64,000 nucleotides of DNA, from assembly GCA_026169535.1 (NCBI GenBank), contig JAPFCU010000061.1, forward strand, positions 39,538 through 103,537, in the 5' to 3' direction. Within the stretch, counting starts at the first letter, position 1. Every line of letters begins with the position of its first letter. The position numbers were made by a program, and so were the translations under genes. The notes below the pieces were generated by a model. It was not told the origin of the DNA. It saw nothing but the letters and a program-made list of their open reading frames with translations, and searched no databases. Shown piece by piece: positions 1 to 64,000 of the stretch. The stretch is from Blautia sp. Lineage in GTDB: Bacteria > Bacillota > Clostridia > Lachnospirales > Lachnospiraceae.

Positions 1-195
1 TATGTGAAAAAGGGAGAAATGTGTCTGCAGATGGCTTATACCGGAAACAGGGAAGAGGCGGAGGAATTCAAAAAAGAAGTCCAGGAGATGTTTCCTGAGC
101 TTGAAATCCATATGGATCCGCTTTCCTTAAGCGTTGCCTGCCACATCGGACATGGAGCCCTTGCAGTGGCATGCTCCAAAAAGGTCACTGTATAA
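1..195 (+). CDS. DegV family fatty-acid-binding protein, C-terminal fragment (runs off window start)
   Basis: C-terminus PLSLSVACHIGHGALAV matches the DegV 'H.G.GA' end motif. Confidence 0.8.
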   Translation, partial: YVKKGEMCLQMAYTGNREEAEEFKKEVQEMFPELEIHMDPLSLSVACHIGHGALAVACSKKVTV

Positions 196-224
196 TAAAG
201 AATAAGTATGAGGAGTCATAAGAC

Positions 225-1991
225 ATGAAGAAACTGATGGAAATTATGGCAGAGGAACTTTCCTCCGCTTTTGAAAAAGCCGGATATGATCCGGAGTATG
301 GAAAAGTAACGGTATCAAACAGACCTGATCTCTGTGAGTTCCAGTGCAACGGAGCTATGGCAGGAGCAAAGGCATACAAAAAAGCCCCGTTTATGATTGC
401 AGATGATGTAGTGGAATATTTAAAGGACAGCCAGGTGTTTTCTATGGCAGAAGTGGTAAAGCCTGGCTTTATCAATCTGAAAGTAAAAGAAGAATTTCTT
501 GCGGATTATCTGAAGAAAATGGCAGAGGATCCTAAATTTTCCGTGACACAGGCGGACACACCGAAGACGATCATCATTGATTACGGCGGACCAAACGTGG
601 CAAAGCCACTTCATGTAGGGCATCTTCGTTCTGCTATTATCGGAGAGAGCATCAAACGGATCGGTCGTTTTGTGGGACATAAGGTGATCGGCGATGTTCA
701 TCTTGGAGACTGGGGACTTCAGATGGGTCTGATCATTACAGAGCTGAAACACCGCAAACCGGAACTGGTATATTTTGACGACAGCTATCAGGGAGAGTAT
801 CCGGAGGAAGCTCCGTTTACCATTGGTGAACTGGAAGAAATTTACCCCTGTGCCAGCGGAAAATCCAAGGAGGACGAGGATTACCGTAACGAGGCGCTGG
901 AGGCAACACATCTTCTCCAGCAGGGTAAGCCGGGATACATGGCTCTCTGGAACCATATCATGCAGGTTTCTGTGACAGACCTTAAGAGAAATTACGACAA
1001 CCTTAATGTATCCTTTGACCTCTGGAAAAAAGAATCAGATGCGCAGCCTTATATTCCGGATATGGTGCAGGCTATGAAAGACCAGGGCTTTGCCTATGAA
1101 GATCAGGGTGCGCTGGTAGTAGACGTAAAGGAAGAAACAGACACCAAGGAGATCCCTCCGTGTATGCTGCTGAAATCCGACGGCGCTTCTCTCTATACCA
1201 CAACAGACCTTGCGACCATTGTAGAGCGTATGAAGCTTTATGATCCGGACGAGATTCTTTATGTGGTAGATAAACGTCAGGAACTTCATTTTATCCAGGT
1301 ATTCCGCTGTGCAAGAAAAACCGGACTTGTAAAAGAAGATACCAGACTTTCTTTCCTGGGCTTCGGCACCATGAACGGAAAAGACGGCAAGCCATTTAAG
1401 ACAAGAGAAGGCGGCGTTATGAGACTGGAGCGCCTGATCGCGGATATTGATGAGGAAATGTACCGCAAAATCGTGGAAAACAGAAGCGTGAAGGACAAAG
1501 ACGCTGCAGAGACCGCTGAGATCGTAGGTCTTTCTGCAATCAAATATGGTGATCTTTCCAATCAGGCTACCAAGGATTATGTATTTGATATCGACCGGTT
1601 TACTTCTTTTGAGGGAAATACAGGTCCGTACATCCTTTATACTATTGTCCGCATCAAGTCTATCCTGAACCGTTATGTAGAAGAAGGGGGAAGCCTTGAG
1701 GGAATTCAGATTCTTCCGGCAGTAAATGACAGCCAGAAAAATCTTATGCTGGAGCTGACAAAGTTTGGGGCAACTGTAGAAAGCGCATTTGAGGAAAAAG
1801 CTCCTCATAAGATCTGTGCTTACATTTATGAGGTATCCAATGCATTTAACAGCTTCTACCATGAAACAAAGATCTTAAGTGAGGAAGATCAGGCACAGAA
1901 GGAATCTTTCCTGAAGCTTCTCAGTGTGACCAGAAGCATTCTGGAAACCAGCATCGATCTTCTTGGATTCTCCGCTCCGGACAGAATGTAA
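225..1991 (+). CDS. argS: Arginine--tRNA ligase
   Basis: PNVAKPLHVGHLRS (HIGH), GDWGLQMG, KPFKTREG, FEGNTGPYILY; 588 aa; RBS GAGGAG upstream. Confidence 0.97.
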   Translation: MKKLMEIMAEELSSAFEKAGYDPEYGKVTVSNRPDLCEFQCNGAMAGAKAYKKAPFMIADDVVEYLKDSQVFSMAEVVKPGFINLKVKEEFLADYLKKMAEDPKFSVTQADTPKTIIIDYGGPNVAKPLHVGHLRSAIIGESIKRIGRFVGHKVIGDVHLGDWGLQMGLIITELKHRKPELVYFDDSYQGEYPEEAPFTIGELEEIYPCASGKSKEDEDYRNEALEATHLLQQGKPGYMALWNHIMQVSVTDLKRNYDNLNVSFDLWKKESDAQPYIPDMVQAMKDQGFAYEDQGALVVDVKEETDTKEIPPCMLLKSDGASLYTTTDLATIVERMKLYDPDEILYVVDKRQELHFIQVFRCARKTGLVKEDTRLSFLGFGTMNGKDGKPFKTREGGVMRLERLIADIDEEMYRKIVENRSVKDKDAAETAEIVGLSAIKYGDLSNQATKDYVFDIDRFTSFEGNTGPYILYTIVRIKSILNRYVEEGGSLEGIQILPAVNDSQKNLMLELTKFGATVESAFEEKAPHKICAYIYEVSNAFNSFYHETKILSEEDQAQKESFLKLLSVTRSILETSIDLLGFSAPDRM

Positions 1992-2025
1992 AAATTATAA
2001 GAAAATCTATTTCTCAGAATATAGA

Positions 2026-2090
2026 CAAAAAGATTCTTTATCTGACAGGAAGCAGTATTTCCTGTCGGATAAGGGGTCTTTTTGTTTTTA
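2026..2090 (+). terminator. Long intrinsic terminator after argS
   Basis: CAAAAAGATTCTTTATCTGACAGGAA ... TTCCTGTCGGATAAGGGGTCTTTTTG inverted repeat followed by T run. Confidence 0.85.
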
Positions 2091-2270
2091 TGAAAAGTTT
2101 ATAATCATTCAGAACAATCTGTGCTATAATAAGCAGACAGAAATCTTATCTTTTTGCCGGGGGTCTTCCGGCAGTTTTCCATTTTTGAAAAAACAATATG
2201 CAGGATCTGTCTGTGGGCATTTACCCTGGCGGACATGATTTTTCTGTACATAGAAAGGGGAGCGGAGTGT

Positions 2271-3518
2271 ATCGAACTGATCGGAATCATTTTAAAAGGG
2301 CGATACTGTATTGTAGACCGGATTGGCAAAGGCGGACAGGGAGCACTGTATCTTGCCAGAGATATCGATCTGGGTATTTACCGGGCAGTGAAAGAACTGC
2401 CTTTGGAAAGAAAAAAAGAGGCGGGGTTCCTGCGGCTTCTGGATCATCCATCGCTGCCTCGGATGATTGATTACACAGAGCAGAAAGACAGATGTTTTCT
2501 GGTGATGGAATATATTCAGGGAAAATCTCTGAGACAGCATCTGGAAGAAGGAAGGATATTTTCAGCAGAAGAAATCATTTCCATGGGAAGAAGGATACTG
2601 GATATCTTGTCCTATCTTCATTCCAGAAAACCGGCTGTTTATTATGGAGATCTGAAGCCGGAAAATCTGATGCTGACGGATAATGGAACTTTGTATCTGA
2701 TTGATTTTGGAAGTGCTGTACTGGGGTATGACAGGCAGAAGACCATGTGCTATGGAACAAAGGGGTACGCAGCGCCGGAACAATATCAGGGGATCATAAA
2801 AGAGACCAGTGATATTTATGCATTTGGAAAAACACTGGAGAGCCTCTGCGGAAAAAGCCGTTTTCAGTGTTTTTTTCAATATCCCTATCTGGCGTTTTTT
2901 ATCTGGAAATGTTGCCGTATACAACCGGAAAAAAGATGGAAAAATGCAGAAAATGCCATAGGCGGGTTGAAAAAGCTTCAGCCTTTATCTTTGAAGCGAT
3001 GGCGTGGTCTTGCTTTGATCATGTGTGGGGTCATGACTGCTGTTTTGTGCTTCCGTATTTATATGGGTGTACAGAAACCATTGGTTTCTTTTGAAACAGC
3101 TGTTTCTTCTGTGATTTCTTTGTATGGGACAATGGATTTTCAATCCGGAGGAAAAAATATCCGGGAAATAGTATTCAGTCAGGTAGAGGAACATAGCAGG
3201 AGTTTACTGTATATATATGACAGACCGGATCAGCAGATCAGACTGTTGTATCTGCTGGCAGGAAACTGTGAGCTTCAGGGAAATCTGGTAAAGGCGGAGG
3301 GATATTACAGACAGCTTACAAAAGAAAGAAGTGCAAAAGAAGAGGAATATGCCGCTTATGGTCTGTTCCTGGCAAGACAGGGAAGGGGAGAGGAGAGCCT
3401 GGATCTATATGAAAAGTTCAAGAGAAAAAGAAAAAAGGAAAAGCTGAAACAGAGAGGACGGAATTTTAGGATATGGAACCAGTATTTAAAGAAATATACG
3501 GAGGGAGATTATGAATAA
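2271..3518 (+). CDS. Hanks-type Ser/Thr protein kinase with TM helix and TPR-like C-terminal domain (start uncertain)
   Basis: GKGGQG, AVKE, YGDLKPEN, IDFG, YAAPEQ, SDIYAFG; hydrophobic segment GLALIMCGVMTAVLCF. ORF track start 2154 is probably too far upstream; SD-like AAGGGGAG at 2255-2262. Confidence 0.85.
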   Translation: MELIGIILKGRYCIVDRIGKGGQGALYLARDIDLGIYRAVKELPLERKKEAGFLRLLDHPSLPRMIDYTEQKDRCFLVMEYIQGKSLRQHLEEGRIFSAEEIISMGRRILDILSYLHSRKPAVYYGDLKPENLMLTDNGTLYLIDFGSAVLGYDRQKTMCYGTKGYAAPEQYQGIIKETSDIYAFGKTLESLCGKSRFQCFFQYPYLAFFIWKCCRIQPEKRWKNAENAIGGLKKLQPLSLKRWRGLALIMCGVMTAVLCFRIYMGVQKPLVSFETAVSSVISLYGTMDFQSGGKNIREIVFSQVEEHSRSLLYIYDRPDQQIRLLYLLAGNCELQGNLVKAEGYYRQLTKERSAKEEEYAAYGLFLARQGRGEESLDLYEKFKRKRKKEKLKQRGRNFRIWNQYLKKYTEGDYE

Positions 3519-4317
3519 AAAATTCGGGAATGCAATCCTTATGATCGTGCTGCTGATGTATTCCGGGAACATATTGGCTATGTCAGCAGATCAGCAGCTT
3601 GGGGGCTTTCAGGTAGAGATGGGAACAGGAGAAAATACAGAGCTTCCCTGGGACTGGGATGAAGCGGCAGGAAATCCGGGAGTTCAAGAGGAACCGCAGG
3701 AAGAAATCTGGGAAGATACGGAACCACAGGAGGAAGAGGGGGGAGAGACAGGAGGAGTCTCGTATCCGGTTCAGGAAAATACAGGGAACGTTTATGCGCC
3801 GGAAAATGAAGTATCAGGAAATGCCGGTATTTCTCAGGAAACATTCTGGTCTGGCGGAGAAGCGCAAAATACCTGGGAAACTGTCATAAACAATATACCT
3901 GCAGCGGTACCTTCGCCCTCTTTGACGCCGGAACTCTCTCCATCACCTTTGCCTGCGGTTACAGCAGTTCCCTCTCAGACATTTCCTGAACCGTCTGCTC
4001 TTCCCACTGAAATAAAGAATACTGAGAAAGAAAAAACAAAGTTCTGGAAGTCAGAAGAGGCTCCAGAACTGCTATGCTGGAAAGGAGAAACAGACAGAAA
4101 TCCATGTCTGAGAATCCGGGGAAAACGGGAAGTGCAGATACTTTATTTAAAAATAAATGGAAAAGATACCAAATGGGAATGGCAGGGAGATTGTATTGTT
4201 CCAGTACAAAAAAGTCAACAGGATCCCTTGGTGGAGAAAGTTGTTACGGAACTGGCAGTTCTGGATTATGGAGATCATGTGCACGGAATTTTCATAGACG
4301 AAAAAAATAAATCATGA
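3511..4317 (+). CDS. Secreted acidic/Pro-rich hypothetical protein, translationally coupled to the kinase
   Basis: Signal-peptide-like N-terminus, Glu-rich then PSPS/PELSPSP linker; RBS GGAGGG; overlaps kinase stop. Confidence 0.7.
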   Translation: MNKKFGNAILMIVLLMYSGNILAMSADQQLGGFQVEMGTGENTELPWDWDEAAGNPGVQEEPQEEIWEDTEPQEEEGGETGGVSYPVQENTGNVYAPENEVSGNAGISQETFWSGGEAQNTWETVINNIPAAVPSPSLTPELSPSPLPAVTAVPSQTFPEPSALPTEIKNTEKEKTKFWKSEEAPELLCWKGETDRNPCLRIRGKREVQILYLKINGKDTKWEWQGDCIVPVQKSQQDPLVEKVVTELAVLDYGDHVHGIFIDEKNKS

Positions 4318-4370
4318 TATACTGTTTCTGATAAGCAGAAACTTTTGATTCATACACATTGGAGGAATTT

Positions 4371-5018
4371 ATGTATAAAGTGATTTTATTTGATCTGGAT
4401 GGAACACTGACAGAATCTGGTGAGGGAATAACCAAATCTGTGCAGTATGCATTGGAAAAACTGGGTCAGACGGAGCCGGATCTTAAAAAGCTTGAAGTAT
4501 TTGTAGGCCCGCCTCTGCTTCAGCAGTTTATGAAATACGCAGGTTTGGATGAGGAAACAGCGGTTAAGGCAGTTGAGTATTACAGAGAACGATATACAGA
4601 TATCGGAATATTTGAGAATGAGGTATATCCTGGCGTGGAGGATATGCTGGATAAGCTGAGAGGAAAAGGATATATCTTGGCGGTGGCTTCTTCCAAACCA
4701 GAGCGTTTTGTAAAAAAAGTGCTGGATCATTTTGATCTTACAAAATATTTTCATGAAATCGTAGGAAGCGAAATGAATGGTGGACGGACAAGTAAGGCTG
4801 ATGTGATCGAAGAAGCGCTTGACCGGCTCCATATGGCAGATCACCGGGATCAGGTGGTTATGGTAGGAGACAAGGAGCATGATGTTTTTGGCGCCCGTAA
4901 AGCCGGGCTTAAGTGCCTGGCAGTTTCTTATGGATATGGTTCAGAAGAAGAACTGAAAAATGCAAATCCGTTAAAGATTGTAGATTCTGCGCAGGAAGTG
5001 CTTGATTTTTTCTCTTAA
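4371..5018 (+). CDS. HAD-family phosphatase (phosphoglycolate phosphatase/5'-nucleotidase-like)
   Basis: FDLDGTL motif I, ASSK, MVGDKEHD motif IV; ATG after GGAGG. Confidence 0.9.
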   Translation: MYKVILFDLDGTLTESGEGITKSVQYALEKLGQTEPDLKKLEVFVGPPLLQQFMKYAGLDEETAVKAVEYYRERYTDIGIFENEVYPGVEDMLDKLRGKGYILAVASSKPERFVKKVLDHFDLTKYFHEIVGSEMNGGRTSKADVIEEALDRLHMADHRDQVVMVGDKEHDVFGARKAGLKCLAVSYGYGSEEELKNANPLKIVDSAQEVLDFFS

Positions 5019-5041
5019 GCCCTCTGCATAAACAGAGTCCT

Positions 5042-5845
5042 TTGAAGCAGGTGTGGAGGGCAGTATATCCCTGCGGGATCCATTTTCTGATCAGTCAGGT
5101 TATTGCCAATACAGCTTTAGCTGTGATCTTATATTGGATGGGTGGTACAGTGGAAGATTTTGCTTCCTATACAATTTTTCTTACAGGAATTTCTGCTCTT
5201 CTTACAATGCTGCCATGTGTGTATTTTTATAAAAAAGACAGAACTGCGCGAGTGCTGGGCGGTCTTATACCGGAAAAACCAGGACGAAAACTGACTCCGG
5301 GGACTGTTTTACTTCTGCTTCTTCTGGGCGCAGCATGTTCTGTGTTTGCAAATATTCTGGTGGCTATGCTTCAGAATATCCTGAATGTTCAGGCGTATCA
5401 GGAAAATATGGAACAGATCATGAGCGGAAAAAGCTTTTTTATGCTGATCTTCTGGATGGGGATCATAGCGCCGGTGGCGGAAGAGATGGTATTTCGCTGG
5501 CTGATCTATCTGCGTCTTCGGGATCACATGAAAATGGCAGCGGCAGCTGTAATTTCCGGAGTTTTCTTTGGAATATACCATATGAATCTTGTACAGGCAG
5601 TTTATGCAGGAATACTTGGTATCGTATTTGCATATATCCTGGAACTTACAGGAAATTTATGGTCCAGTGTGCTGCTGCATATGGGGGCAAATATCTGGTC
5701 TCTTGTAATGCCGGAACTGCTTGTCCGTATACCGGAAGAAAACTATGTAATGGTTGTTCTGACAATGGAGGCAGTACTTTTGGTGGTATTTACTGTGGGA
5801 GTCCGGCATTTAAAAAGAAATGCATCTAAAACGAGAATGATATAA
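5042..5845 (+). CDS. CPBP/Abi family intramembrane metalloprotease
   Basis: EEMVFR, FGIYH, HMGAN motifs; multiple TM helices; TTG start. Confidence 0.88.
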   Translation: MKQVWRAVYPCGIHFLISQVIANTALAVILYWMGGTVEDFASYTIFLTGISALLTMLPCVYFYKKDRTARVLGGLIPEKPGRKLTPGTVLLLLLLGAACSVFANILVAMLQNILNVQAYQENMEQIMSGKSFFMLIFWMGIIAPVAEEMVFRWLIYLRLRDHMKMAAAAVISGVFFGIYHMNLVQAVYAGILGIVFAYILELTGNLWSSVLLHMGANIWSLVMPELLVRIPEENYVMVVLTMEAVLLVVFTVGVRHLKRNASKTRMI

Positions 5846-5890
5846 AAAAGAGTCAGATGAAAGATTTTCTTTTTCATCTGACTCTTTTTG
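5844..5890. terminator. Bidirectional intrinsic terminator
   Basis: AAAAAGAGTCAGATGAAA ... TTTCATCTGACTCTTTTT between convergent genes. Confidence 0.85.
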
Positions 5891-5893
5891 TTG

Positions 5894-6679
5894 TTAATAT
5901 GGATCAAATTTTGAAACAATTTCTGCGGAAGTACGTGCCCCACAATCAAGGCAGGCAGGAATATCCCAACCTTGGATCAAGCCGTATATATAACCGGAAA
6001 TAAATGAATCGCCTGCTCCAACCGTATTTACAACTTCAGCAGGATAAATTCCTTGTTTATAAAATTTTTCACCATCATAACTCATACTTCCGTCTGTACC
6101 GAAGGTGGCAGTTACAATCTGAGGACCGAAGGAATGAGCTTTTTTTAGAAATTCTTCAATGTTATCATTATATTCTTCGAAGGAGAAGAAACCGAAATCT
6201 GTATTTTTTAATACCGGAGCAAGTTCATCAAAATTTTTGTTGAGAGAGAAATCAAGGATGATCTTGCATCCGGCTTGACGAAATTCCGGTAATAGATGAA
6301 GTACATGTCCGAACATATCTGTATGAATGTATTCATGAGTTTTGGTAAAAGCAATATCTTCTGCTGTAGGAGAGTAGTTTTCCATAACTCCCGGAACATT
6401 TTTAATATGATAACGATCAGTTCCATTTTTCAGAGTCATGTAAAAAACAGAAGTATCTCCCTCGTTTATTTGAATGTGAGAGGAATCTATACCATATTTT
6501 GAACATAAATCCAGCATCTCTTGTCCGAAAATATCTTTTCCAACGGTTGTGACTGCAGAGGTTTTGATTCCTCTTTTTGCAAGATTTACGATACAGTCGA
6601 TTCCGTTTCCGGTTGAATAATGCCTGTTCAGGTTTTCATACACATCAGTACAACAAAATCCAATAGCTGCAACTTTCAT
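5894..6679 (-). CDS. frlD: PfkB-family kinase, fructoselysine/fructosamine 6-kinase-like
   Basis: VNTVGAGDSFISG PfkB signature; N-terminus IGFCCTDVY...GNG similar to FrlD; adjacent deglycases; RBS AAGGAG before ATG at 6679. Confidence 0.8.
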   Translation of the reverse strand: MKVAAIGFCCTDVYENLNRHYSTGNGIDCIVNLAKRGIKTSAVTTVGKDIFGQEMLDLCSKYGIDSSHIQINEGDTSVFYMTLKNGTDRYHIKNVPGVMENYSPTAEDIAFTKTHEYIHTDMFGHVLHLLPEFRQAGCKIILDFSLNKNFDELAPVLKNTDFGFFSFEEYNDNIEEFLKKAHSFGPQIVTATFGTDGSMSYDGEKFYKQGIYPAEVVNTVGAGDSFISGYIYGLIQGWDIPACLDCGARTSAEIVSKFDPY

Positions 6680-6712
6680 TATTTTCACTCCTTTTTATTT
6701 TTTATGGAAAAG

Positions 6713-6742
6713 TATAACAATAATTGTTATATCGAATATAAC
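6713..6742. promoter_or_regulatory. Palindromic operator(s), putative FrlR/GntR site
   Basis: GTTATA-TCGAA-TATAAC at 6726-6742 and overlapping TATAACAATAATTGTTATA at 6713-6731, over the frlD promoter region. Confidence 0.6.
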
Positions 6743-6884
6743 ATATAAGAAAAAATATGTCAAATAAAAAATAATATAATGATTAAAAATACAAGATATT
6801 ATAATGAAAAAGTAAATTTATTGTATAAAATACACAAAAATAAATAGAGAATTTAAGACAAAATGTAGAAGTGTTATAAAAGTA

Positions 6885-6916
6885 TTGACATGCAAACTAA
6901 GTGATAGTAATATAAT
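6885..6916 (+). promoter_or_regulatory. Sigma-A promoter of ABC operon
   Basis: TTGACA at 6885-6890; TAATAT at 17-nt spacing (6908-6913), overlapping TATAAT (6911-6916). Confidence 0.65.
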
Positions 6917-6980
6917 AGGCATAACAAAACATAACAAATGAGCGCGCTAAACAAAACAAAATAAAAAAGGAGGCACACAA

Positions 6981-8207
6981 ATGAAAAGAAGACAATTAAC
7001 GGCAATGGCAATGACAGCACTTATGCTGACTGGAGCACTCGGAGTGCAGACAGTTCATGCAGAAGAAAAAACACAGATTAATTTATGGCATTATTTTTCG
7101 ACAGAAGGATCTTCTGAAAAACTTCAGGGGTATGTAGATGAATTTAATGCTCAGTCTGAAACAACTGAGGTGAAAGTTACAGTCCTTCCATTTGCTGATT
7201 TCAAAAAGCAATTAACAGTTGGAGCTGCTGCTTCAGCTCTTCCGGATCTGGCGATGATTGATAATTGTGATACTGTGTCTTATGCAGCAATGGGAATTTT
7301 GGAAGATGTTACAGAGGAAGTTCAGCAGTGGGAGTCCTATAAAAAATATTTTCCTGAAATACTTGCAACCTGTACTTATGAAGATAAAGTTTACGGTATG
7401 CCATTAGAGTCTAATAACCTGGAAATTATTTATAACAAAGATATATTTGACGAGCTTGGAGTAGATTATCCTACCAGTGACTGGACATTTGAGGATTTAG
7501 TAGAAACTGCAAAGGCAACTACAACAGATAAGTATAAAGGTTTTGCAGTATCTGGCATTCAGAGTGAGGAGTCTACATATCAGTTCCTTCCATTTTTCTG
7601 GACAGCAGGCGGAGAAACTATGCAGCTTGACAGTGAAGCCGGTAAAACAGCTCTGTCTTTATGGACAGACATGGTAAATGAAGGATATATGCCTAAGGAT
7701 TGTCTTTCATGGACACAGGCAGAACTGGCTTCTCAGTTTAAAAGCGGAAACATTGCAATGCATGTAATGGGATGCTGGAATATTACACCATATAAAGACA
7801 ACGGTGTGAACTTTGGTGTTGTTGAGATTCCATCGGTAACAGAGGGTGGAGAAAAGGCTACGGTATATGGTGGAGAAAATCTTTGTGTGATTGCAGGAAA
7901 AAATACAGAAAATGCACTGGAATTTCTTGAGTGGATGCAGGATTATGAAAGAATCAGCGAATGGGATGCATCAATTGATCATTTTACAGCCAGCGAAGAG
8001 GCTATGAAAGATGAACGTTTCCAGACTGAGGAAATGAAACCGTTTATTGATATGGTTCCTAATTCCCGTGCACGAGATGTGGTTACTTACTGGCCAAGTG
8101 TGTCTGAGGGATATCAGCAGGCTATTCAGGAGGCACTGTCAGGCCAGCAGCCTGTAGAACAGGCTCTGAAAGATGGTCAGGCAATGATTGATGCTGCGAA
8201 AGAATAA
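6981..8207 (+). CDS. Carbohydrate ABC transporter substrate-binding protein (CUT1)
   Basis: Signal peptide, LPDLAMID, VYGMP, GGENL features; followed by two permeases. Confidence 0.9.
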   Translation: MKRRQLTAMAMTALMLTGALGVQTVHAEEKTQINLWHYFSTEGSSEKLQGYVDEFNAQSETTEVKVTVLPFADFKKQLTVGAAASALPDLAMIDNCDTVSYAAMGILEDVTEEVQQWESYKKYFPEILATCTYEDKVYGMPLESNNLEIIYNKDIFDELGVDYPTSDWTFEDLVETAKATTTDKYKGFAVSGIQSEESTYQFLPFFWTAGGETMQLDSEAGKTALSLWTDMVNEGYMPKDCLSWTQAELASQFKSGNIAMHVMGCWNITPYKDNGVNFGVVEIPSVTEGGEKATVYGGENLCVIAGKNTENALEFLEWMQDYERISEWDASIDHFTASEEAMKDERFQTEEMKPFIDMVPNSRARDVVTYWPSVSEGYQQAIQEALSGQQPVEQALKDGQAMIDAAKE

Positions 8208-8228
8208 AACTACAGTTTAGTTGCAGGC

Positions 8229-8264
8229 AATGTCTGCGATGTACGAAAATGCATCGCAGACATT
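8229..8264 (+). other. Intercistronic stem-loop without U-tract (probable mRNA stabiliser)
   Basis: AATGTCTGCGATG ... CATCGCAGACATT, perfect 13-bp stem after the binding-protein gene. Confidence 0.65.
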
Positions 8265-8276
8265 ATGGAAAGGCGG

Positions 8277-9170
8277 ATGAATATGAAACGATTACTGCAT
8301 AAGTGGGAAGGATATATTTATGTATTACCAGCATTGATTTTTATGTTTGTATTCATTTTCTATCCCATTATTTATAACTTGATTCTGAGCCTTCAGGACG
8401 TAACAGTTACGACATTGCTTTCTCCGGATAAAGATTTTGTCGGATTGAAAAACTATATAGATGTTCTAAAACAGAAAGAGTTTTGGAATGCGTTGTTTTT
8501 AAACTGTGTATTTACAGTTGCGTGTATCTTTTTTCAGTTTATTGGTGGATTTGCACTTGCTATGGTGTTCAAAAAAGAAACTTCTTTTTTCAGAGTCACA
8601 AAAGCGCTGATGCTGATTCCTTATATTATACCGGTTACAGTAAATGCAATTCTCTGGAAGTTCTTTTTTGCTACAAATGGTGGATTTATAAATGAAGTAT
8701 TAGTTGGACTGGGTGTGATCGAAACAGGAGTAGAATGGCTGCAGCATCCATGGACGGCGATGTTTTCAGTGATTGTTGCAAATATTTGGTGCGGCATTCC
8801 GTTTTTTATGATACTTCTTTCTACTGGATTGGCAAATATTCCTATGGACTTTTATGAAAGTGCAAGAATTGATGGAGCAACTTCTTTACAACAGTTTATT
8901 TATATTACAGTTCCCAGTGTAAAAGCATCTATTCAGGCCTCACTGGTTTTGGGAATTGTATATACTTTCCGTGCATTTGAACTGATTTATGTAATGACTG
9001 GAGGAGGACCGGTAAACGGCACAGAATTGTTGACGTTGTATTCCTATAAAAACTCATTTACAAAATTTGATTTTTCTGTAGGTGCAACCATTTCTAATAT
9101 CCTTATGCTGATACTTTTGATTGTTGGAGTATTTTATATACGGATGATGAAAGATGATGAGGAGATGTGA
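8277..9170 (+). CDS. Carbohydrate ABC transporter permease
   Basis: EAA loop YESARIDGA; TGGGP; TM helices. Confidence 0.92.
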   Translation: MNMKRLLHKWEGYIYVLPALIFMFVFIFYPIIYNLILSLQDVTVTTLLSPDKDFVGLKNYIDVLKQKEFWNALFLNCVFTVACIFFQFIGGFALAMVFKKETSFFRVTKALMLIPYIIPVTVNAILWKFFFATNGGFINEVLVGLGVIETGVEWLQHPWTAMFSVIVANIWCGIPFFMILLSTGLANIPMDFYESARIDGATSLQQFIYITVPSVKASIQASLVLGIVYTFRAFELIYVMTGGGPVNGTELLTLYSYKNSFTKFDFSVGATISNILMLILLIVGVFYIRMMKDDEEM

Positions 9171-9172
9171 TT

Positions 9173-10021
9173 ATGAAAAGCTATAAGAAAAGAAAACAAA
9201 TAAAAAATGTGCTTATGGCCATAATTGCTGCGGTTCTGTTTGTCATAATGATGTTTCCGCTGTATTGGATGATTACCACATCTTTTAAGGACGAGCGTAC
9301 TGTTTTTGCATCACCTCCACAGTTGTTTCCGCTTCAGCCTACGATACAGGCATATGTTGAACAGTTTACATCCCCGATGTTTAATATTTTTCAGGGATTA
9401 AAAAACAGTGTGATCATTTCGTTTTTTGCAATGATTTTATCAGTAGTGCTTTCTATTCCGGCAGCTTATGGAATGGCAAGATTCAGATTAAAAGGAAAAA
9501 AATTTATTCTTCTGTTGTTTATGGTATCCCAGATGCTGCCTCAGATAGCAACCTTAGTGCCAAACTTTATTATTTTTCAGAAGATATCAATTTATAATAC
9601 ATATCTTGCGCCGATTTTTGCAGATGCGACTTTGGGAATTCCTTTTTGCATCCTGATGTTAAGGACTTATTTTCTCAGTGTGCCGAAAGAAATCGATGAA
9701 GCGGCAAGAATTGATGGCTGTAATTCGCTGCAGTCGTTTACTAGGGTTGTTCTTCCAATGTGTTCCGGCGGAGTGGCAGTATCATTTGTATTTTCGTTCT
9801 TGTTTGCATACAGTGATCTGGTATATGCATTGACGTATATTAACGAGTCTACGAAATGGCCGGTAACAGTAGGTATTTATAATGCAATTGGAAGATATGG
9901 TACAGCCTGGTCGCAGGCAATGGCATTTGGAACGATCGTTGCTGCACCGATTATTATTCTTTTTATCTTTATGCAGAAGTATATAGTGGAAGGACTGACA
10001 GCAGGATCTGTAAAAGGTTAA
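9173..10021 (+). CDS. Carbohydrate ABC transporter permease
   Basis: EAA loop DEAARIDGC; ends GLTAGSVKG. Confidence 0.92.
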   Translation: MKSYKKRKQIKNVLMAIIAAVLFVIMMFPLYWMITTSFKDERTVFASPPQLFPLQPTIQAYVEQFTSPMFNIFQGLKNSVIISFFAMILSVVLSIPAAYGMARFRLKGKKFILLLFMVSQMLPQIATLVPNFIIFQKISIYNTYLAPIFADATLGIPFCILMLRTYFLSVPKEIDEAARIDGCNSLQSFTRVVLPMCSGGVAVSFVFSFLFAYSDLVYALTYINESTKWPVTVGIYNAIGRYGTAWSQAMAFGTIVAAPIIILFIFMQKYIVEGLTAGSVKG

Positions 10022-10060
10022 ATATTATGTTAATAATAATTAATAAAGGAGAGATAAAAT

Positions 10061-10921
10061 ATGAGTATGGTAATTGATGTACATGTGCATCCGGGTTTTT
10101 ATGAAAAAATATCACAAGACAAACAGGAAATCGAATTTAGAAAAAAACACGCTCACTGGGATCTTATGTCTCCGTTTCCGGTTGAACTTACAAGAGCTCA
10201 GATGAAATTTGCAAATGTAGATAAGCTTGTACTTCTTCCTATGGATCTGACAACAAGTGCAGGGGGATGGGTAGTGTCTAATGATCAGATCTGTACAATG
10301 GTTGAGGAAGCTCCTGATATATTTTTTGGATTTGCCAGTGTGGATCCATATCGCGAAGATGCGTTAGATGTTTTGGAACATGCATTTAAGGATCAGAAGC
10401 TTATGGGACTTTATTTGAACCCTTCAAAACAGGCGTTCTTTCCGGATGATCCTATGATGGATAGAATATATGAGAAATGTATTGAGTACGATAAACCGAT
10501 TATTTTTTCTGCAGGAATGTCATTTTGTGATGACTGCCTTATGAAATACGGGAAACCTCTTAATTTTGAGCCGGTGGCAATCAAATATCCGAAGCTCAGG
10601 ATCTGTATAGGGCACATGGGTTGGCCGTTTATTTTTGATACAGCAGCAATGCTTCTTAAATATCCTAATGTTTATGCAGATACTTCTATGCTTTATATGG
10701 ATTCACCAGAGCAGTTTATGCATGATGTATTTATGAAACAATATGGACGTTTGTGGTTAGATAATGACCTGGGTGATAAGATTATGTTTGGATCAAATAA
10801 TCCGAGATTTCGTACTGCCCGCATTAAGAGGGGGCTGGAATCTTTAGACATTCGTCCGGAAACACTGGAAAAGATCCTTGGTGGAAATGCAGAAAGATTT
10901 CTTGGGCTGGAGGTAAAATGA
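10061..10921 (+). CDS. Amidohydrolase_2 family metal-dependent hydrolase
   Basis: IDVHVH, IGHMGWP, NVYADTS, IMFGSN, LGGNA. Confidence 0.88.
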   Translation: MSMVIDVHVHPGFYEKISQDKQEIEFRKKHAHWDLMSPFPVELTRAQMKFANVDKLVLLPMDLTTSAGGWVVSNDQICTMVEEAPDIFFGFASVDPYREDALDVLEHAFKDQKLMGLYLNPSKQAFFPDDPMMDRIYEKCIEYDKPIIFSAGMSFCDDCLMKYGKPLNFEPVAIKYPKLRICIGHMGWPFIFDTAAMLLKYPNVYADTSMLYMDSPEQFMHDVFMKQYGRLWLDNDLGDKIMFGSNNPRFRTARIKRGLESLDIRPETLEKILGGNAERFLGLEVK

Positions 10922-10922
10922 T

Positions 10923-11351
10923 ATGGTAAAACTGACAACAAAGAATGTTTTAAGTGAAAAAGAATTTCAGCTGATCTCAATAAGAGAAGAGGTTATCAAG
11001 GCAGTAGAAGAAAGTGGGATTCAGAACGGAATCGTTCTGGTGATGAGTGCGCATACAACAGCAGGTGTTATGGTCAATGAAGATTTGGAGTGTTTGCATG
11101 TAGACATGGAGAAAATGCTGGATAAAATGGCTCCGGTTGTTGCTGATTATGCCCATAGCCATTATCTTCCAAGTTATGGTGCGACTGGCGGAAATGCGCC
11201 GGGACATTTAAAACAGATGCTGACTGGATATGAAGTAGTTTTTCCGGTAATAGAGGGAAAAGCATTGATCCGTTTTGCACAGGACATTTACTTTGCGGAG
11301 TTTGATGGCCCTCAGTTAAGAACATATTATATTGAAGTAATGGGTGAATGA
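10923..11351 (+). CDS. YjbQ/UPF0047 family protein
   Basis: HTTAG..VNE, GNAPGHLK, EFDGP motifs. Confidence 0.88.
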   Translation: MVKLTTKNVLSEKEFQLISIREEVIKAVEESGIQNGIVLVMSAHTTAGVMVNEDLECLHVDMEKMLDKMAPVVADYAHSHYLPSYGATGGNAPGHLKQMLTGYEVVFPVIEGKALIRFAQDIYFAEFDGPQLRTYYIEVMGE

Positions 11352-11355
11352 TTGG

Positions 11356-11395
11356 AAGCGGTAAATTCTGTGAAAATAGAATTTGCCGCTTTTTT
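11356..11395 (+). terminator. Internal terminator/attenuator immediately before the RBS of the first SIS gene
   Basis: AAGCGGTAAATTCT ... AGAATTTGCCGCTT then T run and AGGAGG. Confidence 0.65.
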
Positions 11396-11410
11396 AGGAG
11401 GTAAAACATA

Positions 11411-12364
11411 GTGTTAAAAGAGATTTTGTCAAAAAGAGAAATTAAAAATGTTGTATGGGTTGCAGCAGGCGGATCTAATGGAGGGAATTATCCAGGACAT
11501 TATTTTTTGGACCATGAAGCAAAAAAACTGCAAAGTCAGATGTACACCAGTAATGAATTTGTGTATGCCACACCAAAATACGTAAATAAAAATACATTTG
11601 CAATAATTGTTTCTATGAGGGGAACTCCGGAAACATGTCAGGCAGCAAAGATAGCAAAAGAAAAAGGCGCTGTTACAATGGCTCTATATGTAGATGAGTC
11701 TGAACTTACAGAAATTTGTGATTATAAAATAGCATACGAAAGTATTATGTTTGATGAGTCAGATCAAAGTAAAACGAATGCTGCTGTTGGTCTGAGGCTG
11801 GCAATGGAAATTTTAAAAGAGACAGAAGGTTTTGCTTATTATAAAGAAGCTGTGCATGCATTTGAAATCTTGGATAAGATTTATAACAAAGCCAAAAAAT
11901 ATTGTCTTACATTGGCAAAAGACTGGGCAGAGCTTAACAAAAGTGAAAAAGTAATTTCCGTTCTTGCAAGTGGACCGTCTTATGCTGCAGGATATATTTT
12001 TTCCATATGTAATATTATGGAAATGCTTCAGATTGTTTCGCCTACTATTAATTGCTGTGAGTTTTTTCATGGACCATTTGAGATACTGGATGAAAATACC
12101 TCTGTATTTCTTCTTATTTCAGAAGGGAGAACCAGACCCCTGGATGAACGTGCCCTGGATTTTTTGAAAAGGCATGGAGGAAAAAAGGTTTATACACTGG
12201 ATGCAAGAGATTTAGGGATTTTATCTTTTGATGAGCATATAAGAGAATATTTTAACCATCTGTTGTTCGCACCGATTTTGAATAATGTGTATATGAAAGG
12301 TTTATCGGTTGCTACAGGTGTTGACTACACAACCAGGAAATATATGTGGAAAGAGAAATATTGA
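11411..12364 (+). CDS. SIS-domain deglycase paralogue 1 (FrlB/FraB-like)
   Basis: AAGGS, SNEF, IMEMLQ, EFFHGPFE, RKYMWK; GTG start after AGGAGG. Confidence 0.82.
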   Translation: MLKEILSKREIKNVVWVAAGGSNGGNYPGHYFLDHEAKKLQSQMYTSNEFVYATPKYVNKNTFAIIVSMRGTPETCQAAKIAKEKGAVTMALYVDESELTEICDYKIAYESIMFDESDQSKTNAAVGLRLAMEILKETEGFAYYKEAVHAFEILDKIYNKAKKYCLTLAKDWAELNKSEKVISVLASGPSYAAGYIFSICNIMEMLQIVSPTINCCEFFHGPFEILDENTSVFLLISEGRTRPLDERALDFLKRHGGKKVYTLDARDLGILSFDEHIREYFNHLLFAPILNNVYMKGLSVATGVDYTTRKYMWKEKY

Positions 12365-12376
12365 AAAAATGAAATT

Positions 12377-12415
12377 GTTATATTGACATATAACACAAAA
12401 TGATGTATATATAAT
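12377..12415 (+). promoter_or_regulatory. Internal promoter with -35 embedded in operator palindrome
   Basis: GTTATA-TTGACA-TATAAC at 12377-12394; TATATA/TATAAT at 12406-12415. Confidence 0.7.
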
Positions 12416-12457
12416 ATATAGATATAACAAATACAATACAAATAGGAGGAAGAAACA

Positions 12458-13444
12458 ATGAAGGTAACAGAGAACTCTAAATTAAATCAGATTATTGCGG
12501 AGATCAGAAATGTGCAGCCGGAGATCAGCACAGTTTATTTTGTGGGATGCGGTGCTTCCAGAGCGGATCTGTATCCGGGATATTATTTCCTTAACAATAA
12601 TGCAAAAAAAATTCGTACGTCAATTCATACGGCAAATGAGTTTGTGTATGCCACACCGGCGGCGGTAAACGAAAACTCTATTGTGATCACCTGCTCTTTA
12701 GGCGGAGGTACTCCTGAGACTGCAGCGGCAACCACCCTTGCAAAAAATAAAGGAGCACACACAATTGCTGTAACGCATACAGAAGGATCTGCAATCACCA
12801 AAGATGCTGATTATACGGTGATTTTTGATTGGGAAGACAGTTATTCTGCAAAAATGGATAAAATGATCAAGGTTCTTCTTCTTGCAGCAGAGATTCTGAA
12901 TCAGACAGAGGGATATGAAAAATATGATGAAATGTTGAAAGCAGCAGAAAAAATCTATCCGGCTATTGATAATGCAGTGAAAAGTGTGGTTCCGGAGGCA
13001 AAAGCGTTTGCAGAAAAATATCAGGATGCACCTATTATCTATGTAACCAGCTCCGGAGCAACTCAGGAGGTAGCGTGGGCATTTTCCTCCTGCCTGATGA
13101 TGGAGATGCAGTGGATTCCGTCAAGTACCTTTAATACAGGTGATTTCTTCCATGGACCATTTGAGATGGTGGAAAAGGATGCACCATATTTACTTTTCAT
13201 GAATGAAGGACGTACCAGAGCATTAGATGCCAGAGCAATGACATTTATGCAGCGTTTTGACTGCAAGCTTACTGTTATTGACGCAAAAGACTATGCACTG
13301 GCAGGAATTGTAGACAGTGCTCTTGTTGATTACTTTGATCCAATTATTATATCTCCTATTGCACGTATATATGCAGAACAGATTGCGATCGTGAGAAACC
13401 ATCCATTAACGAAAAGAAGATACATGTGGAAACTGGAGTATTAA
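12458..13444 (+). CDS. frlB: SIS-domain fructosamine-6-phosphate deglycase paralogue 2
   Basis: VGCGAS, MMEMQW, FFHGPFE, RRYMWKLEY, as in Bacillus FrlB/Salmonella FraB. Confidence 0.82.
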   Translation: MKVTENSKLNQIIAEIRNVQPEISTVYFVGCGASRADLYPGYYFLNNNAKKIRTSIHTANEFVYATPAAVNENSIVITCSLGGGTPETAAATTLAKNKGAHTIAVTHTEGSAITKDADYTVIFDWEDSYSAKMDKMIKVLLLAAEILNQTEGYEKYDEMLKAAEKIYPAIDNAVKSVVPEAKAFAEKYQDAPIIYVTSSGATQEVAWAFSSCLMMEMQWIPSSTFNTGDFFHGPFEMVEKDAPYLLFMNEGRTRALDARAMTFMQRFDCKLTVIDAKDYALAGIVDSALVDYFDPIIISPIARIYAEQIAIVRNHPLTKRRYMWKLEY

Positions 13445-13468
13445 AAATCAGTTAAACAATAAAAGAAT

Positions 13469-14341
13469 ATGAGGAGAACGGTACATAAGTTTTTTCTGGC
13501 ATTAACTGGGGTTGTATTGTTTGCGGTATCATACAGTTGGTTTTTGATCCCTTGTGGATTATATAGCGGAGGCTTTACAGGTATTGCGCAGCTTATTGGA
13601 TTATTCATGAGGGAAGTTCTTCATATTCATCTGGCAGAAACAATGGATCTGACAGGCATTATTTCCTGGATTATAAACGTTCCATTGTTTTTGCTGGGAT
13701 ATCGCAGTATTGGAAAGAGATTTTTCTGGTTCTCAGTTGGATGTGTTTGTGTACAATCCGTATTGCTTACTATCATTCCTGTTCCTTCGGAACCATTGCT
13801 GGACAGTACTTTGCTGAATGTGATCATTGGAGGAATCCTTTCTGGCGCAGGTGTAGGGATAACTCTTCGAGAAGGTGGTTCCGGAGGAGGCATAGATATT
13901 GTCGGAATGTATGTAACAAAAAAAATCCCAGGATCCAGTGTGGGAAAAGCTTCTATGGTTATAAATGGTTTTGTATTTATTGTCACAGCTATCAGATATG
14001 ATTTGAACATTACAGCATACTCCTTGATTTTTTGTATAGCAAGTATTATGACTTTGGATCGTATGCATTATCAGAATATACAGGTAACAGTACTTGTGAT
14101 TTCTCAGGATTGCAATTTGGGAGAAATAATTAATAAAGAACTAAAAAGAGGAGTTACTTCCTGGCAGAGCCGGGGAGAATATCTGAAAAAAGATATGAGG
14201 GTCTATTTGACAGTTGTAAATAAATATGAGTGGATGAAATTAAAGCGGGTGATCATTCGTGAAGATCCTGCTGCATTTGTACAAACCTATTCACCAGGAG
14301 AAGTAATTGGTCACTATGAAAAAAGACTTGAAATCGTATAG
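13469..14341 (+). CDS. YitT family membrane protein
   Basis: SGGFTGIAQL, GGSGGGIDIV, DPAAFV. Confidence 0.88.
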   Translation: MRRTVHKFFLALTGVVLFAVSYSWFLIPCGLYSGGFTGIAQLIGLFMREVLHIHLAETMDLTGIISWIINVPLFLLGYRSIGKRFFWFSVGCVCVQSVLLTIIPVPSEPLLDSTLLNVIIGGILSGAGVGITLREGGSGGGIDIVGMYVTKKIPGSSVGKASMVINGFVFIVTAIRYDLNITAYSLIFCIASIMTLDRMHYQNIQVTVLVISQDCNLGEIINKELKRGVTSWQSRGEYLKKDMRVYLTVVNKYEWMKLKRVIIREDPAAFVQTYSPGEVIGHYEKRLEIV

Positions 14342-14352
14342 GGAGCTAAGAT

Positions 14353-15348
14353 ATGTTGAATTTTGATGAAAGCAGAGTCAGACAGGAACATGAAAATGGG
14401 ATCGCTCTTATTCCGGCTGTAGAAAAAGTTGTAGACGATATATGTGTAGAGGGATATTCCTCAATCATATTTATGGGAATTGGCGGTACATATTTATATG
14501 CGGGACAATTGATGCATACTGCAAAGCAAATGGGTTGTACCTTACCGCTTTATTTGGAAAATGCAGCAGATTTCCTTTATGAAGGAACCCCGTTTTTGGA
14601 TGATAAATCCGTTGTTGTAATTGCAAGTATTTCCGGTGACACTCCAGAGGTTGTAGAAGCTGTTGATAAGGTACATAAAGCAGGGGCAAGAGTAATCGGA
14701 TATGTAGAAAAAGAGGGAACGCCATTATATGAGAAAAGCGATTATCTGATCCATACAGTTGGAGGAGAGTATTACTTTTGGTATGCTGTTACATTAAGAT
14801 TTATGAAAAATAAAGGACAGTTTGAGAAATATGATCAGTTTTTTTCAGAAATCAAGGAAATGCCGGAAAATGTAGTACAAATTTATAAAGATGCTGATGC
14901 GGAAATGAGAGAATATGCGGAAAAGTACTGTGATGAACCGTTGACATATCTGGTTGGTTCTGGAAATCTGGAGGACTGGGCAGTTTGTTATGGAATGTGC
15001 ATTATGGAAGAAATGCAGTGGATGCGCACAAGACCGATTTCAGCAGCTAACTTTTTCCATGGAACATTGGAAGTAATTGAAAGAGATATTCCGGTGATGT
15101 TGATCAAGGGAGAGGATGTCACTCGTCCGGAGATGGATAGAGTAGAAAAGTTTGTTCAGACGATTAGCGCTAAGGTAACAGTATTTGATACCATGAACTA
15201 TAAATTAAACGGAATTAGTCCAGAATTTAGAGGGATGCTTTCTCCAATTGTTATGAGAGCGGCATTTCAGAGATTGAATGTACATTTAGAAGATTGCAGA
15301 AAGCATCCGATTGCAATTCGCAGGTATTACAGAAGGTTAAATTATTAA
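14353..15348 (+). CDS. SIS-domain deglycase paralogue 3 (GfrF-like)
   Basis: MLNFDE N-terminus, SISGDT, IMEEMQW, FFHGTLE, RRYYRRLNY, resembling Salmonella GfrF-type deglycases. Confidence 0.82.
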   Translation: MLNFDESRVRQEHENGIALIPAVEKVVDDICVEGYSSIIFMGIGGTYLYAGQLMHTAKQMGCTLPLYLENAADFLYEGTPFLDDKSVVVIASISGDTPEVVEAVDKVHKAGARVIGYVEKEGTPLYEKSDYLIHTVGGEYYFWYAVTLRFMKNKGQFEKYDQFFSEIKEMPENVVQIYKDADAEMREYAEKYCDEPLTYLVGSGNLEDWAVCYGMCIMEEMQWMRTRPISAANFFHGTLEVIERDIPVMLIKGEDVTRPEMDRVEKFVQTISAKVTVFDTMNYKLNGISPEFRGMLSPIVMRAAFQRLNVHLEDCRKHPIAIRRYYRRLNY

Positions 15349-15395
15349 TAACAATTTGCAAAAACATATCAATTTAATCCTCTTTGTGTTAATAT

Positions 15396-15414
15396 GTTAT
15401 ATATAGTGTATAAC
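15396..15414. promoter_or_regulatory. Operator palindrome upstream of GntR gene
   Basis: GTTATA-TATAGTG-TATAAC. Confidence 0.55.
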
Positions 15415-15442
15415 CAAAAAATGGAAGGAGGATGCTGGAGAA

Positions 15443-16171
15443 ATGTCTAAAATAGATCGGCAGACAGCAATCCCAATGTATCAGCAGATTGCGGCAGATA
15501 TAAAAAACAAAATTCAGACAGGAGAATATAAGGAAAATACAAAAATACCGACAGAGTTTGAATTAGAAAAAATCTATGGAGTGAGTAGAATAACGATACG
15601 AAAAGCTCTGGAACTGCTTGTTGATGATGAAATTCTGGTTCGTAAACAGCGGATGGGAACTTTTGTTATGCCGCATAAAATATCCTGGAATCTGAATAAT
15701 AACTTTAGCTTTAGTAAGGTGAATGAGCAGGCAGGGCATACGGTCAGAACAGAACTTCTTGGGGCAGAATTAAAAAAAGCACGCCAGTCAGATATTGTAA
15801 AATTGAATTTAAATGACGATATGATCCTTTGTGTAAAAAGGCTGCGGTTTGTTGATGAAAAACCTATTGAGATTGAAGAACTCCATTTTTCAAGAAAATT
15901 TGCGTTTTTATTGATGGAAGATCTTACCAGATCCTTGCATGATCTTTTAACAAAGCATGGGGTATGGATGAGTTCGGGAATAAAAAGCATAAGTCTATGT
16001 TATGCGACAAAAGAAGAGGCGATAGCACTTAATACAAAAGAAGCAGGAGGACTTCTGCTGATAAAAAATATCTTTTTTGATAATGATAAGAAGGCCATAT
16101 TTACTGCAAAAGAGGTTATTAATGCAGAGCATTTTGAGTATAACATAAATTTGTTTAATAATAACGAATAG
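15443..16171 (+). CDS. GntR/HutC-family regulator with UTRA domain (FrlR-like)
   Basis: PMYQQI, IPTE.EL, VSRITIRKAL, GTFV; UTRA-like C-terminus. Confidence 0.9.
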   Translation: MSKIDRQTAIPMYQQIAADIKNKIQTGEYKENTKIPTEFELEKIYGVSRITIRKALELLVDDEILVRKQRMGTFVMPHKISWNLNNNFSFSKVNEQAGHTVRTELLGAELKKARQSDIVKLNLNDDMILCVKRLRFVDEKPIEIEELHFSRKFAFLLMEDLTRSLHDLLTKHGVWMSSGIKSISLCYATKEEAIALNTKEAGGLLLIKNIFFDNDKKAIFTAKEVINAEHFEYNINLFNNNE

Positions 16172-16185
16172 GAGTGGAGTAAAAT

Positions 16186-17022
16186 ATGGATAGTCTGAAA
16201 CGAAATCAGATTGCAGTCATGAATATTCAGTATAAATTTTTTCCTTTAACAAAGTTCCTGGATGATGTAGCAAAGAATGAAGTGGAATGCATTGAATTGT
16301 GGGGGGCAGCTCCTCACTTTCATCCAGAAGATATGACCTATCATGATATTACATCTGTCCGTCATGAGATAGAAGCCAGAAATTTAAAATTAATCTGTTA
16401 TACTCCAGAGCAATGTATTTATCCGATCAACCTTGCAGCGCCTTATGAGGCTGAAAGGAGACGCAGCCAGAAATTTTTTGAAGATGCCATAAGAGTTTCT
16501 TCAGAATTAGGAACAGATAAAATGCTGGTTACAGTTGGTACAGGATATTTTGATGGAAGCGATTATGAAGAAGCCTGGAAATACGGAAAAGAAGGACTGA
16601 TGCAGTTAGGAGATATGGCGGAACATTATGATATCACGCTTGCGCTGGAAGTTTGGAGGAAAGATGAAACTAATTTAATCAATGATCTTTCTTCGCTTCA
16701 GAAGATGATGAGAGAACTGGAGCATAAGAATATTGGAGCAATGCTTGATACCATTCCCATGGTATTAGAAAACAAAACTCCTAAGGATTATCTGGACGTT
16801 TTTGGAGAAAGACTTGTACATGTGCATTTTATTGATGGGGCACCTCGTGGACATCTGGCGTGGGGAGACGGAATTCTTGATATGGAAGGATATCTAGGTC
16901 AGTTTGACGAATATGGATATAAAAACAGCTTGTCTCTGGAAATCACAGATGGCAGATATCTGATGAATCCGGAGAAGTCCATACAACAATCAGTAAAACG
17001 GTTATTTTCAGTAATTAAGTAA
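16186..17022 (+). CDS. frlC: Fructoselysine 3-epimerase-like (xylose isomerase-like TIM barrel)
   Basis: IELWGAAPH, YPINLA, LVHVHFIDG, GHLAWGDG, LSLEI. Confidence 0.8.
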   Translation: MDSLKRNQIAVMNIQYKFFPLTKFLDDVAKNEVECIELWGAAPHFHPEDMTYHDITSVRHEIEARNLKLICYTPEQCIYPINLAAPYEAERRRSQKFFEDAIRVSSELGTDKMLVTVGTGYFDGSDYEEAWKYGKEGLMQLGDMAEHYDITLALEVWRKDETNLINDLSSLQKMMRELEHKNIGAMLDTIPMVLENKTPKDYLDVFGERLVHVHFIDGAPRGHLAWGDGILDMEGYLGQFDEYGYKNSLSLEITDGRYLMNPEKSIQQSVKRLFSVIK

Positions 17023-17026
17023 ATAG

Positions 17027-17065
17027 AAACATCTCTGTCTGGGTTGTCAGATAGAGATGTTTTTG
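17027..17065 (+). terminator. Intrinsic terminator ending the frl island
   Basis: AAACATCTCTGTCTG ... CAGATAGAGATGTTTTT. Confidence 0.8.
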
Positions 17066-17121
17066 TTTATAAAGATTTAAGAAAACTTGTCTTGTAGCCA
17101 GAGGTTTGATATGGTAACATT

Positions 17122-17147
17122 AGTGTATTAATACACTTAATACACTT
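17122..17147. promoter_or_regulatory. YtrA-type GntR operator
   Basis: GTGTATTA-N7-TAATACAC with internal perfect palindrome AGTGTATTAATACACT, upstream of a YtrA-ABC operon. Confidence 0.8.
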
Positions 17148-17179
17148 CTATTGCAAGAAAATGAAGGGAGGAGAAGATC

Positions 17180-17554
17180 ATCATTATTTTGGATCATCAG
17201 GATCGCAGACCGATTTATGAGCAGGTGACAGAACGTTTTCGTATATTGATCTACCAGGAGGCTTTACCCTCCGGAAGCCGCCTTCCCTCTGTTCGTCAGC
17301 TTGCTATGGATCTTTCTATTAACCCAAATACGATTCAGCGTGCATATGCAGAATTAGAGCAGGAAGGATTGATCTATTCGATAAAGGGGAAGGGAAATTT
17401 TGTGGCAGATACAAGGATCATACAGGAAAAAAAACGGGGGGATTACCGCAAAGAACTGATCCAGACAGTTCATAAAGGTCAGGAGATAGGAATTTCCAGA
17501 GAGGAACTGGTAACTGTGGTAGACCAATGTTATGAGGAGGGGAATCATGATTGA
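17180..17554 (+). CDS. GntR/YtrA-family regulator (possible ATC start; TTG alternative at 17189)
   Basis: PIYEQ, LPSVRQLA, INPNTIQRAY.ELE, KGKGNFV. Confidence 0.9.
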   Translation: MIILDHQDRRPIYEQVTERFRILIYQEALPSGSRLPSVRQLAMDLSINPNTIQRAYAELEQEGLIYSIKGKGNFVADTRIIQEKKRGDYRKELIQTVHKGQEIGISREELVTVVDQCYEEGNHD

Positions 17555-18449
17555 GATTAAGGACTGCAGCAAAGCGTTTGGCGCAGTAAAAGCCGTAAAT
17601 AAGGTTTCTCTGGAAGTTGGTGAAAGGGAAGTCTTTGGGCTGGTAGGAAGCAACGGCGCAGGCAAAAGTACTCTTTTGCGCATGATCGCAGGGGTGATGA
17701 AGCCTGATGAGGGAGAAATCAGGATTGACGGAATTTCGGTATATGATGACGAAAAGGCAAAATCATTTTTGTTTTATATATCAGACGACAGTTATTTTCC
17801 ATCCGATTATACACCGGGTGATATGGCGAATTTTTACAGGTATTATTATCCCAGATTTGATATTCAGAGATTCTATAAGTTCCTGCATCAGTTTGGGCTG
17901 GATGAAAAGAAAAGGATCAGCAGTTTTTCAAAGGGGATGAGAAAACAGCTGAACGTGCTTCTGGGAGTCAGTGCAGGAACAAAATATCTTCTTTGCGATG
18001 AGACGTTTGACGGATTGGATCCTGTAATGCGTCAGGGCGTCAAAAGTCTTTTTGCTGCGGAAATCATGAGCAGAGAGTTTACTCCTGTGATCGCGTCGCA
18101 TAATCTTCGGGAACTGGAGGATATCTGTGACCATGTGGGACTTCTTTATAAAGGAGGAATCCTGTTATCCAGAGATCTGGAGGATATGAAGTTTCATATA
18201 CATAAGATCCAATGTGTGCTTTCCGACAAGTCTCAGGAACGGCAGCTTCAGAAAGAGCTTAATATATTGAAGATGGAACATCAGGGCTCGCTGCTTCTGA
18301 TCACAGCTCGAGGAACAAGATCTGCGATTCTGGAACGGATCCAGGAAAAAAATCCTTTGTTCTGTGAGATTCTTCCTCTTACGCTTGAAGAAATTTTTAT
18401 CAGTGAAACGGAGGTGGCCGGATATGAAATCAAAAATCTGTTCTTCTAA
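17547..18449 (+). CDS. ABC transporter ATP-binding protein (YtrB-like)
   Basis: GSNGAGKST Walker A, FSKGM signature, LLCDE Walker B, SHNL. Confidence 0.93.
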   Translation: MIEIKDCSKAFGAVKAVNKVSLEVGEREVFGLVGSNGAGKSTLLRMIAGVMKPDEGEIRIDGISVYDDEKAKSFLFYISDDSYFPSDYTPGDMANFYRYYYPRFDIQRFYKFLHQFGLDEKKRISSFSKGMRKQLNVLLGVSAGTKYLLCDETFDGLDPVMRQGVKSLFAAEIMSREFTPVIASHNLRELEDICDHVGLLYKGGILLSRDLEDMKFHIHKIQCVLSDKSQERQLQKELNILKMEHQGSLLLITARGTRSAILERIQEKNPLFCEILPLTLEEIFISETEVAGYEIKNLFF

Positions 18450-20652
18450 ATATGTAAAAACAGTATCGAAGGGAAAGGGATGGATTCCGGCGTTCCTTAC
18501 TCTGGGATTCCTTCTGGCTTTTCCAGTGGTCAGTCTGCTGATGATAGGCAACTGGAGGGGAAGCGGCTATACACCGGAGCAGATGGAATTTCTTTATGAA
18601 AATCTGTGGAAAGATGGTTTTCTTCTTACAGGAGGATTCGTAGCTGTACTGGCGGCAGTTTTAAATGGCATTAATGGGTTTATTTATCTGTATTCCAAAC
18701 GACAGACAGACTTTTATCACAGTCTTCCGGTAAAACGTTCGCGAATGTTCTGGAATCGAATTTACACAGGACTTGTTTATTATTTAGTACCTTATGTGAT
18801 CATGGTATTTCTTGCAATCTGTATTGGAGCTGCAAGGGGATTTTTCAGTCTGAAGCTTATGGGTGCAGCGATCGTTTTGTTTGGTATCCATCTGATCATA
18901 TATTTACTGATATATTTCAGCATGGTGCTGATCTTATGCATTACGGGAAATCTTCTTATGGGAATCTTCTGCATGGGGATGCTCTACTGCTATGGACCAG
19001 GTCTGAGTCTGTTGCTGGGAAGCTACAGATATGGATTTTATGAGACCTACTATATGGAAAAAAACTATGGGTTGATCCGTTTTCTGAGAGAATATATTTC
19101 TCCTGCGGGGCTGATAAATCAGTTTGCTGAAGCTTATCAAAAAGGAGAAGGCACGGGGAATTTCATGATTCTCTTTTTACTGACAGCCTTTTTGGCATTT
19201 TTATCTTATCTGGCTTATCTGAAGAGACCTTCTGAGTCGGCGGGGTCACCTATGGTTTACAGGGGAGCTGCTTTTATTGTCAAAATTATGGTTGTAATCC
19301 CTTGCGGACTGGGTGCCGGATATTTCTTTTATCTGATCCCTATAAGCAGTATGAAGACATTCTGGTGGATTTTTGGCCTGATTCTTGGAACTGTGCTTTC
19401 TCATGGATTTATGGAAACAGCATACCAGATGGATTTTCATTGCTTTTTCAAAAAGAAGATTCAGCTTTTGGCAGCGGGGCTGATCGTGGCAGCCTGTGCC
19501 ATGGTATATGAAACCGACCTGTTTCATTATGATTCCTATGTTCCGCCGAAGGAAAAACTGGCATCGGTCAGTGTGGATATGAATATGTTTTCTAACAATA
19601 TGGGAACATACATAAAAGAAGTAGAGGACGGTATTTATCAGGTAGGAATGGAGTCTGCAGACTGGGATCTGAGAGAGTACAGTGTTTCCGGAAAAAAAGA
19701 GATTGGTGATAAAACTTACGATGCGTTTTGCAGTATAGCTGAAAAACAGAAGGAAAGGGGAAAGAAATACGAGAAAGGGGATCATATTGTTGAGGGGGCA
19801 AACAGTGATATAGTATTTAAAACCGGAGTTATGTATAAGTTGAAATCCGGAAAGAAGATATATCGTAATTACCGTATCAATGCCATTGAATGTCAGGAAT
19901 TGATCCAATGTCTGTATGAGGAAGAAAATCTGAAGGATACCGTTTTGGATATGCTGGATCTCGGGGAAGAATACCTGGATGAAATGTATTTCAATGCTGC
20001 GGATGGTCGAGGCTATATGATTTTCCAGGAGCAGAAAGAAAAATGGACAGAACTTTTAGAAGCTTTGAAAAAAGATATTGAGGATGCCGGAGCAGAGAGT
20101 TTTGCAGGAATTCCATGCTGCAGTATCCAGTTAACCTACAGTCTTCCAGGGATTATGGATGTCAGTACTCTGGTTCCGGGAGAAGAGAACCGAAAGGAGT
20201 ATGCGTACAGTACAATAAATATCCTGCCGGAATATACACATACATTGGCTGTTCTGGAAGAGACCGGATATCCGATTACCCTGGATGACATTACAGTAAA
20301 AAAAGCAACAGTTCAATATTATGGAAAGGAAAAAGAAAAAACAGCAGTGTATGAAAAGGCGGAAGAACTGCAGAAATTAAAAGATGCTGCGGTTCCTGCG
20401 GGAGGCTTTTATTCATGGTTGGAATGTGAAGAGGATGTCAGCGTGATCTTTCAGACAGAACAGGGATATGAGTTTTATGTACAGCTATTAAAGGGTAAAC
20501 TTCCTGATTTTGTTCAAAAAGGAAAAGAAACGGCAGATGAAACAGAAAAAAGAAAAGAATCAGAGGAGGAAAAGGTATCTATGATCGGTGGTGCAGACGG
20601 TCCCACATCTATTATTATAAAACCCAGAGAGGAAGATCAGACAGATGAGTAA
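18424..20652 (+). CDS. ABC transporter permease (YtrC/D-like) with large C-terminal domain ending in IGGADGPT
   Basis: DFYHSLPVKR motif, about 10 TM helices; C-terminal VSMIGGADGPTSIII. Confidence 0.82.
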   Translation: MKSKICSSKYVKTVSKGKGWIPAFLTLGFLLAFPVVSLLMIGNWRGSGYTPEQMEFLYENLWKDGFLLTGGFVAVLAAVLNGINGFIYLYSKRQTDFYHSLPVKRSRMFWNRIYTGLVYYLVPYVIMVFLAICIGAARGFFSLKLMGAAIVLFGIHLIIYLLIYFSMVLILCITGNLLMGIFCMGMLYCYGPGLSLLLGSYRYGFYETYYMEKNYGLIRFLREYISPAGLINQFAEAYQKGEGTGNFMILFLLTAFLAFLSYLAYLKRPSESAGSPMVYRGAAFIVKIMVVIPCGLGAGYFFYLIPISSMKTFWWIFGLILGTVLSHGFMETAYQMDFHCFFKKKIQLLAAGLIVAACAMVYETDLFHYDSYVPPKEKLASVSVDMNMFSNNMGTYIKEVEDGIYQVGMESADWDLREYSVSGKKEIGDKTYDAFCSIAEKQKERGKKYEKGDHIVEGANSDIVFKTGVMYKLKSGKKIYRNYRINAIECQELIQCLYEEENLKDTVLDMLDLGEEYLDEMYFNAADGRGYMIFQEQKEKWTELLEALKKDIEDAGAESFAGIPCCSIQLTYSLPGIMDVSTLVPGEENRKEYAYSTINILPEYTHTLAVLEETGYPITLDDITVKKATVQYYGKEKEKTAVYEKAEELQKLKDAAVPAGGFYSWLECEEDVSVIFQTEQGYEFYVQLLKGKLPDFVQKGKETADETEKRKESEEEKVSMIGGADGPTSIIIKPREEDQTDE

Positions 20653-21448
20653 AACAGTACGACTTGATAAGTTTCTGGCAGATGCAGGTAAAGGTACAAG
20701 GAGTGAAGTGAAAAAATACATCCAGAAAGGCTTGGTGGAGATTAACGGGCAGACCGTGAAAAAACCGGAACAGAAAGTTGGACCACAGGACAGAGTTCTT
20801 TTTAAAGGAGAGGAAATTGCCAGAGAACCGGAGCATGTGTATTATCTTTTGCATAAGCCGGCGGGATATGTATCGGCAACAGAGGATAAGCGGGACAGGA
20901 CAGTAATGGAGCTGATCCCTTCTGCCAGAAAAGGTCTTTTTCCGGCGGGGCGTCTGGATAAGGATACAGAAGGGCTTCTTCTGATCACAGATGACGGGGT
21001 GCTGGCTCATGAACTTCTTTCTCCTGCCCGTCACGTAGAAAAGACCTATTTTGTCAGAACAGAAGGCCAGGTGACAGAAGAGGATAAAGAGAAACTGGAA
21101 AAGGGTATTGATATCGGAGAAAAGCGGCAGACACTTCCTGCAAAGGTGAAGCTTCTGGAAAAAGAGGATATTTCAGAAGAAGGAGTTATGCGTCATGTGC
21201 GCCCGGAAACTCTTCCAGAGGTATATACAGAACTTCTTCTTACCATCAGCGAGGGAAAATTCCATCAGGTAAAAAGGATGATGGAAGCGGTGGGCAAACC
21301 TGTAATCTATCTGAAACGAATATCCATGGGACCTCTTACTCTTCCGGAAGATCTGAAAAAGGGAGAATGCCGTCTCCTTACAGAGGAAGAAATCCGAAAA
21401 TTAAAAGACGCAGGAAGAACTTCAGATGAAAAATCTGAGAAATGTTGA
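20645..21448 (+). CDS. rsuA: RsuA-family rRNA pseudouridine synthase
   Basis: RLDKFL S4 domain, HKPAGYVS, GRLDKDTEGL, EGKFHQVKRM. Confidence 0.9.
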   Translation: MSKTVRLDKFLADAGKGTRSEVKKYIQKGLVEINGQTVKKPEQKVGPQDRVLFKGEEIAREPEHVYYLLHKPAGYVSATEDKRDRTVMELIPSARKGLFPAGRLDKDTEGLLLITDDGVLAHELLSPARHVEKTYFVRTEGQVTEEDKEKLEKGIDIGEKRQTLPAKVKLLEKEDISEEGVMRHVRPETLPEVYTELLLTISEGKFHQVKRMMEAVGKPVIYLKRISMGPLTLPEDLKKGECRLLTEEEIRKLKDAGRTSDEKSEKC

Positions 21449-21467
21449 AAATACAGGAAAAAACAAT

Positions 21468-21620
21468 GAAAACCCTCTTTACATGGAGGGTTTTCTTATG
21501 CTATAATTCAGAAGTTGCAAAATAAACACGCGTGGAGATTCCGATGGATGGTGCCCATACGGTGTGACGGCGGGTCCTGATAGAAAATGATCTGCGCGGA
21601 AGAAATCAACCAAAAAGGAG
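21468..21620 (+). promoter_or_regulatory. rpsB promoter and structured 5' leader (probable S2 autoregulatory RNA)
   Basis: TTTACA-18-TATAAT (21478-21507) with TG extension; hairpin GAAAACCCTC...GAGGGTTTTC over the -35; GC-rich leader stem CGCGTGGAGAT...ATCTGCGCG. Confidence 0.6.
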
Positions 21621-21627
21621 AAAAAAC

Positions 21628-22374
21628 ATGAGCGTTATTTCAATGAAACAGCTTTTGGAAGCAGGTGTTCATTTCGGACATCAGACAAGAAGATGGAACC
21701 CTAAAATGGCTCCGTACATCTACACAGAGAGAAACGGTATCTACATCATCGACCTTCAGCAGTCTGTAGGTATGGTTGACGATGCATACAATGCAATCGC
21801 TGACATCGTAGCAAACGGCGGAAACATCCTTTTCGTTGGAACAAAGAAACAGGCTCAGGACGCTATCAAAGTTGAGGCAGAGCGCTGCGGACAGTTCTAT
21901 GTAAACGAGAGATGGCTTGGCGGTATGCTCACAAACTTCAAGACAATCCAGAGCCGTATTGCAAGACTGAAAGAGATCGAGGCTATGGAGGCTGACGGAA
22001 CATTTGACGTGCTTCCTAAGAAAGAAGTTATTGAGTTAAGAAAAGAGCTTACAAAGCTGCAGAAAAACCTTGGCGGTATCAAAGAGATGAAACGTCTTCC
22101 GGACGCTATCTTCATCGTTGACCCGAAAAAAGAGAGAATCTGCGTACAGGAAGCTCATACATTAGGTATTCCGCTGATCGGTATCTGTGATACAAACTGT
22201 GATCCGGAAGAACTTGACTATGTAATCCCGGGTAACGACGACGCTATCCGTGCTGTAAAACTGATCGTTTCCAAGATGGCAGACGCTGTTATCGAGGCTA
22301 ACCAGGGTACAGCAGAGGCTGACGGCGAGATTGAGGCTGAGTCCGAGGAATTCGCTGAGACAGTAGAAGAGTAA
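21628..22374 (+). CDS. rpsB: 30S ribosomal protein S2
   Basis: [34 protein letters not shown]. Confidence 0.99.
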
Positions 22375-22411
22375 TTTTTTAGCATATTAAATTATTCAGG
22401 AGGAAATAGAG

Positions 22412-23353
22412 ATGGCTATTACAGCAGCACAGGTAAAAGAATTAAGAGAACTGACCGGCGCCGGAATGATGGACTGTAAGAAAGCTCTTACAGCTACAGA
22501 AGGCGATATGGATAAAGCAGTAGAGTTCCTTCGTGAAAAAGGACTTGCAACTGCTCAGAAGAAATCAAGCCGTGTAGCAGCAGAGGGTCTTTGCAAGACT
22601 GTTGTTGCAGAGGATGCTAAGAGCGCAGTTGTTGTTGAGGTTAACGCAGAGACTGACTTCGTAGCAAAGAATGAGAAATTCCAGAACTACGTTGCAGACG
22701 TTGCTGCACAGGCACTTACAACTACAGCAGCAGACATCGATGCTTTCCTTGCAGAGCCATGGGCACTGAGCAGCGAGCAGACAGTAAAAGAAGCTCTTGC
22801 AGCTCAGATCGCAGTAATCGGTGAGAACATGAACATCAGAAGATTTGCTCAGGTAAAAGAAGAGAACGGATTCGTTGCTTCCTACACACATATGGGCGGA
22901 AAGATCGGCGTTCTTGTTGACGTTGAGACTGACGTTGTAAACGATGCTGTAAAAGAGATGGCTAAGAACGTTGCAATGCAGATTGCAGCTCTGAAACCTC
23001 AGTATACAAGCGACAGCGAAGTAAGCGCTGATTACCTTGCACATGAGAGAGAAATCCTTATGGCTCAGATCATGAATGATCCGAAAGAGTCCCAGAAACC
23101 TGAGAAGGTTATCAAAGGAATGATCGAAGGACGTATTAAGAAAGAGCTGAAAGAGATCTGCCTTCTTGACCAGACTTACGTTAAAGCAGAGGATGGAAAA
23201 CAGTCCGTTGCTAAATACGTAGAGCAGGTTGCAAAAGAGAACGGCGCTAAGATCACAATCAAAGGCTTTGTTCGTTTCGAGACCGGCGAAGGAATCGAGA
23301 AGAAGGAAGAAGACTTTGCAGCAGAAGTTGCAGCTCAGATGGCAGGCAAATAA
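22412..23353 (+). CDS. tsf: Elongation factor Ts
   Basis: VKELRELTGAGMMDCKKAL, ETDFVAKN. Confidence 0.99.
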   Translation: MAITAAQVKELRELTGAGMMDCKKALTATEGDMDKAVEFLREKGLATAQKKSSRVAAEGLCKTVVAEDAKSAVVVEVNAETDFVAKNEKFQNYVADVAAQALTTTAADIDAFLAEPWALSSEQTVKEALAAQIAVIGENMNIRRFAQVKEENGFVASYTHMGGKIGVLVDVETDVVNDAVKEMAKNVAMQIAALKPQYTSDSEVSADYLAHEREILMAQIMNDPKESQKPEKVIKGMIEGRIKKELKEICLLDQTYVKAEDGKQSVAKYVEQVAKENGAKITIKGFVRFETGEGIEKKEEDFAAEVAAQMAGK

Positions 23354-23382
23354 GCAAAGTTTAAATTAAGATCAATTAGATT

Positions 23383-23438
23383 ACGAAAGCTTTATAACCA
23401 CTGTATTTAACAGTGGTTATAAGGCTTTCGTTTTTTTT
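23383..23438. terminator. Long terminator after tsf (shared with convergent gene)
   Basis: ACGAAAGCTTTATAACCACTG ... CAGTGGTTATAAGGCTTTCGT plus T run. Confidence 0.88.
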
Positions 23439-23442
23439 GATT

Positions 23443-25332
23443 CTAAAGCTGCAAAGTTCCGAATCGTTTGATCTTCTGGTATACTTCAAGGCAGACATCT
23501 TCTCTGCGATGAAGCAGAAACTGCTCCAGTTCATGCTGAAGCTCAGGAGAGTCTGAAATCAGATTTACAACATTAGCTGAATAGCGTGTGCCGCTTCCGG
23601 CCTGAAGCTCTCCAAGTACCTGACTAAGTGTTTTGGTTCTGGCATAACTTCGTCCAAGATAATCGGTGGCTGCATCAAGAGAGTCGCAGATACTAATGAT
23701 ATCGATTATGATTTTGTCCGGTACATTTACTGCATCAAAGTCGGAAGGATATCCGCAGGTACCGTCACTTGATTTATGATGACCTGCGGCAATGCCGATG
23801 TATTTGTGCAGAGAGGGAATCTGCTGCAAAATTTTCAGACTGGATACAGGGTGATATTTGATTACCTGAAATTCAATGTCTACGAGTTTTCGATATTGCA
23901 TATTAATCACATTCGTACAGTGTATTTTTCCAATATCATGCAGCAGTGCTCCTGTTTCAATAAAATTGAGGATTTCATCCTTTCTGCGGTTGACTTCTGC
24001 TTCAGACTGACAGGAAAGCACGCCGATAAGGTATTCCGGGTGCTGGTCGATCATATGACCGGTTACAAGTTTTGCACAGCGGCTGAGGATTACTGAGTGA
24101 AATAATGTCTGGGGCTGTCTGTATACAGTCAGCTTCAGAAGAGTGGGAAGAATTTTGTCTTCCTCCAGATACCTTACAGCCGGAATGAGATAGAGGGAAG
24201 TATTGATGTCAGCTACGCTTTCCATGAAGGTATTGCTGGGAAAATGATTATATACATCAAGTAAATGAGTGAATATCTGACGGATACTGTGTACACAGTC
24301 CGGACAGTCTGTAACCAGAACAAGCATACAGCTGAGGATCAGATTGAAACAGTCAATATTTTCATCGTCATATTCTTCAAAAGTGCAGAAACGTTTATGG
24401 GGCAGTATTCTTTCACAATTCATAATCTCCTGATGAACAGTTGCAGCAGTTTTTTCTTTTAAGAAATATTCCAGCATCAGACAAAGCGTCTGATATTTGG
24501 CATAGCCCTCAGGAGATTCTCTGGACGGGTGCTGATCTTTCAGATGTCTGGCAATGGAAAGCTGCATACGGAGCTGCTTTTGAGAGAAAGCATTCGCATT
24601 TGAATGAATGGTTAATCGAAGAAAGTTGCTTGTCCAGTGATTTTCGAAGTAAGAGATAACGGAATTTAAAGGCAAAGACATATCTGCCTCAGCCTTAAAA
24701 CGGTGAAGCATCTGCATTCGGTTTTCGTATTCTTCAAAAAAACGGGAAACGGGTATAAAAGGAGGCTCATTTGCATATTCAGATGTAATGAAGGATTGAA
24801 AATCATAAAAACTCATTCCAAGACTTTTTTCTTCTTCATTTAACTGGTCATAGAAAGTTTCAAAAATAGGAATTGCGTGCTGATAAAGTTCCATGATTTC
24901 TTTCTTTAAACATTTTACATTAAGAAAAAAATAGACAGAAAGAATAACCATATCGCATTTCATCAATGCCACAGGGTCGTTTTGTGTTTCATAAAATGCA
25001 TAGAGACTGTGGGCCAGTTCATAAGCGGCGGCAATATCTTCAAAACGTGTACTGTACCTGTACAAAAAGGACAGTAAAGGATCTGCAATATTTCTGGTCC
25101 ATGGATGCCCTTCTCTTGTAAAATAATAAACATGCTGCTGCAGATATACATTTTGTTCCTGATATTTTTTTTCGAGTTTCTGAGCCCTTGTAGAAAAATC
25201 AGCCAGCCATTGCTGAGGCTCCTTGTTCATCTGAAAAGAATTGATCTCGTCCAGTTCCCGTATCTGGTCAAAGTAAATCTGAAAATAATTTTGCCATTCT
25301 TCACGTGTGTTAAAACCGTGTTCTCCTTCCAT
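23443..25332 (-). CDS. HD-GYP-like phosphohydrolase with long helical N-terminal region
   Basis: LLHDIGK, HP, GHH...DGTCGYP, ICDSLDA...RSY, GSGTRY. Confidence 0.8.
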   Translation of the reverse strand: MEGEHGFNTREEWQNYFQIYFDQIRELDEINSFQMNKEPQQWLADFSTRAQKLEKKYQEQNVYLQQHVYYFTREGHPWTRNIADPLLSFLYRYSTRFEDIAAAYELAHSLYAFYETQNDPVALMKCDMVILSVYFFLNVKCLKKEIMELYQHAIPIFETFYDQLNEEEKSLGMSFYDFQSFITSEYANEPPFIPVSRFFEEYENRMQMLHRFKAEADMSLPLNSVISYFENHWTSNFLRLTIHSNANAFSQKQLRMQLSIARHLKDQHPSRESPEGYAKYQTLCLMLEYFLKEKTAATVHQEIMNCERILPHKRFCTFEEYDDENIDCFNLILSCMLVLVTDCPDCVHSIRQIFTHLLDVYNHFPSNTFMESVADINTSLYLIPAVRYLEEDKILPTLLKLTVYRQPQTLFHSVILSRCAKLVTGHMIDQHPEYLIGVLSCQSEAEVNRRKDEILNFIETGALLHDIGKIHCTNVINMQYRKLVDIEFQVIKYHPVSSLKILQQIPSLHKYIGIAAGHHKSSDGTCGYPSDFDAVNVPDKIIIDIISICDSLDAATDYLGRSYARTKTLSQVLGELQAGSGTRYSANVVNLISDSPELQHELEQFLLHRREDVCLEVYQKIKRFGTLQL

Positions 25333-25588
25333 ACGACTCCCCCCCTGTTAAAATTCTGAAAAAAGTATAACATATGTATGCGGATAAATCCAGTCTGGCC
25401 TATGGCAGGATAGATGAAAACGGCAGTGGATCTGCAGTGCGGGCAGTAATTCCTATACGAATTTTGCTGTCATACTGGATATTTTTCAGAATACAAAGTA
25501 TAATCAAATTGATGCTTTACAAGATTGAAGATATGATCTGATATAAAATTTTTATCATACGTCGGGGTTGGCCGTGGAGGGACAGAAA

Positions 25589-26452
25589 ATGTGGATATTA
25601 TATGCAGTAGGTTCTTCTTTTTTTGCAGGTATTACCGCAGTTCTTGCAAAATGTGGAATTAAAAAAACGGATTCGGATGTGGCAACCATGATTCGAACAG
25701 TTGTGGTTCTGGTATTTTCGTGGCTGATGGTTCTGATTAGCGGAAGCGGAGACGGGATTACCAGGCTTAGTGGAAAAACGGTGCTGTTTCTTGTTTTGTC
25801 TGGACTTGCGACGGGGGCTTCCTGGATTTGCTACTTTCATGCTTTGCAGAAGGGCGACATCAATAAGGTTGTTCCCATTGACAAATCCAGTACAGTTTTA
25901 ACTATTCTGCTTGCACTGATTTTTCTGGGAGAAGGCATTAACGCGGGAAAAATAGCAGCGGTTATTTTGATCGGTGGCGGTACACTTTTGATGATTGACA
26001 GAAAAGTTACAGAAAGAAATCAAAAGGAACAGAAAGACTGGCTGATTTATGCAGTTCTTTCGGCGGTTTTTGCCAGCCTTACAGCTATTCTGGGGAAAAT
26101 TGGGATCCAGAATGTGGACTCTAATCTGGGAACAGCTATCCGCACCACAGTTGTGCTGCTGATGGCATGTCTTATGGTAGTTATTACCGGAAAAGCTAAT
26201 CAGATCAAGAAAACTGACAGAAGAGAACTGAGATTTATTATATTGTCTGGTTTTGCAACAGGCGCCTCCTGGCTATGCTATTACAAAGCACTTCAGGATG
26301 GACCTGCCAGCGTTGTGGTTCCGATTGACAAGCTGAGTATTTTGGTAACGATCTTCTTTTCATGGTTGGTGTTTCATGAGAAATTGTCCAAAAAATCTGT
26401 GTGTGGGCTGACTGGAATTGTGCTTGGAACCTTGATGATGGCAGTATTATAG
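25589..26452 (+). CDS. EamA/DMT family transporter
   Basis: Two internal repeats each with SG.ATGASW.CY and VVPIDK; 10 TM helices. Confidence 0.9.
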   Translation: MWILYAVGSSFFAGITAVLAKCGIKKTDSDVATMIRTVVVLVFSWLMVLISGSGDGITRLSGKTVLFLVLSGLATGASWICYFHALQKGDINKVVPIDKSSTVLTILLALIFLGEGINAGKIAAVILIGGGTLLMIDRKVTERNQKEQKDWLIYAVLSAVFASLTAILGKIGIQNVDSNLGTAIRTTVVLLMACLMVVITGKANQIKKTDRRELRFIILSGFATGASWLCYYKALQDGPASVVVPIDKLSILVTIFFSWLVFHEKLSKKSVCGLTGIVLGTLMMAVL

Positions 26453-26564
26453 ACAGATATGAGCATTTGATGCGGTCAAAATGGAAAGCAGCTGTATTGC
26501 TATCCGGTGGTACTTTTGATAAAATATGGAGGTATTATGCAAAAACTAATGATGAGGTGACTAG

Positions 26565-27155
26565 ATGAGCGAGATAATGATCAGAATCGTATCACCGGAG
26601 GATGCAGAAGAACTTCTGGATATTTATGCTCCTTATATCAGGGATACAGCAGTGACTTTTGAATATACAGTTCCATCTGTAGAAGAATTCAAAGAAAGGA
26701 TCCGCCATACGCTGGAGAGGTTTCCTTATCTGGCAGCGGTAAGAGACGGGGAGATTATAGGGTATGTATACGCAGGTCCTCTTCATCCTCGGGCAGCCTA
26801 TGCCTGGTCTGCAGAAACTTCTATTTATGTGAAAAAAGATAAAAAAAATCAAGGTACGGGAAAACTGCTTTATGAAGCTTTGGAAAAAGTTCTGAAGGAG
26901 CAGAATATTCTTAGTGTCAATGCATGTATAGCATATCCGGAAGTGGAAGATGAATATCTGACAAAGGACAGTGTCAGGTTTCATCTCCATATGGGATATA
27001 AAATGGCAGCAGAGTTTCATAAATGTGCATATAAATTTGGGCATTGGTATAATATGGTCTGGATGGAAAAGCATATTGGAGATCATATAGCAGATCCGGC
27101 AGCGCCCAGGACATTTGAAGAAGTGAGAGGAAGATTTCATCAATGGGAGAGATGA
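26565..27155 (+). CDS. GNAT N-acetyltransferase (phosphinothricin acetyltransferase-like)
   Basis: TAVTFEY, RAAYAWSAETSIYV, QGTGKLLY, YKFGHW. Confidence 0.88.
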   Translation: MSEIMIRIVSPEDAEELLDIYAPYIRDTAVTFEYTVPSVEEFKERIRHTLERFPYLAAVRDGEIIGYVYAGPLHPRAAYAWSAETSIYVKKDKKNQGTGKLLYEALEKVLKEQNILSVNACIAYPEVEDEYLTKDSVRFHLHMGYKMAAEFHKCAYKFGHWYNMVWMEKHIGDHIADPAAPRTFEEVRGRFHQWER

Positions 27156-28234
27156 GAAGCAGCACCAAACTGAAAAACATAGAATTTATTCGTATTTTTT
27201 TTGCTGTAAGTATTGTATATTTTCACCTTCTCCATTCATTTATAATTCCGTTTACCGAAGATGCAGCGGTATATCAGGAACTTGCACGGCAGTCAAAATA
27301 TGCGAAATATATAGTAGAATGTTTTTTTATCATGTCAGGATATTTTTTGTATAGATCTGTTATGCTGCATTCTGAACAGAAAACGCTGGATTTTGTGCTG
27401 AAAAAGCTCATTCGTCTTTGGCCGGTATTTGCTGTATCGACCATTCTTTCTGTGATATTTCTGGATATGTCTTTGCAGGAAGGCTTTTTGAATCTTTTTT
27501 TTCTGCAGTCTACAGGGCTGACTACTGCCTGGACAGGTCTTAACTGGTATGTATCTGCGTTTTTATTTGCAGAATTATTTTACTTTCTGATGTATAAGGC
27601 TATGAAAAATTCAGCAGGGATGAAATTAATAATCTGCCTGATCGTTTATTTTGGTTATGTGCTGAATATTATGTACACAGATGGCGGATTTGCGCGAAAA
27701 GTGGTTTTTGGTGTATTCAGCCTTGCTATGGCAAGGGCGGCGGCAGGTGTGGGACTGGGATATCTGCTGGGCAATCTTTACGATAAAGCAAAAGAAAGAT
27801 GGACAGGATTATATGTGCAGCATATGAATGCCAGTGTGATTACAGCCTTGATCACTTTTATAGAAATTAGTAGTTTTTGCCTTCTGATGATTGATTTTTT
27901 TGTCGGAAAAAGGGTCGGAAAGAATCAGTTTATGGTAGTGGTTTTATTTTCTGTTTTCTTTTTTTGCATGCTGACAGAAAAAGGTTTGTTTTCCAGACTG
28001 ATCAGCAGGCTGTCTGTATGCAGGCTGGGAAAATATGCGTATTCTATTTATGTAATGCAGGAAATTTCTTTTTATATTCTGGAAAAAACTTTCTGGAAAA
28101 ATACAGATTTTATAAAGCTGCATGCAGGTGTGTCTCTGACAGTCTCTGTGGTATTTGCTGCAGCAGTAGGTGCGGTGGTCTGGCATCTGATTGAAAAGCC
28201 TGCATCGAAACTGGGGAAAAAGATTTTATTATAG
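27152..28234 (+). CDS. Acyltransferase family 3 (OafA-like) membrane protein
   Basis: IEFIR, YFH, VECFFIMSGY, RLWP, WYVS, AYSIY, IEKP; ATGA overlap with GNAT stop. Confidence 0.88.
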   Translation: MRSSTKLKNIEFIRIFFAVSIVYFHLLHSFIIPFTEDAAVYQELARQSKYAKYIVECFFIMSGYFLYRSVMLHSEQKTLDFVLKKLIRLWPVFAVSTILSVIFLDMSLQEGFLNLFFLQSTGLTTAWTGLNWYVSAFLFAELFYFLMYKAMKNSAGMKLIICLIVYFGYVLNIMYTDGGFARKVVFGVFSLAMARAAAGVGLGYLLGNLYDKAKERWTGLYVQHMNASVITALITFIEISSFCLLMIDFFVGKRVGKNQFMVVVLFSVFFFCMLTEKGLFSRLISRLSVCRLGKYAYSIYVMQEISFYILEKTFWKNTDFIKLHAGVSLTVSVVFAAAVGAVVWHLIEKPASKLGKKILL

Positions 28235-28265
28235 AATAAAAACAGGAGAAAGGAATATATTTATC

Positions 28266-29336
28266 ATGGGAAAAGTTCGTTACAGACTGATGGATACCAT
28301 AAAAGGGCTGGCATGTATGGCAGTTGTACTCCTGCATTTTGGCTTTCCTGATCCATTGGGACTTATCATAAGACCTTTATGCAGTTTTGCGGTTCCTTAT
28401 TTTTTCTTTGTATCGGGGTTCTTTTGCACGGACAGCAGTAACAAGCTGATAAGATCTAATACATGGCGAAAGATTCGTCATATTTTACGTCTGGTTGTGA
28501 TTGCTGCACTGGTTTATGCTGTTTTTTGTGTGATTTGGAATCAGATGCTGGATCCGGACTGGAACATTGTGGAATATACAGCTTCACTTCTTACAAAAGA
28601 CAAGATTGCAAAATTTTTCCTGACAAATGACCCGTTTGTGTATTCGCATTTATGGTTTTTGGGAGCACTGCTGTACTGTTATCTGACTGTACTTTTGTTT
28701 GATAAAAAGAAAATTTCTCCGTGGATTATAATCGTAGCAGTACTTTTATGGATAGGATTTATTGCTTTTGGAGAACTGAAATATATTTTACCGATTCCCA
28801 GTTCAATTCCTTTATTTGACACAGGAAACAGAGCATATCTGTTTAACTGCTATCTGTTCCGAGCACTTCCGTTTTTTCTTTTTGGCATGCTGGCTAAGCT
28901 GAATGTGGAAAAAATCAAAAAGATCTTTTCCAAAATTCCGCTTGTATATTTTTATGTGGCGATCATCTCAGGAATTGGTATTGCCTTATGGGAAAGAACC
29001 CATATCGGAGTAGTGCAGTTCTACATGGGAACATACCTGGTGCTGGGAAGTCTGTGTATTCTGTCTGTGACCCGGCCCCAGATGAGAAATCCGCTGTTGG
29101 AATTTATCGGGCAGAAACTGTCCCTTTATGTTTATATTTTCCATATTATGATAGGCAGGTTTATTGATCTTGCAGCTAATAAGATAAGGGTGCCGGGAGA
29201 AAATGGTACCAGGATCCTGATAAAAACGGGCATATATCGTTACAGTCGTCCTTTTTTGATTTTGGCAGGCTGCTTTTTGGTTACTTTTTTCATATATAAG
29301 GCTGTGGAAGTATGTAAAAGAAGAAAAATTATATAA
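28266..29336 (+). CDS. Acyltransferase family 3 membrane protein
   Basis: DTIKG, VLLH, AVPYFFFVSGF, HLWFL, SLYVYIFH. Confidence 0.88.
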   Translation: MGKVRYRLMDTIKGLACMAVVLLHFGFPDPLGLIIRPLCSFAVPYFFFVSGFFCTDSSNKLIRSNTWRKIRHILRLVVIAALVYAVFCVIWNQMLDPDWNIVEYTASLLTKDKIAKFFLTNDPFVYSHLWFLGALLYCYLTVLLFDKKKISPWIIIVAVLLWIGFIAFGELKYILPIPSSIPLFDTGNRAYLFNCYLFRALPFFLFGMLAKLNVEKIKKIFSKIPLVYFYVAIISGIGIALWERTHIGVVQFYMGTYLVLGSLCILSVTRPQMRNPLLEFIGQKLSLYVYIFHIMIGRFIDLAANKIRVPGENGTRILIKTGIYRYSRPFLILAGCFLVTFFIYKAVEVCKRRKII

Positions 29337-29424
29337 GTTATACAATTAAAATGACAAAATCCTCTTTATTTTTGCCTAATTTTCTGATATAATACATAAA
29401 AATACACAGATAGGGAGGGTAATC

Positions 29425-30789
29425 ATGAATAAGAAAAGAAACTGGGTGATGCTTGCAGTTCTTCTTATAGCATTTATGATGCTTCCGGCAGTGTCATCTA
29501 AAACAGTTCATGCGGAACAAAACAACCGTACAGAATCGAAAATCTGGAATGGCTGGGTGACTCGGGGCGGACATCGCTATTATTACCGTAATGGGAAACC
29601 GGTAACAGGCGGATGGCATCAGATCAATGGTGTCAGCTGTTATTTTGACAAGTATGGACGTGCAGTAAAAGGCTGGATCAAATATAATGGATATCGTTAT
29701 TATCTGAACAGCTATGGAAGACCGGTAACAGGATGGAATACCATTGGCGGAAAACGCTGCTATTTTGACAAATATGGTCATGCAGTAAAAGGCTGGCTTA
29801 AGCTGAACGGAAAAAGATATTATCTGAACGATTATGGAAGAATCCATACAGGCTTCCAGAAAATCGGAAAATACAGATATTACTTCCATACAAAATATGG
29901 TTATGCGTTTATCGGCTGGACGACTATTGGCGGACAGAAATATTATTTTGATTCTGTGGGACGCGCAGCAACCGGAACAAGAACCATGAATGGAAACAGG
30001 TATACTTTTAATGGATATGGACGTCTGCTTCGTGTGAGCAATCCTGTGGTATATCGGGCGGTTATTATCGGAGAGGCGGATTACCCGGGATTTTCCAGTG
30101 ACCTCTGGGCATGTGGAAATGATGCAAGAGCGATGAGGGATATGCTGAAAAGAACAGGATACAGTACGGTAAGTACTGTGATCGATGCTTCTGAATACAG
30201 TGTACGCAGCCAGATCAGCCGTACCTTTGCATCAGCAGACAGTAATGACGTGTCATTCTTCTATTATACAGGACATGGAGCAAGCGACGGATCACTGGTT
30301 ACAACTGATTATGGCTCTATTTCTCCATATAGACTGGCATCCTGGTTAAAACAGGTTCCCGGAAATATTGTAGTTATGCTGGACAGCTGCTACAGCGGCA
30401 GAGTAATTGATAAAGCTATGGGTGCAAAGGCTGCAAAAGACGGTGCAGAATTGTTTAACAGCAATGTAATCACTGCGTTTAACAGTGCGGAAGCAGAAGT
30501 GTCAAAAGCAGGTCCGATGTCTAACAGTAAATTTAAGGTTCTGACTGCATGCTCCCAGTACGAGCTTTCATGGGCAAGTCAGTACAGTAGTTTTTTCAGC
30601 GCTTCACTTGTAAAAGGTGTTGGATTTACTTATAGCGGATCCAGACTTTCCAAAGCTCCGGCAGACAGCAATAAAGATAAGAGGCTTACGCTGAAAGAAT
30701 GCTATAATTATACAAAGAAACAATGTGGAACAAGACAGCATGTACAGTGCTATCCAAGCAGCAGCGGATTCAAACTGTTCCAGAGATAA
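29425..30789 (+). CDS. Secreted protein: cell-wall/choline-binding repeats plus caspase-like (peptidase C14) domain
   Basis: Signal peptide; about 8 GW..I.G..YYF...G repeats; FFYYTGHG and MLDSCYSG His/Cys dyad; NDA, LTAC motifs. Confidence 0.85.
   Translation: MNKKRNWVMLAVLLIAFMMLPAVSSKTVHAEQNNRTESKIWNGWVTRGGHRYYYRNGKPVTGGWHQINGVSCYFDKYGRAVKGWIKYNGYRYYLNSYGRPVTGWNTIGGKRCYFDKYGHAVKGWLKLNGKRYYLNDYGRIHTGFQKIGKYRYYFHTKYGYAFIGWTTIGGQKYYFDSVGRAATGTRTMNGNRYTFNGYGRLLRVSNPVVYRAVIIGEADYPGFSSDLWACGNDARAMRDMLKRTGYSTVSTVIDASEYSVRSQISRTFASADSNDVSFFYYTGHGASDGSLVTTDYGSISPYRLASWLKQVPGNIVVMLDSCYSGRVIDKAMGAKAAKDGAELFNSNVITAFNSAEAEVSKAGPMSNSKFKVLTACSQYELSWASQYSSFFSASLVKGVGFTYSGSRLSKAPADSNKDKRLTLKECYNYTKKQCGTRQHVQCYPSSSGFKLFQR
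29600..29860 (+). repeat. 120-bp internal tandem duplication within cell-wall-binding repeats
   Basis: TATTTTGACAA.TATGG...TGCAGTAAAAGGCTGG at 29641 and 29761; TATCTGAAC..TATGGAAG at 29701 and 29821. Confidence 0.7.
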
Positions 30790-30793
30790 AATT

Positions 30794-30830
30794 AATCCCC
30801 GGTTTTTCGTTTTGAAAGAACCGGGGATTT
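30794..30830. terminator. Bidirectional terminator
   Basis: AATCCCCGGTTTTTC ... GAAAGAACCGGGGATT. Confidence 0.75.
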
Positions 30831-30831
30831 G

Positions 30832-32352
30832 CTATCTGTTAAAATGGGATTTTAAGGAAGTAATGCAGCGCTTTAACAGATGTTCTGATTCCACTAAAAT
30901 TTCTTCATGTGTCCTTGAGAAAAACAAAGAATGGCAATTCCAGTTTTTTTTCTGTGCCTTTGGAGGAACAGGGAAAGAGGTCTCAGCAGCAAGATTGCGG
31001 AATTTAATTGTATGAGAATTACAGGTCATACAAATCTCTAATGAAGAGTTTTTTTTCAGAATATCATAAGGAATCAATACCTGAAAATCATAAAAACAGG
31101 CCAGAATACTGCCGTGATACCGGAACACACGATCAGCGCTCTGCTGGAAACTGCACGGGAGAGTTTCTGCATGTTTTTTGGCAGTTAAACGTACAAAAAA
31201 CTGTTCAGGTTTCGGAAAATGTGCTCCTGCTTTTGCGGAGCCACAAAGCAGAAGACCGTTATCCTGGGGAATCAGCTGTTGAAGCTTTACTACATAAGAG
31301 GACATGGAAGCAGTGATGGTCTCACCATATCTGTAATGATAATCTTCATCCTTATATTCAAGAATTCCGGAATCAGCACCATATTTAGTACGAATGACTA
31401 AATCCTTTTGCTCCTTGGAAAGATTTTTTTGTTCCAGGATGATCGGATCACTGATATAGGACAGGCATTCTTTTAGGAGAGCTATAAACCTTTCTTTTTC
31501 TGACGGAGTCAGGACATGTTCCGGGAATTCTTCCATACGGAACCGGCTCTGCAGATCATACATCATGTGGAACTGAACGAATTTGGGCACAGAGCCATAC
31601 AGTGCAAGAGCCTGTTGTGCAGACCAGAGGACATATTCCTGCAGACAGTCCAGATACCATTCTTTATGTAGCTTTGAACCGTTTAGGGCTGAATTCATGC
31701 TTTCCCGGCAGCGATAGTCATAACGAGCCTGAGGAACAATACCATACCTGGGATTTTTTAGAAAAAGTCCCATAATAGCTCTGGCATCCTCCGCATACCG
31801 CAGAGAGGTACTGAAAAAATCCGGAGTTAAGACTTCTCTTTTAAAAAAAGCAGAAGCAGCAGATAATTGTACAAAAGAATATTTTTGGTTTAGATCTACA
31901 AGAAGGTTCTTGTTGGATGCAAATTTATAATTTAATCGATGAGGTTGTTCTTTTTTTTCAAAAAAGTAAATAGGAATAGATACAAGATCTGCCTTATCAT
32001 CTATCGTAATGAAATATCGATACACGGAAGATAATGTATCTGGGGATAATTTATCATCAGAGTCCATAAAATTGATATATCTACCCTCTGCTGCAGCGAT
32101 TCCTGCGTTTCGGGCAGAGGATACGCCGCCATTTTCTTTATGGATCACCTTGATATTATCAGGATATTTTTTTTGCCAGAAATCGCATATGGAACCGGAA
32201 GAATCAGGAGAACCATCATCTACCAGAATCAGTTCTACGGATTCCTGGAAGCCGATATCCTGTGCAAGAATACTCTGAATGGCTTCTTCCAGATAGTTTT
32301 CTGCGTTATATACAGCAGATATGATAGAAAATTTGAATCGATAATCAGTCAT
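30832..32352 (-). CDS. GT2 glycosyltransferase (resembles the N-terminal part of GT2-TagF fusions)
   Basis: SII.AVYN, VDDGSPD, NGGVSSARN, FMDSDD, AEDA; RBS AAGGAG before ATG at 32352. Confidence 0.88.
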   Translation of the reverse strand: MTDYRFKFSIISAVYNAENYLEEAIQSILAQDIGFQESVELILVDDGSPDSSGSICDFWQKKYPDNIKVIHKENGGVSSARNAGIAAAEGRYINFMDSDDKLSPDTLSSVYRYFITIDDKADLVSIPIYFFEKKEQPHRLNYKFASNKNLLVDLNQKYSFVQLSAASAFFKREVLTPDFFSTSLRYAEDARAIMGLFLKNPRYGIVPQARYDYRCRESMNSALNGSKLHKEWYLDCLQEYVLWSAQQALALYGSVPKFVQFHMMYDLQSRFRMEEFPEHVLTPSEKERFIALLKECLSYISDPIILEQKNLSKEQKDLVIRTKYGADSGILEYKDEDYHYRYGETITASMSSYVVKLQQLIPQDNGLLLCGSAKAGAHFPKPEQFFVRLTAKKHAETLPCSFQQSADRVFRYHGSILACFYDFQVLIPYDILKKNSSLEICMTCNSHTIKFRNLAAETSFPVPPKAQKKNWNCHSLFFSRTHEEILVESEHLLKRCITSLKSHFNR

Positions 32353-32588
32353 GGATATTCTCCTTTCCCAGATATAAATTAATCCTACCATAAGAAAACA
32401 CTCATGGTATAATAATTACGCGCTTATAACACAAAATTAATCCTTTGTAAATAGTTTCTCAGATGGAGAGAGACAAATGCAACAAAATTGTAATATAGCG
32501 AAGAGTATGAATTGCCAAGGATTTTATTCTATGATACAATACGGATTGAAAATAAAATGGATAGGAAAGGCTCAGATTGGAGGAAATC

Positions 32589-33734
32589 ATGTGTAAAGAC
32601 CAGAATACAGTTGTTTCTGTGATCATTCCTACATTTAATGTGGAGAAATATGTGGAACAGTGTCTGCGCAGTCTTTTGGAGCAGACTTTTCGTGAGTTTG
32701 AGGTCATATGTGTGGATGATGGATCTTCGGATGGTACAATAGAAATCATAAAAAGGATACAGGCTGAGGATGACAGGATCTGCCTGATTGAGAAGGAACA
32801 CTGTGGACGTGCCGGCGTGATGCGGAATATTGGACTGGAAGAGGCAAGAGGAGAGTACTGTCTTTTTTTGGATGCAGATGATTTCTTTGAAAAAGAAATG
32901 ATTGACCGGGTTCTTACAAAGATCAGAGAGGATCAGGCAGATATCTGTCTGTTTGATGCAAGATTATATAATGAAACAACAAAAAAATATAAGGATATCG
33001 ACTATATCCTTCAAAAAGATTATCTTCCGGAAATATTGCCCTTTGAGGGAAGAACCTTTCCATATATTTTTAATGTAACGTCTGGCTGTCCCTGGAGCAA
33101 AATGTTCAAAAAAAGCTTGATCGATACGGAAAATATTCGTTTTATGGATCTTCCCAGAAGCAATGATGTATATTTTGTTTTTCTTGCAATGGTTTTGGCA
33201 AAACGTATTACTGCTGTCCGTCAGGTGTTTGTAAATTACAGGCAGTCAGGAGAAAGTCTTCAGGCAAATAATGCAAGATCTCCATGGAACTGGTATGAAG
33301 CGCTGAAAAAATTAAAGAATGATCTGGTAAGACGAGATTTGTATGAGAAAACAGAAACCAGTTTTAAGAACCTGGTATTTGGAGTGAGTATTTATAATCT
33401 TTGTTCTCTGAAATCAGCACATGTATTTTCAGAAGTGTACGAAAAACTTCAGAAAGAAGTTTTTGCGGAATTTGAGCTGGAAGATTTTCGGAAAGAGCAA
33501 TGCTATTCTTATAATGAAAAGAAATATGAAATATATTGTGATATATGCCGATATGACGTAAAGGAATATATGTTTCGTGAAATCATGGGATTAAAAGAAG
33601 AAAAATCCTATTGGCTGAAAAGGGCAAAAAAAGCAGAACAGGAGCTGAAAGGTATAAAAGAAAGTACTACGTTTAAAACCGGTCAGTGCCTTCTGGCTGT
33701 GCCCAGAAAATTAAAGAAGATCATAAAACATTGA
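32589..33734 (+). CDS. GT2 glycosyltransferase
   Basis: VSVIIPTFN, VDDGSSD, FLDADD, NDVYF. Confidence 0.92.
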   Translation: MCKDQNTVVSVIIPTFNVEKYVEQCLRSLLEQTFREFEVICVDDGSSDGTIEIIKRIQAEDDRICLIEKEHCGRAGVMRNIGLEEARGEYCLFLDADDFFEKEMIDRVLTKIREDQADICLFDARLYNETTKKYKDIDYILQKDYLPEILPFEGRTFPYIFNVTSGCPWSKMFKKSLIDTENIRFMDLPRSNDVYFVFLAMVLAKRITAVRQVFVNYRQSGESLQANNARSPWNWYEALKKLKNDLVRRDLYEKTETSFKNLVFGVSIYNLCSLKSAHVFSEVYEKLQKEVFAEFELEDFRKEQCYSYNEKKYEIYCDICRYDVKEYMFREIMGLKEEKSYWLKRAKKAEQELKGIKESTTFKTGQCLLAVPRKLKKIIKH

Positions 33735-33764
33735 TTGAGATAAGTGTATGGAGGAAAGGAAAAA

Positions 33765-36212
33765 ATGAAGTTTAAATGGAGTACAGGATCTTCAAATAAT
33801 GGAGATGTTCTGGTTTCCGTGATTGTTCCCGTATGTAATGTGGCAAAATATCTGCCCAATTGTCTGGACAGTATTTGTGGGCAGACCTTGAGTAATATTG
33901 AGATCATCTGTGTAGATGACTGCTCCAGAGATTCCTCTGCAGAAATATTGAAGGATTATGTAGCCAGGGATTCCAGGGTCATTCCTATATATCACAGCGA
34001 AAATTTAAGTACCTCTCAGGCAAGAAAAGATGGAGTGGCTGCATCCCGTGGAAAATATGTCATGTTTGTTGACGGAGATGACGAGCTGCATCCCCAGGCC
34101 TGTGAAATAGCTTACAGGGCAATAGAAAAATACCATACAGATATGGTTCAGTTTGGTACAGAGATCGTCAATTGTGCCGGCGTGCCTAAAGAACGTATCG
34201 AAATGAATCAGAAACTGCTGGAACCATATATGGAAGGTGAGATCAGCGAAGAAAATCTTATCGGATCCTGCTGGATAGAGAAACTTTTTGGATACAGTCT
34301 TTGGAACAAGATTTACAAGGGAGATATATGCCGCAGGGCATTTCAGCAGGTAAAAGATGGTTCTTTTCCAAAAGCACAGGACCTGTATGCATTTTTTCTG
34401 ATCGCATACAATTCCAGAAGCTACAGAGGAATTGAGGAACAGCTGTATCGGTATAAATTCGGGCTTGGGGTTACCGGCAGTAATTATATATCAACTGCTA
34501 AATTTGATGTTCTTCTCACAGAAAAAAAAGTATGGGAAGCATTGGTGGAGTTTGCAGAGCAGCAGGGAGAACTGGAAAAATATCAGTCAGTTCTTGATAC
34601 CATCGCTGATCATTTTCTTGGGGACTGTACAGGACGCTGGGCCAGAAATCTTCAGATAGAAAATCTGTCGGAAGCATTTCAGCATCTCGTTGATGTCTGG
34701 GGAATGGATAAGGTGATCAGTAAGCTTGCAGAACAGAACTGGGAGAAAGCTGCTGGTGTTGCAGAGAAGCTTGCACAGGTGGAATTGTTTACACATAAGA
34801 AACATATTTCAGGTTATCCGAGAACAGTGGCAATGTATTACCGTTCGATCAAAAATGGGGGTGCCCAGAGGGTTGCGGCTGAGCTGTGTAATATTTGGGC
34901 AGGAATGGCAGATGAAGCAGGAAATCCGCTGTACAAGGTGATCCTGATCACAGACGAGGAGGAAGAAAAGAATTCAATCAAGGAATATTCCTTGGATCTC
35001 CGTGTAAAAAGAGACTGTATTCCTGCTGTTACAAAATCGACAGAAGGGCTGTATTCCAGGCGATATCAGGCGTGGAAACGGGTGATCCGGGAACATGGGA
35101 TCGATATTGTTGTAACTGGAATGTGGGTGGATCCCTGTATTTTATGGGACATACTCAGTGTAAAAGGACAGCCGTCTCATCCGGCTTTTGTAATACACTG
35201 TCATAGTTTTACCTGTGCACCATATCGTTTTATGGGAGATAAGTTTGCTGAGCTGATCTATGATTACAATCTCAGCAATGGGGTTGTAACCTTATCAGAG
35301 GCAGATCAGAGACTGGTCAGCTGCTTTACCGATTATTCAAAATGTATATCTAATCCGATTTCTTTTACTGTGGATTCTACTGTGATAACAGAAAGAAAAG
35401 AAAATACAATTGTATGGGCCGGCAGGATTTCGCCGGAGAAACAGCCTTTTGATGCAGCGTATATGATGGCTCATGTAGTAAAAAAAATACCGAATGCCAG
35501 ATTATATATGATCGGCCAGGGAAATGAAAATGTCAGTAGAGAACTGGAAGATCTGATCGAACAGCTGGGAATACAGGATAATCTTATTTTGACCGGATTT
35601 ACTTCAGAAGTAGAAAAATATTACAGTACGGCATCTGTATTTGTGGGAACATCCGAATATGAAGGCTTTTCTATGGTGTTCTGCGAGGCAATGGCTCATG
35701 GAGTTCCTGTAGTGACTTATGATCTTCCATGGCTTACCCTGACAAGAGATGGAAGAGGAATTATTTCTGTACCTCAGAAGCGCCCGGATCTTCTTGCAAA
35801 GGAGGTAATAAAACTCCTTGAAGATCCGAAATTGGGAGAGGAGATTGGTCTGAAGGGACGGGAACAGGTGGAAGGCCTGGAAAAAACAGATCTTGGAGAG
35901 CAGTGGGACAGCTTTTTTACAGAAATATCTGCAGAAGGAGAAGGAAAGCAAAACCGAAATTCGGACGAAGTAGAGGCTGTACTGCTGAAATACATGACCT
36001 TATATGCAAAAATAGGAAAAGATACGAAAATAGAAAATCTGGAAAAAAGGATACAGTCTCTTCGCCGTACAAATAAAAAATTAAAAGAAAAAAATAAAGC
36101 TGTAAAAAGGACTGTGACCTTCCGGATAGGAAAAGCTATTATGTTTGTACCCAGATTAACTGTAAAATTGTTGAAATCTCTGATTGGGAAAGAGAAAAAG
36201 AAAGAGGGATAA
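33765..36212 (+). CDS. Bifunctional GT2 + GT4 glycosyltransferase
   Basis: VSVIVPVCN/VDD/FVDGDD (GT2); GGAQRV, AGRISPEK, EGFSMVFCEAMAHG (GT4 EX7E). Confidence 0.9.
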   Translation: MKFKWSTGSSNNGDVLVSVIVPVCNVAKYLPNCLDSICGQTLSNIEIICVDDCSRDSSAEILKDYVARDSRVIPIYHSENLSTSQARKDGVAASRGKYVMFVDGDDELHPQACEIAYRAIEKYHTDMVQFGTEIVNCAGVPKERIEMNQKLLEPYMEGEISEENLIGSCWIEKLFGYSLWNKIYKGDICRRAFQQVKDGSFPKAQDLYAFFLIAYNSRSYRGIEEQLYRYKFGLGVTGSNYISTAKFDVLLTEKKVWEALVEFAEQQGELEKYQSVLDTIADHFLGDCTGRWARNLQIENLSEAFQHLVDVWGMDKVISKLAEQNWEKAAGVAEKLAQVELFTHKKHISGYPRTVAMYYRSIKNGGAQRVAAELCNIWAGMADEAGNPLYKVILITDEEEEKNSIKEYSLDLRVKRDCIPAVTKSTEGLYSRRYQAWKRVIREHGIDIVVTGMWVDPCILWDILSVKGQPSHPAFVIHCHSFTCAPYRFMGDKFAELIYDYNLSNGVVTLSEADQRLVSCFTDYSKCISNPISFTVDSTVITERKENTIVWAGRISPEKQPFDAAYMMAHVVKKIPNARLYMIGQGNENVSRELEDLIEQLGIQDNLILTGFTSEVEKYYSTASVFVGTSEYEGFSMVFCEAMAHGVPVVTYDLPWLTLTRDGRGIISVPQKRPDLLAKEVIKLLEDPKLGEEIGLKGREQVEGLEKTDLGEQWDSFFTEISAEGEGKQNRNSDEVEAVLLKYMTLYAKIGKDTKIENLEKRIQSLRRTNKKLKEKNKAVKRTVTFRIGKAIMFVPRLTVKLLKSLIGKEKKKEG

Positions 36213-36213
36213 T

Positions 36214-37598
36214 ATGAAACAGGAGACAATGGGGAAAAAAATTCTGATTTTCTTAACGGTTCTTGCAGCTGTGTTCTTGTTTGGCGGCAGACCTGCAGAG
36301 GCGGCTCCTGCAAAGTATAAAGTTGTTTTTGCAGATTCCAAAGGAAAAGTATCCTCAGAAAGGTTTCGAAAATGGGCATGCAAGGCAGAAAAAAACACTT
36401 GTATTAATCTTCCGGAGGTTTCTGCATCCGGGTATCGCTACTACTGGGTACTTAAAACAGGCCAAAAAGAAAAGTTTTATGATCCGGGAGAACGCTTTCG
36501 GGTAAAAGAAAATACAAAATTTTATCTTTACAGATATAAACTGTATCAGGTGAGATTTTACACTCATGATGGAAAGCGGGAATATATTTCAAAAAGAAAA
36601 TTACTGAATAAAAGGCAGTCTGTTACACTTCCTTCTGTGCCGGGAGGAAGTACTTATAAGGGGATAGGCTGGACAAGTACAGTAAACGGAAGGTATGTCA
36701 GGAAGCCTGGAACCAAGACCGCTGTAACCGGAAATATGAAATTTTATGCTGCAGTAGAAAAGACATCCTCTGTAACACTGAGATATTCCAATGGAAAATT
36801 ATATCGAAGGATTTATACATCATCACAGCAGGTTCCGTCATTTCCGGCAGTAGGTCTGAGAAATGGTGATATGGTCCTGGGATGGTCAAGAGAAAAGGGA
36901 AAGACTGTGAATCCGGAGTATATGACCGGAGACGGGATTCCCTCAAAAACAGGAACTTATTATATGGTAACCTTTCCGAAGGAAAGTGACAGGAAGCCCT
37001 CCAGTCTGTATATGCCCAATCGATATGACAGAGTATACTGGGTAGGGGATTCCAGAACAGTGGGGATTGCAGGCCTTATTAAAAAAGATGTTTCTCCAAA
37101 TGTCAGCTTTATCTGTAAAGGAAGCCAGGGACTGGAATGGTTCAGAAAAACTGCATTTAAACAGTTGTACTCTCAGGTTCGAAACAGACCAAAACAGGAA
37201 AAAAAGGCTGTGATCATTAATTTAGGGGTAAATGATCTTTATAATATCAATGCTTACCTCAGGGTTATGCCGGAATATGCCAGAAAATTAAAAGCTTATA
37301 ACTGTAAAATGTATTATATGTCTGTAAATCCGGTAAACAGTGCGATGATGAGAAATTTTACCCATCGAAATCCATACAGATCAGAAAAAAAGTGCATGAT
37401 TTTAACCAGAAGATTTACAAAGGGCTTTGTACAGGAAAATCAAAAACATTTACTTATATTGACTGCTGCAGTTATCTGGAAAGAAAAGGATGGATCAGTA
37501 ATCGTTACGATGGAGGAATATTGGATGGGCTTCATTATTCCAATGCTACATCTTTGAAAATCTATCAGTATGGTATGAAAATGCTGGATAAAAAATGA
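36214..37598 (+). pseudogene. Secreted SGNH/GDSL hydrolase with N-terminal repeats, split by a 1-nt frameshift (may be programmed, phase-variable or an error)
   Basis: GDSRT, GSQG, NLGVND in frame 36214-; DGLHY in ORF 37392-37598; continuity with paralogue 39178-40563 restored at GAAAAAAAG (37384-37392). Confidence 0.8.
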
Positions 37599-37629
37599 GA
37601 AAGACTGCTGAGCGGAAGAAAGGAAAAAA

Positions 37630-38034
37630 ATGAAACGTGTTATCACATATGGAACATTTGATCTTCTTCATTACGGACATATTAATCTTTTGCGCAGGGC
37701 AAAACAGCAGGGGGATTACCTGATTGTGGCTTTGTCTACAGATGAGTTTAACTGGAATGAGAAGAGAAAAAAATGTTATTTCTCCTACGAAAAAAGAAAA
37801 CAGCTTTTGGAAGCTATTCGCTATGTGGATCTGGTGATCCCGGAAGAAAGCTGGGAACAGAAGCGTACGGACGTAAAAGAATACCATGTAGATACCTTTG
37901 TGATGGGAGATGACTGGGAGGGAAAATTTGATTTTCTGAAGGAAGAGGGATGTGAAGTTGTTTACCTTCCTCGTACACCGGAAATTTCCAGCAGTCAGAT
38001 CAAAGAAGATCTCCATGCAAACGAAAAAAAATAA
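37630..38034 (+). CDS. tagD: Glycerol-3-phosphate cytidylyltransferase
   Basis: TYGTFDLLHYGH, MGDDW, RTPEISSS. Confidence 0.95.
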   Translation: MKRVITYGTFDLLHYGHINLLRRAKQQGDYLIVALSTDEFNWNEKRKKCYFSYEKRKQLLEAIRYVDLVIPEESWEQKRTDVKEYHVDTFVMGDDWEGKFDFLKEEGCEVVYLPRTPEISSSQIKEDLHANEKK

Positions 38035-38048
38035 GGGGCTGACCGGGA

Positions 38049-38936
38049 TCATATCCCGGTCAGTTTGTCTAAGGAGGAAAAATGATATCCCATTTCTTCC
38101 CATTTTGTAAGCAGCTCATCCAGGATCGCGGCATTGGTAGAAGAGGTATTATGAAGCAAAACAATGGCGCCAGGATGTATTCGTGTCAGAAGTTTGTCAA
38201 AAGCTTCCTGGCTGGAGGGCTGCTGATCCTGGATCCAGTCCACATAAGCAAGACTCCAGAAAAAGGTGGAATAGCCTAGATTTTTCGCCATAGAAAGATT
38301 TTGGATATTATAGATTCCCTGAGGCGGACGATAATATTTTTTCATTTCTTTTCCGGTGACATTTTTGTATAGCTCCTCTACCTGCTGCATTTCTTTTTGA
38401 AAAGAACTGATGTCCGAGATCCGGGACATATCAGGATGTGTCATGGTATGATTTCCTATGGTATGACCTTCTGAAACAATTCTTTTTATCAGATCCGGAT
38501 GGTCTGAAATAAAATTTCCTACAGCAAAAAAGGTTGCAGGAGCATTATGTTTTTTCAGAGCATCCAGTATTGCTGGCGTGTTTCCGTTTTCGAATCCGGC
38601 ATCAAAGGTAAGATAAAGCACTTTTTCAGAGGTATCCTGGGCAAAATATGCATTATATTTTTTTAGTTCTTCTACGGAAGCATTTCCGACAGGCCGCTTT
38701 CCTTTTTCCTGAAAGCTGAGTCCCCAGCTGTCGGAAGAGGCGGAAAGGATAGAAGCAGCTGTACTTTCTGAGATACTGGGAACGGAAGAGGTCTTTTGAA
38801 AGTTTTGGCTGATCCATGTAACAAGACTTCCTATACAGGATCCTAGAAGAAAGGCGGCCGCAAGGATCGCGGTAATCCTGCATCCGCGGGAATAGCGTGT
38901 AAAAATGGAACAAATGAAATTACGAGATGATCTCAT
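38049..38936 (-). CDS. pdaA: Polysaccharide deacetylase, PdaA-like (muramic delta-lactam)
   Basis: LTFDAGFENG, GNHTMTHP, YRPPQG, FWSLAYVDW, IVLLH. Confidence 0.82.
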   Translation of the reverse strand: MRSSRNFICSIFTRYSRGCRITAILAAAFLLGSCIGSLVTWISQNFQKTSSVPSISESTAASILSASSDSWGLSFQEKGKRPVGNASVEELKKYNAYFAQDTSEKVLYLTFDAGFENGNTPAILDALKKHNAPATFFAVGNFISDHPDLIKRIVSEGHTIGNHTMTHPDMSRISDISSFQKEMQQVEELYKNVTGKEMKKYYRPPQGIYNIQNLSMAKNLGYSTFFWSLAYVDWIQDQQPSSQEAFDKLLTRIHPGAIVLLHNTSSTNAAILDELLTKWEEMGYHFSSLDKLTGI

Positions 38937-39177
38937 GGTATTCTCCGTCATTTTTTTACAGTATATGAGAGATCTGAAAAAATAAAACTATGGAAAGAGG
39001 GATCTGCCTTCTTGGAGACTGATAAGAAAGTTTTGTTAAAAAAGAAAATTTAAAATATAACAAAAATATGAAATAAGGATGAAGTTTATATTGAACTTTA
39101 TTGAAAAAACTGATATAGTAGTTTTAGGTATACGTGTTAAGCTAGGTTTTTTATAAAAGAAAATAAGGAGCTGTACG

Positions 39178-40563
39178 ATGAAACGAATTTCAGGTAAATG
39201 GAAAGGTACATTTTTTCTGCTAGTCTTATCCGCATTTTTAGTCTGGGGAGGAAGCAGAGAGGTATCTGCGGCATCCAAATGCAAAGTGGTGTTTGCAAAT
39301 GCCCAGGGAGTGGTATCTACACAGACTTATCGCAACTGGGCCAGGACTGTAGAGGCAGGAGACTGGATCAAGCTTCCTAAATATTCGCAGTCAGGATACA
39401 GATGCTATTGGGTGCTGAAAAATGGAAATAAGACCTATAAATATAATCCGGGTGCTAATTATAGGATAACTAAGAATACAAAGTTCTGTCTTTACCGTTA
39501 TAAGCTGTATAATGTATGCTTTTATACAGAAAATGGTAAAAAAGAATACCTTAGTATGAGGGAACAGGCAATTAAGGGACAATACATCACTCTTCCTTCT
39601 GTTCCCCATGGAACTTCCAATAAAGGACTGGGCTGGTCTACTACAGTAAGAGGGAAAACTTATAAAAAAGCTGGTACCAAGGTAAAAGTTACCGGAAATA
39701 TGAGATTTTATCCGATTACACAGAAGATCACAGGGGTGAACCTGAGAGCATATAATGGAAAACTCTGGAAAGTGGTTCCTACCGATTCCGGGAAGAATCC
39801 GGTCTTTCCATCGGTAAATCTTGGAAGCGGAAATATGTGTCTTGGATGGTCGAGGACAAAGGGTCAGACTTCCAAACCGGAATATCTTGCCGGAGACAGA
39901 ATTCCGTCAAAATCCGGGAATTACTATATGGTAGTTTTTGGGAAGCATATGGATAAAGCGCCTACCGGTGTACGGAAACCGGAAAACCATGATGTGGTAT
40001 ATTTTGTAGGAGATTCCAGGACAATGGGAATGGCCCGTGCTCTTGGCAGCTCAGCTCCGGCAAATGTGAAATTTATTTATAAGGTTGGAGAAGGCCTGGA
40101 CTGGTTTAAAAAGACAGGCTACAATACTTTGAGAAGTAATGTATGCAAACAGTCGAAGAACAGCAGGATTGCTGTTGTGATCAATCTGGGGGCAAATGAT
40201 CTGCGCAATTACAGCGGATATACCAAATACATGCAGGCAGTTGCCAGAGACTTGAAAAAATATCGTAAAAACTGCGATATGTATTATATGTCAGTGAATC
40301 CGGTGAACAGCGCAATGATCCGCAGCTATTTAGGATGGACCAGCAGAACGGAAAATCAGGTTAAAAGTATAAATAATACACTGAAATCTGCTTTATGCAG
40401 CGGATCCAGAAGAACCTATACTTATATTGACACCTGTTCTTTCCTTCAGAGATATGGATGGATCAGCAGAGAAGGTCATGATGGACTTTGCGATGGAGTA
40501 CATTATTCAGATGCGACGTCTCTTCGGATTTATGACTATTGTATGAAAATATTGAATAGATAA
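39178..40563 (+). CDS. Secreted SGNH/GDSL hydrolase with N-terminal repeats (intact paralogue)
   Basis: GDSRT, GEG, NLGAND, DGVHY; colinear with 36214-37598. Confidence 0.85.
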   Translation: MKRISGKWKGTFFLLVLSAFLVWGGSREVSAASKCKVVFANAQGVVSTQTYRNWARTVEAGDWIKLPKYSQSGYRCYWVLKNGNKTYKYNPGANYRITKNTKFCLYRYKLYNVCFYTENGKKEYLSMREQAIKGQYITLPSVPHGTSNKGLGWSTTVRGKTYKKAGTKVKVTGNMRFYPITQKITGVNLRAYNGKLWKVVPTDSGKNPVFPSVNLGSGNMCLGWSRTKGQTSKPEYLAGDRIPSKSGNYYMVVFGKHMDKAPTGVRKPENHDVVYFVGDSRTMGMARALGSSAPANVKFIYKVGEGLDWFKKTGYNTLRSNVCKQSKNSRIAVVINLGANDLRNYSGYTKYMQAVARDLKKYRKNCDMYYMSVNPVNSAMIRSYLGWTSRTENQVKSINNTLKSALCSGSRRTYTYIDTCSFLQRYGWISREGHDGLCDGVHYSDATSLRIYDYCMKILNR

Positions 40564-40568
40564 ACGTG

Positions 40569-40603
40569 AAAAGGACAGACTGGTAAAAGGTCTGTCTTTT
40601 TTT
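40569..40603 (+). terminator. Terminator of SGNH gene
   Basis: AAAAGGACAGAC ... GTCTGTCTTTTTTT. Confidence 0.8.
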
Positions 40604-40625
40604 GTTTTGGACAAAGAAAAGCAAC

Positions 40626-40665
40626 AAAAAGAGCCATCAGATTATTTTTTCTGCTGGCTCTTTTT
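40626..40665 (-). terminator. Second terminator, serving the minus-strand small transcript
   Basis: Minus strand AAAAAGAGCCAGCAG-AAAAAATAAT-CTGATGGCTCTTTTT. Confidence 0.75.
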
Positions 40666-40732
40666 ACTGTTCATTGTCCAATGGACTTTTCCTCCTTATT
40701 AATTTTTATAAAACAAAAATGAATTTAAAACT

Positions 40733-40862
40733 TTACGTTCTCGGTGGTCCGTACCTTCCTTTCTTTTAATATATTAGGTGTTTCTATACTGTTTCTGGTG
40801 GTCTGTACCTCCTTCTGGTAAATTTGGATGATCACTTATGTTTTCGGTGGTCTCACTCCTTT
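40733..40862 (-). repeat. Three interspaced degenerate direct repeats
   Basis: AAGGAGTGAGACCACCGAAAAC, AAGGAGGTACAGACCACCAGAAAC, AAGGAAGGTACGGACCACCGAGAAC; + strand GGTGGTC at 40846, 40797, 40743. Confidence 0.85.
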
Positions 40863-40898
40863 TTGTTTATTTCTAAGTTCCTTTTGTTTTATGTATTT

Positions 40899-40927
40899 AA
40901 TATAACAGATAAATATGATTATGTCAA
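40899..40927 (-). promoter_or_regulatory. Strong sigma-A promoter
   Basis: TTGACA (40927-40922), 17 nt, TATATT (40904-40899) with TGn extension; AT-rich upstream region. Confidence 0.8.
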
Positions 40928-41119
40928 TAAGAAAAAAGAAAAAATATAAATAAATTTTATTAAAACAGTAAAAATAGACTACAGAATAAAATAAACTGAA
41001 AATTATAAGCGTATTTTATGAATAGGAAAGGAAATACGGGAGAAGATAAGATTAGCGCCGATGTACGGGAAGTGTATTTTCTTGTACAACGGAACTATTA
41101 ATTCTCAGGAGGTAAAAAT

Positions 41120-42469
41120 ATGCTGCGTTATTTGCCTGTACGAAGAGTTTATGCAAGACAAGTACTGGATTCCAGGGGAAATCCAACTGTAGAAGCAGAA
41201 GTGACCATAGGGGAAGGGATCATGGGCATCAATGGGTACACAGCCAGAGCTATGGTACCCTCCGGGGCATCTACCGGGAGATTTGAGGCAGTAGAACTTC
41301 GAGACGGAGATAAAGGCAAGTATTTGGGGCTTAGTGTAGAAAAAGCTGTGAATAATGTGAATACAAAGCTTGCAGAAGCTATATTAGGAGAAAATGCACT
41401 GGATCAGATGAATATAGACCGGCTTCTTATTGAGGCAGACGGTACAGAAAACAAGAGCAGCGCAGGTGCTAACGCTGTCCTCAGTGTTTCTATGGCTGTG
41501 GCAAGGGCGGCGGCAAAGGCTCTTAGGATACCTCTTTATCAGTATATTGGAGGATGTCATACAAAACAGATGCCGGTCCCCATGATGAATATTCTGAACG
41601 GAGGTAAGCACGCAGATAATACAGTAGATCTTCAGGAATTTATGATCATGCCCTGCGGAGCAGAAGATTTTGCTCAGGGTCTGCAGATGTGTGTGGAAAT
41701 TTATCAGCATCTGAAAATCATTCTGAAAGAGAAAAATCTGTCTACCGCTGTGGGAGATGAAGGCGGGTTTGCACCGGATCTTTCGGATTCCAGAGATGTA
41801 TTAGCCCTGCTGGTCCAGGCTTCAGAACATGCGGGATATCATCCGGGAAAAGATGTGATGATCGCTATAGATGCAGCTGCCAGTGAACTTTATGATAAAG
41901 AAAAAGGTGTGTATTATTTCCCGGGAGAAAGTCAGATGAAGGGCAGAGAAATACTCAGGGATTCTGCAGAGATGATACAATATTATGAAGGTCTTTTGGA
42001 TGAATTTCCGGTTATCTCTATCGAGGATGGATTGGAAGAAGATGATTGGGAAGGGTGGAAAAAAATGACAGAGTGTCTGGGAGACAGGATCCAGCTGGTA
42101 GGAGATGATCTTTTTGTTACTAACCAGAAGCGTCTTGCCTGTGGAATCAAACTGGGGGCGGCAAATGCTGTTCTTATAAAGGTCAACCAGATTGGTACAG
42201 TTACAGAAGCACTGGATGCTGTAAAACTGGCACAGAAAAACGGGTATCGTACAGTGATCTCTCATCGTTCTGGAGAGACGGAGGATACATTTATTGCAGA
42301 TCTGGCAGTGGCGTCAGGAGCAGGGCAGATCAAAACAGGAGCGCCCTGTCGTTCGGACAGAAATGCAAAATATAACCAGCTCCTCAGGATCGCAGAGAAT
42401 CTGGGAGAGCTGGCTGTATATGAAGATCCGTTTATTTCAGGGTGTAATACTGCAGAACCGCACCTTTAA
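41120..42469 (+). CDS. eno: Enolase
   Basis: [49 protein letters not shown]. Confidence 0.96.
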
Positions 42470-44432
42470 ATTCAAAGGTCTGAGATACCTGATAAGTATC
42501 CAGAAGCCATTTGCTTTTTTCTTTTGAACTGTATTTTTCCATACGGCTTATGGTTCCTTCTCCGGCAAGGAAGGCAGGGAGTTGTTTTTCTTTGATATCA
42601 TCCATGATATAGTCCCCTGCTTCCGGTCTCAAAGACAGATCCGGAAGATCCAGAGTATAGCAGCCGGTATCCCATCGGAGGATAGAGTAAATCTCGGGAA
42701 CACCAATGCCAAATGCATAGGTGTTTTCCGGGATGTTGGCTGCAATATGAGCCGCAAAGTCATTGATTTCCTGTTTGTTGTGAAGTTCTTCCCGAAGAGC
42801 TGTATTCTGTCCATACTGGATTACATTTCCAGTACATACAGTCATAAGGATCAAAAGAGCTGTTCCGGTGAAGAAGCATCGGAAGATGTCCATGCCTTTG
42901 AACTGTTTCAGATTTTTAAAACAGAAACTGCAAAATGTTTCCATGCCTCCTTCTGCAAGCAGACATAGAAGAAGAATACAGGGAATATGAGCAATTTCCA
43001 GATTATGGTAGGCGGCTCTGTTTACAAAATAGGTAATCTGACCAAGTGAAAGTACAGCAGCTGCAAAAGCAAAACATGCGGGAAGGTATTCTTTGGACCC
43101 GGCACTGCCGTTTCCACGGAGAAACCACATATGGGAGATTCCCCATGCACAGGCAAGGAAAAGCAAAGCAATAATACTCATATAAGCACTGGCAAAATCC
43201 GGAAGATCTACTCTTAAAAGATCATCCATATAGGAGGACTGAAGTAGAGGGAATAAAAATTCACGGATTCCCATAATTGTCCCGCCGTTTGCCAGATTGT
43301 AAATTTCCACGATGCCCCAGGCACCAAGAAAACTAAGAATGATCCCTGAAATATGGAGAAAAACAGTTCGGATAACATAAGGTGCTTTATTTTCTTTGCG
43401 GCAAAGGCTTTTCAGGATCCAGAATCCGGCCCAGGCTGCCCCGCAGAAAAGTCCGCTTTCAGTGTTCCATAGTATGCCGAGAAAAACAATACCGTATCCC
43501 AGTATGCAGCTTAATCGGTTCAGCTTTTTATAGCGGGCACAAAATGCCATATAGCAGAGCATGAGGCACATAAACAGCACTCTGTGAGGCCAAAGCTGCC
43601 AGTAGATTCCGCTTCTCATGGCAAGCACAGGGAAACTTAATGCTACCGCGCCGGTGATGCGCAAAAGATCATTTTTTACGATAAAATGCAGTGCGAGGAA
43701 AGCTGCCAGAAAACTGAGAACACCTACCAGGGTGTTCAGGAGAATAAAGTCGATCAGATCTCCTCCGAGAAGCTTCATGGGCAGTTTATACAGGATTCCA
43801 TAATGTCCGTAAATGCTGGTGGTAGTTTCAGTATAAGGACTTCCATGAAGGACATTGTATATGGAATTAAAATAGGCGTTCATATGAAGCCGATCCGGCT
43901 CATTCCTGAGAAAAACTTCCGGGGTATAAAAATTGTAGCCGATCAGAAGCGTCAGCATTCCGTAAAAAGCCATCATTGCAGAAGGTTTTACAGAAACAGT
44001 GCTTTTTTTTACAAAGGAGAAAAAAAAGACAGCTTCCAAGATCAACACTGCAGCAGCCAGCCATAAAGGTATGATATGCCAGATATAACGAACAGATACA
44101 GATCCATACACTTCTGTTTCCAACTGGAACATACGGGTTAGGAACAGGATGTTCGCTGCTGACAGGATCATGACGGCAATGGTGGCCGGGTAAGGTTTAT
44201 CCAGGACAGAGGGCTTTTTTAAATGAGCCAGCAGCAGAGAAAACAGAAGATAGGCAAGACAGAATAGTATTACCGTCATTGCATAGGTAAGAAGATTGAT
44301 GTTTCCTTTGGAACTGATGGCATCTGAAAGCGTCGGGACTTTCAGACAGCATACGGCAAAACCAAAGGAAAGCGCAAGAGACAGAAGAAAAGACAAGATT
44401 TTGTTTGTTGAAGTTTTCATGGCTACACGCAT
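42432..44432 (-). CDS. Polytopic membrane protein (possibly GT-C-like), function unknown
   Basis: 666 aa, more than 10 hydrophobic helices, SIYGHYG loop; 3' end overlaps eno by 38 bp. Confidence 0.7.
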
Positions 44433-44593
44433 CCTTTTAAAATTTAATTAATTGTTTGAAAAAGACATAAGTCTTTCTCAATATATCATCTATGAAAGAA
44501 GGATGGTTGTCAAGGATTTTAGAGAAAAACTGTTGAAATCCGGCTACCCATGTGATACAATAAGTAATAGTTGATTAGGAGGTGTAACCCAAA

Positions 44594-44830
44594 ATGGAGA
44601 TATTAAGAATTATCCTTACGGTAATTTTCGCCATAGATTGCATTGCTCTTACAATAGTAGTTCTTCTGCAGGAGGGCAAACAGCAGGGTCTTGGTTCTAT
44701 CGCAGGTGTCGCTGATACATACTGGGGTAAAAACAAGGGACGTTCTATGGAAGGTGGTCTGGTAAAAGCAACAACCATTATGGCTGTTCTGTTTTTTGTT
44801 CTGGCCATTGTTTTAAATATGAATTTCTAA
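44594..44830 (+). CDS. secG: Preprotein translocase subunit SecG
   Basis: VLLQEGK..GL..I.G, two TM helices; secG-rnr-smpB order. Confidence 0.93.
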   Translation: MEILRIILTVIFAIDCIALTIVVLLQEGKQQGLGSIAGVADTYWGKNKGRSMEGGLVKATTIMAVLFFVLAIVLNMNF

Positions 44831-44850
44831 GGATTTTGAAGAAAACGGAG

Positions 44851-44882
44851 ACACTCTTGTAAATGCACAAGAGTGTTTTTTT
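44851..44882 (+). terminator. Terminator after secG
   Basis: ACACTCTTGT-AAATGC-ACAAGAGTGT-TTTTTT. Confidence 0.85.
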
Positions 44883-44951
44883 GCCTAATCTGTGATAAAA
44901 AGTTATTGTGAACGGAGATAAAAGCAACAGAAAAAGTAAAAAGGAGTTCAA

Positions 44952-46970
44952 GTGAGCAGAAAAAAAGTCTGGGAAAAGAAAAAAAAGTTTTCGAAAGGTG
45001 ATCATAAAGTAAAGAAAAAAAATATTAAAAGTCTGGAAAAGATGGGAGTTATAAAAGAGGGAGTCTTCATTGGAAATCCCAGAGGTTTCGGATTTGTGGA
45101 GACTGGTGAAGATGAAGAGGACATCTTTATTCCTGCAGATTCAGTGAACACGGCTCTTCATCAGGATAAGGTTCAGGTTTTGCTGAAAAAAGAGCAGAAG
45201 TCCGGAAAGCGAAGAGAAGGAGTTATACTGAAGATTTTGGAACGAGGTACTGCGGAAGTGGTAGGTACGTTCCAGCGGGAAGGAGACTATGGATTTGTTG
45301 TCTGCGATAATCAGAAGCTTTCCAGGGATATTTATATTTCTGCCAGAAATTCCCATGGTGTCCGTGATGGAGAAAAGGTAGTCGCCCAGATCATAGATTA
45401 TGGAACAGAACGTCGTAAGCCGGAAGGAAAGATCACGGAAGTTCTTGGTAACATCCATGCGCCGGGAACAGATATTTTGGCGATCGTAAAGAGTCTTAAC
45501 ATTCCGTCGGAATTTCCGGTTCGTGTGATGAATCAGGCAATGCGCGTTCCGGATCATGTGCTGGATGCTGACTGGGACGGCAGAGAGGATTTTACGGGGC
45601 TTATGACAGTTACTATCGACGGAGAAGATGCAAAGGATCTGGATGATGCGGTTTCTCTTACAAAAGAAGGGAATATTTATCATCTGGGAGTTCATATTGC
45701 AGATGTGAGCAATTATGTTCAGGGTGGAAGCGCCCTTGATAAAGAAGCATTAAAAAGAGGAACCAGCGTGTATCTGGCAGACCGAGTGATTCCCATGCTT
45801 CCAGAACGTCTTTCCAATGGGATATGTTCTCTGAATCAGGGGGTGGACCGTCTTGCTCTCAGCTGTCTGATGGATATTGACGGGCAGGGAAATATTGTGG
45901 CTCATAAGATCACAGAAAGTGTGATCAGAGTAGACAGACGCATGAGTTATGAACAGGTCCGCAGTATCCTGGAGGATGGAGAGACAGAGACCAGCAGAGA
46001 ATACCGGGAATTTGTCCCCATGTTCTTTCTGATGAGAGAACTGTCTCAGCTGCTGCGCAGCAGAAGGCATCACAGAGGGTCTATTGATTTTGAGTTTCCT
46101 GAAAGTAAAATCATTCTTAACGGTGCAGGACGTGCGATCGATGTACGTCCCTATGAAGCTAACTGTGCTACGGAAATTATTGAAGATTTTATGCTGATGG
46201 CAAATGAGACGGTTGCCAGAGAGTACTGCAAGGGGGAATACCCTTTTGTATACAGAACGCATGAAAATCCAGATCCGGAAAAGGTAGAAGAGCTTCTGAC
46301 GCTTCTTCATCATCAGGGAATCCAGGTACGGAAATCCCGGGAGGAGATCACACCGAAGGAAATCCAGGAAATTCTGGAAAGTATCCAGGGACTTCCAAAT
46401 GAGACAATGATCAGCCGCCTGACGCTGAGAACAATGAAGCAGGCAAAATATACAACAGAATGCAGCGGGCATTTCGGGCTGGCGGCCAGATATTACTGCC
46501 ATTTTACTTCGCCGATCAGGAGATATCCGGATCTGCAGATCCACAGGATCATCAGAGACAACCTTCGAGGCAGACTTCAGAGAGAGGGAAAAACAGAACA
46601 TTACAGAGAGATTTTGGAGGAAGTGGCTCGTCAGTCCAGTGTTTGTGAAAGACGGGCACAGGAGGCAGAAAGAGAATCTGATAAACTGAAAAAGGCAGAG
46701 TATATGTCGTATCATCTGGGAGAAGAATTTGACGGGATTATTTCTGGTGTTACAGGATATGGACTATATGTAGAACTTTCCAATACAGTGGAAGGTCTGG
46801 TCCATGTAACCAGCCTCAGAGATGATTATTATGAGTTTGACCAGGAGGCCTATGAACTGAGGGGCCAGCTGACGAAAAAAATTTATCATCTGGGACAGAA
46901 GGTCCGTGTTCGTGTGGCAGATGCAGATGCCATGAAACGGACAGTAGATTTTACTCTTGCAGAAGAGTAA
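44952..46970 (+). CDS. rnr: Ribonuclease R
   Basis: GFGFV cold-shock domain, [25 protein letters not shown]-terminal S1. Confidence 0.95.
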
Positions 46971-46983
46971 GGAGGAAATGAAA

Positions 46984-47454
46984 ATGGCAAAGAAACAGGG
47001 GATCGGGCTGATCGCAAACAATAAAAAAGCATTTCATGATTATTTTATAGAGGATACTTATGAGGCTGGGATCGCGCTTGCGGGAACGGAGGTAAAATCT
47101 CTTCGCAGCGGAAAATGCAGTATTAAGGAATCTTTTATCAGAGTGGAACGGGGAGAAGTATATATTTATGGGATGCATATCAGCCCATATGAAAAAGGAA
47201 ACATATTCAACAAGGATCCTCTTCGCGTGAGAAAACTTCTTCTCCACAGATATGAGATCAATAAGATTGAGGGAAAACTGAAAGAAAAGGGGCTTACCCT
47301 TGTTCCGTTAAAAGTTTATTTTAAGGACAGTCTTGTTAAGGTGGAAATCGGCATGGCACGAGGAAAGAAGCTTTATGACAAGCGTCAGGACATTGCCAAA
47401 AAAGATCAGAGAAGGGAAGCTGAGAGAGATTTTAAAGTGAAAAATCTTTTCTGA
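46984..47454 (+). CDS. smpB: SsrA-binding protein
   Basis: [30 protein letters not shown]. Confidence 0.97.
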
Positions 47455-47535
47455 TCCCATGAAAAAACTGTTGCTGTAAACGGAATGAATATTAACGAAA
47501 AGTCTTAAAATTGTATGAACTTATCGGACATTTAG

Positions 47536-47563
47536 TTGACAAGAAAGAGATACTAAGTATAAT
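47536..47563 (+). promoter_or_regulatory. Sigma-A promoter
   Basis: TTGACA-16-TATAAT. Confidence 0.7.
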
Positions 47564-47618
47564 TAAAGTAATGAAACTATGATTTAATATTCCATTATTA
47601 TGAATGGGAGGCTATTAT

Positions 47619-48536
47619 ATGAAAAAAAAATATCTTGTAGCAGTAGGTCTTCTAGTACTTGCAGCAGCCACAGGATGTGGAAAATCAAAGAATGAAGAGG
47701 TTCAGAAGCCGGCACAGGTAACGCCTACGGCAACTCCTGCAGTAACTCAGTCTGCGGACCTTGTAGATATGGAAGTGGTGGAAGAAGAAAACGTTATGGG
47801 TGAAAAAACTTCCACAGCATCCAAAGTCACCATTGTTAATCGAACCGGTTCTGAGGTAGGAGCTATTTATATCCGTCAGCATGTATCGGATGATGGAGAC
47901 GATGATGAATGGGGTGAAGATCTGGTTGATGGTCAGTTTACCCTGAAAAACGGAGAGGAGGCAGTTTACTACTATAAAAAGCCGTCCTCCGCAGGAATCA
48001 CCTATGATATCCGCATTACCTATACAGAAGAGGATAAAAATGAATGCTTTTTCCGTGACCTGCCTCTGGCATCTATTCGCCAGATTACCCTGCGTATGAG
48101 CGGAACAGGAGAGGAAAGCATTCCTTATGCCACTTATATGACAACTACCGGTAAGAAGGAAGTTTCTACTCTTGAGGATGTGAAGAGAAGATTAGGGCTG
48201 ACAGAAGACGAAGATGATACGGACGATGAAGACGAAAATGAAACTCCGGCTCCTACTTCAGCTCCAAATCCTACTGCAGCACCCGAACCGACCCAGGCGC
48301 CGGATAGTGGAGATGATTCCAATAATACGCAGCCTACAGATGATACGATAGATACGGCAACAGGCTATATTGGTCAGTCTATGGATGATCTGATCGGAGC
48401 AATCGGATCTCCGCAGTATGATGAATATGAAGAGGAGCCTGATACAGGAAAAACAGGATATCATTATTATCCTAACTTTACGGTATCCACTACAGTAGAT
48501 GAGAATGGCAATGAGATTGTTACCGGTATCTGGTAA
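47619..48536 (+). CDS. Acidic lipoprotein, unknown function
   Basis: Lipobox AATG-C; Asp/Glu- and Pro/Thr-rich linkers. Confidence 0.75.
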   Translation: MKKKYLVAVGLLVLAAATGCGKSKNEEVQKPAQVTPTATPAVTQSADLVDMEVVEEENVMGEKTSTASKVTIVNRTGSEVGAIYIRQHVSDDGDDDEWGEDLVDGQFTLKNGEEAVYYYKKPSSAGITYDIRITYTEEDKNECFFRDLPLASIRQITLRMSGTGEESIPYATYMTTTGKKEVSTLEDVKRRLGLTEDEDDTDDEDENETPAPTSAPNPTAAPEPTQAPDSGDDSNNTQPTDDTIDTATGYIGQSMDDLIGAIGSPQYDEYEEEPDTGKTGYHYYPNFTVSTTVDENGNEIVTGIW

Positions 48537-48580
48537 ACTCTCTCTTATGATGTAAGAACGAAAGGGAAAAGGTAAAGGAT

Positions 48581-49276
48581 ATGAAACGTATTTTGTTAAA
48601 GTTAAGCGGAGAAGCTCTTGCAGGAGCTAAAAAGACCGGATTTGATGAAGAGACTGTTATCGCAGTGGCAAAGCAGATTCGTACTATTGCTGAAGAAGGT
48701 ACCCAGACCGGTATTGTTATTGGAGGAGGAAATTTCTGGAGAGGTCGTACCAGTGAGACTATCGACCGCAACAAGGCGGATCAGATCGGTATGCTTGCTA
48801 CAGTGATGAACTGCATTTACGTATCAGATATCTGCAGATACCTGGGGCTTGAAACAGAAATCTTTACTCCGTTTGTATGCGGAGCATTTACAAAGCTTTA
48901 TTCCAAGGATGCCGTAGAGGAGGCGTTTAAAGCTGGTAAGATTCTGTTTTTTGCCGGTGGTACAGGTCATCCGTATTTCTCTACAGATACAGCGACTGTA
49001 CTGAGGGCTGTAGAAATCGAGGCAGAAGCTATCCTTCTTGCCAAGGCAGTAGATGGAATCTATGACAGTGATCCGAAGCTGAATCCGGAAGCGGTAAAAT
49101 ATGATGAAATTTCGATTGAGGAGGTCGTTGACAAGAAACTTGCAGCGATGGACCTTACAGCATCTATTATGTGTCTGGAACAGAAAATGCCGATGCTGGT
49201 TTTCGGACTGGAGGAAGAGAACAGCATTGTAAATGCAGTTCATGGTAAATTTACAGGAACAAAAGTGACGGTTTAA
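48581..49276 (+). CDS. pyrH: UMP kinase
   Basis: LLKLSGEAL, GGGNFWRG, PYFSTD. Confidence 0.97.
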   Translation: MKRILLKLSGEALAGAKKTGFDEETVIAVAKQIRTIAEEGTQTGIVIGGGNFWRGRTSETIDRNKADQIGMLATVMNCIYVSDICRYLGLETEIFTPFVCGAFTKLYSKDAVEEAFKAGKILFFAGGTGHPYFSTDTATVLRAVEIEAEAILLAKAVDGIYDSDPKLNPEAVKYDEISIEEVVDKKLAAMDLTASIMCLEQKMPMLVFGLEEENSIVNAVHGKFTGTKVTV

Positions 49277-49335
49277 ATGCCGCATATAAAAGCAGCAGAG
49301 CTGCAATAAAAACACGGAGAGGGAGATTATAAAAA

Positions 49336-49887
49336 ATGGATGAAAGAGTTCAGAAGTATGACAGCAAAATGACAAAAACTTTAAGCGGATTTGAGGCGGA
49401 GCTTTCTACTATCCGCGCAGGACGTGCGAATCCACACATTCTTGATAAGATTACCGTAGATTATTACGGCAGTCCGACACCGCTTCAGCAGGTAGCGAAT
49501 GTCACTGTACCGGAAGCACGTATGATTCAGATCCAGCCATGGGAATCCAGTATCATTAAAGATATTGAAAAGGCGATCATGGTATCTGATCTGGGACTGA
49601 ATCCAAGCAATGATGGAAAAATCATTCGCCTTGTTCTTCCGGAACTGACAGAAGAACGTCGTAAAGAGCTTGTGAAAGATGTAAAGAAAAAGGGCGAAGC
49701 AGCAAAGGTTGCTGTGCGTAATGTCCGCAGAGATGCAAATGATGCATTTAAGAAACTTACTAAACAGGATGTATCTGAGGATGAAGTGAAAGATCTGGAA
49801 GATCAGGTTCAGAAACTGACAGACAAATACATCAAGGATATTGAGGCAGCAGTAGACAAAAAATCAAAAGAGATCCTTACTGTGTAA
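49336..49887 (+). CDS. frr: Ribosome recycling factor
   Basis: IRAGRANP, LTEERRKEL, VRNVRRDAN. Confidence 0.98.
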   Translation: MDERVQKYDSKMTKTLSGFEAELSTIRAGRANPHILDKITVDYYGSPTPLQQVANVTVPEARMIQIQPWESSIIKDIEKAIMVSDLGLNPSNDGKIIRLVLPELTEERRKELVKDVKKKGEAAKVAVRNVRRDANDAFKKLTKQDVSEDEVKDLEDQVQKLTDKYIKDIEAAVDKKSKEILTV

Positions 49888-49898
49888 TCAGTAGGAAT

Positions 49899-49934
49899 GA
49901 AGAAGGAGAGCTGTAAAAAATAGCTCTCCTTCTT
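49899..49934 (+). terminator. Hairpin after frr
   Basis: AAGAAGGAGAGCT ... AGCTCTCCTTCTT. Confidence 0.7.
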
Positions 49935-49988
49935 GCCATAACATCAGAATACATAAGATTTAAAGACTGTATGCAGAGAGGTGCAGAA

Positions 49989-50696
49989 ATGAAAATACCA
50001 AATCATATTGCCATCATTCTGGATGGAAATGGGAGATGGGCTAAGGCAAAAGGCATGCCAAGAGGCTATGGGCATGTAAAGGGCTGTGCAAATCTTGAAA
50101 CTATCTGTGAAGATATCAAAGACCTTGGAGTGAAATATCTGACTGTTTATGCTTTTTCTACAGAAAACTGGAAACGGTCAAAAGAGGAAGTGGATGGGCT
50201 GATGAAGCTGTTCCGCAATTACCTGAAGAAATGCAAGAAAATTTCGGAAAAAAATAAAATGCGTGTAAAGGTTATTGGTGATATTTCCGCTTTTGATAAA
50301 GATATACAGGACAGCGTCACAGAACTTGAAGAGTTTTCGAAGGATTATGATGAATTGTTTTTCCAGATTGCATTAAATTACGGAAGCCGGGATGAGATCG
50401 TCCGGGGAGTACGTAGACTTGCAAGGGATGCAGCGGATGGAAAGCTTGTACCGGAGGAAATCAATGAAAAAGTATTTGAAAGCTATCTGGATACGGCAGG
50501 GATACCGGATCCGGATCTTATGATACGAACCAGCGGAGAACAGAGGTTATCCAACTATCTTTTGTGGCAGCTTGCATATACGGAGTTTTACTTTACTGAT
50601 GTTGCATGGCCTGATTTTCATAAGCCAGAGCTTTTGCAGGCTATTGAGAAATATAATGAAAGAGACCGCAGATATGGCGGTGTGAAGGAGGCATAG
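49989..50696 (+). CDS. uppS: Undecaprenyl diphosphate synthase
   Basis: ILDGNGRWA, FSTENWKRS, IRTSGEQRLSNYLLWQ. Confidence 0.97.
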   Translation: MKIPNHIAIILDGNGRWAKAKGMPRGYGHVKGCANLETICEDIKDLGVKYLTVYAFSTENWKRSKEEVDGLMKLFRNYLKKCKKISEKNKMRVKVIGDISAFDKDIQDSVTELEEFSKDYDELFFQIALNYGSRDEIVRGVRRLARDAADGKLVPEEINEKVFESYLDTAGIPDPDLMIRTSGEQRLSNYLLWQLAYTEFYFTDVAWPDFHKPELLQAIEKYNERDRRYGGVKEA

Positions 50697-50699
50697 GCA

Positions 50700-51494
50700 A
50701 TGTTTAAAACAAGACTGTTAAGCGGGATTCTTCTGGTCATTATTGCTTTTGTAACAATTATGTCAGGAGATTATGTGCTTCTGCTTACGCTGCTGGCTGT
50801 TTCTCTTATTGGAATGCGTGAATTGTACAGTGCTATGGGCGTTCATAAAAAAGGAACAGATCTTCTGGAGCTTGCAGGGTATCTGGGGGCAGTTATGTAT
50901 TATGGAATGATATTTCTTGATTTTGAGAAATATGGAATGATGGCTGTGATCCTTTCTCTGGTGCTTCTGATGTTTGTCTATGTGTTTTTATATCCCAAAT
51001 ATCATGCAGATGAAATTATGTCAGCTTTTTTTGGTTTGGTGTATGTGGCAGTGATGCTTTCCTTTATTCTTCTCACCCGAAATCTGGAAAACGGAAAGAT
51101 CCTTGTATGGCTGATCTTCTTTTGCTCCTGGGGTTGTGATACCTGTGCTTACTGTGTGGGAATGCTTATTGGAAAACATAAGATGGCTCCTGTATTAAGT
51201 CCGAAAAAATCTGTTGAAGGTGCAGTCGGAGGCGTTGCCGGTGCAGCGGCACTGGGCGCGATCTATGCGGCGGCGACGCACGCCCCGGCTTTGGAATATG
51301 CTGTGATCTGTGCAGTGGGTGCATTGATTTCTATGGTAGGGGATCTGGCAGCTTCTGCCATTAAGAGAAATAAAGGGATTAAAGATTATGGAAAACTGAT
51401 CCCCGGACATGGCGGTATCCTGGATCGTTTTGACAGCGTGATTTTTACTGCTCCGGTTATTTATTATCTGTCAAAAATCATTCTGGGATTATAG
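50700..51494 (+). CDS. cdsA: Phosphatidate cytidylyltransferase
   Basis: SPKKSVEG, KDYGKLIPGHGGILDRFDS. Confidence 0.96.
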   Translation: MFKTRLLSGILLVIIAFVTIMSGDYVLLLTLLAVSLIGMRELYSAMGVHKKGTDLLELAGYLGAVMYYGMIFLDFEKYGMMAVILSLVLLMFVYVFLYPKYHADEIMSAFFGLVYVAVMLSFILLTRNLENGKILVWLIFFCSWGCDTCAYCVGMLIGKHKMAPVLSPKKSVEGAVGGVAGAAALGAIYAAATHAPALEYAVICAVGALISMVGDLAASAIKRNKGIKDYGKLIPGHGGILDRFDSVIFTAPVIYYLSKIILGL

Positions 51495-51536
51495 CATATA
51501 TATTTTCTGAAGAAGTATATAAGGAGTTAAAGTAAT

Positions 51537-52679
51537 ATGAAAAAAATTGCGATTTTGGGTTCTACAGGATCTATTGGAACTCAGACACTGGATGTGGTTC
51601 GTGCGAATGGCGATATTCAGGTAATGGGAATCAGCGCCGGACGCAATATAAAGAAACTGGAGGAACAGGCAAGAGAATTTTCTCCTAAACTTGTTGCTGT
51701 GTGGGATGAAAAAGCTGCAGAGGATCTGAAAGTAAGGCTTCATGATACAGATATCAAAATTGTGTCAGGGATGGAAGGGCTTCTGGAACTGGCTTCTATG
51801 GAGGAAGTGGAAATCCTGGTTACTGCTATTGTCGGTATGCTGGGAATACGTCCTACGATCCAGGCAATCCGTTCAGGGAAAGATATTGCACTTGCAAATA
51901 AAGAAACACTTGTAACAGCAGGTCATCTGATCATGCCTATGGCAGAAAAATACGGGGTAAAGATATTGCCGGTTGACAGTGAACACAGTGCTGTTTTTCA
52001 GGCTTTAAACGGAGAATCAAGGAAAGAGATCCATAAGCTTCTGATCACCGCTTCAGGAGGACCGTTTAGAGGAAGAAAGCGTGCAGACCTGGAAAAGGCA
52101 ACTCTTGCTGATACATTGAGGCATCCAAACTGGGTGATGGGACAGAAAATCACGGTGGATTCGGCAACTCTAGTTAATAAAGGGCTGGAGGTAATGGAAG
52201 CAAAATGGCTTTTTGATGTAGAACTGGATCAGATCCAGGTGGTAGTCCAGCCTCAAAGTGTGATACATTCCATGGTGGAGTTTGAAGACGGAGGGATTAT
52301 GGCCCAGCTTGGCACTCCGGATATGCGGCTTCCTATCCAGTATGCCCTTTACTATCCTCATAGAAGATATCTGGATGGGGATCGTCTTGACTTTGCGAAG
52401 CTTGGACAGATTACATTTGAAGAACCGGATATGGAAACTTTTCTGGGTCTCCCCATGGCAATCCAGGCGGCCAGAGAGGGAGGAAGTATGCCGACTGTGT
52501 TTAATGCGGCAAATGAACTTGCAGTGCGTAAATTCCTTCATGAGGAGATTGGTTTTCTGGATATTTATGATATTATCGGGCAGTCTATGGAAAGACATAA
52601 AAAGCAGGAGGCCCCTGATCTGGACGAAATTCTTGCAGTAGAAAACGAGACATATCAGTGGATTGAAAGCAGGTGGTAA
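51537..52679 (+). CDS. dxr: 1-deoxy-D-xylulose 5-phosphate reductoisomerase
   Basis: LGSTGSIG, LANKE, PVDSEHSA, NKGLE. Confidence 0.97.
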   Translation: MKKIAILGSTGSIGTQTLDVVRANGDIQVMGISAGRNIKKLEEQAREFSPKLVAVWDEKAAEDLKVRLHDTDIKIVSGMEGLLELASMEEVEILVTAIVGMLGIRPTIQAIRSGKDIALANKETLVTAGHLIMPMAEKYGVKILPVDSEHSAVFQALNGESRKEIHKLLITASGGPFRGRKRADLEKATLADTLRHPNWVMGQKITVDSATLVNKGLEVMEAKWLFDVELDQIQVVVQPQSVIHSMVEFEDGGIMAQLGTPDMRLPIQYALYYPHRRYLDGDRLDFAKLGQITFEEPDMETFLGLPMAIQAAREGGSMPTVFNAANELAVRKFLHEEIGFLDIYDIIGQSMERHKKQEAPDLDEILAVENETYQWIESRW

Positions 52680-52680
52680 A

Positions 52681-53964
52681 TTGAAGATTCTGATTGCCGT
52701 AATTATATTTAGTGCGATCATCATCATACATGAGCTGGGACATTTTCTCCTTGCAAAGAAAAACGGGATTGTAGTAACTGAGTTTTCCCTGGGTATGGGA
52801 CCAAGATTGTTCAGTACCCAAAAAGGGGAAACAAGATATTCAGTGAAACTGTTTCCGATTGGTGGATCCTGCGCTATGCTTGGGGAGGATACCGGGGAGG
52901 AGCTTCCCGGAACCTTTAATTCGGCTCCTGTATGGGGACGTATTTCTGTGGTAGCAGCAGGGCCGGTATTCAATTTTATTCTGGCGTTTATTCTTTCTGT
53001 GGTAATTACTGCGTTTGTAGGATATGATCCGGCAGAAATCATGGAAGTAGAAGGAGGATCCCCGGCAGCGGAGGCTGGTCTCCGGAAAGGAGATATCATC
53101 ACAGAATATGACGGGTATCATATTGATGTTGCCCGTGATCTGTATGTATATTCTTTTTTAAATGAACTGCAGGAAAAACCGGTGACCCTGAAGGTAAAAC
53201 GGAACGGCGAAGAAAAAACAATAACTTTTACTCCGGATGTTTCTGTCAGATATCTTTTGGGATTTAATCGTGTGGGAACAGATTCTATGGAGGTGGATTC
53301 CCTGATCGAGGGTATGCCCTTAGAGGCGGCAGGAGTACAGGCGGGAGATGTGATCACTTCTATCAATGGAACTCCGATTCCGGATGGAGCAGCATACGAG
53401 GCTTATATTGCAGAGAATCCTTTGGGAAATGAATCGGTGGATATCACTTATGACCGCGACGGTCTGGAATATGATGCAACAGTGACTCCGAAAGAATATC
53501 GGACTCCAAAGCCCGGATTTTCTTATAATATGGGATATATAAAGACGAATGGTTTTCAGGTTCTGAAATATGCGGCTCTGGATGTGAAGTATATGATCCG
53601 TACTACCCTGCTGAGTCTTAAAGAACTGGTTACAGGAGGACTCGGGGTTCAGGATCTAAGCGGTCCGGTAGGTGTGGTAGATGCTATTGGCACCACTTAT
53701 GAGCAGAGCAAAGAGGAAGGTGCTTTGATGCTGTGGATGAATATGCTGAATATGGCAGTCCTTCTTTCTGCCAATCTGGGTGTAATGAATCTTCTTCCTC
53801 TTCCGGCACTTGATGGAGGCCGTCTGGTATTTTTACTGATCGAAGCTGTTCGTAAAAAGCCTGTGAACCGTGAAGTGGAGGGCATGGTCCATTTTGCCGG
53901 ACTGATGCTCCTGATGGCATTGATGGTGTTTGTAATGTACAATGATTTCTTGAAAATATTCTGA
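52681..53964 (+). CDS. rseP: RIP metalloprotease RseP (two PDZ domains)
   Basis: HELGH, AGPVFN, NLLPLPALDGG; TTG start. Confidence 0.95.
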   Translation: MKILIAVIIFSAIIIIHELGHFLLAKKNGIVVTEFSLGMGPRLFSTQKGETRYSVKLFPIGGSCAMLGEDTGEELPGTFNSAPVWGRISVVAAGPVFNFILAFILSVVITAFVGYDPAEIMEVEGGSPAAEAGLRKGDIITEYDGYHIDVARDLYVYSFLNELQEKPVTLKVKRNGEEKTITFTPDVSVRYLLGFNRVGTDSMEVDSLIEGMPLEAAGVQAGDVITSINGTPIPDGAAYEAYIAENPLGNESVDITYDRDGLEYDATVTPKEYRTPKPGFSYNMGYIKTNGFQVLKYAALDVKYMIRTTLLSLKELVTGGLGVQDLSGPVGVVDAIGTTYEQSKEEGALMLWMNMLNMAVLLSANLGVMNLLPLPALDGGRLVFLLIEAVRKKPVNREVEGMVHFAGLMLLMALMVFVMYNDFLKIF

Positions 53965-53973
53965 GGGAGAAAT

Positions 53974-55263
53974 GTGAAAAAGTCATACCGTATCCGTGTG
54001 GCTGCTGTATTTCTGACAGCTCTGGTGCTCTTATGCAGCACCGGAGCTTTATGCATTTATAAAAAGGAAAAAACACAGCAGCGTATAAAAGAAGAACAAC
54101 AGATTGAAAGAGAGAAAAAGGAAGCGCAGAAAAAGGAAGAAGAGCAGAAGCAGCGGCAGGAAAAAGCTGAAAAGGAACGCCTGAAGCAGGAATATGAGAA
54201 AAAACTACAGGCGCAGAGGGAGGCAGAAGAAAAGGCTAAGGCAGATGCCCGTATGAATATGATAGAGTCTCTTCTGAGGAAACTTTATGATCCTTTTGCA
54301 GATTCAGTTGCCATGAATACTGCTAAAAATGTAAAAATATTCCAGGATGCCCAGAATGAAATGTGGAAACTTCCAGAGAAGTATTCAGATGAGCTTTCAG
54401 AATATCAGAAGATTGTCAGTCGGATTTCGGAGGAATGGGATTACAAAAATGATGAATATCATTATGAGACCAGTACTTTAAAGGTTTCTGTAGAACAAAA
54501 GGATACCGGTTATACCAGATACTGGATCTGTCATGTGGAGACTTTCAGTACGCAGCAGTTATGTTCGGCACTCTGTGGAGGAACCTACGGGAATCCGAGA
54601 CGTACCGTTTCTGAAGAACTGGCTGATCATAACGGTGTGATAGGTGTGAATGGAAGTGCTTTTTCCTATGGAAGCGGGATTCCGGCTCCGGGAAAGACTA
54701 TGATCAAAAATGGAAAAGTTTATAATGATGTTTATTCCAATGGGAATATTTTTTGTGTTACCCAGGATGGAGGGATGTTTACTGCTGCGGCAGGTATGAC
54801 CACCGAAGATATGCTGAACCGTGGAGTTAGAGATACATATTGTTTTGGACCTACTTTAGTGGAAAATGGAAAGGCAGTAGAAATTTCCGGTCAGTTCCGC
54901 CAGACTGCGCGGTATCAGCGGACGGCAGTAGGAATGGTCAGCCCGGGAGATTATTATCTGGTAGCAGTTGATGGAAAAGGTGCAGGAGGATCCCAGGGAA
55001 TGACATACCAGGAGCTTCAGAAGGTGTTTACAGATCTTGGATGCGAGTATGCTTATCATCTGGATGGAGGAGGGTCTACAACGCTTGTGTTTAAGGGGCG
55101 TGTGCTGAATATGCTTACCGATGGAGGAAAGGAACGTCCCTGCGGAGATATACTGTATTTTATTGATGTGGGAGATGGGGGAGAAGGAGACGGCATCATA
55201 ATTCATGAAAACGAGGCCATGATCCGCCCGTCAGGCAGAAATACCAGTTCCAGTTTTCAGTAA
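53974..55263 (+). CDS. Membrane-anchored phosphodiester glycosidase (NAGPA-like) with coiled-coil stalk
   Basis: GVNGS, FGPTLVENG, RTAVG, VDG, LDGGGST; N-terminal TM and E/K/Q-rich coil. Confidence 0.82.
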   Translation: MKKSYRIRVAAVFLTALVLLCSTGALCIYKKEKTQQRIKEEQQIEREKKEAQKKEEEQKQRQEKAEKERLKQEYEKKLQAQREAEEKAKADARMNMIESLLRKLYDPFADSVAMNTAKNVKIFQDAQNEMWKLPEKYSDELSEYQKIVSRISEEWDYKNDEYHYETSTLKVSVEQKDTGYTRYWICHVETFSTQQLCSALCGGTYGNPRRTVSEELADHNGVIGVNGSAFSYGSGIPAPGKTMIKNGKVYNDVYSNGNIFCVTQDGGMFTAAAGMTTEDMLNRGVRDTYCFGPTLVENGKAVEISGQFRQTARYQRTAVGMVSPGDYYLVAVDGKGAGGSQGMTYQELQKVFTDLGCEYAYHLDGGGSTTLVFKGRVLNMLTDGGKERPCGDILYFIDVGDGGEGDGIIIHENEAMIRPSGRNTSSSFQ

Positions 55264-55293
55264 AATGACAGAGAGATTTTTTGCCGGAGATTT

Positions 55294-55322
55294 GTATAAT
55301 AAAAGGATTTTGGGCATACAAT
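55294..55322 (+). promoter_or_regulatory. Putative sporulation (sigma-E-like) promoter
   Basis: GTATAAT-N14-CATACAAT upstream of the SleC-like gene. Confidence 0.45.
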
Positions 55323-55350
55323 TCTGTAAAAATGTTTTGGGGTAAATGGA

Positions 55351-56640
55351 ATGGTTCAGATATATCCATACAGGAATGAACGTAAGGTCAGAATGCAGCA
55401 GGAACAGACGGATCAGGGAAAACTGCAGGTTACAGTTCTTACGGAAGACGGAACCCGGCCGGTAGAAAACGCAATGGTGAGAATTTCCTATACAGGAGTA
55501 CCGGATAGTGTTCTGGAGGAGGTAAGAACAGATTCTTCCGGTCAGACTCCGATTCTGGATCTGAAGACTCCTCCTCTGGAATACAGTATGGAGCCATCAG
55601 AACAGCAGCCTTATGCGGAATATACAGTTCAAATCCAGGCAGAGGGATTTGAACAGGAAGAAATTGCAGGTACTGAAGTTTTACCTGGTGTACTGGCGCA
55701 GCAGCCGGTGCGCCTGAAATTTCAGTCCAGACAGGAGTTTGATCGTATTGTGATCGGCCCCCATACGCTTTTTGGGGAATACCCGCCTAAAAATACGGAA
55801 TCAGAGATAAAAACAGTAACAGAAACAGGAGAGATTGTTTTAAGTAAGGTGGTGATTCCGGAGTATGTCGTAGTTCATGATGGACCTGTGGGGGATTCTT
55901 CGGCTCAGAATTATTATGTGCGGTACAAAGATTATATCAAAAATGTAGCCAGCAGCGAAATTTATGCTACCTGGCCGGCAGATTCTATCAGGGCAAATGT
56001 CCTTGCCATCATGTCTTTTACGTTGAATCGCGTATATACAGAATGGTACCGGAATAAAGGGTATGATTTTACGATTACTTCATCTACAGCATATGATCAT
56101 AAATGGATTTATGGAAGAAATGTATTCGACAGCATTTCGAACATTGTGGATGAGCTTTTTGAAAATTATCTGTCCAGGCCGGATGTACGGCAGCCTATCC
56201 TTACTCAGTATTGTGATGGTCGCCAGGTCCAGTGCCGGGACAGAGGCTGGATGACCCAGTGGGGCAGCAAAACCCTGGCTGATCAGGGATATTCGCCAAT
56301 TGAGATCCTGCGGTATTTTTATGGCAATGATATATATATTAATGTGGCAGAAGAGGTGTCTGGAGTTCCTGCTTCCTGGCCAGGCTATGATCTGAATATC
56401 GGTTCTACAGGAGTTAAGGTAAGACAGCTTCAGGAACAGATCAACGGGATTGCAGAAGCTTATCCGGCAGTGCCCAGGATAACTGCAGATGGAATCTATG
56501 GACAGAGAACATCTGAAGCAGTGAAACAGATTCAGAACATATTTGGACTTCCTCAGACCGGGATAACAGATTATCCCACCTGGTATAAGATCCAGGAAAT
56601 CTATGTAGGCGTAAGCCGGATCGCAGAGCTGAACGGATAA
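55351..56640 (+). CDS. sleC: Spore cortex-lytic enzyme SleC-like (SpoIID domain + PG-binding domain)
   Basis: IPEYVVVHDG, DYIKNVASSEIYATWP, ITSSTAYD, YCDG, ADGIYG..T..AV...Q. Confidence 0.82.
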   Translation: MVQIYPYRNERKVRMQQEQTDQGKLQVTVLTEDGTRPVENAMVRISYTGVPDSVLEEVRTDSSGQTPILDLKTPPLEYSMEPSEQQPYAEYTVQIQAEGFEQEEIAGTEVLPGVLAQQPVRLKFQSRQEFDRIVIGPHTLFGEYPPKNTESEIKTVTETGEIVLSKVVIPEYVVVHDGPVGDSSAQNYYVRYKDYIKNVASSEIYATWPADSIRANVLAIMSFTLNRVYTEWYRNKGYDFTITSSTAYDHKWIYGRNVFDSISNIVDELFENYLSRPDVRQPILTQYCDGRQVQCRDRGWMTQWGSKTLADQGYSPIEILRYFYGNDIYINVAEEVSGVPASWPGYDLNIGSTGVKVRQLQEQINGIAEAYPAVPRITADGIYGQRTSEAVKQIQNIFGLPQTGITDYPTWYKIQEIYVGVSRIAELNG

Positions 56641-56694
56641 AATATTACAAAGTAATAAAACATTCATGAAAAATAAAAAAATTTAAAAAAACTA

Positions 56695-56723
56695 TTGACT
56701 TTATCTGCCAGGTTTGATATACT
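56695..56723 (+). promoter_or_regulatory. Promoter of tRNA-Leu copy 1
   Basis: TTGACT-17-TATACT with TG extension. Confidence 0.8.
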
Positions 56724-56771
56724 ACAATTCGTCGCGAGGGAGAGATAAAGAATCCCGAAGGAATGCGATAT

Positions 56772-56856
56772 GCGGAAGTGTCGGAACTGGCAGACGAGCA
56801 AGACTAAGGATCTTGTGAGCAATGCGCTCGTGTGGGTTCAAGTCCCATCTTCCGCA
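56772..56856 (+). tRNA. tRNA-Leu (anticodon AAG), copy 1
   Basis: Acceptor GCGGAAG/CTTCCGC+A; anticodon arm CAAGA-CT[AAG]GA-TCTTG; long variable arm; GGTTCAAGTCC T-arm; CCA not encoded. Confidence 0.95.
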
Positions 56857-56871
56857 TTTTTTATTTCACTG

Positions 56872-56900
56872 AAAAGGACTGCGGAAGCAGTTCTTTTTTT
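56872..56900 (+). terminator. Terminator after tRNA copy 1
   Basis: AAAAGGACTGC-GGAA-GCAGTTCTTTTTTT. Confidence 0.75.
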
Positions 56901-56976
56901 GCAGAAATCTGAGAAATGTCGATTTTGAATGAAAAATATAAAAAATAAAATTTTTTAAAAAATTTATCAAAAAGTG

Positions 56977-57005
56977 TTGACTTTGAAGAAAATCTTTGAT
57001 ATACT
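56977..57005 (+). promoter_or_regulatory. Promoter of tRNA-Leu copy 2
   Basis: TTGACT-17-TATACT with TG extension. Confidence 0.8.
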
Positions 57006-57054
57006 ACAATTCGTCGCGAGGGAGAGATAAAAGAATCCCAAAGAAATGCGATAT

Positions 57055-57139
57055 GCGGAAGTGTCGGAACTGGCAGACGAGCAAGACTAAGGATCTTGTG
57101 AGCAATGCGCTCGTGTGGGTTCAAGTCCCATCTTCCGCA
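57055..57139 (+). tRNA. tRNA-Leu (anticodon AAG), copy 2
   Basis: Identical to copy 1, 283 bp downstream; anticodon at 57089-57091. Confidence 0.95.
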
Positions 57140-57276
57140 TTTTTTTATGTCTAAAAACATCCTTCCCTGTCGGGAAAAAATATCCACTATTATTTTTTGA
57201 AAAAAAGAGGAATTTGAAACTTTGTGTAGAATATAATTAATAAGAGGTATTTTGTCAGTCTGTGGAGGGATTGCCT

Positions 57277-58284
57277 ATGAATATCAGAGAGAACATGGAA
57301 CAGAGAGAACTGGAACTTTTGAGTCCTTATGCCTCGCACAGTATCCATTCCCGGGGAAGGGAGAGGCAGGAAGAGGAATGTGATGTCCGTACGGTTTACC
57401 AGCGGGACAGAGACAGGATTCTTCATTGTAAGGCGTTTCGAAGGCTGAAGGACAAGACTCAGGTGTTTCTTGCTCCTCAGGGGGACCATTACAGAAACCG
57501 TCTGACTCATACACTTGAAGTTTCTCAGATTGCCCGGACTTTAGCGAAGGCCCTGCGCCTTAATGAAGATCTGGTGGAGGCTATTGCATTGGGGCATGAT
57601 TTGGGACACACACCCTTTGGTCATGCCGGAGAAAAAGCACTGAATGAGATCAGTCCGGGTGGATTTGTACACTATAGGCAGAGTGCCCGTGTTGTGCAGG
57701 TTCTGGAAAAGAACGGAGAGGGTCTGAATCTTACCTGGGAAGTCATTGACGGTATTTTAAACCACCGTACCAGTGGTCATCCATCTACACTTGAGGGGCA
57801 GGTTGTACGGTTTTCAGATAAGCTGGCATATCTTCATCACGATATGGACGATGCCCAGAGAGCTGGGATCATCACAGAGGATGATATTCCCGTTACCATG
57901 CGTATGCTCTTAGGATATACCACAAGAGAACGGCTGAATACCTTTGTACATGACATTATAGAAAACAGTATGGATAAAGACTGTATACAGATGTCAGACG
58001 AGATACAGGAGGCTTTGATGGATCTTAGGGAGCTGATGTTCCGAAGTGTCTACAATCATCATGAAGCCAAACGGGAGGAAGAGAAAGCCATTAATATGCT
58101 GAAGGAACTTTATCAGTATTACATACAGCATCCGGAGGCAATGTCCAGAGAGTACAGAGAACTTCTGGCAAAAGGAGAAACCGTGGACCGTGCTGTCTGT
58201 GATTATCTTTCAGGAATGACAGACCAGTATTCTATGGCAAAATTTCGGGAGCTTTTTATCCCTCAGTCCTGGGACAGCTATTAA
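57277..58284 (+). CDS. dgt: dGTP triphosphohydrolase-like HD protein
   Basis: RDRDRI, RRLKDKTQVF, RLTHTLEV, HDLGHTPFGHAGE, GMTD. Confidence 0.92.
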   Translation: MNIRENMEQRELELLSPYASHSIHSRGRERQEEECDVRTVYQRDRDRILHCKAFRRLKDKTQVFLAPQGDHYRNRLTHTLEVSQIARTLAKALRLNEDLVEAIALGHDLGHTPFGHAGEKALNEISPGGFVHYRQSARVVQVLEKNGEGLNLTWEVIDGILNHRTSGHPSTLEGQVVRFSDKLAYLHHDMDDAQRAGIITEDDIPVTMRMLLGYTTRERLNTFVHDIIENSMDKDCIQMSDEIQEALMDLRELMFRSVYNHHEAKREEEKAINMLKELYQYYIQHPEAMSREYRELLAKGETVDRAVCDYLSGMTDQYSMAKFRELFIPQSWDSY

Positions 58285-58297
58285 ATAACAGAGGAGG

Positions 58298-60100
58298 ATG
58301 TCTATGCGCTATTCAGACGATATCATTGAGGAAGTACGAAGCAAAAATGATATTGTAGACGTAGTATCCCAATATGTAAAACTTACAAGAAAGGGAAGTT
58401 CTTATTTTGGGCTTTGTCCCTTTCATAATGAAAAAACACCGTCCTTTTCCGTGACGCCAGGCAAGCAGATGTACTATTGTTTTGGATGCGGAGCAGGAGG
58501 GAATGTATTCAACTTTATCATGGAATATGAAAACTATACCTTTGGAGAAGCTCTGAAACATCTGGCTGACCGCGCAGGAGTGGAACTTCCAAAAATAGAA
58601 TATTCCAAGGAGGTTCGCCAGAAAGCCCAGGAAAAGGCTGAGCTTCTGGAAATTAATAAACAGGCAGCGCAGTATTTTTATTATCAACTCCGTACAGACA
58701 AAGGATACAGGGGATACGAATATCTGAAAGAACGTGGCTTAAGCGACGAGACTATGAGGAAGTTCGGTCTGGGATATTCAGATAAATTCAGCGATGGTCT
58801 CTACCGTTTTTTAAAGTCAAAAGGTTATTCTGATGAACGTTTGAGAGAATCCGGGCTTTTTAATGTGGATGAGCGCCATGGTATGTATGATAAATTCTGG
58901 AACAGGGTTATTTTTCCCATTATGGATGTAAATAACCGGGTTATTGGTTTCGGGGGAAGAGTCATGGGTGATGCGAAGCCCAAGTATCTGAATTCACCGG
59001 AAACAAAGATATTTGACAAAAGCCGGAACCTTTACGGATTGAATATTGCCCGGACTGCCAGGCGGAACTATCTGATCCTGTGTGAAGGATATATGGATGT
59101 GATAGCCATGCATCAGGCGGGCTTTAACAATGCGGTAGCTTCACTGGGAACAGCTCTGACTTCCGGTCATGCCAGTCTTTTAAAAAGATATACGCAGGAA
59201 GTACTGCTGCTTTATGACAGCGATGAAGCCGGAATACGGGCGGCTCTTCGCGGGATCCCTATTCTTCGGGAGGCAGGAGTGAATTCCAGGGTCGTAAGTT
59301 TGAAACCCTATAAAGACCCAGATGAATTTATTAAAAATATGGGACCTGAAGCATTTGAAAAGAGGCTTGACGAGGCAAAGGACAGTTTTTTGTTCAGAGT
59401 AAGTGTTGCTGAAGATGAGTTTCCTATGGATGAACCGCAGGGACAGAACCGGTTCTTCGAACGATGTGCAGAAATGCTTTTAGAGCTGAAAGATGAGCTG
59501 GAACGAAATCTTTACATTGATGCTGTCGTTAAAATATATAGAGGACGTTACGGAATCAGCAGTGAAGATTTAAGAAAAAGGGTAAATACTCTGGCGCTTA
59601 AGGGAACGCCTGCAGAGCATCGGATACAGCCAAAATCCGGAACTTCTGAAAAAAAGAAGAGGGAATCTGCTTCTGATACTTCCCAGAAACTGATGCTTAC
59701 CTGGCTTGTGACCTATCCTGGGATTTTTGATAAGGTAGCACAGTATCTGACACCGGAGGACTTTGTGGTACCTCTTTATCGGGAAGTGGCGCAGATGCTG
59801 TTTCAGCAGAGGCAAGAGGGGGAAGTAAATCCGGCCCGTCTTCTGAATAGTTTTCCGGACAGTGAGGAACAGAGAGAGGTAGCCTCTCTTTTCAATGCCT
59901 CGATTCATCTGGAGAACCAGCAGGAACAGGACAGGGCTTTTGCAGATACTCTTCTCAGGATCAAGCAGGAAAGTCTTGCAGAAAAAAACAGAAACTGGGA
60001 TCCGATGGATCTCCAGGGACTGCAGAAACTTGTAAAAGCAAAAAAAGAATTGGAGGATCTTGGCAGAAAACGCCAGGAACTGCATATTTCTTTTGAATAA
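58298..60100 (+). CDS. dnaG: DNA primase
   Basis: CPFHNEKTPSF..CFGC zinc finger, KYLNSPET, EGYMDV, YDSDEAG, KDPD. Confidence 0.98.
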   Translation: MSMRYSDDIIEEVRSKNDIVDVVSQYVKLTRKGSSYFGLCPFHNEKTPSFSVTPGKQMYYCFGCGAGGNVFNFIMEYENYTFGEALKHLADRAGVELPKIEYSKEVRQKAQEKAELLEINKQAAQYFYYQLRTDKGYRGYEYLKERGLSDETMRKFGLGYSDKFSDGLYRFLKSKGYSDERLRESGLFNVDERHGMYDKFWNRVIFPIMDVNNRVIGFGGRVMGDAKPKYLNSPETKIFDKSRNLYGLNIARTARRNYLILCEGYMDVIAMHQAGFNNAVASLGTALTSGHASLLKRYTQEVLLLYDSDEAGIRAALRGIPILREAGVNSRVVSLKPYKDPDEFIKNMGPEAFEKRLDEAKDSFLFRVSVAEDEFPMDEPQGQNRFFERCAEMLLELKDELERNLYIDAVVKIYRGRYGISSEDLRKRVNTLALKGTPAEHRIQPKSGTSEKKKRESASDTSQKLMLTWLVTYPGIFDKVAQYLTPEDFVVPLYREVAQMLFQQRQEGEVNPARLLNSFPDSEEQREVASLFNASIHLENQQEQDRAFADTLLRIKQESLAEKNRNWDPMDLQGLQKLVKAKKELEDLGRKRQELHISFE

Positions 60101-60139
60101 GGATAAAATATAAATACTATATGGAGGGATTAAGCACCT

Positions 60140-61264
60140 ATGGAAATGAATATGGGTAAATTCAGTGAAAAACTGGTAGAACTTCTGGAGCTTGCAAAAA
60201 AGAAAAAAAATGTACTGGAATATCAGGAGATCAATGATTTCTTTAAAGATCAGCATCTGGAAGTAGAGCAGATGGAGAAGGTGTTTGATTTTCTCGAGGC
60301 AAGTGGGGTAGATGTACTCCGCATTACGGGAAATGATGAGGAACTGATCCTTGATGATGATATGGATATTGATAAGCTGGATGATGAGGAAGAGGTGGAG
60401 CTTGATAAGATTGATCTGTCTGTTCCGGAAGGCGTCAGCATTGAGGATCCGGTTCGTATGTATCTGAAAGAGATTGGAAAGGTGAGCCTTCTTACTGCAG
60501 ATGAGGAGATCGAACTTGCACAGAGGATGGAAGAAGGGGATGAGAATGCCAAAAAACGTCTTGCAGAGGCGAACCTTCGTCTTGTTGTCAGCATTGCAAA
60601 ACGTTATGTAGGAAGAGGAATGCTGTTCCTTGATCTGATCCAGGAGGGAAATCTTGGACTGATCAAGGCGGTAGAAAAATTTGATTATCGGAAAGGATAC
60701 AAATTCAGTACCTATGCAACCTGGTGGATCCGCCAGGCAATCACCAGAGCAATTGCAGATCAGGCACGTACCATTCGTATCCCTGTTCATATGGTGGAAA
60801 CCATCAATAAGCTGATCCGCGTTTCACGTCAGCTGCTTCAGGAGCTTGGACGTGAGCCGTCTCCGGAGGAAATTGCAGAAGAAATGGATATGTCTGTAGA
60901 ACGTGTCCGTGAGATTCTGAAGATCTCTCAGGAACCGGTGTCACTGGAAACTCCTATCGGTGAGGAAGAAGACAGCCACCTTGGCGATTTTATCCAGGAT
61001 GACAATGTTCCGGTACCGGCAGATGCGGCTGCATTTACCCTTCTGAAAGAGCAGCTGATCGAGGTACTTGGAACTCTTACAGAGAGAGAACAGAAGGTGC
61101 TTCGTCTCAGATTTGGTCTTGATGACGGACGTGCCCGTACTCTTGAGGAGGTTGGTAAGGAATTTAATGTCACCAGAGAACGTATCCGTCAGATCGAGGC
61201 AAAGGCGCTGCGTAAACTTCGCCATCCAAGCCGCAGCCGTAAGCTGAAGGACTATCTGGATTAA
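60140..61264 (+). CDS. rpoD: Primary sigma factor SigA/RpoD
   Basis: [42 protein letters not shown]. Confidence 0.99.
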
Positions 61265-61274
61265 GGAGCAGGAC

Positions 61275-61973
61275 ATGCAGTTATCATTGAGACTGTCTGC
61301 CATTGCAGAAATGGTGACACAGGGAAACCGGCTGGTAGATGTGGGCTGTGATCATGGATATCTGCCGGTGTATTTAATACAGGAGAAAAGGATTCCGTCA
61401 GCGATTGCAGCTGATGTAGGAAAAGGTCCTTTGTCCAGAGCGCAGGAGCATATCAGCCAGTATGGGCTTGATAAATACATAGAAACAAGACTCTCTGACG
61501 GTCTCAGGGAAATCAAAAAAGGTGAAGGTGACACTTTGGTGATCGCCGGAATGGGCGGCCCTTTGATGGAAAGGATACTGACAGACGGAAAAGAAGCCCT
61601 CTGCGGATTTAAAGAACTGATCCTTCAGCCACAGTCAGATATTGGCCATGTACGGCGTTTTCTTTTTGAGAATGGATACCAGATCATCAGAGAAGACAGT
61701 GTTCTGGAGGAGGGAAAGTTCTATTTTATCATGAAAGCTGTTCAGGGAATCCGGAATCCGGTGTGGACAGAAGAGGAAATAGAATTTGGAGGTCTGCTTC
61801 TTGAAAAAAGACATCCGATCCTGAAGCAGTATCTGGAACGGGAACTGAGAATCCGCAATGAGATCCTTATTCAGCTCAGGGATGCTTCCGGAGCTTCAGC
61901 AGTACAGAGAAAAGAAGAAGTCAGGGAGGAAAAGCGGCTGATCCTTGCCGCCTTGGAGAGATATGAAGGTTAG
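61275..61973 (+). CDS. trmK: tRNA (adenine22-N1)-methyltransferase
   Basis: DVGCDHGYLP, RLSDGL, IAGMGG, ILQP. Confidence 0.93.
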   Translation: MQLSLRLSAIAEMVTQGNRLVDVGCDHGYLPVYLIQEKRIPSAIAADVGKGPLSRAQEHISQYGLDKYIETRLSDGLREIKKGEGDTLVIAGMGGPLMERILTDGKEALCGFKELILQPQSDIGHVRRFLFENGYQIIREDSVLEEGKFYFIMKAVQGIRNPVWTEEEIEFGGLLLEKRHPILKQYLERELRIRNEILIQLRDASGASAVQRKEEVREEKRLILAALERYEG

Positions 61974-62745
61974 AGAACTGACAGACTGGCTGGAAAAAAA
62001 ATATCCGGCAAAAATGGCAGAAAGCTGGGATAATGTGGGGCTTCTTGTAGGAGATGACGAAAAAGAGGTCAAACATGTATTTCTGGCACTTGATCTTACA
62101 GAAAAAATCCTTGATGAGGCCCTTGATGCAGGTGCAGACATGATCATCACTCATCATCCTATGATCTTCGGCGGCGTGAAAAAGGTCAATAATCATGATT
62201 TTACAGGACGAAAGATTCTTTCGCTGATCCGCCACGATATTCAATATTTTGCAATGCATACCAATTATGATGTGATGGGTATGGCAGACCTCAGCGCAGA
62301 CTATCTGCAACTTCAGGACCGCAAGGTACTTTCTGTAACAACAGAAACAGAAGAAGGAGAACAGGGATTTGGCCGGGTAGGAAAACTTCCGAAGGTGATG
62401 ACTCTGCGTCAGTGCGGACTTTTTGTAAAAAAAGCACTGGGGATTCAGGATGTCAGACTGTATGGAAATCCGGAACAGAACGTAGAAATCGCTGCAGTCT
62501 GTACTGGAAGTGGTAAAAGCATGATATCGGATGTAATGAAACATGGAGCGGACGTTTATATTACCGGAGATATCGACCACCATACGGGAATCGATACAGC
62601 TGCCCAGGGACTGGCTGTGATCGATGCAGGTCATTACGGCACGGAATATATTTTTATGAAGGCAATGCAGAAGCAGCTTGAGGAAAGTTTTTCAGAACTG
62701 AAAGTGTCATGTGCCTGTGCAGAAAGCCCATATATTTTAATATAA
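61963..62745 (+). CDS. Nif3-like dinuclear metal centre protein
   Basis: WDNVGL, ITHHP, HTNYD, ITGD, DAGHYGTE. Confidence 0.93.
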   Translation: MKVRELTDWLEKKYPAKMAESWDNVGLLVGDDEKEVKHVFLALDLTEKILDEALDAGADMIITHHPMIFGGVKKVNNHDFTGRKILSLIRHDIQYFAMHTNYDVMGMADLSADYLQLQDRKVLSVTTETEEGEQGFGRVGKLPKVMTLRQCGLFVKKALGIQDVRLYGNPEQNVEIAAVCTGSGKSMISDVMKHGADVYITGDIDHHTGIDTAAQGLAVIDAGHYGTEYIFMKAMQKQLEESFSELKVSCACAESPYILI

Positions 62746-62797
62746 AGCTGAATTTGAAGACCATCAGGGCGTTATCAGACAGGAGGCGTTAGACTCT

Positions 62798-64000
62798 ATG
62801 GAACAAAAAATGGTAAAAGTGGAAATTATGGGGGAAGCCAGGGAATATCCGGCAGGAACCACGTTTGCTGAAATTGTGGAGCCATACCAGAAAGTTTCTG
62901 AGGCACCGGTGATTCTGGTTACCGTAAACGGGAAATTAAAAGAGCTTCATAAGAAACTGAAATATGACAGCAGGATTGGTTTTGTGACTACAAAAGATAA
63001 TATTGGTCATCAAACTTATAAAAGAAGCGCCTGTATGATCCTTCTGAAAGCAATTTATGATATTGCCGGGAAGGAGCAAGTAGATAATGTAGTGATCCAT
63101 TATTCGGTAGGATCCGGATATTACTTTACCATGAAGGGCAGTAAGATACCTGACCAGAAGTTCCTGGATCAGGTAAAAGCCCGGATGCATGAGATCGTGG
63201 AGGCAAAGCTCCCTATTGAAAAACGTACAGTCAGTACAGATGAGGCCATAGCTTTGTTTCACAAGCACCGCATGTATGATAAAGAACAGCTGTTTCGTTA
63301 CCGCCGTGTATCCAGGGTAAATCTTTACCGGATTGATACTTTTGAGGATTATTTCTATGGTTATATGGCAAATCATACCGGCTATATCAGATATTTTGAT
63401 CTGAAACCCTATGATGAGGGATTTGTACTGGAGTTGCCGGAACGTGAGAAACCAGATGTGATTCCGCCTTTTTTACCTGAGGAAAAAATATTCCGTGTAC
63501 AGAAGGAATCTCAGGAGTGGGTTGAAAAATTAAATATTTCCTGCGTAGGTGATCTGAATGACCGGATTACAAAAGAAGGAATCCGGAATATCCTTCTGGT
63601 TCAGGAGGCTCTGCAGGAGGCAAAGATTTCCAATATTGCCCGGAAAATATGTGAAACGGGAAATAAAAAGTTTGTGATGATCGCAGGCCCGTCTTCTTCC
63701 GGAAAAACTACTTTTTCCCACCGACTCAGTATCCAGCTTACTGCCCATGGGATGAAACCTCATCCTATTGCAGTGGATAATTATTTTGTAAACAGAGAGC
63801 ATACGCCGTTGGATGAATATGGTGAAAAGGATTATGAATGCCTGCAGGCCATTGATGTAGAACAATTTAATCAGGATATGCTCGCGCTTTTAAGGGGAGA
63901 TAGGGTGGAACTTCCGGTTTATAACTTTAAAACGGGACAAAGAGAGTACCGGGGAGATTTTCTACAGCTGGGAAAAGAAGATGTTCTTGTGATCGAAGGT
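62798..64000 (+). CDS. Nucleoside (uridine) kinase with ThrRS-like N-terminal domain, truncated by window end (absent from ORF track)
   Basis: AGGAGG then ATG GAA CAA at 62798; open frame read by hand: VNGKLKEL, DYFYGYM, IAGPSSSGKTT P-loop, VDNYF, VIEG. Confidence 0.88.
   Translation, partial: MEQKMVKVEIMGEAREYPAGTTFAEIVEPYQKVSEAPVILVTVNGKLKELHKKLKYDSRIGFVTTKDNIGHQTYKRSACMILLKAIYDIAGKEQVDNVVIHYSVGSGYYFTMKGSKIPDQKFLDQVKARMHEIVEAKLPIEKRTVSTDEAIALFHKHRMYDKEQLFRYRRVSRVNLYRIDTFEDYFYGYMANHTGYIRYFDLKPYDEGFVLELPEREKPDVIPPFLPEEKIFRVQKESQEWVEKLNISCVGDLNDRITKEGIRNILLVQEALQEAKISNIARKICETGNKKFVMIAGPSSSGKTTFSHRLSIQLTAHGMKPHPIAVDNYFVNREHTPLDEYGEKDYECLQAIDVEQFNQDMLALLRGDRVELPVYNFKTGQREYRGDFLQLGKEDVLVIEG

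What the first reader, a model, noticed from the sequence alone, without database searches (positions are those of the whole stretch)
40626..40927. Unannotated, independently transcribed ~265-nt RNA built from interspaced SD-GACCACC repeats
Seen: between the SGNH gene and eno, the minus strand has TTGACA-17-TATATT with a TGn extension (40927-40899) and a dedicated terminator (40665-40626), separate from the SGNH terminator. The interval has no conventional gene. It holds three degenerate repeats 49 and 54 nt apart (AAGGAGUGAGACCACCGAAAAC / AAGGAGGUACAGACCACCAGAAAC / AAGGAAGGUACGGACCACCGAGAAC) with unrelated A/U-rich spacers, then a fourth AAGGAGG unit. In units 2 and 3 the SD can fold back on ACCACC (GGAGGU-ACAG-ACCACC, with one A.A mismatch). 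Inference: a multi-site sponge RNA (five AAGGA motifs, architecture reminiscent of CsrB/RsmZ, or a decoy for 30S subunits or another RNA-binding protein), or a precursor cut into ~50-nt RNAs. I do not recognise it as a described family.
Basis: partly seen in the sequence, partly recalled or inferred. Interest (0 to 1): 0.82.

Follow-up and report, generated by a model that had tools for sequence, protein, structure and literature searches.

The report
Ribosome-docking micro-ORF RNA of Lachnospiraceae
A major family of gut bacteria carries an uncatalogued stand-alone RNA, seen here as a discrete transcript, built from repeated ribosome-binding sites about 50-60 bases apart, each heading a 2-6-codon reading frame or a start-less copy of one; it likely parks and protects small ribosomal subunits rather than making a useful protein.

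Summary
Promoter, four units and terminator are present. Near-identical contigs from 6 of 7 RNA(-like) runs lie wholly inside 40667-40893; one ends at 40893 in an adapter-like tail. The element occurs in 75 of 200 Lachnospiraceae genera sampled (control 4 of 201), at background level elsewhere in the class, and has no Rfam match.

The units are not GGA hairpins or CRISPR repeats. Each reads as a translation start site: SD, 6 nt, CC(A/G), a start slot (ATG/TTG/GTG, near-cognate, or CCA/CCG), 1-5 more codons, then an in-frame stop. Adjacent core units are never under 50 nt apart (0 of 151). Predicted pairing to the 16S 3' end runs past the SD, as in rreB.

Best reading (inferred): a multi-site 30S dock that buffers subunits and shields the anti-SD; ATG/TTG units are translated. 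The CsrA-sponge and CRISPR-precursor ideas fail their tests. The bold rival is that CCA-CCG is decoded as Pro-Pro; its frame test was weak (p=0.08). This scan had not seen this family before, only analogous architectures in other genomes.

The parts
40928..40970 (-). A/T-rich tract upstream of -35 (UP-element-like; inferred)
   Evidence: seen in sequence; similar tracts precede homologous promoters
40899..40927 (-). sigma-70/sigmaA-type promoter TTGACA-17-TATATT with TG extension
   Evidence: -35 and TG/-10 columns invariant in 10 aligned homologues; promoter-like site upstream in 77 of 80 family loci (no control run)
40626..40893 (-). the RNA, 268 nt, 46% A
   Evidence: contigs of 6 of 7 RNA(-like) runs confined to 40667-40893; one ends at 40893 with an adapter-like tail; composition
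40882..40892 (-). 5' arm of a stem that would enclose units 1-3 (pairs with 40718-40708)
   Evidence: predicted; conserved within the genus but without compensatory change
40836..40863 (-). unit 1: SD, CCA, start slot CCG (40847), AAA ACA TAA
   Evidence: stop in register in homologues
40784..40816 (-). unit 2: SD, CCA, start slot CCA (40798), GAA ACA GTA TAG
40733..40764 (-). unit 3: bulged extended SD, CCA, start slot CCG (40744), AGA ACG TAA
40708..40718 (-). 3' arm of the enclosing stem
40664..40697 (-). unit 4: SD, CCA, TTG-started 5-codon ORF (M-D-N-E-Q-stop, 40681-40664)
   Evidence: start exchanges among TTG/GTG/ATG, second codon GAT/GAC, stop TAG/TAA/TGA across homologues
40626..40665 (-). 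intrinsic terminator hairpin abutting the last stop codon
40568..40602 (+). separate terminator of the convergent GDSL/SGNH gene (39178-40563); flank, not part of the RNA

Best explanation
This is a stand-alone, transcribed Lachnospiraceae RNA made of repeated translation-start sites, and it likely works as a multi-site dock that parks small ribosomal subunits. Shown: the units have start-site anatomy (SD, 6 nt, CC(A/G), a start slot, an in-frame stop 2-6 codons on), sit at least about 50 nt apart, and do not keep a peptide sequence. Inferred: each unit binds one 30S through the SD plus a second block (G-W-C-C-A) complementary to the 16S nucleotides just 5' of the anti-SD. Units with ATG/TTG/GTG would initiate and terminate within a few codons while still SD-tethered. 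Units with CCA/CCG in the start slot, as in units 1-3 here, would hold 30S without normal initiation. The likely pay-off is a reserve of subunits whose 16S 3' end is shielded from RNase R, and an RNA stabilised by the bound subunits.
For: Register: with units defined without using the stop, an in-frame stop follows in 52 of 60 ATG/TTG/GTG units, 11 of 13 near-cognate units and 14 of 16 CCN units (other frames 30/21, 4/2, 2/4). In the first set it is 56 of 57 ATG, 70 of 70 TTG/GTG and 64 of 69 non-anchor CCN units (other frames 29, 34). Start codons exchange among TTG, GTG and ATG and stops among TAA, TAG and TGA. Some lineages show arrays whose units in view are all ATG-led (L279). Spacing floor: 0 of 151 gaps under 50 nt, 93 at 50-62 nt; a 30S initiation footprint of roughly this size is recalled, not looked up. 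Pairing: including the 16S nucleotides 5' of the anti-SD improves the duplex by a median 7.7 (CCR units, n=247) and 5.5 (NTG units, n=74) kcal/mol, against 1.5 for 1359 G000 genes. The pre-start triplet is CCA 314, CCG 34, CCC 2, CCT 0 of 350, as wobble pairing predicts (partly set by the seed patterns); only 29 of 1359 G000 genes have CCN there. Precedents: rreB binds 30S via an extended complement reaching the start codon (PMC5711450); a start-less STAB-SD is described as binding 30S and blocking RNase J1 (PMC4113751); an SD oligonucleotide protects 30S from RNase R in vitro (PMC10901742).
Against: No ribosome binding or translation was measured. Against the single-stranded tail alone the units are not much stronger than ordinary genes (median -13.9 CCR and -10.6 NTG vs -11.5). 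The extra pairing needs G-G and part of the helix-45 strand, which may be unavailable in mature 30S. The best-pairing start-slot triplet (GCC) was seen in 0 of 350 units. A pure dock does not need the stop kept in register in start-less units, yet 64 of 78 keep it at codon 4 (partly seed-selected). rreB overexpression did not slow growth, and its authors argue against simple ribosome titration (PMC5711450, Discussion). G000 also encodes an HPF-family protein. GTAC is enriched in spacers outside units (255 vs 76 expected), which this model does not explain.
Confidence: 0.5

Rival explanations
1. [quoted passage not shown] The RNA would then recycle dropped-off peptidyl-tRNA, or titrate or sense EF-P, whose D-loop clients are tRNA-Pro and tRNA-fMet, the two main start-slot classes.
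For: Start slot CCA 151, CCG 92, ATG 58, TTG 12 of 350. Variation falls on third positions (CCA/CCG; ACA/ACG/ACT) while residues 2-3 vary but ORF length is kept. Among pooled units that lost the consensus TAA, 21 of 31 still stop in frame (other frames 16, 11; shuffle mean 13.3, p=0.0055). [quoted passage not shown] P-site aminoacyl-tRNA can reinitiate after drop-off (PMC8934632, abstract).
Against: With one unit per locus from the genus-level draw, the frame test falls to 10 of 16 (other frames 6, 8; p=0.08). CCT is 29% of G000 Pro codons but 1 of 247 here. [quoted passage not shown] G000 tRNA-Pro species lack the initiator's three G-C anticodon-stem pairs. Pth and EF-P are present and RqcH is in 199 of 200 family genomes, so no gap needs filling. 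No precedent for SD-directed starts on Pro codons was found.
Confidence: 0.17
2. The RNA is a sponge for an RNA-binding protein that recognises GGUAC/RGUAC next to an SD (CsrA-like logic, but not CsrA), or for C-rich anti-SD sRNAs as RosA is in Bacillus.
For: Repeated motif in an A-rich, weakly structured RNA; GTAC enriched 255 vs 76 even after masking the seed; copy number varies from 1 to at least 9 units.
Against: Distribution is independent of csrA. 89 of 332 units lack GGA. The motif plus a start codon heads an ORF of 12 codons or fewer in 33 of 36 matches examined and only one real gene, so no target regulon shares it. No antisense partner was found in G000. The 50-nt floor and start/stop exchange are not expected of a protein sponge.
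Confidence: 0.15
3. The RNA is a precursor cut into ~50-nt guide or antitoxin RNAs (CRISPR-like or type III toxin-antitoxin-like).
For: Repeat-spacer look; near-tandem ~52-54-nt arrays in Anaerobutyricum hallii (L070).
Against: Spacers are orthologous between relatives. There is no phage match beyond short AT-rich pieces and no cas6 in G000. No toxin or cas family appeared in 40 downstream ORFs, though 15 had no Pfam hit, and the downstream ORF is on the opposite strand in 25 of 76 loci. RNA contigs of 158-211 nt span several units, so uncut molecules exist. Nested 5' ends could also arise from ribosome roadblocks.
Confidence: 0.08
4. The products are the point: the last ORF makes a signalling or regulatory pentapeptide, or controls its own terminator as an attenuator.
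For: The terminal ORF is the best conserved (M-D-x-[I/E/V]-x; stop at codon 6 in 56 of 70) and lies 15-31 nt before the terminator stem in 50 of 51 cases.
Against: Residues 3-5 vary widely (36 peptides among 70 units). There is no export signal. Downstream genes are unrelated and often convergent, as in this window.
Confidence: 0.1

Closest known systems
rreB / rreR small mRNAs of alphaproteobacteria (PMC5711450; read abstract and sections 13, 18, 19)
   Same: Stand-alone small transcript with own promoter and terminator. Complementarity to the 16S 3' end continues past the SD to the start codon. Weak start codon, short ORF, function unknown.
   Different: rre has one 16-17-nt perfect complement and one conserved 14-18-aa ORF. 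Here there are 1 to 9 or more units with an interrupted complement, 2-6-codon ORFs of variable sequence, and many units with no start codon; different phylum; no sequence comparison was run.
STAB-SD of Bacillus thuringiensis cry3A (PMC4113751; passages of a review)
   Same: SD without a start codon, described as binding 30S and blocking 5'-3' decay in a Gram-positive bacterium.
   Different: STAB-SD is a single cis element in a 5' UTR protecting a downstream gene. Here the whole transcript is an array and no long ORF lies downstream within it.
CsrB/CsrC/RsmY/RsmZ sponges
   Same: A-rich RNA with repeated purine motifs, own promoter and terminator; weak CsrC hit (20.2 bits vs gathering 61).
   Different: GGA not invariant, no covarying hairpins, independent of csrA, 50-nt minimum spacing, start/stop register.
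Minigenes such as lambda bar (recalled; only reference titles seen in PMC10192219)
   Same: SD plus start plus 1-3 codons plus stop.
   Different: Those are single toxic elements. This is a conserved chromosomal array, mostly with a non-start triplet in the start slot.
tmRNA mRNA-like domain
   Same: Short ORF in a stable RNA; the G000 terminal ORF (DNEQ) resembles the start of its tag (ANEQYALAA).
   Different: No tRNA-like domain or pseudoknots and only 7-8-nt matches to tmRNA. Tag covariation is not significant with one genome per genus (p=0.14).

Membership tests
Any Rfam 15 family | score at or above gathering threshold | tested here: not met
   0 of 14 weak matches reach it in the window; 20 homologous loci gave one hit, Clostridiales-1 in L281 about 500 nt past the second unit, not checked for overlap with the element
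CsrB/RsmZ | GGA invariant in each repeat | tested here: not met
   89 of 332 core units have no GGA in SD or spacer block
CsrB/RsmZ | GGA presented in conserved hairpin loops | tested here: not met
   closing pair is T-A 138, T-T 33, A-A 23 of 204 CCN units; no compensatory change in unit hairpins
CsrB/RsmZ | host encodes CsrA | tested here: not met
   none in G000 or G010; element in 45 of 95 csrA-negative genomes
CRISPR array | near-identical repeats with unique acquired spacers | tested here: not met
   repeats degenerate, spacers alignable across species; no phage match
CRISPR array | cas genes or processing nuclease | tested here: inconclusive
   no cas6 in G000, but G000 is 89.75% complete and also lacks rqcH, found in 199 of 200 relatives; only one cas family was searched
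Type III antitoxin (ToxI/CptI/TenpI) | toxin gene directly after the array terminator | tested here: not met
   convergent GDSL gene here; unrelated families in 25 of 40 downstream ORFs, 15 without hit
rre small mRNAs | 16-17 nt perfect complement to the 16S 3' end | tested here: not met
   duplexes are interrupted by bulges or internal loops in all four window units
rre small mRNAs | complement extends past the SD to the start codon | tested here: met
   predicted only: median gain 5.5-7.7 kcal/mol vs 1.5 in genes
rre small mRNAs | one conserved 14-18-aa ORF | tested here: not met
   several 2-6-codon ORFs of variable sequence
rre small mRNAs | co-sediments with 30S | not testable with these tools
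   needs gradient fractionation
STAB-SD | SD without start codon | tested here: met
   units 1-3 have CCG/CCA in the start slot
STAB-SD | stabilises a downstream coding mRNA | tested here: not met
   transcript ends at a terminator after a 5-codon ORF

The most novel reading that the evidence does not exclude
The CCA-CCG units are templates on which SD-tethered ribosomes start with a proline tRNA (charged or carrying a dropped-off peptide), add two residues and terminate: an RNA-encoded, EF-P-linked route for recycling peptidyl-tRNA or finishing proline-stalled chains, i.e. translation initiation without an initiator codon.
Probability: 0.15. Interest if true: 0.95.

Novelty: categorically new. 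Interest (0 to 1): 0.78.

Why it matters
Lachnospiraceae are dominant gut anaerobes, and no RNA regulator specific to them turned up in the searches run here. This RNA is family-wide and assembled on its own in small sludge, biofilm, wastewater and single-organism RNA libraries, which hints at high abundance or stability. If the reading holds, it is a chromosomal RNA whose job is to hold several ribosomal subunits, an RNA counterpart to hibernation proteins. It gives a natural, mutable test of whether SD-bound RNA shields 30S from RNase R in cells, and of whether ribosomes can start on a Pro codon. 'Categorically new' is provisional: each part has a precedent (rreB, STAB-SD, minigenes), while the array as a gene does not, in Rfam 15 or in the open-licence papers searched.

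Tried and rejected
Unit hairpin (GGU/ACC): no covariation. tmRNA ancestry or tag mimicry: p=0.016 over 25 genomes, 0.011 within the genus (kin), 0.14 with one per genus; no long match to tmRNA. Pairing to the pre-16S 3' trailer: small difference (gain beyond 1 kcal/mol in 56% of units vs 43% of genes). Replacement for RqcH: absent from G000 only, present in 199 of 200 relatives. Initiator-like tRNA-Pro: not seen. Target mRNAs sharing the motif at their start: 1 real gene in 36 matches from the 30 loci returned, of 54 matches in 43 genomes. Conserved neighbour: none in 40 of 76 downstream ORFs scanned; upstream ORFs not scanned. Mobile carriers: no phage or plasmid record covers 80%; 2 viral-contig hits. 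Outside the family: 8 of 291 genomes vs 6 in the reversed control; the 2 inspected were not the element. Hfq not found in G000. Run X5 has pieces over both flanks and across the promoter (40880-41060) and is not counted as support. Lack of cover of the flanking genes in RNA runs is not used to rank expression, because the runs were chosen as holders of 40560-41000. Literature: 10 searches listed no description of this RNA. Five motif strings were not found in 8 supplementary files of PMC8040213, but 2 further files could not be searched and may hold it. PMC13750123 has none of five search terms, including Lachnospiraceae. A pair count on a hand-written structure failed on a length slip and was replaced.

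Full report
1. Observation. The minus strand between the GDSL/SGNH gene (39178-40563) and enolase (41120-42469; families) carries the promoter, repeats and terminator as described. The repeat pattern occurs 3 times in the window against 0.07 expected. The 267-nt stretch folds better than all 200 shuffles (z -4.2); the predicted fold includes the terminator and a stem joining the 5' end to 40718-40708. No Rfam family reaches threshold.

2. It is transcribed as a discrete unit. Seven RNA or probable-RNA runs and one run of unknown kind were laid on 39200-42400. In six runs from five studies (X6, X13, X14 on record as RNA; X7, X8, X10 guessed), the only contig at least 99% alike lies wholly within 40667-40893. 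X10's contig ends at 40893 and continues in a 22-letter loose end that I recognise from recall as a template-switch adapter. That would mark a 5' end at 40893 on the minus strand, within one base of the prediction; it rests on one contig of depth 3.8. X15 covers the whole stretch like DNA. X5 has pieces on both flanks and across the promoter and is not support. The runs were chosen as holders of this region, so abundance is suggested, not measured.

3. It is a Lachnospiraceae family element. A DNA search found it in 15 of 24 same-genus genomes at E of 1.6e-13 or better, and a sixteenth weakly. The genus is probably Blautia, inferred from alignment with a named Blautia locus. An exact unit pattern hit at least 120 GTDB records, mostly titled as Lachnospiraceae taxa; some titles are unclassified or name other groups and were not checked. 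With two mismatches it is in 75 of 200 family genera (reversed control 4 of 201) and in 8 of 291 genomes of other families (control 6). Patterns for the start-codon units found further members, about a dozen of which I inspected. A promoter-like site with an A/T-rich upstream tract precedes 77 of 80 fetched loci. Estimated lengths run from 154 to 910 nt, median 361 (87 loci). Neighbours are unrelated and of either orientation; several genomes have two loci.

4. Anatomy. Each unit is a purine-rich SD (AAGGAGG, or one-base-bulged forms such as AGGAAGG, AGAGAGG, AGCGAGG), usually 6 nt, CC(A/G), a triplet 9 nt after AGG, then an in-frame stop. The spacing lies within the 7-9-nt peak of G000 genes. 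The triplet is CCA 151, CCG 92, ATG 58, TTG 12, AAG 10, ACA 8, ATC 5, GTG 4, AAA 4, other 6 of 350 core units (CCR is inflated by the seed). In the first locus set CCR units tend to lie 5', ATG units next, and a TTG/ATG/GTG 5-codon ORF last, 15-31 nt before the terminator stem in 50 of 51 cases; in the family set ATG units also come first in some loci. Stops are in register whether or not the unit was used as seed (64 of 69; 14 of 16, 52 of 60, 11 of 13). Exchange among TTG/GTG/ATG and TAA/TAG/TGA is the signature of real initiation and termination for the start-codon units. Residues vary, so the peptide is unlikely to be the product. For CCR units the case for decoding is weaker: units that lost the consensus TAA still stop in frame in 21 of 31 pooled cases (p=0.0055, kin included) but only 10 of 16 with one per locus (p=0.08). 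Adjacent core units are never closer than 50 nt (0 of 151; 93 at 50-62; window units 1-2 are 49 apart), though spacer sequence is free.

5. Why CC(A/G) before the start slot? Only 29 of 1359 G000 genes have CCN there. The 16S 3' end, read from five relatives because G000 lacks it, has a complement that continues after the SD with TGATCCA and then GCCG. The units' G-W-C-C-A block and the CCR slot resemble this, with bulges. Predicted duplex energy improves by a median 7.7 and 5.5 kcal/mol for CCR and NTG units, against 1.5 for genes, when those nucleotides are included. rreB has the same extension, reaching the first base of its GTG; it binds 30S strongly and is weakly translated (PMC5711450). 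The alternative is that CCA/CCG are Pro codons. tRNA-Pro and tRNA-fMet share the D-loop motif EF-P reads, and CCA/CCG in the E site slightly slow EF-P release, but that paper calls the codon effect minor (PMC11514478). CCT, 29% of Pro codons in G000, is nearly absent here. Neither account is complete.

6. Mechanism. Shown: discrete transcript, conservation, start-site anatomy, spacing floor. Inferred: one 30S per unit; translation of ATG/TTG/GTG units; idle docking on CCR units; shielding of the anti-SD from RNase R (an SD oligonucleotide does this in vitro, PMC10901742) and of the RNA from 5'-3' decay (STAB-SD, PMC4113751). I put engagement by ribosomes at about 0.8 and the docking/buffer purpose at 0.5. 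Rivals: Pro/EF-P-linked decoding 0.17, protein or sRNA sponge 0.15, peptide or attenuator 0.10, processed precursor 0.08.

7. CsrA: absent from G000 and not required across the family (45 of 95 csrA-negative, 30 of 105 csrA-positive); GGA is missing from 89 of 332 units. CRISPR or type III antitoxin: orthologous spacers, and no cas6, toxin neighbour or phage match found. Absences in G000 are weak evidence, as it also lacks rqcH.

8. Novelty. There is no Rfam family, and ten literature searches listed no description. Two supplement files of the most relevant microbiome RNA survey could not be searched, and most subscription papers are outside the library. What I saw of each paper: PMC5711450 abstract and three sections; PMC11514478, PMC10901742, PMC10192219 and PMC4113751 passages; PMC8934632 abstract; PMC13750123 and PMC8040213 term searches only. 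Earlier scan notes hold no look-alike sequence but describe analogous architectures elsewhere, one of which gave the rreB lead. Verdict: a real, undescribed RNA family with a mechanism that is inferred; interest 0.78.

Noticed in passing
L029, L047, L053, L119 (long family members), spacer regions: Long members have spacers rich in (A/G)GTAC; GTAC 255 observed vs 76 expected over 133 RNAs after masking the seed. Possibly a second, protein-read motif or decayed units.
   Followed up: partly
G000 tmRNA (L307) and window 40681-40664: The terminal micro-ORF (DNEQ) resembles the start of the genome's tmRNA tag (ANEQ...); similar loose pairs occur in G018 and G223. Not significant across genera.
   Followed up: yes
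window 44952-47454: RNase R (RNB) and smpB genes lie 4-6.5 kb from the RNA; no such gene appeared among the downstream neighbours scanned in other genera, and wider synteny was not checked.
   Followed up: partly
window 36184-37557 and 39178-40563: Two similar ~460-aa secreted-looking proteins; only the second hits GDSL lipase in Pfam. In several relatives the polysaccharide deacetylase gene follows the RNA directly, so the second copy looks inserted.
   Followed up: no
G000, aragorn output: A tRNA called Ile(tat) with an atypical D-arm, two tRNA-Leu(aag) and a tRNA-SeC; the Ile call may be a mis-assignment.
   Followed up: no
L142 (1318-nt viral-collection contig): Looks chimeric: units matching the Anaerobutyricum hallii array (L070) are joined to an unrelated coding-like sequence. 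It suggests the RNA co-assembles in metatranscriptomes.
   Followed up: no
L281:2147-2301: A Clostridiales-1 RNA (97.5 bits) lies about 500 nt downstream of the second unit of one family member; whether it shares the transcript was not checked.
   Followed up: no
L184 (G121), upstream of the terminal unit: A block of ~20-nt tandem repeats fills several hundred bases of this member.
   Followed up: no
L070 (Anaerobutyricum hallii), L279 (G215): Recent-looking tandem expansions: eight CCR/ACA units in L070, and at least nine ATG-led units in L279; L070 is a good experimental model.
   Followed up: partly
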